DNA of 64,000 nt from Squalus acanthias (Eukaryota), in assembly GCA_030390025.1 (NCBI GenBank), contig CM059431.1:136154001-136218000 (forward strand), in the 5' to 3' direction. How positions within the stretch are numbered: the first letter of the stretch is position 1; each line of letters opens with the position of its first letter. Below the pieces are notes generated by a model that did not search any database, was not told the DNA's origin, and saw only the letters and a program-made list of their open reading frames with translations. Of the stretch, positions 1 through 64,000 are shown one piece after another. The position numbers and the translations under genes were made by a program.

Positions 1-3000
1 ATCACAGACCACTACAGGAGTAGAATCATCACAGACCACTACAGTAGTAGGATCATCACAGACCACTACAGGAGTAGAATCATCACAGACCACTACAGGA
101 GTACGATCATCACAGACCACTACAGGAGTAGGATCATCACAGACCACTACAGGAGTAGGATCATCACAGACCACTACAGGAGTAGAATCATCACAGACCA
201 CTACAGGAGTAGAATCATCACAGACCACTACAGGAGGAATGTCATCACAGACAACTACAGGAGTAGGATCATCACAGACCACTACAGGTGTAGAATCATC
301 ACAGACCACTACAGGAGTAGAAACATCACAGACCACTACAGGAGTAGAATCATCACAGACCACTACAGGCATAGGATCAACACAGACCACAACAGGAGTA
401 GAATCAGCACAGACCACTGCAGGAATAGGATCATCAAAGACAACTACAGGAGTAGAATCATCACAGACCACTACAGGTGTAGAATCATCACAGACCACTA
501 CAGGAGTAGAATGATCACAGACCACTACAGAAGTGGGATCACCACAGACCACTACAGGAGTAGAATCATCACAGACCACTACAGGTGTAGAATCATCACA
601 GACCACTACAGGAGTAGAATCATCACAGACCACTACAGGAGTAGAATCATCACAGACCACTGCAGGTGTAGGATCATCACAGACCACTACAGTAGTAGAA
701 TCATCACAGACCACTACAGGTGTAGAATCATCACAGACCACTACAGCAGTAGAATCATCACAGACCACTACAGGAATAGAATCATCACACACCACTACAG
801 GAGTAGAATCATCACAGACCACTACAGGAGTAGAATCATCACAGACCACTACAGGAATAGAATCATCACAGACCACTACAGGAGTAGAATCATCACAGAC
901 CACTACAGGAGTTGAATAATCACAGACCACTACAGGAGTAGAATCATCAGAGGCCACTACAGGAGTAGGATGATCACAGACCACTACAGGTGTAGAATCA
1001 TCACAGACCACGACCGGAGTAGAATCATCACAGTCCACTACAGGAGTAGAAACATCACAGACCACTACAGGAGTAGAATCATCACAGACCACTACAGGCA
1101 TAGGATCAAAACAGACCACAACAGGAGTTGAATCATCACAGACCACTGCAGGAATAGGATCATCAAAGACAACTACAGGAGTAGAATCATCACAGACCAC
1201 TACAGGAGTAGAATCATCACACACCACTACAGGAGTAGAATCATCACAGACCACAACAGGAGCAGAATAATCACAGACCACTACAGGAGTAGAATCATCA
1301 CAGACCACTACAGTAGCAGGATCATCACAGACCACTACAGGAGTAGAATCATCACAGACCACTACAGGAGTACGATCATCACAGACCACTACAGGAGTAG
1401 GATCATCACAGACCACTACAGGAGTAGGATCATAACAGACCACCACAGGAGTAGAATCATCACAGACCACTACAGGAGTAGAATCATCACAGTCCACTAC
1501 AGGAGTAAAGTCATCACAGACAACTACAGGAGTAGGATCATCACAGACCACTACAGGTGTAGAATCATCACAGACCACTACAGGAGTAGAATCATCACAG
1601 ACCACTACAGAAGTGGGATCACCACAGACCACTACAGGAGTAGAATCATCACAAACCTCTACAGGAGTAGAATCATCACAGACCAATACAGCAGTAGAAT
1701 CATCACAGCCCACTACAGAAGTAGAATCATCACACACCACTACAGGAGTAGAATAATCACAGACCACTACAGGAGTATAATCATCACAGGCCACTACAGG
1801 CATAGGATCAACACAGACCACAACAGGCGTAGAATCAGCACAGACCACTACAGGAATAGGATCATCAAAGACAACTACAGGAGTAGAATCATCACAGACC
1901 ACTACAGGAGTAGAATCATCACAGACCACTACTGGTGTAGAATCATCACAGACCACTACAGGAATAGAATCATCACAGACCACTACAGGAGTAGAATCAT
2001 CACAGACCACTACAGGAGTAGAATCATCACAGACCACTACAGGAGTAGGATCATCACAGAATACTACAGGAGTAGAATCATCACAGACCACTACAGGAGT
2101 AGAATCATCACAGACCACTACAGGAGTAGAATCATCAGAGACCACTACAGGAGTAGGATGATCACAGACCACTACAGGTGTAGAATCATCACAGACCACT
2201 ACCGGAGTAGAATCATCACAGTCCACTACAGGAGTAGAAACATCACAGACCACTACAGGAGTAGAATCATCACAGACCACTACAGGCATAGGATCAACAC
2301 AGACCACAACAGGAGTAGAATCATCACAGACCACTACAGGAGTAGAATCATCACAGACCACTACAGGAGTAGGATCATCACAGACCACTACAGGAGTAGA
2401 ATCATCACAGACCACTACAGGAATACGATCATCACAGACCACTACAGGAGTAGGATCATCACAGACCACTACAGGAGTAGAATCATCACAGACCACTACA
2501 GGAGTAGAATCATCACAGACCACTACAGGAGTAAAGTCATCACAGACAACTACAGGAGTAGGATCATCACAGACCACTACAGGTGTAGAATCATCACAGA
2601 CCACTACAGGAGTAGAATCATCACAGACCACTACAGGAGTAGAATCATCACAGACCACTACAGGTGTAGAATCATCACAGACCACTACAGTAGAAGAATC
2701 ATCACAGACCACTACAGGTGTAGAATCATCACAGACCACTACAGGAGTAGAATCATCACAAACCTCTACAGGAGTAGAATCATCACAGACCAATACAGCA
2801 GTAGAATCATCACAGCCCACTACAGAAGTAGAATCATCACACACCACTACAGGAGTAGAATAATCACAGACCACTACAGGAGTATAATCATCACAGGCCA
2901 CTACAGGCATAGGATCAACACAGACCACAACAGGAGTAGAATCAGCACAGACCACTACAGTAATAGGATCATCAAAGACAACTACAGGAGTAGAATCATC

Positions 3001-4328
3001 ACAGACCACTACAGGTGTAGAATCATCACAGACCACTACAGGAGTAGAATCATCACAGACCACTACTGGTGTAGAATCATCACAGACCACTACAGGAATA
3101 GAATCATCACAGACCACTACAGGAGTAGAATCATCACAGACCACTACAGGAGTAGAATCATCACAGACCACTACAGGAGTAGGATCATCACAGAATACTA
3201 CAGGAGTAGAATCATCACAGACCACTACAGGAGTAGAATCATCACAGACCACTACAGGAGTAGAATCATCACACACCACTACAGGAGTAGGATGATCACA
3301 GACCACTACAGGTGTAGAATCATCACAGACCACTACCGGAGTAGAATCATCACAGTCCACTACAGGAGTAGAAACATCACAGACCACTACAGGAGTAGAA
3401 TCATCACAGACCACTACAGGCATAGGATGAACACAGACCACAACAGGAGTAGAATCATCACAGACCACTACAGGAGTAGAATCATCACAGACCACTACAG
3501 GAGTAGGATCATCACAGACCACTACAGGAGTAGAATCATCACAGACCACTACAGGAGTAGAATCATCACAGACCACTACAGGAGTAGGATGATCACAGAC
3601 CACTACAGGTGTAGAATCATCACAGACCACTACCGGAGTAGAATCATCACAGACCACTACAGGAGTAGAATCATCACAGACCACTACAGGTGTAGAATCA
3701 TCACAGACCACTACAGTAGAAGAATCATCACAGACCACTACAGGTGTAGAATCATCACAGACCACTACAGGAGTAGAATCATCACAGACCACTACAGGAA
3801 TAGAATCATCACAGACCACTACAGGAGTAGAATCTTCACAGACCACTACAGGAGTAGAATCATCACAGACCGCTACAGGTGTAGAATCATCACAGACCAC
3901 TACCGGAGTAGAATCATCACAGTCCACTACAGGAGTAGAAACATCTCAGACCACTACAGGAGTAGAATCATCACAGACCACTACAGGCATAGGATCAACA
4001 CAGACCACAACAGGAGTAGAATCATCACAGACCACTACAGGAATAGGATCATCAACGACAACTACAGGAGTAGAATCATCACAGACCACTACAGGTGTAG
4101 AATAATCACAGACCACTACAGGAGTAGAATCATCACAGACCACTACAGGAGTAGGATCATCACAGACCACTACAGGAGTAGAATCATCACAGACGACTAC
4201 AGAAGTAGGTTTATCCCAGAGCACTATAGGAGTAGAATCAGCACAGACCACTACAGGAGTAGGATCATCACAGACCAATACAGGAGTAGAAGTATCACAG
4301 ACCACTACAGGAGTAGAACCATCACAGA
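1..4328 (+). repeat. 27-bp tandem satellite array, left variant domain (runs off window start)
   Basis: Continuous head-to-tail ATCACAGACCACTACAGGAGTAGAATC with recurrent variants (GGCATAGGATCAACACAG, AGAAGTGGGATCACC, GGAATAGGATCATCAAAGACAAC). Ends at ...GAACCATCACAGA, 4328. Confidence 0.98.
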
Positions 4329-4354
4329 TTAAAAAGTAATATAAGGGTTAAGTC

Positions 4355-5302
4355 ATGGCAGTAGAGCTCGGACCTGTGTCATGCTCCTCCTGTAACATGT
4401 GGGAAATCAGGGACGCTTCCTGTGTCCCTGACAACCATGTGTGCGGGAAGTGTGTCCAGCTGCAGCTCATGTGGGACCGCATGACGGCCCTTGAGCTGTG
4501 GATGGACTCACTTTGGAGCATCCACGATTCTGAGAGGGTTGTGGATAGCACATTTAGTGAGTTGGTCACACCGCAGGTTAAGGCCAGCGTAGATAGTACA
4601 TGGGTGACCAAAAGGCAGAGCAAGGGCAGGAAGGTAGTGCAGAAATCCCCTGGGGTTGTCTCCCTTAGCAACAGGTTCACCGCCTTAGGTGCTGTTGTCG
4701 GGGGGGATGACTCATCGGGGGAAGGCACCAGCAGCCAGGCTCATGGCACCATGACTGGCTCTGTTGCAAAGAAGGGAGGGAAAAAGAGTGGCAGGGCTTT
4801 AGTAATAGGGGATTCGATTGTAAGGGGAATAGATAGGGGTTTCTGTGTTCGCGACCGAGACTCCAGGATGGTATGTTGCCTCCCTGGTGCAAAGGTCAAG
4901 GATGTCTTGGCGCGGGTGCAGAACATTCTGGAGGGGGAGGGGGAACAGCCAGTTGTCGTGATACATGTTGGTACCAACGACGTAGCTAAAAAAAGGGAAG
5001 AGGTCCTACAAGTAAAATTTAGGGAGTTAGGAGCCAAGCTAAAAAGTAGGACCTCGAAGGTAATAATCTCTGGATTACTACCAGTGCCACGTGCTAGTAA
5101 GAGTACAGAGAACAGAATAGTTAGGCTAAATACGTGGCTTGAGCAGTGGTGTAAGAGGGAGGGTTTTACATTTTTGAGGCATTGGAACCAGTTTTGTGGT
5201 AGGTGTGACCTATACAAAAGGGACGGTCTACACCTGTGCAAAGATGGAACTGATGTTCTCGGGGTAATTTTTGATAAAGCAGTTCGGGAGCATTTAAATT
5301 AG
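4355..5302 (+). CDS. CR1 ORF1 protein: N-terminal CxxC..CxxC zinc finger, coiled-coil-like segment, SGNH/GDSL-type esterase domain
   Basis: 315-aa open frame with CSSC...CGKC, LSNRFTAL, VIGDSIVR (catalytic Ser block), HVGTND (Asn block) and DGLH (Asp/His block). This is the known CR1 ORF1 architecture. Confidence 0.92.
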   Translation: MAVELGPVSCSSCNMWEIRDASCVPDNHVCGKCVQLQLMWDRMTALELWMDSLWSIHDSERVVDSTFSELVTPQVKASVDSTWVTKRQSKGRKVVQKSPGVVSLSNRFTALGAVVGGDDSSGEGTSSQAHGTMTGSVAKKGGKKSGRALVIGDSIVRGIDRGFCVRDRDSRMVCCLPGAKVKDVLARVQNILEGEGEQPVVVIHVGTNDVAKKREEVLQVKFRELGAKLKSRTSKVIISGLLPVPRASKSTENRIVRLNTWLEQWCKREGFTFLRHWNQFCGRCDLYKRDGLHLCKDGTDVLGVIFDKAVREHLN

Positions 5303-6336
5303 TATGGCAGGGGGCTAGAAACCTATGTAGTGAAATAGAGGAAAGTGAAAGGCAGACAGAAATAAATGGTAAAAGGGTGAGGAACAAAAAACAAAGGGCC
5401 AAACTAATTCATAAAAAATGTGAGCATAAAAAAAGCCTGAGGGTTTAATACCTTAATGCGAGAAGCATCAGGAACAAGGTAGATGAATTAGCTGTGGAAA
5501 TAGAGGTTAATAATTATGATCTAATTGGGATTACGGAAACATGGTTGCAGGGTGAGCAGGGCTGGGAGCTTAACATACAGGGGTATTCAGTATTTAGGAA
5601 GGATCGACAAAAAAGAAAGGGAGGAGGGGTAGCATTGCTGGTAAAAGAGGGGATAAATGCAATTGAAAGGAAGGATATTAACTCAGTTAAAACATAATCT
5701 ATATGGGTGGAGCTAAGAAATAGCGAGGGGCGAAAAACATTAATAGGAGTGGTATATAGGCCTCCAAATAGTAAAATAGAGGTTGGGGAGGGCATCACGA
5801 GGGAAATTAGAGAAGCGTGCAATAAGAGCACAGCTGTCATCATAGGTGACTTTCACTTACATATAGATTGGACTAGCCTAATCAGTAAAACTAATGAGGA
5901 GGAGGAATTCCTTGAGTGTTTAAGGGATGGTTATCTGGATCAATATGTCGAGGAATCAACTCGGGAACAGGCTATATTGGACTGGGTATTGTGCAATGAG
6001 AAGGGACTAATTAGTAATCTTGTTGTACGGGGACCCTTGGGTCAGAGCGATCATAACATGGTCGATTTCTCACTCGAAATGGAGAGCGAAGAAATTGACT
6101 CAGAGACTAAGGTCCTGAATTTAAACAAGGGGAATTATGATGCCATTAGACGGGAACTGAGTAGGTCTGATTGGACAACGTTCCTGGGAGGACTGGAGGT
6201 AGATAAACAATGGCAAGCATTTAAAGATAAAATGACAAAATTGCAAAAATTGTTTATACCAATCTGGCATAAAAGGAAATCTAAAAAGGTGACTCAACCG
6301 TGGATAACAGGGGAAATTAGAGACAGCATAAAATCC
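5293..6336 (+). pseudogene. CR1-1 ORF2, N-terminal part: APE-type endonuclease and start of linker
   Basis: One frame reads LRV*YLNARSIRNK, IGITETW, RKDR..GGGVALLV, GVVYRPP, IIGDF, ILDWVL, SDH. In-frame TAA at 5446-5448 and 5695-5697. Breaks into satellite after IRDSIKS. Confidence 0.93.
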
Positions 6337-8420
6337 AACTCCTGTTGTGGTCTGTGATGATTCTATTCCTGTAGTGGTCTGTGATGATTCTACACCTGTA
6401 GTGGTCTGTGATGATCCTACTCCTGTAGTTGTCTGTGATGACTTTACTCCTGTAGTGGTCTGTGATGATTCTACTCCTGTAGTGGTCTGTGATGATTCTA
6501 CTCCTGTAGTGGTCTGTGATGATTCTACTCCTGTAGTATTCTGTGATGATCCTACTCCTGTAGTGGTCTTTGATGATTCTACTCCTGTAGTGGTCTGTGA
6601 TGATTGTACTCCTGTAGTGGTCTGTGATGATTCTATTCCTGTAGTGGTCTGTGATGCTTCTACTCCTGTAGAGGTCTGTGATGACTCTACTCCGGTAGTG
6701 GTCTGTGATGATCCTACTCCTGTTGTGGTCTCTGATGATTCTACTCCTGTAGTGGTCTGTGATGATTCTACTCCTGTAGTGGTCTGTGATGATCCTACTC
6801 CTGTAGTGGTCTGTGATGATTCTACTCCTGTAGTGGTCTGTGATGATTCTACTCCTGTAGTGGTCTGTGATGATTCTATTCCTGTAGTGGTCTGTGATGA
6901 TTCTACTCCTGTAGTTGTCTGTGATGATTCTACTCCTGTAGTGGTCTGTGATGATCCTACTCCTGTTGTGGTCTGTGATGATTCTACTCCTGTAGTCGTC
7001 TGTGATGATTCTACTCCTGTAGTGGTCTGTGATGATCCTACTCCTGTAGTGGTCTGTGATGATTCTACTCCTGTAGTGGTCTGTGATGATTCTACTCCTG
7101 TAGTGGTCTGTGATGATTCTATTCCTGTAGTGGTCACTGATGATTCTACTCCTGTAGTTGTCTGTGATGATTCTACTCCTGTAGTGGTCTGTGATGATTC
7201 TACTCCTGTAGTGGTCTGTGATGATTCTATTCCTGTAGTGGTCTGTGATGATTCCACTACTGTACTGATCTGTGATGATTCTACTCCTGCAGTAGTCTGT
7301 GATGATTCTACTCTTGTAGTGGTCTGTGATGATTCTACTCGTGTAGTGATCTGTGATGATTCTATTACTGTACTGATCTGTGATGATTCTACTCCTGTAG
7401 TAGTCTGTGATGATTCTACTCCTGTAGTGGTCTGTGATGATTATACTCCTGGAGTGGTCTGTGATGATTCTACTCCTGTCGTGGTCTCTGATGATTCTAC
7501 TCCTGTAGTGGTCTGTGATGATTCTACTCCTGTAGTGGTCTGTGATGATTCGACTCCTGTAGTGGTCTGTGATGATTCTACATCTGTTGTGGTCTGTGAT
7601 GTTTCTACTCCTGTAGTGGTCTGTAATGATTCTACTCCTGTAGTGGTCTGTGATGATTCTACTCCTGTAGTGGTCTGTGATGATTCTACTCCTGTAGTGG
7701 TCTGTGATGGTTCTACTCCTTTAGTCGACTGTGATGATTCTACTCCTGTAGTGGTCTGTGATGATCCTCCTCCTGTAGTGGTCTATGATGATTCTACTCC
7801 TGTAGTGGTCTGTGATGATTCTACTCCTGTAGTGGTCTGTGATGATCCTACTCCTGTAGTGGTCTGTGATGATTCTACTCCTGTAGTGGTCTGTGATGAT
7901 TCTACTCCTGTAGTGGTCTGTGATGATTCTACTCCTGTAGTGGTCTGTGATGATTCTACTCCTGCAGTGGTCTGTGATGATCCTACTCCTGTCGTGGTCT
8001 CTGATGATCCTACGCCTGTAGTTGTCTGTGATGATTCTACTCCTGTAGTGGTCTGTGATGATTCTACTCCTGTAGTGGTCTGTGATGATTCTACTCCTGT
8101 AGTGGTCTGTGATGATTCTGCTCCTGTAGTGGTCTGTGATGATTCTACTCCTGTAGTGGTCTGTGATGATTCTACTCCTGTAGTGGTCTGTGATGATTCT
8201 ACTCCTGTAGTGGTCTGTAATGATTCTACTCCTGTCGTGGTTTGTGATGATCCTACTCCTGTCGTGGTCTGTGATTATTCTACTCCTGTAGTGGTCTGTG
8301 ATGATTCTACTCCTGTAGTGGTCTGTGATGATTCTACTCCTGTAGTGGTCTGTGATGATTCTACTCCTGTAGTGGTCTGTGAGGATTCTACTCCTGTAGT
8401 GGTCTGTGATGATTCTACTC
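6333..8420 (-). repeat. Inverted block of the 27-bp satellite (~77 monomers) embedded in CR1-1 ORF2
   Basis: Tandem GATTCTACTCCTGTAGTGGTCTGTGAT, the reverse complement of the monomer. It is the only minus-orientation satellite in the window. Confidence 0.97.
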
Positions 8421-10107
8421 GGGGGAATATATAACGGGAAATAAGGAAATGGCAGACCAACTAAATGCATACTTTGGGTCAGTCTTTACGAAGGAAGACA
8501 CAAAAAACCTCCCTGGGATATCGGGAAAAATAGGGACATTTGCAAAGGAGGAACTGACGCAAGTCAATATCTCTAAGGATATGGTGTTAAGGAAGCTAAA
8601 GGGATTGAAGGCGGACAAATCCCCAGGGCCTGATAATATGCATCCTAGGGTACTGAAGGAGGTGGCCCTAGAGATAGCGGATGCACTAAGTATGATTTTT
8701 CAGAATTCATTAGACTCGGGAACAGTGCCCATGGATTGGAGGGTAGCTAACGTTACCCCACTATTCAAAAAGGGGGGTAGGGAAAAAGCAGGTAATTACA
8801 GACCTGTAAGCCTTACATCAGTTGTGGGCAAAATGCTGGAGTCCATCATTAAGGATGAAATAGCGGAGCACTTAGCAAATGGGGACAGGATAGGACAGAG
8901 TCAACATGGATTTACAAAGGGTAAATCGTGCTTGACTAATCTATTGGAATTTTTTGAGGGAGTAACTGGTAAAATAGATGGGGGAGAGCCAGTAGATGTG
9001 GTGTACCTGGACTTCCAAAAGGCCTTCGACAAGGTCCCACATAAAAGATTAGCATGGAAAATTGAAGCTCATGGGATAAAGGGGAAAGTATTGACGTGGA
9101 TAGAGAGCTGGCTGTCAGATAGAAAACAGAGAGTTGAAATAAACGGCTCATTTTCTGAATGGCAGGCAGTAACAAGTGGGGTACCACAGGGATCTGTCCT
9201 GGGTCCCCAGCTGTTCACAATTTACATTAATGACCTGGATCAGGGAGTCGGATGCAGCATTTCCAAATTTGCAGACGACACTAAACTAGGAGGGGGGGTG
9301 GGCTCAGAGGAGGAGACCAGGAAGCCCCAGAGCGATTTGGACAGACTGGGTGATTGGGCGGATAAATGGCAGATGCACTATAATGTGGACAAGTGCGAAG
9401 TTATCCACCTTGGGTGCAGGAACGGGAGGGCAAATTATTATTTAAATGGCAATAAATTGGGAGAGGGGGAAGTACAGAGAGACCTGGGTGTTCTTGTACA
9501 CCAGTCACTGAAGGCGAGCATGCAGGTGCAACAGGCGGTCAAGAAGGCAAACGGTATGCTGGCCTTCATAGCAAAAGGGTTGGAATACAGGAACAGGGAT
9601 ACCTTGCTGCAGCTGTACAGGGCACTGGTGAGACCACACCTCGAGTACTGTGTACAGTTTTGGTCGCCTCATCTGAGGAAAGATGTTCTTGCCATGGAGG
9701 GGGTGCAGCGCCGATTCACCAGGCTGATACCAGGAATGGCGGGATTGACCTATGAGGAGAGACTATGTAGTTTAGGGATGTACACACTGGAGTTTAGAAG
9801 ATTGAGAGGGGACCTCATAGAAGTGTATAAAATTCTGACAGGTCTAGACAGACTAGATGCAGAAGGAATGTTTCCCTTGGCGGGTGAGAACAGAACTGGA
9901 GGACATAATTTAAGGATAAGGGCTAAACCATTTAGGACAGAAATGAGGGGGAATTTCTTCACTCAGAGGGTGGTGAACCTGTGGAACTCATTGCCACAGA
10001 GGGCAGTGTAGGCCAGCTCATTAAATATATTTAAGAGGGAATTAGATATATTTCTACAGGCAAAAGGGGTTAAGGGTTACGGAGAGAAGGCGGGGACGGG
10101 ATACTGA
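8419..10107 (+). pseudogene. CR1-1 ORF2, C-terminal part: reverse transcriptase domain
   Basis: SGEYITGNKEMADQLN, KSPGPD, NYRPVSLTS, QHGF, YLDFQKAFDKVPH, GVPQGSVLGP, KFADDTKL. Premature TAG at 10009-10011; the homologous frame continues ASSLNIFK...GEKAGTGY to TGA at 10105-10107. Confidence 0.95.
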
Positions 10108-10140
10108 ATTGGAGGATCAGCCATGATCTCATTAAATGGC

Positions 10141-10208
10141 GGAGCAGGCTCGAAGGGCCGGATGGCCTACTCCTGCTCCTATCTTCTGTGTATCTATGTA
10201 TCTATGTA
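10141..10208 (+). other. CR1-1 3' UTR stem-loop and (TCTRTGTA)3 terminal repeat
   Basis: GGAGCAGG (10141-10148) pairs with CCTGCTCC (10172-10179). Inner GGCC-GGAT-GGCC at 10156-10167. Tail TCTGTGTA TCTATGTA TCTATGTA at 10185-10208. Confidence 0.85.
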
Positions 10209-13200
10209 CCACTACAGGAATAGGATCATCCCAGACCACTACAGGAGTAGAAACAGCACAGACCACTACAGGAGTAGGATCATCATAGACCACTACAGGA
10301 GTAGAAACATCACAGACCACTAGAGGAGTAGAATCATCACAGACCAATACAGGAGTAGAATCATCACAGACCACTACAGGAGTAGGATCATCACAGACCA
10401 CTACAGGAGAATCATCACAGACCACTACAGGCGTAGAATGATCACAGACCACTACAGGAGTAGAATCATCACAGACCACTACAGGAGTAGGATCATCACA
10501 GACCACTACAGGAGTAGAATCATGACAGACCACTACAGGAGTAGAATCATTATAGATCACTACAGGAGTGGAATCATCACAGACCACTACAGGAGTAGGA
10601 TCATCACAGACCACTACAGGAGTAAAGTCATCACAGACAACTACAGGAGTAGGAGCATCACAGACCACTACAGGAGTAGAATCATCACAGACCACTACAG
10701 GTGTAGAATCATCACAGACCACTACAGGAGTAGAATCATCACAGATCACTACAGGAGTAGAATCATCACAGACCACTACAGGAGTAGGATCATCACAGAC
10801 CACTACAGTAGTAGAATCATCACAGACCACTACAGGTGTAGAATCATCACAGACCACTACAGCAGTAGAATCATCACAGACCACTGCAGGAATAGAATCA
10901 TCACAGACCACGACAGGAGTAGAATCATCACAGACAACTACAGGAGTAGAATCATCACAGACCACTACAGGAGTAGGATCATCACAGACCACTACAGGAG
11001 TAGAATTATCAGAGACCACTACAGGAGTAGGATCATCACAGACCACTACAGGAGTAGAATCATCACAGACCACTACCGGAGTAGAATCATCACAGACCAG
11101 TACAGGAGTAGAAACATCACAGACCACTACAGTAGTAGAATCATCACAGACCACTACAGGCATAGGATCAACACAGACCACTACAGGAGTAGAATCATCA
11201 CAGACCACTACAGGAATAGGATTATCAAAGACAACTACAGGAGTAGAATCATCACAGACCACTGCAGGTGTAGAATCATCACAGACCACTACAGGAGTAG
11301 AATCATCACAGACCACTACAGAAGTGGGATCACCACAGACCACGACAGCAGTAGAATCATCACAAACCACTACAGGAGTAGAATCATCACATACCAATAC
11401 AGCAGGAGAATCATCACAGCCCACTACAGGAGTAGAATCATCACACACCACTACAGGAGTAGAATCATCACAGACCACAACAGTAGTAGAATAATCAGAG
11501 ACCACTTCAGGAGTAGAATCATCACAGATCACTACAGGTGTAGAATCATCACAGACCACGACAGTAGTAGAATCATCACAGACCACTACAGGAATAGAAT
11601 CATCACAGACCACTACAGGATTAGAATCATCACAGACCACTACAGGAGTAGAATCATCACAGACCACTACAGGAGTAGGATCATCACAGAATACTACAGG
11701 AGTAGAATCATCACAGACCTCCACAGGAGTAGAATCAGCACAGACCGCTACAGGAGTAGAATCATCAGAGACCACTACAGCAGTAGGATCATCACAGACC
11801 ACTACAGGAGTAGAATCATCACAGACCACTCGCGGAGATGAATCATCACAGACCACTACAGGAGTAGAAACATCACAGACCACTACAGTAGTAGAATCAT
11901 CACAGACCACTACAGGCATAGGATCAACACAGACCACTACAGGAGTAGAATCATCACAGAACACTACAGGAATAGGATCATCAAAGACAACTACAGGAGT
12001 AGAATCATCACAGACCACTACAGGTGTAGAATCATCACAGACCACTACAGGAGTAGAGTCATCACAGACCAATACAGCAGTAGAATCATCATAGCCCACT
12101 ACAGGAGTAGAATCATCACAGACCACAACAGGAGTAGAATAATCACAGACCACTACAGGAGTAGAATCATCACAGACCACTACAGGAGTAGAATCATCAC
12201 AGACCACTACAGGAGTAGAATCATCAGAGACCACGACAGAAGTGGGATCACCACAGACCAATACAGGAGCAGAATCATCACAAACCACTACAGGAGTAGA
12301 ATCATCACAGACCAATACAGCAGTAGAATCATCATAGCCCACTACAGGAGTAGAATCATCACACACCACTACAGGAGTAGAATCATCACAGACCACAACA
12401 GGAGTAGAATAATCACAGACCACTACAGGAGTAGAATCATCACAGACCACTACAGGAGTAGAATCATCAGAGACCACTACAGAAGTGGGATCACCACAGA
12501 CCACTACAGGGGTAGAATAATCACAGACCACTACAGGAGTAGAATCATCAGAGACCACTACAGAAGTGGGATCACCACAGACCACTACAGGAGTAGAATC
12601 ATCACAGACCACGACAGGAGTAGAATCATCAGAGACCACTACAGAAGTGGGATCACCACAGACCACTACAGGAGTAGAATCATCACAGACCACTACAGGA
12701 GTAGAATCATCAGAGACCACTACAGAAGTGGGATCACCACAGACCACTACAGGAGTAGAATCATCACAGACCACAACAGGAGCAGAATAATCACAGACCA
12801 CTACAGGAGTAGAATCATCACAGACCACTACAGGAGTAGAATCATCACAGACCACTACGGGACTAGAATCATCACAGACAACTACGGGAGTGGGATTATC
12901 CCAGAGCACTACAGGAGTAGAATCAGCACAGACCACTACAGGAGTAGGATCATCACAGACCACTACAGGAGCAGAATTATCACAGACCACTGCAGGAGTA
13001 GAACCATCACAGACCACTACAGGAATAGGATCATCCCAGACCACTACAGGAGTAGAATCAGCACAGACGACTACAGGAGTAGGATCATCACAGACCACTA
13101 CAGGAGTAGAATCATCACAGACCACTACAGGAGTAGAATCATCACAGCCCACTACAGGAGTAGAATCATCACAGACCACTACAGGAGTAGGATCATCACA

Positions 13201-16200
13201 GACCACTACAGGAGAATCATCACAGACCACTACAGGAGTAGATTCATCACAGACCACTACAGGAGTAGAATCATCACAGACCACTACAGGAGTAGGATCA
13301 TCACAGACCACTACAGGAGTAGAATCATCACAGACCACTACAGGAGTAGAATCATCACAGACCACTACAGGTGTAGAATCATCACAGACCACTACAGGAG
13401 TAGAATCATCACAGATCACTACAGGAGTAGAATCATCACAGACCACTACAGGAGTAGGATCATCACAGACCACTACAGCAGTAGAATCATCACAGACCAC
13501 TACAGGTGTAGAATCATCACAGACCACTACAAGAGTAGAATCATCACAGACCACTACAGGAATAGAATCATTACAGACCAAAACAGGAGTAGAATCATCA
13601 CAAACCACTACAGGAGTAGAATCATCACAGACCACTACAGGAGTAGGATCATCACAGAATACTACAGGAGTAGAATCATCACAGACCACTACAGGAGTAG
13701 AATCATCACAGACCACTACAGGAGTAGAATCATCAGAGACCACTACAGGAGTAGGATCATCACAGACCACTACAGGTGTAGAATCATCACAGTCCACTAC
13801 AGGAGTAGAAACATCACAGACCACTACAGGAGCAGAATCATCACAGATCACTACAGGCATAGGATCAACACAGACCACAACAGGAGTAGAATCATCACAG
13901 ACCACTACAGGAATAGGATCATCAAAGACAACTACAGGAGCAGAATCATCACAGACCACTACAGGTGTAGAAACATCACAGACCACTACAGGAGCAGGAT
14001 CATCACAGACCACTACAGAAGTGGGATCACCACAGACCACTACAGGAGTAGAATCATCACAAACCACTACAGGAGTAGAATCATCACAGACCAATACAGC
14101 AGTAGAATCATCACAGCCCACTACAGGAGTAGAATCATGACAGACCACTACAGGAGTAGAATAATCACAGACCACTACAGGAGTAGAATCATCACAGACC
14201 ACAACAGGAGTAGAATCATCACAGACCACTACAGGAGTAGGATTATCCCAGACCACTATAGGAGTAGAATCAGCACAGACCACTACAGGAGTAGGATCAT
14301 CACAGACAACTACAGGAGTAGAATTATCACAGACCACTACAGGAGTAGAACCATCACAGACCACTACAGGAGTAGGATCATCACAGACCACTACAGGAGT
14401 AGAAACATCACAGACCAGTAGAGGAGTAGAATCATCACAGACCACTACAGGAGTAGAATCATCACAGACCACTACAGGAGTAGGATCATCGCAGACCACT
14501 ACAGGAGAATCATCACAGACCACTACAGGAGTAGAAACATCACAGACCACTGCAGGAGTAGAATCATCACAGACCACTACAGGAGTAGGATCATCACAGA
14601 CCACTACAGGAGTAGAATCATCACAGACCACTACAGGAGTAGAATCATTATAGATCACTGCAGGAGTAGAATCATCACAGACCACTACAGGAGTAGGATC
14701 ATCACAGACCATTACAGGAGTAAAGTCATCACAGACAACTACAGGAGTGGGATCATCACAGACCTCTACAGGAGTAGAATCATCACAGACCACTACAGGT
14801 GTAGAATCATCACAGACCACTACAGGAGTAGAATCATCACAGACCACTACAGGAGTAGAATCATCACAGACCACTACAGGAGTAGGATCATCACAGACCA
14901 CTACAGTAGCAGGATCATCACAGACCACTACAGGTGTAGAATCATCACAGACCACTACAGTAGTAGAATCATCACAGACCACTACAGGAATAGAATCATC
15001 ACAGACCACTACAGGAGTAGAATCATCACAGACCACTACAGGAGTAGAATCATCACAGACCACTACAGGAGTAGGATCATCACAGAATACTACAGGAGTA
15101 GAATCATCACAGACCTCTACAGGAGTAGAATCATCACATACCACTACAGGAGTAGAATCATCAGAGACCACTACAGGAGTAGGATCATCACAGACCACTA
15201 CAGGAGTAGAATCATCACAGACCACTACCGGAGTAGAATCATCACAGACCACTACAGGAGTAGAAATATCACAGACCACTACAGTAGTAGAATCATCACA
15301 GACCACTACAGGCATAGGATCAACACAGACCACTACAGGAGTAGAAACATCACAGACCAGTAGAGGAGTAGAATCATCACAGACCACTACAGGAGTAGAA
15401 TCATCACAGACCACTACAGGAGTAGGATCATCGCAGACCACTACAGGAGAATCATCACAGACCACTACAGGAGTAGAAACATCACAGACCACTGCAGGAG
15501 TAGAATCATCACAGACCACTACAGGAGTAGGATCATCACAGACCACTACAGGAGTAGAATCATCACAGACCACTACAGGAGTAGAATCATTATAGATCAC
15601 TGCAGGAGTAGAATCATCACAGACCACTACAGGAGTAGGATCATCACAGACCATTACAGGAGTAAAGTCATCACAGACAACTACAGGAGTGGGATCATCA
15701 CAGACCTCTACAGGAGTAGAATCATCACAGACCACTACAGGTGTAGAATCATCACAGACCACTACAGGAGTAGAATCATCACAGACCACTACAGGAGTAG
15801 AATCATCACAGACCACTACAGGAGTAGGATCATCACAGACCACTACAGTAGCAGGATCATCACAGACCACTACAGGTGTAGAATCATCACAGACCACTAC
15901 AGTAGTAGAATCATCACAGACCACTACAGGAATAGAATCATCACAGACCACTACAGGAGTAGAATCATCACAGACCACTACAGGAGTAGAATCATCACAG
16001 ACCACTACAGGAGTAGGATCATCACAGAATACTACAGGAGTAGAATCATCACAGACCTCTACAGGAGTAGAATCATCACATACCACTACAGGAGTAGAAT
16101 CATCAGAGACCACTACAGGAGTAGGATCATCACATACCACTACAGGAGTAGAATCATCACAGACCACTACCGGAGTAGAATCATCACAGACCACTACAGG

Positions 16201-19200
16201 AGTAGAAATATCACAGACCACTACAGTAGTAGAATCATCACAGACCACTACAGGCATAGGATCAACACAGACCACTACAGGAGTCGAATCATCACAGACC
16301 ACTAAAGGAATAGGATCATCAAAGACAACTACAGGAGTAGAATCATCACAGACCACTACAGGTGTAGAATCATCACAGTCCACTACAGGAGTAGAATCAT
16401 CACAGACCACTACAGAAGTGGGATCACCACAGACCACTACAGGAGTAGAATCATCACAAACCACTACAGGAGTAGAATCATCACAGACCAATACAGCAGC
16501 AGAATCATCACAGCCCACTACATGAGTAGAATCATCACAGACCACTGCAGGCATAGGATCAACACAGACCACTACAGGAGTAGAATCATCAGAGACCACT
16601 ACAGGAGGTGGATCATCACAGACCACTACAGGTGTAGAATCATCACAGACCACTACAGGTGTAGAATCATCACAGACCACTACAAGAGTAGAATCATCAC
16701 AGACCACTACAGGAATAGAATCATCACAGACCACTACAGGAGTAGAATCATCACAGACCACTACAGAAGTAGAATCATCACAGACCACTACAGGAGTAGG
16801 ATCATCACAGAATACTACAGGAGTAGAATCATCACAGACCACTACAGGAGTAGAATCATCACAGACCACTACAGGAGTAGAATCATCAGAGACCACTACA
16901 GGAGTAGGATCATCACAGACCACTACAGGTGTAGAATCATCACAGACCACTACCGGAGTAGAATCATCACAGTCCACTACAGGAGTAGAAACATCACAGG
17001 CCACTACAGCAGTAGAATCATCACAGATCACTACAGGCATAGGATCAACACAGACCACAACAGGAGTAGAATCATCACAGACCACTACAGGAGTAGAATC
17101 ATCACAGACCAATACAGCAGTAGAATCATCACAGCCCACTACAGGAGTAGAATCATCACACACCACTACAGGAGTAGGATCATCACAGACCACAACAGGA
17201 GTAGAATAATCACAGACCACTACAGGAGTAGAATCATCACAGACCACTACAGGAGTAGGATCATCACAGACCACAACAGGAGTAGAATCATCACAGACCA
17301 CTACAGGAGTAGGATTATCCTAGAGCACTATAGGAGTAGAATCAGCACAGACCACTACAGGAGTAGGATCATCACAGACAACTACAGGAGTAGAATTATC
17401 ACAGACCACAACAGGAGTAGAATAATCACAGACCACTACAGTAGTAGAATCATCACAGACCACTACAGGTGTAGAATCATCACAGACCACTACAGTAGTA
17501 GAATCATCACAGACCACTACAGGAATAGAATCATCACAGACCACTACAGGAGTAGAATCATCACAGACCACTACAGGAGTAGAATCATCACAGACCACTA
17601 CAGGAGTAGGATCATCACAGAATACGACAGGAGCAGAATCATCACAGACCTCTACAGGAGTAGAATCATCACAGACCACTACAGGAGTAGAATCATCAGA
17701 CACCACTACAGGAGTAGGATCATCACAGACCACTACAGGAGTAGAATCATCACAGACCACTACAGGAGTAGAAATATCACAGACCACTACAGTAGTAGAA
17801 TCATCACAGACCACTACAGGCATAGGATCAACACAGAACACTACAGGAGTAGAATCATCACAGACCACTACCGGAGTAGAATCATCACAGTCCACTATAG
17901 GAGTAGAAACATCAAAGACCACTACAGGAGTAGAATCATCACAGATCACTACAGGCATTGGATCAACACAGACCACAACAGGAGTAGAATCATCACAGAC
18001 CACGACAGGAATAGGATCATCAAATACAATTACAGGAGCAGAATCATCACAGACCACTACAGGTGTAGAATCATCACAGACCACTACAGGAGTAGAATCA
18101 GCACAGACCACTACAGGAGTAGAATCAGCACAGACCACTACAGGAGCAGAATAATCACAGACCACTACAGGAGTAGAATCAGCACAGACCACTACAGCAG
18201 TAGAATCATCACAAACCACTACAGGAGTAGAATCATCACAGCCCACAAAAGGAGTAGTATCATCACAGACCACTACAGGAGTAGGATCATCACAGTCCAC
18301 TACAGGAGAATCATCACAGACCACTACAGGAGCCGAATCATCACAGACCACTACAGTAGTAGAATCATCACAGACCACTACAGGAGTAGGATCATCACAG
18401 ACCACTACAGGAGTAGAATCATTATAGATCACTACAGGAGTAGAATCATCACAGACCACAACAGGAGTAGAAAGATCACAGACCACTACAGGAGTAGAAT
18501 CATCACAGACCACTACAGGAGTAGAACCATCACAGACCACAACAGGAATAGGATCATCCCAGACCACTACAGAAGTAGAATCAGCACAGACCACTACAGG
18601 AGTAGGATAATCACAGACCACTACAGGAGTAAAAACATCACAGACCACTAGAGCAGTAGAATCATCACAGACCACTACAGGAGTAGAATCATCACAGACC
18701 ACTACAGGAGTAGGATCATCACAGACCACTACAGGAGAATCATCACAGACCACTACATGAGTAGAATCATCACAGACCACTACAGGAGTAGAATCATCAC
18801 AGACCACTACAGGAGTAGGATCATCACAGACCACTACAGGAGTAGAATCATCACAGACCACAACAGGAGTAGAATCATCACAGACCACTACAGGAGTAGA
18901 ATCATCACAGACCACTACAGGAGTACGATCATCACAGACCACTACAGGAGTAGGATCATCATAGACCACTACAGGAGTAGAATCATCACAGACCACGACA
19001 GGAGTAAAGTCATCACAGACAACTACAGGAGTAGGATCATCACAGACCACTACAGGATTAGAATCATCACAGACCACTACAGGAGTACAATCATCACAGA
19101 CCACTACAGGAGTTGGATCATCACAGACCACTACAGTCGTAGAATCATCACAGACCACTACAGGAGTAGAATCATCACAGACCAAAACAGGAGTAGAATC

Positions 19201-22200
19201 ATCACAGACCACTACAGTAGTAGAATCATCACAGACCACTACAGGAATAGGATCATCCCAGACCACTACAGAAGTAGAATCAGCACAGACCACTACAGGA
19301 GTAGGATCATCACAGACCACGACAGGAGCAAAAACATCACAGACCACTTGAGCAGTAGAATCATCACAGACCACTTCAGGAGTAGAATCATCACAGACCA
19401 CTACAGGAGTAGGATCATCACAGACCACTACAAGAATATCATCACAGACCACTACATGAGTAGAATCATCACAGACCACTACAGGAGTAGAATCATCACA
19501 GACCACTACAGGAGTAGGATCATCACAGACCACTACAGGAGTAGAATCATCACAGACCACTGCAGGAATAGAATCATCACAGACCACTACAGGAGTAGAA
19601 TCATCACAGAACACTACAGGAGTAGAATCATCACAGACCTCTACAGGAGTAGAATCATCACAGACCACTACAGGAGTAGAATCATCAGAGACCACTACAG
19701 GAGTAGGATCATCACATACCACTACAGGAGTGTAATCATCACAGACCACTGACGTAGTAGAATCATCACAGACCACTACAGGAGTAGAAACATCACAGAC
19801 CACTACAGTAGTAGAATCATCACAGACCACTACAGGCATAGGATCAACACAGACCACTACAGGAGTAGAATCATCACAGACCACTACACGAATAGGATCA
19901 TCAAAGACAACTACAGGAGTAGAATCATCACAGACCACTACAAGTGTAGAATCATCACAGACCACTACAGGAGTAGAATCATCACAGACCACTACAGAAG
20001 TGGGATCACCACAGTTCACTACAGGAGTAGAATCATCACAAACCACTACAGGAGTAGAATCATCACAGACCAACACAGCAGTAGAATTACCACAGCCCAC
20101 TACAGGAGTAGAATCATCACAGACCACTAAAGGAGTAGAATCATCACAGACCACAACAGGAGTAGAATAATCACAGACCACTGCAGGAGTAGAATCATCA
20201 AAGACCACTACAGGTGTAGAATCATCACAGACCACTACAGTAGTAGAATCATCACAGACCACTACAGGAATAGAATCATCACAGACCACTACTGGAGTAG
20301 AATCATCACAGACCACTACAGGAGTAGAATCATCACAGACCACTACAGGAGTAGGATCATCACAGAATACTACAGGAGTAGAATCATCACAGACCTCTAC
20401 AAGAGTAGAATCATCACAGACCACTACAGGAGTAGAATCATCAGAGACCACTACAGGAGTAGGATCATCACAGACCACTACAGGAGTAGAATCATCACAG
20501 ACCACTACCGGAGATGAATCATCACAGACCACTACAGGAGTAGAAACATCACAGACCACTACAGTAGTAGAATCATCACAGACCACTACAGGCATTGGAT
20601 CAACACAGACCACTACAGGAGTAGAATCATCACAGACCACTACAGGAATAGGATCATCAAAGACAACTACAGGAGTAGAATCATCACAGACCACTACAGG
20701 AGTAGGATCATCACAGACCACTACAGGAGTAGAATCATCACAGACCACTACAGGAGTAGAATCATTATAGATCACTACAGGAGTAGAATCATCACAGACC
20801 ACTACAGGAGTAGGATCATCACAGACCACTACAGGAGTAATGTCATCACAGACAACTACAGGAGTAGGATCATCACAGACCTCTACAGGAGTAGAATCAT
20901 CACAGACCACTACAGGTGTAGAATCATCACAGACCACTACAGGAGTAGAATCATCACAGACCACTACAGGAGTAGAATCATCACAGACCACTACAGGAGT
21001 AGGATCATCACAGACCACTACAGTAGTAGAATCATCACAGACCACTACAGGTGTAGAATCATCACAGACCACTACAGTAGTAGAATCATCACAGACCACT
21101 ACAGGAATAGAATCATCACAGACCACTGCAGGAGTAGAATCATCACAGACCACTACAGGAGTAGAATCATCACAGACCACTACAGGAGTAGGATCATCAC
21201 AGAATACTACAGGAGTAGAATCATCACAGACCTCTACAGGAGTAGAATCATCACAGACCACTACAGGAGTAGAATCATCAGAGACCACTACAGGAGTAGA
21301 ATCATCACAGACCACAACAGGATTAGAATCATCACAGACCACTACAGGAGTAGAATCATTATAGATCACTACAGGAGTAGTATCATCACAGACCACAACA
21401 GGAGTAGAAAGATCACAGACCACTACAGGAGTAGAATCATCACAGACCACTACAGGAGTACGATCATCACAGACCACTACAGGAGTAGGATCATCACAGA
21501 CCACTACAGGAGTAGAATCATCACAGACCACGACAGGAGTAAAGTCATCACAGACAACTACAGGAGTAGGATCATCACAGACCACGACAGGATCAGAATC
21601 ATCACAGACCACTACAGGAGTAGAATCATCACAGACCACTACAGGAGTTGGATCATCACAGACCACTACAGCAGTAGAATCATCACAGACCACTACAGGA
21701 GTAGAATCATCACAGACCAAAACAGGAGTAGAATCATCACAGACCACTACAGTAGTAGAATCATCACAGACCACTAAAGTAGTAGAATCATCACAGACCA
21801 CGACAGGAGTAGAATCATCACAGACCACTACAGGTGTAGAATCATCACAGACCACTACAGTAGTAGAATCATCACAGACCACTACAGGAATAGAATCATC
21901 ACAGACCACTACAGGAGTAGAATCATCACAGAACACTACAGGAGTAGAATCATCACAGACCTCTACAGGAGTAGAATCATCACAGACCACTACAGGAGTA
22001 GAATCATCAGAGACCACTACAGGAGTAGGATCATCACAGACCACTACAGGAGTGTAATCATCACAGACCACTACCGGAGTAGAATCATCACAGACCACTA
22101 CAGGAGTAGAAACATCACAGACCACTACAGTAGTAGAATCATCACAGACCACTACAGGCATAGGATCAACACAGACCACTACAGGAGTAGAATCATCACA

Positions 22201-25200
22201 GACCACTACAGGAATAGGATCATCAAAGACAACTACAGGAGTAGAATCATCACAGACCACTACAGTTGTAGAATCATCACAGACCACTACAGGAGTAGAA
22301 TCATCACAGACCACTACAGAAGTGGGATCACCACAGTTCACTACAGGAATAGAATCATCACAGACCACTACAGGAATAGAATCATCACAGACCACTACTG
22401 GAGTAGAATCATCACAGACCACTACAGGAGTAGAATCATCACAGACCACTACAGGAGTAGGATCATCACAGAATACTACAGGAGTAGAATCATCACAGAC
22501 CTCTACAAGAGTAGAATCATCACAGACCACTACAGGAGTAGAATCATCAGAGACCACTCCAGGAGTAGGATCATCAAAGACCACTACAGGAGTAGAATCA
22601 TCACAGACCACTACCGGAGATGAATCATCACAGACCACTACAGGAGTAGAAACATCACAGACCACTACAGTAGTAGAATCATCACAGACCACTACAGGCA
22701 TAGGATCAACACAGACCACTACAGCAGTAGAATCATCACAGACCACTACAGGAATAGGATCATCAAAGACAACTACAGGAGTAGAATCATCACAGACCAC
22801 TACAGGTGTAGAATCATCACAGACCACTACAGGAGTAGAATTATCACAGACCACTACAGAAGTGGGATCACCACAGCCCACTACAGGAGCAGAATCATCA
22901 CACACCACTACAGGGGTAGCATCATCACAGACCACAACAGGAGTAGAATAATCACAGACCACTACAGGAGTAGAATCATCACAGACCACTACAGGGGTAG
23001 GATCATCACAGACTACTACAGGAGTAGAATCATCACAGACCACTACAGGAGTAGCATTATCCCAGAGCACTACAGGAGTAGAATCAGCACAGTCCACTAC
23101 AGGAGTAGGATCATCCCAGACCACTACAGGAGTAGAATCAGCACAGACCACTACAGGAGTAGGATCATCACAGACCACTACAGGAGTAGAAACATCACAG
23201 ACCACTAGAGGAGTAGAATCATCACAGACCACTACAGGAGTAGAATCATCACAGGCCACTACAGGAGTAGCATCATCACAGAACACTACAGGAGAATCAT
23301 CACAGACCACTACAGGAGTAGAATCATCACAGACCACTACAGGAGCAGAATCATCACAGACCACTACAGGGGTAGGATCATCACAGACCACTACAGGAGT
23401 AGATTTATCACAGATCACTACAGGAGTAGAATCATTATAGATCACTACAGGAGTAGAATCATCACAGACCACTACAGGAGTAGGATAATCACAGACCACT
23501 ACAGGAGTAGAATCATCACTGACCACTACAGGAGTAGAATCATCACAGACCAAAACAGGAGTAGAATCATCACAGACCACAACAGGAGTAGAATCATCAC
23601 AGACCACTACAGGAGTACGATCATCACAGACCACTACAGGAGTAGAATCATCACAGACCACTACAGGAGTAGAAACATCACAGACCACTACAGTAGTAGA
23701 ATCATCACAGACCACTACAGGCATAGGATCAACACAGACCACTACAGGAGTAGAATCATCACAGACCACGACAGGAATAGGATCATCAAAGACAACTACA
23801 GGAGTAGAATCATCACAGACCACTACAGTTGTAGAATCATCACAGACCACTACAGGAGTAGAATCATCACAGACCACTACAGAAGTGGGATCACCACAGT
23901 TCACTACAGGAGTAGAATCATCACAAACCACTACAGGAGTAGAATCATCACAGACCAACACAGCAGTAGAATCATCACAGCCCACTACAGGAGTAGAATC
24001 ATCACACACCACTAAAGTAGTAGAATCATCACAGACCACAACAGGAGTAGAATAATCACAGACCACTGCAGGAGTAGAATCATCACAGACCACTACAGGT
24101 GTAGAATCATCACAGACCACTACAGTAGTAGAATCATCACAGACCACTACAGGAATAGAATCATCACAGACCACTACTGGAGTAGAATCATCACAGACCA
24201 CTACAGGAGTAGAATCATCACAGACCACTACAGGAGTAGGATCATCACAGAATACTACAGGAGTAGAATCATCACAGACCTCTACAAGAGTAGAATCATC
24301 ACAGACCACTACAGCAGTAGAATCATCAGAGACCACTACAGGAGTAGGATCATCACAGACCACTACAGGAGTAGAATCATCACAGACCACTACCGGAGAT
24401 GAATCATCACAGACCACTACAGGAGTAGAAACATCACAGACCACTACAGTAGTAGAATCATCACAGACCACTACAGGCATAGGATCAACACAGACCACTA
24501 CAGGAGTAGAATCATCACAGACCACTACAGGAATAGGATCATCAAAGACAACTACAGGAGTAGAATCATCACAGACCACTACAGGTGTAGAATCATCACA
24601 GACCACTACAGGAGTAGAATCATCGCAGACCACTACAGAAGTGGGATCACCACAGCCCACTACAGGAGCAGAATCATCACACACCACTACAGGAGTAGCA
24701 TCATCACAGACCACAACAGGAGTAGAATAATCACAGACCACTACAGGAGTAGAATCATCACAGACCACTACAGGAGTAGGATCATCACAGACTACTACAG
24801 GAGTAGAATCATCACAGACCACTACAGGAGTAGCATTATCCCAGAGCACTACAGGAGTAGAATCAGCACAGTCCACTACAGGAGTAGGATCATCCCAGAC
24901 CACTACAGGAGTAGAATCAGCACAGACCACTACAGGAGTAGGATCATCACAGACCACTACAGGAGTAGAAACATCACAGACCACTAGAGGAGTAGAATCA
25001 TCACAGACCACTACAGGAGTAGAATCATCACAGGCCACTACAGGAGTAGGATCATCACAGAACACTACAGGAGAATCATCACAGACCACTACAGGAGTAG
25101 AATCATCACAGACCACTACAGGAGTAGAATCATCACAGACCACTACAGGGGTAGGATCATCACAGACCACCACAGGAGTAGATTTATCACAGATCACTAC

Positions 25201-28200
25201 AGGAAGTAGGAATCTTTATAGATCACTACAGGAGTAGAATCATACAGACCATACTACAGGAGTAGGATAATCACGACCACTACTGGTGTAGAATAATTCA
25301 CTGACACACTACCAGAGTAGAATCATCACAGACCAAAACAGGAGTAGAATCATCACAGACCACAACAGGAGTAGAATCATCACAGACCACTACAGGAGTA
25401 CGATCATCACAGACCACTACAGAGTAGGATATCACAGACTACTACAGAGTAGATCATCACAGACCACGACAGGAGTAGAATCATCACAGGACCACGACAG
25501 GAGTAAAGTCATCACAGACCACTACAGGAGTAGGATCATCACAGACCACTTACAGGAGTAGAGATCATCACAGACCACTCAGGAGTAGATATATCACAGA
25601 ACACTACAGGAGTAGGATCATCACAGACCACTACAGTAGTAGAAATCATCACAGATCACTACAGGAGTAGAAATAATTACAGACCACTACAGGAGAGAAC
25701 CATCACAGACCACTACAGGAATAGATCATCCAGAACCCTACAGGAGTAGAATCATCACAGACCACTACAGGAGTAGGATCATCACAGACCACTACAGGAG
25801 TAGAGACATCACAGACCACTACAGGAGTAGAATCATCACAGACCACTACAGGAGTAGAATCATCACAGACCACTACAGGAGTAGAATCATCACAGACCAC
25901 TACAGGAGTAGAATCATCACAGACCACTACAGGAGTAGAATCATCACAGACCACTACAGGAGTAGAATCATCACAGACCACTACAGGAGTAGAATCATCA
26001 CAGACCACTACAGGAGTAGAATCATCACAGACCACTACAGGAGTAGAATCATCACAGACCACTACAGGAGTAGAATCATCACAGACCACTACAGGAGTAG
26101 AATCATCACAGACCACTACAGGAGTAGAATCATCACAGACCACTACAGGAGTAGAATCATCACAGACCACTACAGGAGTAGAATCATCACAGACCACTAC
26201 AGGAGTAGAATCATCACAGACCACTACAGGAGTAGAATCATCACAGACCACTACAGGAGTAGAATCATCACAGACCACTACAGGAGTAGAATCATCACAG
26301 ACCACTACAGGTGTAGATCATCACAGACCACTACAGTAGTAGAATCACACAGACCACTACAGGATAGAATCATCACAGACCACTACAGGAGTAGAATCAT
26401 CACAGAACACTACAGGAGTAGAATCATCACAGACCTCTACAGAGTAGAATCATCACAGACCACAACAGGAGTAGAATCATCAGAGACCACTACAGGAGTA
26501 GGATCATCACAGACCACTATCAGGAGTGTAATCATCACAGACCACTACCGGAGTAGAATCATCACAGACCACTACAGGAGTAGAACATCACAGACCACTA
26601 CAGTAGTAGAATCATCACAGACACAACTACAGGATAGGATCAACACAGACCACTACAGGAGTAGAATCATCACAGACCACTACAGGAATAGATCCATCAA
26701 AGACAACTACAGGAGTAGAATCATCACAGACCACTACAGTTGTAGAATCATCACAGCCCACTACAGGAAGTAGAATCATCACAGACCACTACAGAAGTGG
26801 ATCACCACAGACCACTACAGGAGTAGAATCATCACAGACCACTACAGGAGTAGAATCATCACAGACCACTACAGGAGTAGAATCATCACAGACCACTACA
26901 GGAGTAGAATCATCACAGACCACTACAGGAGTAGAATCATCACAGACCACTACAGGAGTAGAATCATCACAGACCACTACAGGAGTAGAATCATCACAGA
27001 CCACTACAGGAGTAGAATCATCACAGACCACTACAGGAGTAGAATCATCACAGACCACTACAGGAGTAGAATCATCACAGACCACTACAGGAGTAGAATC
27101 ATCACAGACCACTACAGGAGTAGAATCATCACAGACCACTACAGGAGTAGAATCATCACAGACCACTACAGGAGTAGAATCATCACAGACCACTACAGGA
27201 GTAGAATCATCACAGACCACTACAGGAGTAGAATCATCACAGACCACTACAGGAGTAGAATCATCACAGACCACTACAGGAGTAGAATCATCACAGACCA
27301 CTACAGGAGTAGATCATCACAGACCACTACAGGAGTAGAATCATCACAGACCACTACAGGAGTAGAATCATCACAGACCACTACAGGAGTAGATCATCAC
27401 AGACCACTACAGGAGTAGAATCATCACAGACCACTACAGGAGTAGAATCATCACAGACCACTACAGGAGTAGAATCATCACAGACCACTACAGGAGTAGA
27501 ATCATCACAGACCACTACAGGAGTAGAATCATCACAGACCACTACAGGAGTAGAATCATCACAGACCACTACAGGAGTAGAATCATCACAGACCACTACA
27601 GGAGTAGAATCATCACAGACCACTACAGGAGTAGAATCATCACAGACCACTACAGGAGTAGAATCATCACAGACCACTACAGGAGTAGAATCATCACAGA
27701 CCACTACAGGAGTAGAATCATCACAGACCACTACAGGAGTAGAATCATCACAGACCACTACAGGAGTAGAATCATCACAGACCACTACAGGAGTAGAATC
27801 ATCACAGACCACTACAGGAGTAGAATCATCACAGACCACTACAGGAGTAGAATCATCACAGACCACTACAGGAGTAGAATCATCACAGACCACTACAGGA
27901 GTAGAATCATCACAGACCACTACAGGAGTAGAATCATCACAGACCACTACAGGAGTAGAATCATCACAGACCACTACAGGAGTAGAATCATCACAGACCA
28001 CTACAGGAGTAGAATCATCACAGACCACTACAGGAGTAGAATCATCACAGACCACTACAGGAGTAGAATCATCACAGACCACTACAGGAGTAGAATCATC
28101 ACAGACCACTACAGGAGTAGAATCATCACAGACCACTACAGGAGTAGATCATCACAGACCACTACAGGAGTAGAATCATCACAGACCACTACAGGAGTAG

Positions 28201-31200
28201 AATCATCACAGACCACTACAGGAGTAGAATCATCACAGACCACTACAGGAGTAGAATCATCACAGACCACTACAGGAGTAGAATCATCACAGACCACTAC
28301 AGGAGTAGAATCATCACAGACCACTACAGGAGTAGAATCATCACAGACCACTACAGGAGTAGAATCATCACAGACCACTACAGGAGTAGAATCATCACAG
28401 ACCACTACAGGAGTAGAATCATCACAGACCACTACAGGAGTAGAATCATCACAGACCACTACAGGAGTAGAATCATCACAGACCACTACAGGAGTAGAAT
28501 CATCACAGACCACTACAGGAGTAGAATCATCACAGACCACTACAGGAGTAGAATCATCACAGACCACTACAGGAGTAGAATCATCACAGACCACTACAGG
28601 AGTAGAATCATCACAGACCACTACAGGAGTAGAATCATCACAGACCACTACAGGAGTAGAATCATCACAGACCACTACAGGAGTAGAATCATCACAGACC
28701 ACTACAGGAGTAGAATCATCACAGACCACTACAGGAGTAGAATCATCACAGACCACTACAGGAGTAGAATCATCACAGACCACTACAGGAGTAGAATCAT
28801 CACAGACCACTACAGGAGTAGAATCATCACAGACCACTACAGGAGTAGAATCATCACAGACCACTACAGGAGTAGAATCATCACAGACCACTACAGGAGT
28901 AGAATCATCACAGACCACTACAGGAGTAGAATCATCACAGACCACTACAGGAGTAGAATCATCACAGACCACTACAGGAGTAGAATCATCACAGACCACT
29001 ACAGGAGTAGAATCATCACAGACCACTACAGGAGTAGAATCATCACAGACCACTACAGGAGTAGAATCATCACAGACCACTACAGGAGTAGAATCATCAC
29101 AGACCACTACAGGAGTAGAATCATCACAGACCACTACAGGAGTAGAATCATCACAGACCACTACAGGAGTAGAATCATCACAGACCACTACAGGAGTAGA
29201 ATCATCACAGACCACTACAGGAGTAGAATCATCACAGACCACTACAGGAGTAGAATCATCACAGACCACTACAGGAGTAGAATCATCACAGACCACTACA
29301 GGAGTAGAATCATCACAGACCACTACAGGAGTAGAATCATCACAGACCACTACAGGAGTAGAATCATCACAGACCACTACAGGAGTAGAATCATCACAGA
29401 CCACTACAGGAGTAGAATCATCACAGACCACTACAGGAGTAGAATCATCACAGACCACTACAGGAGTAGAATCATCACAGACCACTACAGGAGTAGAATC
29501 ATCACAGACCACTACAGGAGTAGAATCATCACAGACCACTACAGGAGTAGAATCATCACAGACCACTACAGGAGTAGAATCATCACAGACCACTACAGGA
29601 GTAGAATCATCACAGACCACTACAGGAGTAGAATCATCACAGACCACTACAGGAGTAGAATCATCACAGACCACTACAGGAGTAGAATCATCACAGACCA
29701 CTACAGGAGTAGAATCATCACAGACCACTACAGGAGTAGAATCATCACAGACCACTACAGGAGTAGAATCATCACAGACCACTACAGGAGTAGAATCATC
29801 ACAGACCACTACAGGAGTAGAATCATCACAGACCACTACAGGAGTAGAATCATCACAGACCACTACAGGAGTAGAATCATCACAGACCACTACAGGAGTA
29901 GAATCATCACAGACCACTACAGGAGTAGAATCATCACAGACCACTACAGGAGTAGAATCATCACAGACCACTACAGGAGTAGAATCATCACAGACCACTA
30001 CAGGAGTAGAATCATCACAGACCACTACAGGAGTAGAATCATCACAGACCACTACAGGAGTAGAATCATCACAGACCACTACAGGAGTAGAATCATCACA
30101 GACCACTACAGGAGTAGAATCATCACAGACCACTACAGGAGTAGAATCATCACAGACCACTACAGGAGTAGAATCATCACAGACCACTACAGGAGTAGAA
30201 TCATCACAGACCACTACAGGAGTAGAATCATCACAGACCACTACAGGAGTAGAATCATCACAGACCACTACAGGAGTAGAATCATCACAGACCACTACAG
30301 GAGTAGAATCATCACAGACCACTACAGGAGTAGAATCATCACAGACCACTACAGGAGTAGAATCATCACAGACCACTACAGGAGTAGAATCATCACAGAC
30401 CACTACAGGAGTAGAATCATCACAGACCACTACAGGAGTAGAATCATCACAGACCACTACAGGAGTAGAATCATCACAGACCACTACAGGAGTAGAATCA
30501 TCACAGACCACTACAGGAGTAGAATCATCACAGACCACTACAGGAGTAGAATCATCACAGACCACTACAGGAGTAGAATCATCACAGACCACTACAGGAG
30601 TAGAATCATCACAGACCACTACAGGAGTAGAATCATCACAGACCACTACAGGAGTAGAATCATCACAGACCACTACAGGAGTAGAATCATCACAGACCAC
30701 TACAGGAGTAGAATCATCACAGACCACTACAGGAGTAGAATCATCACAGACCACTACAGGAGTAGAATCATCACAGACCACTACAGGAGTAGAATCATCA
30801 CAGACCACTACAGGAGTAGAATCATCACAGACCACTACAGGAGTAGAATCATCACAGACCACTACAGGAGTAGAATCATCACAGACCACTACAGGAGTAG
30901 AATCATCACAGACCACTACAGGAGTAGAATCATCACAGACCACTACAGGAGTAGAATCATCACAGACCACTACAGGAGTAGAATCATCACAGACCACTAC
31001 AGAGTAGAATCATCACAGACACTACAGGAGTAGGATCATCACAGACCACTACAGGAGTAGAATCATCACAGACCACTACAGGAGTAGAATCATCAGAGAC
31101 CACAACAGGAGTAGGATCATCACAGACCACTACCGGAGTAGAGTCATCACAGACCTCTACAGGAGTAGAAGCATCACAGACCACTACAGGAATAGAATCA

Positions 31201-34200
31201 TCACAGACCACTACAGGAGTACAATCATCACAGACCACTACAGGAGTAGAATCATCAAAGACCACTACAGGAGTAGGATCATCACAGAATACTACAGGAG
31301 TAGAATCATCACAGACCACTACAGGAGTAGAATCATCACAGACCACTACAGGAGTAGGATCATCACAGACCACTACAGCAGTGGAATCATCACAGACCAC
31401 TACAGGAGTAGAATCATCACAGACCACTACAGGAATAGAATCATCACAGACCACAACAGGAGTAGAATCATCACAGACCACTACAGGAGTAGAATCATCA
31501 CAGATCACTACAGGAGTAGGATCATCACAGACCACTACAGGAGTAGATTCATCACAGACCACTACAGGAGTAGAATCATCACAGACCACAACAGGAGTAG
31601 GATCATCACAGACAACTACAGGAGTAGAATCATCACAGAACACTAAAGGAGTAGAATCATCACAGACCACTACAGGAGTAGAATCATCACAGACCACTAC
31701 AGGAGTAGGATCATCACAGACCACTACAGCAGTAGAATCATCACAGACCACTACCGGAGTAGAATCATCACAGACCTCTACAGGAGTAGAAGCATCACAG
31801 ACCACTACAGGAATAGAATCATCACAGACCACTACAGGAGTAGAATCATCACAGCCCACTACAGGAGTAGAATCATCACAGACCACTACAGGAGTAGGAA
31901 TCATCACAGACCACTACAGGAGTAGAATCATCACAGAATACTACAGGAGTAGAATCATCACAGACCACTACAGGAGTAGAATCATCACAGACCACTACAG
32001 GAGTAGGATCATCACAGACCACTACAGGAGTAGAATCATCAAGACCACTACAGGAGTAGAATCATCACCGACCACTACAGGCGTAGGATCAACACAGACC
32101 ACTACAGGAGTAGGATCATCACAGACCACTACAGGAGTAGAATCATCACAGACCACCACAGGAGTAGGATCACCACAGACCACTACAGGAGTAGAATCAT
32201 CACAGACCACTACAGGAGTAGAATCATCACAGACCACAACAGGAGTAGGATAATCACAGACCACTACAGGAGTTGAATCATCACAGACCACTACAGGAGT
32301 AGAATCATCACAGAACACTAAAGGAGTAGAATCATCAAAGACCACTACAGGAGTAGAATCATCACAGACCACTACAGGAGTAGGATCATCACAGACCACT
32401 ACAGGAGTAGAATCATCACAGACCACTACAGGAGTAGAATCATCAGAGACCACATCAGGAGTAGGATCATCACAGACCACTACCGGAGTAGAGTCATCAC
32501 AGACCTCTACAGGAGTAGAAGCATCACAGACCACTACAGGAATAGAATCATCACAGACCACTACAGGAGTACAATCATCACAGACCACTACAGGAGTAGA
32601 ATCATCAAAGACCACTACAGGAGTAGGATCATCACAGAATACTACAGGAGTAGAATCATCACAGACCACTACAGGAGTAGAATCATCACAGACCACTACA
32701 GGAGTAGGATCATCACAGACCACTACAGCAGTGGAATCATCACAGACCACTACAGGAGTAGAATCATCACAGACCACTACAGGAATAGAATCATCACAGA
32801 CCACAACAGGAGTAGAATCATCACAGACCACTACAGGAGTAGAATCATCACAGATCACTACAGGAGTAGGATCATCACAGACCACTACAGGAGTAGATCA
32901 TCACAGACCACTACAGGAGTAGAATCATCACAGACCACTACAGGAGTAGATCATCACAGACCACTACAGGAGTAGAATCATCACAGACCACTACAGGAGT
33001 AGAATCATCACAGACCACTACAGGAGTAGAATCATCACAGACCACTACAGGAGTAGGATCATCACAGACCACTACAGGAGTAGAATCATCACAGACCACT
33101 ACAGGAGTAGAATCATCACAGACCACTACAGGAGTAGAATCATCACAGACCACTACAGGAGTAGAATCATCACAGACCACTACAGGAGTAGAATCATCAC
33201 AGACCACTACAGGAGTAGAATCATCACCGACCACTACAGGAGTAGATCATCACAGACCACTACAGGAGTAGAATCATCACAGACCACTACAGGAGTAGAA
33301 TCATCACAGACCACTACAGGAGTAGGATCATCACAGACCACTACAGGAGTAGAATCATCACAGACCACTACAGGAGTAGAATCATCACAGACCACTACAG
33401 GAGTAGGATCATCACAGACCACTACAGGAGTAGAATCATCACAGACCACTACAGGAGTAGCATCATCACAGACCACTACAGGAGTAGAATCATCACAGAC
33501 CACTACCGGAGTAGAATCATCACAGACCACTACAGGAGTAGAAGCATCACAGACCACTACAGGAGTAGAATCATCACAGACCACTACAGGAGTAGAATCA
33601 TCACAGACCACTACAGGAGTAGATCATCACAGAACACTACAGGAGTAGAATCATCACAGACCACTACAGGAGTAGAATCATCACAGACCACTACAGGAGT
33701 AGGAATCATCACAGACCACTACAGGAGTAGAATCATCACAGACCACTACAGGAGTAGAATCATCACAGACGACTACAGGAGTAGAATCATCACAGACCAC
33801 TACAGGAGTAGAATCATCACAGACCACTACAGGAGTAGAATCATCACAGACCACTACAGGAGTAGAATCATCACAGACCACTACAGGAGTAGATCACCAC
33901 AGACCACTACAGGAGTAGAATCATCACAGACCACTACAGGAGTAGAATCATCACAGACCACTACAGGAGTAGAATCATCACAGACCACTACAGGAGTAGA
34001 AACATCACAGACCACTACAGGAGTAGATCATCACAGACCACAACAGGAGTAGAATCATCACAGACCACTACAGGAGTAGAATCATCACAGACCACTACAG
34101 GAGTAGAATCATCACAGACCACTACAGGAGTAGGATCATCACAGACCACTACAGGAGTAGAATCATCACAGACCACTACAGGAGTAGAATCATCACAGAC

Positions 34201-37200
34201 CACTACAGGAGTAGGATCATCACAGACCACTACAGGAGTAGAATCATCACAGACCACTACAGGAGTAGAATCATCACAGACCACTACAGGAGTAGATCAT
34301 CACAGACCACTACAGGAGTAGAATCATCACAGACCACTACAGGAGTAGAATCATCACAGACCACTACAGGAGTAGAATCATCACAGACCACTACAGGAGT
34401 AGAATCATCACAGACCACTACAGGAGTAGAATCATCACAGACCAATACAGGAGTAGGATCATCACAGACCACTACAGCAGTAGAATCATCACAGACCACT
34501 ACAGGAGTAGAATCATCACAGACCACTACAGGAGTAGAATCATCACAGACCACTACAGGAGTAGAATCATCACAGACCACTACAGGAGTAGAATCATCAC
34601 AGACCACTACAGGAGTAGAATCATCACAGACCACTACAGGAGTAGGATCATCACAGACCACTACAGGAGTAGAATCATCACAGACCACTACAGGAGTAGA
34701 ATCATCACAGACCACTACAGGAGTAGAATCATCACAGACCACTACAGGAGTAGAATCATCACAGACCACTACAGGAGTAGAATCATCACAGACCACTACA
34801 GGAGTAGGATCATCACAGACCACTACAGGAGTAGAATCATCACAGACCACTACAGGAGTAGAATCATCACAGACCTCTACAGGAGTAGAAGCATCACAGA
34901 CCACTACAGGAAGTAGACTCATCACAGACCACTACAGGAGTAGGATCATCACAGACCACTACAGGAGTAGAATCATCACAGACCACTACAGGAGTAGGAT
35001 CATCACAGACCACTACAGGAGTAGAATCATCACAGACTACTACAGGAGTAGAATCATCACAGACCACTACAGGAGTAGAATCATCACAGACCACTACAGG
35101 AGTAGATCATCACAGACCACTACAGGAGTAGAATCATCACAGACCACTACAGGAGTAGAATCATCACCGACCACTACAGGAGTAGGATCAACACAGACCA
35201 CTACAGGAGTGGATCATCACAGAGCACTACAGGAGTAGAATCATCACAGACCACTACAGGAGTAGGATCACCACAGACCACTACAGGAGTAGAATCATCA
35301 CAGACCACTACAGGAGTAGAATCATCACAGACCACTACAGGAGTAGATCATCACAGACCACTACAGGAGTAGAATCATCACAGACCACTACAGGAGTAGA
35401 ATCATCACAGACCACTACAGGAGTAGAATCATCACAGACCACTACAGGAGTAGGATCATCACAGACCACTACAGGAGTAGGATCATCACAGACCACTACA
35501 GGAGTAGAATCATCACAGAACACTACAGGAGTAGAATCATCACAGACCACTACAGGAGTAGAATCATCACAGACCACTACAGGAGTAGATCATCACAGAC
35601 CACTACAGCAGTAGAATCATCACAGACCACTACCGGAGTAGAATCATCACAGACCTCTACAGGAGTAGAAGCATCACAGACCACTACAGGAGTAGAATCA
35701 TCACAGACCACTACAGGAGTAGAATCATCACAGCCCACTACAGGAGTAGAATCATCACAGACCACTACAGGAGTAGGATCATCACAGACCACTACAGGAG
35801 TAGAATCATCACAGAATACTACAGGAGTAGAATCATCACAGACCACTACAGGAGTAGAATCATCACAGACCACTACAGGAGTAGGATCATCACAGACCAC
35901 TACAGGAGTAGAATCATCACAGACCACTACAGGAGTAGAATCATCACCGACCACTACAGGCGTAGGATCAACACAGACCACTACAGGAGTAGGATCATCA
36001 CAGACCACTACAGGAGTAGAATCATCACAGACCACCACAGGAGTAGGATCACCACAGACCACTACAGGAGTAGAATCATCACAGACCACTACAGGAGTAG
36101 AATCATCACAGACCACAACAGGAGTAGGATAATCACAGACCACTACAGGAGTTGAATCATCACAGACCACTACAGGAGTAGAATCATCACAGACCACTAC
36201 AGGAGTAGAATCATCACAGACCACTACAGGATTAGGATCATCACAGACCACTACAGCAGTAGAATCATCACAGACCACTACCGGAGTAGAGTCATCACAG
36301 ACCTCTACAGGAGTAGAAGCATCACAGACCACTACAGGAATAGAATCATCACAGACCACTACAGGAGTAGAATCATCACAGACCACTACAGGAGTAGAAT
36401 CATCACAGACCACTACAGGAGTAGGATCATCACAGAATACTACAGGAGTAGAATCATCACAGACCACTACAGGAGTAGAATCATCACAGACCACTACAGG
36501 AGTAGGATCATCACAGACCACTACAGGAGTAGAATCATCACAGACCACTACAGGAGTAGAATCATCAAAGACGACTACAGGAGTAGAATCATCACAGACC
36601 ACTACAGGAGTAGAATCATCACAGACCACAACAGGAGTAGGATCATCACAGACCACTACAGGAGTTGAATCATCACAGACCACTACAGGAGTAGGATCAT
36701 CACAAACCACTACAGGAGTAGGATCATCACAGACCACTACAGGAGTAGAATCATCACAGACCACTACAGCAGTAGAATCATCACAGACCACTACCGGAGT
36801 AGAATCATCACAGACCTCGACAGGAGTAGAAGCATCACAGACCACTACAGGAATAGAATCATCACAGACCACTACAGGAGTAGAATCATCACAGACCACT
36901 ACAGGAGTAGAATCATCACAGACCACTACAGGAGTAGGATCATCACAGACCACTACAGTAGTAGAATCATCACAGAATACTACAGGAGTAGAATCATCAC
37001 AGACCACTACAGGAGTAGAATCATCACAGACCACTACGGGAGTAGGATCATCACAGACCACTACAGGAGTAGAATCATCACAGACCACTACAGGAGTAGA
37101 ATCATCACCGACCACTACAGGCGTAGGATCAACACAGACCACTACAGGAGTGGGATCATCACAGACCACTACAGGAGTAGAATCATCACAGACCACTACT

Positions 37201-40200
37201 GGAGTAGGATCACCACAGAACACTACAGGAGTAGAATCATCACAGAACACTACAGGAGTAGAATCATCACAGACCACAACAGGAGTAGGATCATCACAGA
37301 CCACTACAGGAGTAGAATCATCACAGACCACTACAGGAGTAGAATCATCACAGACCACTACAGGAGTAGAATCATCACAGACCACTACAGGAGTAGGATC
37401 ATCACAGAATACTACAGGAGTAGAATCATCACAGACCACTACAGGAGTAGAATCATCACAGACCACTACAGGAGTAGGATCATCACAGACCACTACAGGA
37501 GCAGAATCATCACAGACCACTACAGGAGTAGAATCATCAAAGACGACTACAGGAGTAGAATCATCACAGACCACTACAGGAGTAGAATCATCACAGACCA
37601 CAACAGGAGTAGGATCATCACAGACCACTACAGGAGTTGAATCATCACAGACCACTACAGGAGTAGGATCACCACAGAACACTACAGGAGTAGAATCATC
37701 ACAAACCACTACAGGAGTAGGATCATCACAGACCACTACAGGAGTAGAATCATCACAGACCACTACAGGAGTAGAAAAATCACAGACCACAACAGGAGTA
37801 GGATCATCACAGACCACAACAGGAGTAGAATCATCACAGACCACTACAGGAGTAGAATCATCACAGACCACTAAAGGAGTAGAATCATCACAGACCACTA
37901 CAGGAGTAGGATCATCACAGACCACTACAGCAGTAGAATCATCACAGACCACTACAGGAGTAGAATCATCACAGACCACTACAGGAGTAGGATCATCACA
38001 GACCACTACAGGAGTAGAATCATCACAGACCACTACAGGAGTAGGATCATCACAGACCACTACAGGAGTAGAATCATCACAGACCACTACAGGAGTAGAA
38101 TCATCACAGACCACAACAGGAGTAGAATCATCACAGACCACTACAGGAGTAGAATCATCACAGACCACTACAGGAGTAGAATCATCACAGACCACTACAG
38201 GAGTAGAATCATCACAGACCAATACAGGAGTAGGATCATCAGAGACCACTACAGCAGTAGAATCATCACAGACCACTACAGGAGTAGAATCATCACAGAC
38301 CACTACAGGAATAGAATCATCACAGACCACTACAGGAGTAGAATCATCACAGACCACTACAGGAGTAGAATCATCACAGACCACTACAGGAGTAGGATCA
38401 TCACAGACCACTACAGGAGTAGATTCATCACAGACCACTACAGGAGTAGAATCATCACAGACCACAACAGGAGTAGGATCATCACAGACAACTACAGGAG
38501 TAGAATCATCACAGACCACTACAGGAGTAGAATCATCACAGACCACTACAGGAGTAGAATCATCACAGACCACTACAGGAGTAGGATCATCACAGACCAC
38601 TACAGCAGTAGAATCATCACAGACCACTACCGGAGTAGAATCATCACAGACCTCGACAGGAGTAGAAGCATCACAGACCACTACAGGAATAGAATCATCA
38701 CAGACCACTACAGGAGTAGAATCATCACAGACCACTACAGGAGTAGAATCATCACAGACCACTACAGGAGTAGGATCATCACAGACCACTACAGGAGTAG
38801 AATCATCACAGAATACTACAGGAGTAGAATCATCACAGACCACTACAGGAGTAGAATCATCACAGACCACTACAGGAGTAGGATCATCACAGACCACTAC
38901 AGGAGTAGAATCATCACAGACCACTACAGGAGTAGAATCATCACCGACCACTACAGGCGTAGGATCAACACAGACCACTACAGGAGTGGGATCATCACAG
39001 ACCACTACAGGAGTAGAATCATCACAGACCACTACAGGAGTAGGATCACCACAGACCACTACAGGAGTAGAATCATCACAGACCACTACAGGAGTAGAAT
39101 CATCACAGACCACTACCGGAGTAGGATCATCACAGACCACTACAGGAGTAGAATCATCACAGACCACTACAGGAGTAGAATCATCACAGACCACTACAGG
39201 AGTAGAATCATCACAGACCACTACAGGAGTAGGATCATCACAGACCACTACAGCAGCAGGATCATCACAGACCACTACAGGAGTAGAATCATCACAGAAC
39301 ACTAAAGGAGTAGAATCATCACAGACCACTACAGGAGTAGAATCATCACAGACCACTACAGGAGTAGGATCATCACAGACCACTACAGCAGTAGAATCAT
39401 CACAGACCACTACCGGAGTAGAATCATCACAGACCTCTACAGGAGTAGAAGCATCACAGACCACTACAGGAATAGAATCATCACAGACCACTACAGGAGT
39501 AGAATCATCACAGCCCACTACAGGAGTAGAATCATCACAGACCACTACAGGAGTAGGATCATCACAGACCACTACAGGAGTAGAATCATCACAGAATACT
39601 ACAGGAGTAGAATCATCACAGACCACTACAGGAGTAGAATCATCACAGACCACTACAGGAGTAGGATCATCACAGACCACTACAGGAGTAGAATCATCAC
39701 AGACCACTACAGGAGTAGAATCATCACCGACCACTACAGGCGTAGGATCAACACAGACCACTACAGGAGTAGGATCATCACAGACCACTACAGGAGTAGA
39801 ATCATCACAGACCACCACAGGAGTAGGATCACCACAGACCACTACAGGAGTAGAATCATCACAGACCACTACAGGAGTAGAATCATCACAGACCACAACA
39901 GGAGTAGGATAATCACAGACCACTACAGGAGTTGAATCATCACAGACCACTACAGGAGTAGAATCATCACAGACCACTACAGGAGTAGAATCATCACTGA
40001 CCACTACAGGATTAGGATCATCACAGACCACTACAGCAGTAGAATCATCACAGACCACTACCGGAGTAGAGTCATCACAGACCGCTACAGGAGTAGAAGC
40101 ATCACAGACCACTACAGGAGTAGAATCATCACAGACCACTACAGGAGTAGAATCATCACAGACCACTACAGGAGTAGAATCATCACAGACCACTAAAGGA

Positions 40201-43200
40201 GTAGAATCATCACAGACCACTACAGGAGTAGGATCATCACAGACCACTACAGCAGTAGAATCATCACAGACCACTACAGGAGTAGAATCATCACAGACCA
40301 CTACAGGAGTAGGATCATCACAGACCACTACAGGAGTAGAATCATCACAGACCACTACAGGAGTAGGATCATCACAGACCACTACAGGAGTAGAATCATC
40401 ACAGACCACTACAGGAGTAGAATCATCACAGACCACAACAGGAGTAGAATCATCACAGACCACTACAGGAGTAGAATCATCACAGACCACTACAGGAGTA
40501 GAATCATCACAGACCACTACAGGAGTAGAATCATCACAGACCAATACAGGAGTAGGATCATCAGAGACCACTACAGCAGTAGAATCATCACAGACCACTA
40601 CAGGAGTAGAATCATCACAGACCACTACAGGAATAGAATCATCACAGACCACTACAGGAGTAGAATCATCACAGACCACTACAGGAGTAGAATCATCACA
40701 GACCACTACAGGAGTAGGATCATCACAGACCACTACAGGAGTAGATTCATCACAGACCACTACAGGAGTAGAATCATCACAGACCACAACAGGAGTAGGA
40801 TCATCACAGACAACTACAGGAGTAGAATCATCACAGACCACTACAGGAGTAGAATCATCACAGACCACTACAGGAGTAGAATCATCACAGACCACTACAG
40901 GAGTAGGATCATCACAGACCACTACAGCAGTAGAATCATCACAGACCACTACAGGAGTAGAATCATCACAGACCTCGACAGGAGTAGAAGCATCACAGAC
41001 CACTACAGGAATAGAATCATCACAGACCACTACAGGAGTAGAATCATCACAGACCACTACAGGAGTAGAATCATCACAGACCACTACAGGAGTAGGATCA
41101 TCACAGACCACTACAGGAGTAGAATCATCACAGAATACTACAGGAGTAGAATCATCACAGACCACTACAGGAGTAGAATCATCACAGACCACTACAGGAG
41201 TAGGATCATCACAGACCACTACAGGAGTAGAATCATCACAGACCACTACAGGAGTAGAATCATCACCGACCACTACAGGCGTAGGATCAACACAGACCAC
41301 TACAGGAGTGGGATCATCACAGACCACTACAGGAGTAGAATCATCACAGACCACTACAGGAGTAGGATCACCACAGACCACTACAGGAGTAGAATCATCA
41401 CAGACCACTACAGGAGTAGAATCATCACAGACCACTACAGGAGTAGGATCATCACAGACCACTACAGGAGTAGAATCATCACAGACCACTACAGGAGTAG
41501 AATCATCACAGACCACTACAGGAGTAGAATCATCACAGACCACTACAGGAGTAGGATCATCACAGACCACTACAGCAGCAGGATCATCACAGACCACTAC
41601 AGGAGTAGAATCATCACAGACCACTACAGGAGTAGAATCATCACAGACCACTACAGGAGTAGAATCATCACAGACCACTACAGGAGTAGGATCATCACAG
41701 ACCACTACAGGAGTAGAATCATCACAGACCACTACAGGAGTAGAATCATCACAGACCTCTACAGGAGTAGAAGCATCACAGACCACTACAGGAATAGAAT
41801 CATCACAGACCACTACAGGAGTAGAATCATCACAGACCACTACAGGAGTAGAATCATCACAGACCACTACAGGAGTAGGATCATCACAGACCACTACAGG
41901 AGTAGAATCATCACAGACCACTACAGGAGTAGAATCATCACAGACCACTACAGGAGTAGAATCATCACAGACCACTACAGGAGTAGATCATCACAGACCA
42001 CTACAGGAGTAGAATCATCACAGACCACTACAGGAGTAGAATCATCACCGACCACTACAGGAGTAGGATCAACACAGACCACTACAGGAGTAGATCATCA
42101 CAGACCACTACAGGAGTAGAATCATCACAGACCACCACAGGAGTAGATCATCACAGACCACTACAGGAGTAGAATCATCACAGACCACTACAGGAGTAGA
42201 ATCATCACAGACCACTACAGGAGTAGGATCATCACAGACCACTACAGGAGTAGAATCATCACAGACCACTACAGGAGTAGAATCATCACAGACCACTACA
42301 GGAGTAGAATCATCACTGACCACTACAGGAGTAGGATCATCACAGACCACTACAGCAGTAGAATCATCACAGACCACTACCGGAGTAGAGTCATCACAGA
42401 CCGCTACAGGAGTAGAAGCATCACAGACCACTACAGGAATAGATCATCACAGACCACTACAGGAGTAGAATCATCACAGACCACTACAGGAGTAGAATCA
42501 TCACAGACCACTACAGGAGTAGGATCATCACAGAATACTACAGGAGTAGAATCATCACAGACCACTACAGGAGTAGAATCATCACAGACCACTACAGGAG
42601 TAGGATCATCACAGACCACTACAGGAGTAGAATCATCACAGACCACTACAGGAGTAGAATCATCAAAGACGACTACAGGAGAAGAATCATCACAGACCAC
42701 TACAGGAGTAGAATCATCACAGACCACAACAGGAGTAGAATCATCACAGACCACTAAAGGAGTAGAATCATCACAGACCACTACAGGAGTAGGATCATCA
42801 CAGACCACTACAGCAGTAGAATCATCACAGACCACTACAGGAGTAGAATCATCACAGACCACTACAGGAGTAGGATCATCACAGACCACTACAGGAGTAG
42901 AATCATCACAGACCACTACAGGAGTAGGATCATCACAGACCACTACAGGAGTAGAATCATCACAGACCACTACAGGAGTAGAATCATCACAGACCACTAC
43001 AGGAGTAGAATCATCACAGACCACTACAGGAGTAGAATCATCACAGACCACTACAGGAGTAGAATCATCACAGACCACTACAGGAGTAGAATCATCACAG
43101 ACCAATACAGGAGTAGGATCATCACAGACCACTACAGCAGTAGAATCATCACAGACCACTACAGGAGTAGAATCATCACAGACCACTACAGGAATAGAAT

Positions 43201-46200
43201 CATCACAGACCACTACAGGAGTAGAATCATCACAGACCACTACAGGAGTAGAATCATCACAGACCACTACAGGAGTAGGATCATCACAGACCACTACAGG
43301 AGTAGATCATCACAGACCACTACAGGAGTAGAATCATCACAGACCACTACAGGAGTAGGATCATCACAGACCACTACAGGAGTAGAATCATCACAGACCA
43401 CTACAGGAGTAGAATCATCACAGACCACTACAGGAGTAGAATCATCACAGACCACTACAGGAGTAGGATCATCACAGACCACTACAGCAGTAGAATCATC
43501 ACAGACCACTACCGGAGTAGAATCATCACAGACCTCTACAGGAGTAGAAGCATCACAGACCACTACAGGAATAGAATCATCACAGACCACTACAGGAGTA
43601 GAATCATCACAGACCACTACAGGAGTAGAATCATCACAGACCACTACAGGAGTAGGATCATCACAGACCACTACAGGAGTAGAATCATCACAGACCACTA
43701 CAGGAGTAGAATCATCACAGACCACTACAGGAGTAGAATCATCACAGACCACTACAGGAGTAGGATCATCACAGACCACTACAGGAGTAGAATCATCACA
43801 GACCACTACAGGAGTAGAATCATCACCGACCACTACAGGAGTAGGATCATCACAGACCACTACAGGAGTAGGATCATCACAGACCACTACAGGAGTAGAA
43901 TCATCACAGACCACTACAGGAGTAGGATCACCACAGACCACTACAGGAGTAGAATCATCACAGACCACTACAGGAGTAGAATCATCACAGACCACTACAG
44001 GAGTAGGATCATCACAGACCACTACAGGAGTAGAATCATCACAGACCACTACAGGAGTAGAATCATCACAGACCACTACAGGAGTAGAATCATCACAGAC
44101 CACTACAGGAGTAGGATCATCACAGACCACTACAGGAGTAGGATCATCACAGACCACTACAGGAGTAGAATCATCACAGACCACTACAGGAGTAGAATCA
44201 TCACAGACCACTACAGGAGTAGAATCATCACAGACCACTACAGGAGTAGAATCATCACAGACCACTACAGGAGTAGAATCATCACAGACCACTACAGGAG
44301 TAGGATCATCACAGAACACTACAGGAGTAGAATCATCACAGACCACTACAGGAGTAGAATCATCACAGACCACTACAGGAGTAGGATCATCACAGACCAC
44401 TACAGGAGTAGAATCATCACAGACCACTACAGGAGTAGAATCATCACAGACCACTACAGGAGTAGAATCATCACAGACCACTACAGGAGTAGAATCATCA
44501 CAGACCACTACAGGAGTAGAATCATCACAGACCACTACAGGAGTAGAATCATCACAGACCACTACAGGAGTAGAATCATCACAGACCACTACAGGAGTAG
44601 AATCATCACAGACCACTACAGGAGTAGAATCATCACAGACCACTACAGGAGTAGGATCATCACAGACCACTACAGGAGTAGAATCATCACAGACCACTAC
44701 AGGAGTAGAATCATCACAGACCACTACAGGAGTAGGATCATCACAGACCACTACAGGAGTAGAATCATCACAGACCACTACAGGAGTAGAATCATCACAG
44801 ACCACTACAGGAGTAGGATCATCACAGACCACTACAGCAGCAGGATCATCACAGACCACTACCGGAGTAGAGTCATCACAGACCGCTACAGGAGTAGAAG
44901 CATCACAGACCACTACAGGAGTAGAATCATCACAGACCACTACAGGAGTAGAATCATCACAGACCACTACAGGAGTAGAATCATCACAGACCACTACAGG
45001 AGTAGGATCATCACAGAACACTACAGGAGTAGATCATCACAGACCACTACAGGAGTAGAATCATCACAGACCACTACAGGAGTAGATCATCACAGACCAC
45101 TACAGGAGTAGAATCATCACAGACCACTACAGGAGTAGAATCATCACAGACCACTACAGGAGTAGAATCATCACAGACCACTACAGGAGTAGATCATCAC
45201 AGACCACTACAGGAGTAGAATCATCACAGACCACTACAGGAGTAGAATCATCACAGACCACTACAGGAGTAGAATCATCACAGACCACTACAGGAGTAGG
45301 ATCATCACAGACCACTACAGGAGTAGAATCATCACAGACCACTACAGGAGTAGAAAAATCACAGACCACAACAGGAGTAGGATCATCACAGACCACTACA
45401 GGAGTAGAATCATCACAGACCACTACAGGAGTAGAATCATCACAGACCACTACAGGAGTAGAATCATCACAGACCACTACAGGAGTAGGATCATCACAGA
45501 CCAATACAGCAGTAGAATCATCACAGACCACTACAGGAGTAGAATCATCACAGACCACTACAGGAGTAGAATCATCACAGACCACTACAGGAGTAGGATC
45601 ACCACAGACCACTACAGGAGTAGAATCATCACAGACCACTACAGGAGTAGAATCATCACAGACCACAACAGGAGTAGGATCATCACAGACCACTACAGGA
45701 GTAGAATCATCACAGACCACTACAGGAGTAGAATCATCACAGACCACTACAGGAGTAGAATCATCACAGACCACTACAGGAGTAGGATCATCACAGACCA
45801 CTACAGCAGCAGGATCATCACAGACCACTACCGGAGTAGAGTCATCACAGACCGCTACAGGAGTAGAAGCATCACAGACCACTACAGGAATAGAATCATC
45901 ACAGACCACTACAGGAGTAGAATCATCACAGACCACTACAGGAGTAGAATCATCACAGACCACTACAGGAGTAGGATCATCACAGAATACTACAGGAGTA
46001 GAATCATCACAGACCACTACAGGAGTAGAATCATCACAGACCACTACAGGAGTAGGATCATCACAGACCACTACAGGAGTAGAATCATCACAGACCACTA
46101 CAGGAGTAGAATCATCACAGACCACTACAGGAGTAGGATCATCACAGACCACTACAGGAGTAGAATCATCACAGACCACTACAGGAGTAGAATCATCACA

Positions 46201-49200
46201 GACCACTACAGGAGTAGAAGCATCACAGACCACTACAGGAATAGAATCATCACAGACCACTACAGGAGTAGAATCATCACAGACCACTACAGGAGTAGAA
46301 TCATCACAGACCACTACAGGAGTAGGATCATCACAGAATACTACAGGAGTAGAATCATCACAGACCACTACAGGAGTAGAATCATCACAGACCACTACAG
46401 GAGTAGGATCATCACAGACCACTACAGGAGTAGAATCATCACAGACCACTACAGGAGTAGAATCATCAAAGACGACTACAGGAGTAGAATCATCACAGAC
46501 CACTACAGGAGTAGAATCATCACAGACCACAACAGGAGAAGGATCATCACAGACCACTACAGGAGTAGAATCATCACAGACCACTACAGGAGTAGGATCA
46601 TCACAGACCACTACAGGAGTAGAATCATCACAGACCACTACAGGAGTAGAATCATCACAGACCACTACAGGAGTAGAATCATCACAGACCACTACAGGAG
46701 TAGGATCATCACAGACCACTACAGGAGTAGAATCATCACAGACCACTACAGGAGCAGAAAAATCACAGACCACAACAGGAGTAGGATCATCACAGACCAC
46801 TACAGGAGTAGAATCATCACAGACCACTACAGGAGTAGAATCATCACAGACCACTACAGGAGTAGAATCATCACAGACCACTACAGGAGTAGGATCATCA
46901 CAGACCACTACAGGAGTAGAATCATCACAGACCACTACAGGAGTAGAATCATCACAGACCACTACAGGAGTAGGATCATCACAGACCACTACAGGAGTAG
47001 AATCATCACAGACCACTACAGGAGTAGGAATCATCACAGACCACTACAGGAGTAGAATCATCACAGACCACTACAGGAGTAGAATCATCACAGACCACAA
47101 CAGGAGTAGAATCATCACAGACCACTACAGGAGTAGAATCATCACAGACCACTACAGGAGTAGAATCATCACAGACCACTACAGGAGTAGAATCATCACA
47201 GACCACTACAGGAGTAGGATCATCACAGACCACTACAGCAGTAGAATCATCACAGACCACTACAGGAGTAGAATCATCACAGACCACTACAGGAATAGAA
47301 TCATCACAGACCACTACAGGAGTAGAATCATCACAGACCACTACAGGAGTAGGAATCATCACAGACCACTACAGGAGTAGGATCATCACAGATCAGTACA
47401 GGAGTAGATTCATCACAGACCACTACAGGAGTAGAATCATCACAGACCACAACAGGAGTAGGATCATCACAGACAACTACAGGTGTAGAATCATCACAGA
47501 CCACTACCGGAGTAGAATCATCACAGACCTCGACAGGAGTAGAAGCATCACAGACCACTACAGGAATAGAATCATCACAGACCACTACAGGAGTAGAATC
47601 ATCACAGACCACTACAGGAGTAGAATCATCACAGACCACTACAGGAGTAGGATCATCACAGACCACTACAGGAGTAGAATCATCACAGAATACTACAGGA
47701 GTAGAATCATCACAGACCACTACAGGAGTAGAATCATCACAGACCACTACAGGAGTAGGATCATCACAGACCACTACAGGAGTAGAATCATCACAGACCA
47801 CTACAGGAGTAGAATCATCACCGACCACTACAGGCGTAGGATCAACACAGACCACTACAGGAGTGGGATCATCACAGACCACTACAGGAGTAGAATCATC
47901 ACAGACCACTACAGGAGTAGGATCACCACAGACCACTACAGGAGTAGAATCATCACAGACCACTACAGGAGTAGAATCATCACAGACCACAACAGGAGTA
48001 GGATCATCACAGACCACTACAGGAGTTGAATCATCACAGACCACTACAGGAGTAGAATCATCACAGACCACTACAGGAGTAGAATCATCACAGACCACTA
48101 CAGGAGTAGGATCATCACAGACCACTACAGCAGTAGAATCATCACAGACCACTACCGGAGTAGAGTCATCACAGACCGCTACAGGAGTAGAAGCATCACA
48201 GACCACTACAGGAATAGAATCATCACAGACCACGACAGGAGTAGAATCATCACAGACCACTACAGGAGTAGAATCATCACAGACCACTACAGGAGTAGGA
48301 TCATCACAGAATACTACAGGAGTAGAATCATCACAGACCACTACAGGAGTAGAATCATCACAGACCACTACAGGAGTAGGATCATCACAGACCACTACAG
48401 GTGTAGAATCATCACAGACCACTACAGGAGTAGAATCATCAAAGACGACTACAGGAGTAGAATCATCACAGACCACTACAGGAGTAGAATCATCACAGAC
48501 CACTACAGGAATAGAATCATCACAGACCACTACAGGAGTAGAATCATCACAGACCACTACAGGAGTAGAATCATCACAGACCACTACAGGAGTAGGATCA
48601 TCACAGACCACTACAGGAGTAGAATCATCACAGACCACTACAGGAGTAGAATCATCACAGACCACAACAGGAGTAGGATCATCACAGACCACTACAGGAG
48701 TAGAATCATCACAGACCACTACAGGAGTAGGATCATCACAGACCACTACAGGAGTAGAATCATCACAGACCACTACAGGAGTAGGATCATCACAGACCAC
48801 TACAGCAGTAGAATCATCACAGACCACTACAGGAGTAGAATCATCACAGACCACAACAGGAATAGAATCATCACAGACCACTACAGGAGTAGAATCATCA
48901 CAAACCACTACAGGAGTAGAATCATCACAGACCACTACAGGAGTAGGATCATCACAGACCACTACAGGAGTAGAATCATCACAGACCACTACAGGAGTAG
49001 AATCATCACAGACCACAACAGAAGTAGGATCATCACAGACCACTACAGGAGTAGAATCATCACAGACCACTACAGGAGTAGAATCATCACAGACCACTAC
49101 AGGAGTAGAATCATCACAGACCACTACAGGAGTAGGATCATCACAGACCACTACAGCAGTAGAATCATCACAGACCACTACCGGAGTAGAATTATCACAG

Positions 49201-49458
49201 ACCTCTACAGGAGTAGAAGCATCACAGACCACTACAGGAATAGAATCATCACAGACCACTACAGGAGTAGAATCATCACAGACCACTACAGGAGTAGAAT
49301 CATCACAGACCACTACTGAAGTAGGATCATCACAGAGCACTACAGGAGTAGAATCATCACAGACCACTACTGGAGTAGAATCATCACAGACCACTACAGG
49401 AGTAGAATCATCACAGACAACTACAGGAGTAGAATCATCACAGACCACTACAGGAGTA
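10208..49458 (+). repeat. Main 27-bp satellite array (~39 kb) with higher-order repeats
   Basis: Uninterrupted monomers, with occasional 24-bp monomers (GGAGAATC). Duplicated variant strings at offsets 942, 1779, 2322 and 3780 bp. Confidence 0.98.
26810..31000 (+). repeat. Essentially variant-free consensus block of the satellite (~155 monomers)
   Basis: Only the exact consensus, apart from three 1-bp-deleted GTAGATC monomers (~27311, ~27391, ~28146). A shorter pure run lies at ~25810-26300. Confidence 0.9.
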
Positions 49459-51682
49459 AACATAGAAACATGGAAACATAGAAACATAGAAAATACGTGC
49501 AGGAGTAGACCATTCGGTCCTTCGAGCCTGCACCGCCATTCAATGCGTTCATGGCTGAACATGCTACTCAGTACCCCATTCCTGCTTTCTCACCATACCC
49601 CTTGATCCCCCTAGTTGTGAGTATTATATCTAACTCACTTTTGAATATATTTAGCGAACTGGCCTCAACAATCTTCTGTGGTAGAGAATTCCACAGATTC
49701 ACCACTCTCTGGGTGAAGAAGTTCCTCCTCATCTCAGTCTTAAATGGCTTCGACTTTATCCTTAGACTGTGACCCCTGGTTTTAGTTTTCCCTAACATTG
49801 GAAATATTCTGCCCGCATCTAATTTGTCTGAACCAGTCAGGATTTTAAACGTCTCTATAATATCCCCCCTCATTCTTCTGAACTCCAGAGGATACAAGTT
49901 CAGTTGATCCAGTCTTTCTTGATATGTCAGTCTGGCCATCCAAGGAATCAATCTAGTGAACCTTCGTTGCACTCCCTCAATAGCAAGAATGTCCTTCCTC
50001 AAGTTAGGAGACCAAAACTGCATACAATACTCCAGGTGTGGCCTCACCAAGGCCCTGTACAATTGTAGCATCACCTCCCTACTCCTGTACTCATATCCCC
50101 TTGCTATGAAGGCCATCATGCCATTTGCTTTCTTGACTGCCTGCTGCACTTGCCTTCCCACCTTCAGTGACTGATGTACCATGACGCCCAGGTCTCGTTG
50201 CACCTCCCCTTTCCCTAATCTGCCACCATTCAGGTAATAGTCTGCCTCCCTATTTTTACCACCAAAGTGGATAACCTCACATTTATCCACATTGTACTTC
50301 ATCTGCCATACATTTGCCCATTCACCCAAACTGTCCAAGTCACTCTGTAGCCTCCTAGCATCCTCCTCATTGTTCACACTTCTTCCCAATTTAGTGTCAT
50401 CCGCAAATTTGGAGATATTACAATTAATCCCTTCGTCCAAATCATTAATATATAATGTAAACAGCTGGGGCCCCAGCACCGAACCCTGCGGTAACCCGCT
50501 GGTCACTGCCTGCCATTCTGAAAAGTACCCATTTACTCCTACTCTTTGTTTCCTGTGTGCCAACCAGTTCTCAATCCACGTCAACACATTACCCCCAATC
50601 CCATGTGCTTTAACTTTGCACACCAATCTCTTGTGTGGGACCTTGTCGAAGGCCTTCTGAAAGTCCAAATACACCACATCTACTGGTTCCCCCCTGTCCA
50701 CCCTATTGGAAACATCATCAAAAAATTCCAGAAGATTTGTCAAGCACGATTTCCCTTTCACAAATCCATGCTGACTTGGACCTATCATGTCGCCACTTTC
50801 CAAATGGTCTGTTATGACATCTTTAATAATTGATTCCATCATTTTACACACCACCGATGTCAGGCTGACCGGTCTATAATTCCCTGCTTTCTCCCTCCCT
50901 CCTTTTTTAAAAAGAGGGGTTACATTAGCCACCCTCCACTCCTTTGGAACTGATCCAGAGTCTAAGGAATGTTGGAAAATGATCGTCAATGCATCCACTA
51001 TTTCCAAGGCCACCTCCTTAAGTACTCTGGGATGCAGACCATCAGGCCCTGGGGATTTATCAGCCTTCAGTCACGTCAATTTCCCCAACACGTTTTCCCG
51101 ACTGATCCTTTGATTTATTTTATTTCCGGAAGGTTGTTTGTGTCCTCCACAGTAAACACCGAACCAAAGTACTTGTTCAATTCATCTGACATTTCTTTCT
51201 TCCCCATTATGACTTCCCCTGTTTCTGACTGCAGGGGACCTACGTTTGTTTTTACTAACCTCTTTCTTTTTACATATTTATAGAAGCTTTTGCAGTCCGT
51301 TTTAATGTTCTCCACAAGCTTCCTTTCATATTTTATTTTCCCTGCCCGAATCAAACCCTTCGTCCTCCTCTGCTGAGTTTTAAAGTTCTCCCAGTCCCCG
51401 GGTTTGCTGCCACTTCTGGCCAATTTGTATGCCACTACTTTGCTTTTAATACTATCCCTGATTTCCCTTGTTAGCCATGGTTGAGCCACCTTCCCTTATT
51501 TATTTTTACGCCACACAGGGATGTACAATTGCTGTAGTTCATCATGCGATCTCTAAATGTCTGCCATTGCCCTTCCACTGATAACCCCTTAAATATCGCT
51601 TGCCAATCTAACCTCGCCAATTCACGCATCATACCCTCAAAGTTGCCCTTATTTAAGTTCTGGACCATGGTCTCTGAATTAA
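49459..51682 (-). mobile_element. CR1-clade LINE (CR1-2), 5'-truncated, inserted in satellite
   Basis: Tail of (CATAGAAA)n on + at 49459-49492, 3' UTR hairpin at 49497-49533, RT region. 5' end at NSETMVQNLNKGN. Candidate TSD GAGTA at 49454-49458 and 51683-51687. Confidence 0.95.
49568..51682 (-). pseudogene. CR1-2 ORF2 remnant (linker + reverse transcriptase)
   Basis: 481-aa open RT portion (NYRPVSLTS, YLDFQKAFDKVPH, GLPQGSVLGP, KFADDTKL). Upstream are stops and a short deletion/frameshift near 51070-51120, plus a frameshift near 51540. Confidence 0.93.
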
Positions 51683-54600
51683 GAGTAGAATCATCACAGA
51701 CCACTACAGGAGTAGAATCATCACAGACCACTACAGGAGTAGAATCATCACAGATCACTACAGGAGTCGAATCATCACAGACCACTACAGGAGTAGAATC
51801 ATCACAGATCACTGCAGGAGTAGAATCATCACAGACCACTGCAGGAGTCGAATCATCACAGACCACTACAGGAGTAGGATCATCACAGACCACTACAGGA
51901 GTAGAATCATCACAGACCACGACAGGAGTAGGATCATCACAGACCACTACAGGAGTAGGATCATCACAGACCACTATAGGAGTAGAATCATCACAGACCA
52001 CTACAGGAGTAGGAACATCACCGACCACCACAGGAGTAGAATCATCACAGACCACTACAGGAGTAGGATCATCACAGACCACGAGAGGAGTAGTATCATC
52101 ACAGACCACTACAGGTGTAAAATCATCACAGACGACTACAGGAGTAGAATCATCACAGACCACTACAGGAGTAGAATCATCACAGACCACTACAGGAGTA
52201 GAATCATCACAGACCACTACAGGAGTAGAATCATCACAGACCACTACAGGAGTAGAATCATCACAGACCACTACAGAAGTAGGATTATCACAGACCACTA
52301 CAGGAGTAGAATCATCACAGACCACGACAGGAGTAGTATGATCACAGACCACTACAGGTGTAGAATCATCACTGACGACTACAGGAGTAGAATCATCACA
52401 GACCACTACAGGAGTAGAATCATCACAGATCACTACAGGAGTAGAATCATCACAGATCACTACAGGAGTAGAATCATCACAGACCACTACAGGAGTAGAA
52501 TCATCACAGACCACTACAGGAGTAGAATCATCACAGACCACTACATGAGTTAGATCATCACAGACCACTACAGGAGTAGAATCATCACAGACCACTACAG
52601 GAGTAGGATCATCATAGCCCACTACAGGAGTAGATTCATCACAGACCACTACAGGAGTAGAATCATCACAGACCACTGCAGGAGTAGGATCATCACAGAC
52701 CACTACAGGAGTAGAATCATCACAGACCACTACAGAAGTAGAATCATCACAGACCACTACAGGAGTAGGATCATCACAGACCACTACAGGAGTAGAATCA
52801 TCACAGACCACAACAGAAGTAGAATCATCACAGAACACTACAGGAGTAGGATCATCACAGACCACTACAGGAGTAGAATCATCACAGACCACTACAGCAG
52901 TAGAATCATCACAGACCACTACAGGAGTAGAATCATCACAGACCACTACAGGAGTAGGATCATCACAGACCACTACAGGAGTAGAATCATCACAGACCAC
53001 TACAGGAGTAGAATCATCACAGACTACAACAGGAGTAGGATCATCACAGAACACTACAAGAGTAGAATCATCACAGACCACTACAGGAGTAGAATCATCA
53101 CAGACCACTACCGGAGTAGAAACATCACAGACCACTACAGGAGTAGAAGCATCACAGACCACTACAGGAATAGAATCATCACAGACCACTACAGGAGTAG
53201 AATCATCACAGACCACTACAGGAGTAGAATCATCACAGAAAACTACAGGAGTAGGATCATCACAGACACCTACAGGAGTAGAATCATCACAGACTACTAC
53301 AGGAGTACAAGCATCACAGACCACTACAGGAGTAGAATCATCACAGACCACTACAGGAGTAGGATCATCACAGACCACTACAGGAGTAGAATCATCACAG
53401 ACCACTACAGGAGTAGAATCTTCACCGACCACTACAGGCGTAGGATCATCACAGACCATGACAGGAGTAGAATTATCACAGACCACGACAGGAGTAGAAT
53501 CATCACAGACCACGACAGGAGTAGAATCAACACAGACCACGACAGGAGTAGAATCATCACAGACCACTACAGAAGTAGAATCATCAAAGACCACGACAGG
53601 AGTAGAATCATCACAGACCACTACAGGAGTAGAATTATCACAGACCACTACAGTAGAATCATCACAGACCACTACAAGAGTAGAATAATCACAGACCACT
53701 ACACGAGTAGGATCATCACAGACCACTACAGGAGTAGAATCATCACAGACCACTACAGGAGTAGAATCATCAGAGACCACGACAGGAGTAGAATCATCAC
53801 AGACCACTCCAGGAGTAGAATCATCACAGACCACTACAGGAGTAGAATCATCACAGACTACTACAGGAGTAGAATCATCACAGATCAGTACAGTAGTAGA
53901 ATCATCACAGATCACTACACGAGTAGAATCATCACAGACCACTACAGGAGTAGAATCATCACAGACCACTACAGGAGTAGAATAATCACAGACCACTACA
54001 CGAGTAGGATCATCACAGACCACTACAGGAGTAGAATCATCACAGACCACTACAGGAGTAGAATCATCACAGACCACTACAGGACTAGAATCATCACAGA
54101 CCACAACAGGAGTAGGATCATTACAGACGACTACAGGAGTAGAATCATCACAGACCACTACAGGAGTAGAATTTTTCACAGACCACTACAGGAGTAGAAT
54201 AATCACAGACCACTACAGGAGTAGAATTATCACAGACCACTACAGGAGTAGGATCATCACAGACCACTACAGGAGTAGAACCATCACAGACCACTACAGG
54301 AGTAGATTCATCACAGAACACTACAGGAGTAGAATCATCACAGACCACTACAGGAGTAGAATCATCACAGACCACTACAGGAATAGAATCATCACAGACC
54401 ACTACTGGAGTAGAATCATCACAGTCCACTACAGGAGTAGAATCATCACAGACAACTACAGGAGTAGAATCATCACAGACCACTACAGCAGTAGAATCAT
54501 CACAGACCACTACCGGAGTAGAGTCATCACAGACCTCTACAGGAGTAGAAGCATCACAGACCACTACAGGAATAGAATCATCACAGACCACTACAGGAGT

Positions 54601-57600
54601 AGGATCATCACAGAATACTACAGGAGTAGAATCATCACAGACCACTACAGGAGTAGAATCATCACAGACCACTACAGGAGTAGGATCATCACAGACCACT
54701 ACAGGAGTAGAATCATCACAGACCACTACAGGAGTAGAATCATCAAAGACGACTACAGGAGTAGAATCATCACAGACCACTACAGGAGTAGAATCATCAC
54801 AGACCACTACAGGAATAGAATCATCACAGACCACTACAGGAGAAGAATCATCACAGACCACTACAGGAGTAGAATCATCACAGACCACTACAGGAGTAGG
54901 ATCATCACAGACCACTACAGGAGTAGAATCATCACAGACCACAACAGGAGTAGGATCATCACAGACCACTACAGGAGTAGAATCATCACAGACCACTACA
55001 GGAGTAGAATCATCACAGTCCACTACAGGAGTAGAATCATCACAGACCACTACAGGAGTAGGATCATCACAGACCACTACAGCAGTAGAATCATCACAGA
55101 CCACTACAGGAGTAGAATCATCACAGACCACTACAGGAATAGAATCATCACAGACCACTACAGGAGTAGAATCATCACAGACCACTACAGGAGTAGAATC
55201 ATCACAGACCACTACAGGAGTAGGATCATCACAGACCACTACAGGAGTAGATTCATCACAGACCACTACAGGAGTAGAATCATCACAGACTACAACAGGA
55301 GTAGGATCATCACAGACAACTACAGGAGTAGAATCATCACAGACCACTACAGGAGTAGAATCATCACAGACCACTACAGGTGTAGGATCATCACAGACCA
55401 CTACAGAATTAGAATCATCAGAGATCACTACAGTTGTAGAATCATCACAGACCACTACAGGAGTCGAATCATCACAGACCACTACAGGAGTAGAATCATC
55501 ACAGACCACTACAGGAGGAGAATCATCAGAGACCACGACAGGAGTAGAATCATCACAGACCACTCCAGGAGTAGTATCATCACAGACCACTACAGGAGTA
55601 GAATCATCACAGACTACTACAGGAGTAGAATCATCACAGATCAGTACAGTAGTAGAATCATCACAGATCACTACACGAGTAGAATCATCACAGACCACTA
55701 CAGGAGTAGAATCATCACAGACCACTACAGGAGTAGAATAATCACAGACCACTACATGAGTAGGATCATCACAGACCACTACAGGAGTAGAATCATCACA
55801 GACCACTACAGGAGTAGAATCATCACAGACCACTACAGGACTAGAATCATCACAGACCACAACAGGAGTAGGATCATTACAGACGACTACAGGAGTAGAA
55901 TCATCACAGACCACTACAGGAGTAGAATTTTTCACAGACCACTACAGGAGTAGAATAATCACAGACCACTACAGGAGTAGAATTATCACAGACCACTACA
56001 GGAGTAGGATCATCACAGACCACTACAGGAGTAGAACCATCACAGACCACTACAGGAGTAGAATCATCACAGAACACTACAGGAGTAGAATCATCACAGA
56101 CCACTACAGGAGTAGAATCATCACAGACCACTACAGGAATAGAATCATCACAGACCACTACTGGAGTAGAATCATCACAGTCCACTACAGGAGTAGAATC
56201 ATCACAGACAACTACAGGAGTAGAATCATCACAGACCACTACAGCAGTAGAATCATCACAGACCACTACCGGAGTAGAGTCATCACAGACCTCTACAGGA
56301 GTAGAAGCATCACAGACCACTACAGGAATAGAATCATCACAGACCACTACTGGAGTAGAATCATCACAGACCACTACAGGAGTAGAATCATCACAGACCA
56401 CTACAGGAGTAGGATCATCACAGAATACTACAGGAGTAGAATCATCACAGACCACTACAGGAGTAGAATCATCACAGACCACTACAGGAGTAGGATCATC
56501 ACAGACCACTACAGGAGTAGAATCATCACAGACCACTACAGGAGTAGAATCATCAAAGACGACTACAGGAGTAGAATCATCACAGACCACTACAGGAGTA
56601 GAATCATCACAGACCACTACAGGAATAGAATCATCACAGACCACTACAGGAGAAGAATCATCACAGACCACTACAGGAGTAGAATCATCACAGACCACTA
56701 CAGGAGTAGGATCATCACAGACCACTACAGGAGTAGATTCATCACAGACCACTACAGGAGTAGAATCATCACAGACTACAACAGGAGTAGGATCATCACA
56801 GACAACTACAGGAGTAGAATCATCACAGACCACTACAGGAGTAGAATCATCACAGACCACTACAGGAGTAGAATCATCACAGACCACTACAGGAGTAGGA
56901 TCATCACAGACCACTACAGCAGTAGAATCATCACAGACCACTACCGGAGTAGAATCATCACAGACCTCTACAGGAGTAGAAGCATCACAGACCACTACAG
57001 GAATAGAATCATCACAGACCACTACAGGAGTAGAATCATCACAGACCACTACAGGAGTAGAATCATCACAGACCACTACAGGAGTAGGATCATCACAGAC
57101 CACTACAGGAGTAGAATCATCACAGAATACTACAGGAGTAGAATCATCACAGACCACTACAGGAATAGAATCATCACAGACCACTACAGGAGTAGAATCA
57201 TCACAGACCACTACAGCAGTAGAATCATCACAGACCACTACCGGAGTAGAGTCATCACATACCTCTACAGGAGTAGAAGCATCACAGACCACTACAGGAA
57301 TAGAATTATCACAGACCACTACAGGAGTAGAATCATCACAGACCACTACAGGAGTAGAATCATCACAGACCACTACAGGAGTAGGATCATCACAGAATAC
57401 TACAGGAGTAGAATCATCACTGACCACTACAGGAGTAGAATCATCAAAGACGACTACAGGAGTAGAATCATCACAGACCACTACAGGAGTAGAATCATCA
57501 CAGACCACTACAGGAATAGAATCATCACAGACCACTACAGGAGTAGAATCATCACAGACCACTACAGGAGTAGAATCATCACAGACCACTACAGGAGTAG

Positions 57601-59910
57601 GATCATCACAGAGCACTACAGGAGTAGAATCATCACAGACCACTACAGGAGTAGAATCGTCACAGACCACAACAGGAGTAGGATCATCACAGACCACTAC
57701 AGGAGTAGAATCATCACAGACCACTACAGGAGTAGAATCATCACAGACCACTACAGGAGTAGAATCATCACAGACCACTACAGGAGTAGGATCATCACAG
57801 ACCACTACAGCAGTAGAATCATCACAGACCACTACAGGAGTAGAATCATCACAAACCACTACAGGAATAGAATCATCACAGACCACTACAGGAGTAGAAT
57901 CATCACAGACCACTACAGGAGTAGAATAATCACAGACCACTACAGGAGTAGAATTATCACAGACCACTACAGGAGTAGAACCATCACAGACCACTACAGG
58001 AGTAGATTCATCACAGAACACTACAGGAGTAGAATCATCACAGACCACTACAGGAGTAGAATCATCACAGACCACTACAGGAATAGAATCATCACAGACC
58101 ACTACTGGAGTAGAATCATCACAGACAACTACAGGAGTAGAAGCATCACAGACCACTACAGGAATAGAATCATCACAGACCACTACAGGAGTAGGATCAT
58201 CACAGACTACTACAGGAGTAGAATCATCACAGACCACTACAGGAGTAGAATCATCACAGACCACTACAGGAGTAGGATCATCACAGACCACTACAGGAGT
58301 AGAATCATCACAGACCACTACAGGAGTAGAATCATCAAAGACGACTACAGGAGTAGAATCATCACAGACCACTACAGGAGTAGAATCATCACAGAGCACT
58401 ACAGGAATAGAATCATCACAGACCACTACAGGAGAAGAATCATCACAGACCACTACAGGAGTAGAATCATCACAGACCACTACAGGAGTAGGATCATCAC
58501 AGACCACTACAGGAGTAGAATCATCACAGACCACTACAGGAGTAGAATCATCACAGACCACAACAGGGGTAGGATCATCACAGACCACTACAGGAGTTGA
58601 ATCATCACAGACCACTACAGGAGTAGAATCATCACAGTCCACTACAGGAGTAGAATCATCACAGACCACTACAGGAGTAGGATCATCACAGACCACTACA
58701 GCAGTAGAATCATCACAGACCACTACAGGAGTAGAATCATCACAGACCACTACAGGAATAGAATCATCACAGACCACTACAGGAGTAGAATCATCACAGA
58801 CCACTACAGGAGTAGAATCATCACAGACCACTACAGGAGTAGGATCATCACAGACCACTACAGGAGTAGATTCATCACAGACCACTACAGGAGTAGAATC
58901 ATCACAGACTACAACAGGAGTAGGATCATCACAGACAACTACAGGAGTAGAATCATCACAGACCACTACAGGAGTAGAATCATCACAGACCACTACAGGT
59001 GTAGGATCATCACAGACCACTACAGAATTAGAATCATCAGAGATCACTACAGTTGTAGAATCATCACAGACCACTACAGGAGTCGAATCATCACAGACCA
59101 CTACAGGAGTAGAATCATCACAGACCACTACAGGAGGAGAATCATCAGAGACCACGACAGGAGTAGAATCATCACAGACCACTCCAGGAGTAGAATCATC
59201 ACAGACCACTACAGGAGTAGAATCATCACAGACTACTACAGGAGTAGAATCATCACAGATCAGTACAGTAGTAGAATCATCACAGATCACTACACGAGTA
59301 GAATCATCACAGACCACTACAGGAGTAGAATCATCACAGACCATTACAGGAGTAGAATAATCACAGACCACTACATGAGTAGGATCATCACAGACCACTA
59401 CAGGAGTAGAATCATCACAGACCACTACAGGAGTAGAATCATCACAGACCACTACAGGACTAGAATCATCACAGACCACAACAGGAGTAGGATCATTACA
59501 GACGACTACAGGAGTAGAATCATCACAGACCACTACAGGAGTAGAATTTTTCACAGACCACTACAGGAGTAGAATAATCACAGACCACTACAGGAGTAGA
59601 ATTATCACAGACCACTACAGGAGTAGGATCATCACAGACCACTACAGGAGTAGAACCATCACAGACCACTACAGGAGTAGATTCATCACAGAACACTACA
59701 GGAGTAGAATCATCACAGACCACTACAGGAGTAGAATCATCACAGTCCACTACAGGAGTAGGATCATCACAGACCACTACAGGAGTAGAATCATCACAGA
59801 CCACTACAGGAGTAGAATCATCACAGACCACTACAGGAGTAGAATCATCACAGATCACTACAGGAGTAGAATCATCACAGACCACTGCAGGAATAGAATC
59901 ATCACAGGCC
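51683..59910 (+). repeat. Distal 27-bp satellite array, terminating at ~59910
   Basis: Monomers continue to ...GAATCATCACAGGCC. A diagnostic 28-bp monomer (GAATTTTTCACAG) occurs at ~54170, ~55926 and ~59545. Confidence 0.98.
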
Positions 59911-59928
59911 TGTGAAGGAGATGGGAGG

Positions 59929-59944
59929 GCATCAGGTGGCGCTA
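59929..59944 (+). promoter_or_regulatory. Candidate CTCF-binding motif at the satellite edge
   Basis: GCATCAGGTGGCGCTA versus the CTCF core CCACCAGGTGGCGCT: 13/15 by eye. Motif match only. Confidence 0.35.
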
Positions 59945-60135
59945 TTTGCTCGCCCAGCGGAGACAGAAATCGATGAAGCCAGTTGGTGTTCAGAGGATTT
60001 CCCAGGTGCTATAGTTGAAAAAAGAGGATTAAGGGACACCATTCCCTTCCGCAACCCTCTGTCGTCTCCGACTTTGGAGCCACTAACATGCATGTTTCAT
60101 GTGTCAACGTTAGGTATGGAGAAGGAGCAGTTAGA

Positions 60136-62595
60136 GTCATAGTGTCATGGAGTCATAGAGTTATACAGCATGGATAGAGGCCCTTCGGCCCATCATGTCC
60201 GCGCCGGCCATCAAGCCCTGTCTAATCTAATCCCAGATTCCAGCATTTGGTGCGTAGCCTTGTATGCTATGGCATTTCAAGTGCTCATCCAAATGCTTCT
60301 TGAATGTTGTGAGGTTTCCTGCCTCCACAACCCTTTCAGGCAGTGAGTTCCAGACTCCAACCACCCTCTGGGTGAAAAAGTTCTTTCTCAAATCCCTTCT
60401 AAACCTCCCGCCCTTTACCTTGAATCTATGCCCCCTTGTTATAGACCCCGCTACTAAGGGAAAAAGCTCCTTAGTATCCATCCTATCTATGCCCCTCATA
60501 ATTTTGTACACCTCAATCATGTCCCCCCTCAGCCTCCTCTGCTCCAAGGAAAACGTACCCAATCTGCCCAGTCTCTCTTCATATCTGAAGCACTCCAGCC
60601 CGGGTAACATTCTGGTGAATCTCCTCTGCACCCTCTCCAAAGCGATCACATCCTTCCTGTAGTGTGGCGACCAGAACTGCACACGGTATTCCAGATGTGG
60701 CCTAACCAGTGTTTTATACAGCTTCTTCATAACCTCCTTGCTCTTATATTCTATGCCTCGGCTAATGAATGCTAGTATCCCATATGCCTTTTTTACCACC
60801 TTATCCACCTGTTCTGCCGCCTTCAGGGATCTGTGTACTTGCACACCAAGATCCCTCTGACCCTCCATCTTGCCTAGGGTCTTACCATTCATTGTGTATT
60901 CCCTTGCCTTGTTAGTCCCTCCAAAGTGCATCACCTCTCACTTTTCCGGATTAAATTCCTTTTGCCACTGTTCCGCCCATCTGACCAACCCATCTATATC
61001 GTCCTGCAGACTGAGGCTACCCTCCTCGCTATTTACCACCCTACCAATTTTTGTATCATCCGCGAACTTACTGATCATACCTTTTACATTCATATCCAAG
61101 TCGTTAATGTAGACCACAAACAGCAAGGGACCCAGCACTGATCCCTGTGGTACCCCACTGGCCACAGGCTTCCAGTCACAAAAACAAACTTCGACCATCA
61201 CCCTCTGCCTTCTGCCACTGAGCCAGTTTTGTATCCAATGTGCCAAAGCACCCTGGATTCCATGGGCTCTTACCTTCTTGACCAGTCTCCTGTGCGGGAT
61301 TTTATCGGAGGCCTTACTGAAATCCATGTATACCACATCCACTGCGTTACCCTCATCCACACACCTAGTCACCCCCTCAAAAAATTCAATCACATTAGTC
61401 AGACATGATCTTCCCTTGACAAAGCCATGTTGGCTAACCATGATTAATCCTTGCCTCTCCAAGTGGAGACTAATTTTGTCCCTCAGAATTTTTTCCAATA
61501 ATTTTCCTACCACTGATGTTAGGCTCACTGGCCTGTAGTTCCCCGGTTTTTCCCTGCTCCCTTTCTTGAGTAATGGTACTACATTAGCGGTTCTCCAGTC
61601 CACTGGCACATCCCCTGTGGCCAGAGAGGTTCTGAATATATGTGTTAGAGCCCCCGCAATCTCCTCCTTTGCCTCACACAGCAGCCTGGGATACATTTCG
61701 TCCGGACCTGGGGATTTATCCATTTTTAGACCTGCTAAAACCGCCAATACCTCCTCCCTCTCGATGTTAAAATGTTCGAGTATATCACAGTCCCCCTGCC
61801 CTAATTTTATGTCTGCATCGTCCTTCTCCATAGTGAAAACAGATGCAAAAAAATCATTTAGAACCCCACCTACATCTTCCGGCATCCTCACACAGATTGC
61901 CACTTTTGTCCCCAATGGGCCCTATTTTTTTCCTAGTTATCCTCTTACCCTTAATATACTTATAAAACATCTTAGGATTTTCCTTTATTTTGCTCGCCAG
62001 TGTTATTTCATGGCCCCTCCTTGATCTCCTAATTTCTTTTTTAAGTATCCCCCTGCACTTTTTGTACTCCTCTTGGGCTTCCTCCGTCTTTAGCATTTTG
62101 TATCTGCCAAAGCCCTCCTTTTTTTTCCTGATCCATTCTCGTATATCCCCTGACATCCAAGGTTCCCTGGGGTTTTTGGATCAACCCTTGACCTTTACGG
62201 GAATATGCTGCCATTGTATGATCTCAATCTCCCTTCTGAAAGAATCCCATTGCTCCGATGTGGATTTTCCTGCAAGCAGCTGATCCCAGTCAATTTTGGC
62301 CAGATCCTGCCTTATCCTATTAAAATCGGCCTTCCCCCAATTTAGAACCTTTATTTCCGGCCCATCCCTGTCCTTTTCCATGACCACCTTAAATCTCACC
62401 GTATTATGGTCACTGTCACCAAAGTGCTCACCTACTGACACTTCTTCCACTTGGCCGGCCACATTCCCTAGATTTATGTCCAGTACCGCCCCCTCTCTTG
62501 TAGGACTTTCTACATGCTGGCTCAAAAAGCTCTCCTGGATGCACTTTAAGAATTCCGCGCCCTCTAAGCCTTTCACACTCTGACTATCCCAGTTA
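60136..62595 (-). mobile_element. CR1-clade LINE (CR1-3, a more divergent subfamily), 5'-truncated within the endonuclease domain
   Basis: Degenerate (CATAGAGT)n tail on + at ~60132-60161, inner GGCC-CTTC-GGCC hairpin at 60179-60190, RT and partial APE ORFs. Flanked by the 8-bp direct repeat CAGTTAGA (60128-60135 and 62590-62597). Confidence 0.94.
60227..62595 (-). pseudogene. CR1-3 ORF2 remnant (C-terminal APE, linker, reverse transcriptase)
   Basis: Broken ORFs 62576-62181 (SPTREGAVLD, DSDHN), 62156-61854, 61915-60938 (KSPGPD, QHGF, GVPQGSVLGP, KFADDTK) and 60934-60227, separated by stops or frameshifts. Confidence 0.93.
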
Positions 62596-62761
62596 GATGC
62601 CCCTTCGGCTCCTCAGACGCACGTCACCCCGCAACATTTCACTTATATTCCGGTCATGCGGGGAGTGGGGGGGAACAGGTTCGGACGGACAAGGCGAGAG
62701 CATGATCATGAATCTATGGATCTTCCACTCCCCATGGAGGTCATGAAGGAACACTAGTGGC

Positions 62762-62940
62762 CTAGAAATTTGTCTCGGTCGGTGACGAAAAACGGGCGGT
62801 ATCGGATTGGTCGCCCGTTATAGGCAGCGCCTGAAATTCAGTTCTATTGCAGTCCATGGAAATGAATATCGGACATTGCGTATAATGGGCACTGATCCGA
62901 TACCACACATTTTTCGCCACCACCCGAGACGAATTTCTAG
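62762..62940. mobile_element. Foldback (fully palindromic) MITE-like non-autonomous DNA transposon
   Basis: Left arm CTAGAAATTTGTCTCGGTCGGTGACGAAAAACGGGCGGTATCGGAT... aligns with the reverse complement of the right arm CTAGAAATTCGTCTCGGGTGGTGGCGAAAAATGTGTGGTATCGGAT... Pairing continues to a centre at ~62850. No TSD identified. Confidence 0.7.
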
Positions 62941-63047
62941 TTTAAAGTGGTTTGGGGGATTGCCGGCATGAGCCAGGAGGGGTAAAGTTACAGAATATGA
63001 GAGATATCCTTGATGAAGTGGGACCTGCACCGCTTCAGGATCTTAAT

Positions 63048-63227
63048 GGGCCGGTATTCCGATCCCTACGGGTGGGTACGCACTGTGTACCCACCCGTAG
63101 GGACATCGGAAATGCCGGTTTCAGGCATGCACTGTGCATGCACTGGAAACCGCCATTTCCGATCTGTCAAGAATGGTCTTGACAGATCCTGCGGCTGCCG
63201 GGGAGCAGGGCCTCTCTGGGCAGAGAG
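63048..63227. other. Cluster of four inverted repeats, possibly a fragment of a non-autonomous DNA element
   Basis: Perfect 16-bp stem at 63064-63102, ~28-bp imperfect stem at 63105-63163, perfect 12-bp stem at 63161-63188, 7-bp stem at 63212-63227. Confidence 0.7.
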
Positions 63228-63324
63228 TTCCACCTTTTGGAGACCCTCCGCCCACAGAAAACCCTGACAATTCTTACACGAAATTTGAAAAATCACGTTG
63301 GACCAACTTTGACGAGCAAAACTC

Positions 63325-64000
63325 AAAAATGAGAGGGACGGACTGAAACCAATCAGTATTTGTAGGGAAATGGTGTTAGCGAAATTGATGGGATTGAAGG
63401 CCGATAAATCCCCAGGGCCTGATAATCTACATCCTAGAGTACTTAAGGAAGTGGCCCTGGAAATAGTAGATGCATTGCCGATCATCTTCCAAAATTCTAT
63501 AGACTCTGGAACAGTTCCCATGGATTGGAGGGTAGCTAATGTAACCCCACTATTCAAAAGGTGGTAGAGAGAAAACGGGGAATTATAGACCGAGAAGCCT
63601 GACATCGGTAGTGGGGAAAATACTGGAGTTCATTATAAAAGATGTAATAGCAGAGCACTTGGAAAACAGTAACAGGATCGGACAAAGTCAACATGGATTT
63701 ACAAAAGGTAAATCATGCTTGACTAATCTACTGGAATTTTTTGAAGATGTAACTGGTAAAATAGATAAGGGAGAACCAGTGGATGTGGTGTATTTGGACT
63801 TTCAGAAGGCTTTCGATAAGGTCCCGCATCAGAGATTAGCGTGTAAAGTTAAGGCACATGGGATTGGGGGCAAGGTATTGACTTGGATAGAGAACTGGTT
63901 GGCAGACAGAAGGCAAAGAGTTGGAATAAACGGGTCTTTTTCCGAGTGGCAGGCAGTGACTAGTGGGAAAACCGCAGGGATCAGTCCTAGGACACCAGCT
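63325..64000 (+). mobile_element. CR1-clade LINE fragment (CR1-4), 5'-truncated ORF2 RT region, runs off window end
   Basis: NERDGLKPISICREMVLAKLMGLKADKSPGPDNLHPRVLKEVALEI..., frameshift near 63560, then QSQHGF, YLDFQKAFDKVPH. Highly similar to CR1-1 and CR1-2. 5' boundary is approximate. Confidence 0.92.

Follow-up and report, generated by a model that had tools for sequence, protein, structure and literature searches.

The CR1 retrotransposons whose first open reading frame (ORF1) carries an SGNH esterase domain most probably make their ORF2 product by -1 programmed ribosomal frameshifting (PRF), which would yield a fusion of the esterase to the endonuclease (EN) as well as the reverse transcriptase (RT). 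The junction between the two frames is a real and deeply conserved feature, which at the sequence level comprises a slippery heptamer, its codon phase, a -1 overlap of the two frames, the usual lack of an ATG in ORF2, the exchange of one heptamer type for another and a G-run or hairpin at a fixed distance. The strongest argument for frameshifting is that an in-phase X_XXY_YYZ heptamer is retained while the heptamer type, the preceding codon, the stop codon and the linker all change. The earlier note on this DNA had proposed such a gag-pol-like fusion; conservation across families and a second heptamer type found at the same place and in the same phase now lend support to this reading.

The copy in question lies in the window (the whole stretch of 64,000 nucleotides from Squalus acanthias that was analyzed), in which an array of a 27-bp satellite, counting 160 and about 1840 units by TRF, fills positions 1-4328 and 10208-59907, respectively, and encloses a few CR1 fragments. 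Its features are as follows:

4329-10212, + strand: CR1 copy, with ORF1 followed by ORF2 coding for an APE endonuclease and RT
4355..5302, + strand: ORF1, 315 aa, ending in ...EHLN*, with N-terminal Cys-x2-Cys pairs and a C-terminal SGNH esterase
5278..5292, + strand: open -1 frame ahead of the heptamer, five codons, without ATG
5293..5299, + strand: slippery heptamer T_TTA_AAT, family form T_TTA_AAC (from the window sequence and variants in four runs)
5300..5302, + strand: ORF1 stop right behind the heptamer, TAG in the window copy
5310..5314, + strand: G-run, candidate stimulatory motif, +11..+15 after the heptamer
5293..5448, + strand: -1-frame linker up to the endonuclease, 52 codons, ATG-free, basic, poorly conserved
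5449..6330, + strand: APE endonuclease region of ORF2, with the second in-frame stop of the copy at 5695-5697
6338..8420, - strand: inverted 27-bp satellite block, 77 units (TRF), which breaks ORF2
8413..10011, + strand: RT and C-terminal part of ORF2 (RVT_1, E 2e-30)
10012..10212, + strand: 3' UTR with short TATGTATC-like repeats at its end, adjoining the satellite

The copy is an ordinary member of the esterase-ORF1 CR1 LINEs. Its ORF1, which starts with the ATG at 4355, matches the SGNH esterase family PF13472 of Pfam (E 8.9e-11), while the ORF1 profile A1 matches the ORF1 esterase of PDB entry 4c1b (E 2.9e-41); among the matches listed, the closest named homologs are from sharks and rays. 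In ORF2, Pfam recovers PF14529 (9.1e-09) and RVT_1 (2e-30), with PF03372 just under the cut-off (3.4e-05). The same combination of a zinc-finger plus SGNH ORF1, an APE-RT ORF2 and a short-repeat 3' end is described in the accessible portions of the literature for elements with type IV ORF1s (CR1 subgroup 7, PMC4120745; survey in PMC13343379), and, in a comparison by eye, the junction closely resembles that of the ScyCan CR1-1a consensus in the accessible part of the latter survey. As the earlier note had held, the copy is decayed, and indeed dead: stop codons break ORF2 at 5446 and 5695, and the inverted satellite block interrupts it at 6338-8420. This block takes the place of some tens of ORF2 codons, by a rough estimate, and suggests recombination or repair inside the array. 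The copy is truncated about 25 nt upstream of the ORF1 ATG (window 4329-4354), and its satellite junctions show no evident target-site duplication. Three further CR1 fragments in the window, at 49487-51657 (-), 59912-62594 (-) and 63334-64000 (+), share 75%, 65% and 81% DNA identity, respectively, with the RT part; all are 5'-truncated and none has an ORF1. Long pseudo-ORFs also arise from the frames of the 27-bp satellite; mucin-like and extending to as much as 2395 aa, they are repeat artifacts, and we reject them as genes.

Positions 5293-5299 read TTTAAAT, in the phase T TTA AAT with ORF1, and the TAG follows at once at 5300-5302. The -1 frame starts at 5278 behind TGA TAA, reads SSSGAFKLVWQGARN..., and has its first ATG at 6058, beyond YLNARS, the N-terminal motif of the endonuclease, at 5449; on both the heptamer and the ATG-free frame, the window sequence agrees with what had been claimed. 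We aligned reads and contigs of four runs (X1, X8, X17 and the RNA run X23) to 5130-5510. A T>C change at 5299 accounts for 59860.6/59875 of the depth in X1, 50/50 in X8, 42.6/42.6 in X17 and 77/77 of the RNA reads in X23. Hence, essentially all other copies have C at this position, the family heptamer is U_UUA_AAC, and the AAU is private to the window copy. Likewise, 5447 A>T is found at the whole depth in all four runs; this confirms the suspicion, raised by the motif LRV*YLNARS, that the TAA at 5446-5448 derives from a TTA by decay. Among the best 40 of 74 variant rows for 5130-5510 in the four runs, none falls at 5293-5298 or 5303-5305. The ORF1 stop is TAA in about two-thirds of the X1 depth (40208.9/59889.6), and X8 and X17 each contribute one contig across 5130-5510, with three differences. 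In the RNA run, whose reads lie in both orientations, are from an organism related by label only and are silent on strand or level, the 869 aligned reads (77 across 5299) contain neither an indel at 5293-5299 nor a splice joint at 3% or more within 5130-5510.

An endonuclease-anchored scan, blind to the junction, recovered 29 loci, in which animal-like DNA sits in microbial bins. Seventeen of these possess TTTAAACTAG (14 still -1 relative to EN, 3 offset), one has TTTAAAG, and two have T_TTT_TTA followed by GTG and a stop; the other nine are 5'-truncated (2), too short (4) or endowed with a non-esterase ORF1 (3). An in-phase heptamer lies within two codons of the ORF1 stop in 7/7 family representatives, with U_UUA_AAC/U in five families and U_UUU_UUA in two. 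The ORF1s of these families show about 30-45% identity between four groups in long alignments and about 60% inside the group formed by L020, L031 and L041. At the equivalent positions, Leu is encoded by TTA and preceded by T in all seven families, with TTA constituting 17-43% of the Leu codons in their elements; in-phase XXXYYYN (Y = A or T) is found at 12/2753 other codon positions. The product of the synonymous-codon probabilities for the junction is 1e-6, a value that overstates independence as the seven families amount to about four independent groups. The same constraint is seen in copies of one family from G001, where TTTAAAC is kept in 19/20 and the codon ahead of TTA varies (TTT, TAT, TGT) but ends in T in 20/20. 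The earlier note had suggested conservation of the heptamer, with Leu always as TTA and T ahead of it, as a check of its proposal, and this pattern is present in every esterase-ORF1 family with readable junction DNA.

In 7/7 representatives, with the private stop of the window copy set aside, no stop interrupts the -1 frame between the heptamer and EN, over linkers of 33-94 codons. In the case of L001, whose ORF1 is 35% identical to that of the window copy and has a tail like that of the cluster holding sterlet proteins, the junction reads CAT TTA AAC TAG and is followed by a 33-codon -1 linker containing neither Met nor the near-cognate codons CTG, GTG, TTG and ACG. Distant families, in which ORF1 ends in FLV or QGN instead of LN, still form a heptamer where DNA is available. 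The end-of-ORF1 motif is absent from the non-esterase CR1-like loci L036, L040, L046 and L095-L098 and therefore does not characterize CR1-group elements as a whole. One of these, L040, has a zinc-finger-like ORF1 (positions 41-521) in the same frame as the endonuclease, open for 173 codons; it is possibly a single-ORF element or a mutated copy. ORF1-anchored scans of metagenomes gave 14 loci, with L001 as the only CR1 junction, and those of genome contigs gave weak hits only (22-32% identity), apparently to bacterial SGNH genes; no CR1 ORF1 was found in five scans of viral contigs or in plasmids.

Published consensus sequences extend this picture across vertebrates. In the accessible part of Supplementary Table 2 of PMC13343379, a search over the first 400 letters of each consensus cell finds TTTAAACTA in 23 cells, of which 17 are ORF1 ends and 6 are not. 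These 17 vertebrate junctions read TTTAAACTAR, and their name codes denote crocodilians, bowfin, frog, chimaera, rays, sharks and coelacanth. One lizard consensus has TGA behind the heptamer; the ORF1 stop accordingly varies (TAG, TAA, TGA) while the heptamer is constant. A search of the same material anchored on the DGLH codons returns seven cells, with the motif in 5/5 visible junctions, one junction cut short and one cell unrelated. These are de novo consensus sequences with gaps and errors, and their junctions were read by eye. As side observations from the accessible part of this table, the SquAca CR1-18 and CR1-3 consensus sequences have TTTAAACTA also in the 5' UTR, and the AldAff “Crack-2” consensus has a CR1-type ORF1 end.

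The lack of an ATG in ORF2, as claimed earlier for the window copy, turns out to be the majority state, but not a rule. Met is absent before EN in 6/7 family representatives, with two in the linker of L033, and an in-frame ATG or UAAUG near the ORF1 stop is found in 0/8 loci. On the other side, TAATG, with the ATG in the ORF2 frame and overlapping the stop as it does in SART1, is present in 3/17 of the accessible consensus junctions (ScyCan CR1-1a, SquAca CR1-17a and SquAca CR1-6c), all three of which also carry the heptamer, and in an AldAff consensus from the same source an ATG lies ten codons in. Among bird gene models, several begin with a Met 8-33 codons ahead of EN, though such models need an ATG and are thereby biased toward Met starts.

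At the protein level, LN is the C-terminal end of 91/120 listed ORF1 homologs, the named ones being from sharks, rays, coelacanth, bony fish, frogs, turtles and squamates, and the addition of 131 proteins brings the count to 134 LN and 11 GN ends among 251 esterase ORF1 homologs. Neither L315 nor N316 varies in alignments A1 and A2; the solved esterase domain covers profile positions 146-309, with the LN at 312-313 outside the aligned part. A U_UUA_AAC heptamer requires a U-ending codon ahead of Leu, and E, Q, K, M and W have no such codon. These residues precede LN in 2/134 proteins (1/34 at 60% identity) versus 19.6% at positions -4 to -12; however, helix positions -6 and -7 are likewise poor in them (11/134 and 8/134), which weakens this test and makes it moderate alone. 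The residue ahead of GN is Q in nine cases, S in one and A in another, each of which can be coded with a final G, as G_GGA_AAC needs, and F/Y/H/N/D/C/I precede GN in 0/10 representatives versus 15/34 for LN (Fisher p 2e-6 for the preceding-residue contrast in 60%-identity representatives). In eight more proteins, KN lies exactly 26 residues past the DG motif, with a variable tail behind it. From these protein sequences, we predict G_GGA_AAC for the GN-ending group, which is probably one clade, and A_AAA_AAC for the KN-containing proteins; DNA of neither type was found in the scans of genome contigs and viral contigs. As many as 48/187 complete ORF1 tails have neither an LN nor a GN end, many being without any slippery-compatible dipeptide, and hence the heptamer signal is not universal among esterase ORF1s. 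Four proteins (P0037, P0085, P0127 and P0265) continue past the esterase in the -1 frame (...FKL...); being gene models or decayed copies, they resemble the predicted fusion by mimicry.

The usual spacing between a slippery site and its stimulator is 5-9 nt. No stimulatory stem-loop is found at this distance from the CR1 heptamer, and no stable fold lies downstream of it, either in the window copy (z +0.45 to +1.54) or in the five U_UUA_AAC/U families (z -1.3 to +1.7), in folds computed without pseudoknots. The earlier impression that there is no downstream structure thus stands for RNA folds in these families, but they have a G-run instead, and the U_UUU_UUA families do have a hairpin. Specifically, GGGGG is found at +11 to +15 in 5/5 U_UUA_AAC/U families (the window copy, L001, L020, L031 and L041) and is kept in 17/20 G001 copies; it is GGGG in one related shark subfamily (position 5314), and its offset is less exact in the accessible de novo consensus sequences. 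The residue ahead of the Gly encoded by the G-run varies (Q, K; P, E and L in consensus sequences), whereas the Gly is always GGG (codon product 3e-5 for five families, which are not independent). The G-run is thus an unstructured motif about 10-11 nt downstream, as in protein-stimulated PRF. In the two U_UUU_UUA families, L027 and L033, a common 8-bp hairpin follows an 11-nt spacer; both sides are changed in 2/8 pairs between these two sequences, and its z-scores of -2.3 and -2.6 (p 0.015 each, over +6..+45) fade in longer windows. Two other candidate signals were rejected: long-range pairing of the G-run, whose best partners are at unrelated offsets, and an upstream “attenuator” hairpin at 5230-5300, which has a z of -0.99 and is broken by the 5291 C>G variant.

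The main rival to frameshifting is termination-reinitiation, whereby ribosomes would stop at the end of ORF1 and restart in the -1 frame, via UAAUG or independently of AUG, to make a separate ORF2p, with the heptamer serving as a pausing or context signal. Both SART1 and L1 are, like CR1, bicistronic LINEs. SART1 offers a precedent for reinitiation in the accessible parts of PMC3894237 and PMC10275272, and L1 tolerates the loss of its ORF2 ATG, retrotransposing when this is replaced by other sense codons (PMC1965478, accessible part), and so a missing ATG alone proves nothing. The UAAUG of the three shark consensus families, the linker Met codons in L033 and birds and the placement of the ORF1 stop never more than two codons from the heptamer also fit such a mechanism. 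A TGGGA about 80 nt upstream in 3/8 loci could likewise be taken as TURBS-like; however, it falls on Trp codons and is missing in 5/8 loci, and we do not find this role supported. Unlike in SART1 coupling, most CR1 junctions have a heptamer and no ATG, with none of the eight loci having one in frame near the stop, and reinitiation leaves unexplained both the in-phase X_XXY_YYZ rule and the swaps between heptamer types. We consider reinitiation improbable; the two routes could, nevertheless, coexist.

Two further explanations would dispense with a decoding event at the heptamer. The motif could work at the RNA or DNA level, for example, through slippage of a polymerase, by splicing that gives an ORF2 message or as a factor-binding site, for which the accessible consensus sequences offer its occurrence in the 5' UTR of two Squalus elements. 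Yet, the strict codon phase would be unexpected for a DNA or splice signal, and the RNA reads, 77 of which cross 5299, display neither the indel nor the splice joint at 3% or more that it might produce; we regard this possibility as very improbable. The other, already disfavored and the least probable of all, is that Leu-Asn-stop is kept as a C-terminal signal of the ORF1 protein, with the DNA motif being a by-product of A/T-rich codons and ORF2 starting from scattered ATGs or non-AUG codons. The invariance of L315 and N316, the share of TTA among Leu codons (17-43%) and the linker Met codons of birds and L033 are compatible with this. Against it stand the TTA and the preceding T in 7/7 families and 20/20 G001 copies, the heptamers formed by the distant families ending in FLV or QGN and the -1 frame that is open all the way to EN over its 33-94 codons.

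Returning to frameshifting, we infer from the sequences that ribosomes shift at this junction, that they make the fusion protein, and that the shift is stimulated by the adjacent stop and the +11 element. We propose that the majority of ribosomes would end ORF1 at the stop directly behind the heptamer, while a minority would slip by -1 on U_UUA_AAC, re-pairing from UUA to UUU in the P site and from AAC to AAA in the A site. The slipped ribosomes would pass beyond the stop and translate the basic linker and then the APE endonuclease and RT, so that an ORF1-ORF2 fusion would be produced in a low, constant proportion, as is the case for gag-pol. If the two final codons of ORF1 slip in tandem in this way, the peptide across the junction would read ...EHLN-LVWQG..., and not FKLVWQG as the junction had previously been read. 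Stimulation might come from the adjacent stop together with the +11 element (G-run or hairpin), possibly bound by a protein. A more far-reaching version, which we offer as speculation and consider rather unlikely, is that in esterase-ORF1 CR1 LINEs, which dominate in many vertebrate genomes, RT is delivered only as the esterase-EN-RT fusion by a -1 shift hundreds of millions of years old, which would use interchangeable heptamers (U_UUA_AAC, U_UUU_UUA and the predicted G_GGA_AAC and A_AAA_AAC) and be stimulated, without a pseudoknot, by the stop and a protein-occupied G-run or hairpin. The binder might then be a host G-run protein or ORF1p, and the system would, by analogy, be a cellular-genome counterpart of the protein-stimulated frameshifting of arteriviruses.

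Several parallels are offered by known systems. Coronaviruses use U_UUA_AAC for 1a/1b, and HIV-1 uses U_UUU_UUA plus a hairpin. In retroviral gag-pol and coronavirus 1a/1b, as at the CR1 junction, the upstream ORF ends with an in-phase X_XXY_YYZ, the overlap is -1 and a polymerase lies downstream; in contrast to them, CR1 is a non-LTR element with no protease, no pseudoknot was found, and the downstream element is 10-11 nt away. A layout of this last kind is reported in the accessible part of PMC7939443 for the -1/-2 PRF at arterivirus nsp2, which involves no RNA structure; about 11 nt past the slippery site lies a short, conserved motif of low complexity, which is C-rich and bound by PCBP and nsp1beta. 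The CR1 +11 motif is G-rich, and the likeness in layout is an analogy only, not evidence. Among LINEs, the ORF2 of the Dictyostelium elements TRE5-A and TRE3-A is said to require a -1 frameshift (PMC5911963, accessible part); these are APE-type non-LTR elements like CR1 but belong to another clade and host, and the likeness is by description. LINE frameshifting thus has a precedent, and CR1 would not be a first. In the accessible part of PMC8557442, Penelope-like elements, which are of the GIY-YIG type and not APE LINEs, have an ORF1 separable by a frameshift with a pseudoknot. Some Penelope-like elements carry the esterase.

We found no paper on CR1 frameshifting in the literature, though the 1997 turtle and chicken CR1 papers or Repbase notes may mention an overlap or frameshift. 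The word “frameshift” does not occur in the accessible main text of PMC4120745, PMC13343379 and PMC3905857; the signal is visible in the supplementary consensus sequences of PMC13343379, with no remark on it in the searchable text of that work. There is no mention of CR1 in PMC5009743, and the accessible parts of PMC11835228, PMC2734521, PMC10275272 and PMC4316615 (one supplement) add nothing on CR1 frameshifting. The heptamer-type exchange, the +11 element and the UAAUG exceptions are what this analysis adds.

The mode of ORF2 translation in LINEs is an open question on which the CR1 junction bears; in its accessible part, a review of the subject names reinitiation, IRES and 2A as routes, and frameshifting is not among them (PMC3894237). 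If our proposal holds, CR1 ORF2 would be widely misannotated, with gene models beginning at arbitrary downstream Met codons, RT would be delivered tethered to a lipid-binding esterase, and assays with reconstructed CR1 elements would have to retain the native junction. The CR1 junctions also constitute a short, naturally varied and structure-free set of U_UUA_AAC sites for testing how slippage is stimulated.

Finally, the scans bring to light a number of mislabeled sequences. Animal-like CR1 DNA is found under bacterial or archaeal labels at L020-L044, L099-L142 (G001), L030, L031, L018, L019, L038, L039 and L041, with G001 (17.8 Mb) holding at least 20 copies of one CR1 family. The accessible part of PMC4120745 calls the esterase-ORF1 type exclusively vertebrate; the esterase-ORF1 CR1s L020, L030/L031, L027 and L033 are far from the vertebrate set. 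An NCBI entry named “Pseudomonas aeruginosa SGNH hydrolase” (P0009) is likewise a CR1 ORF1.
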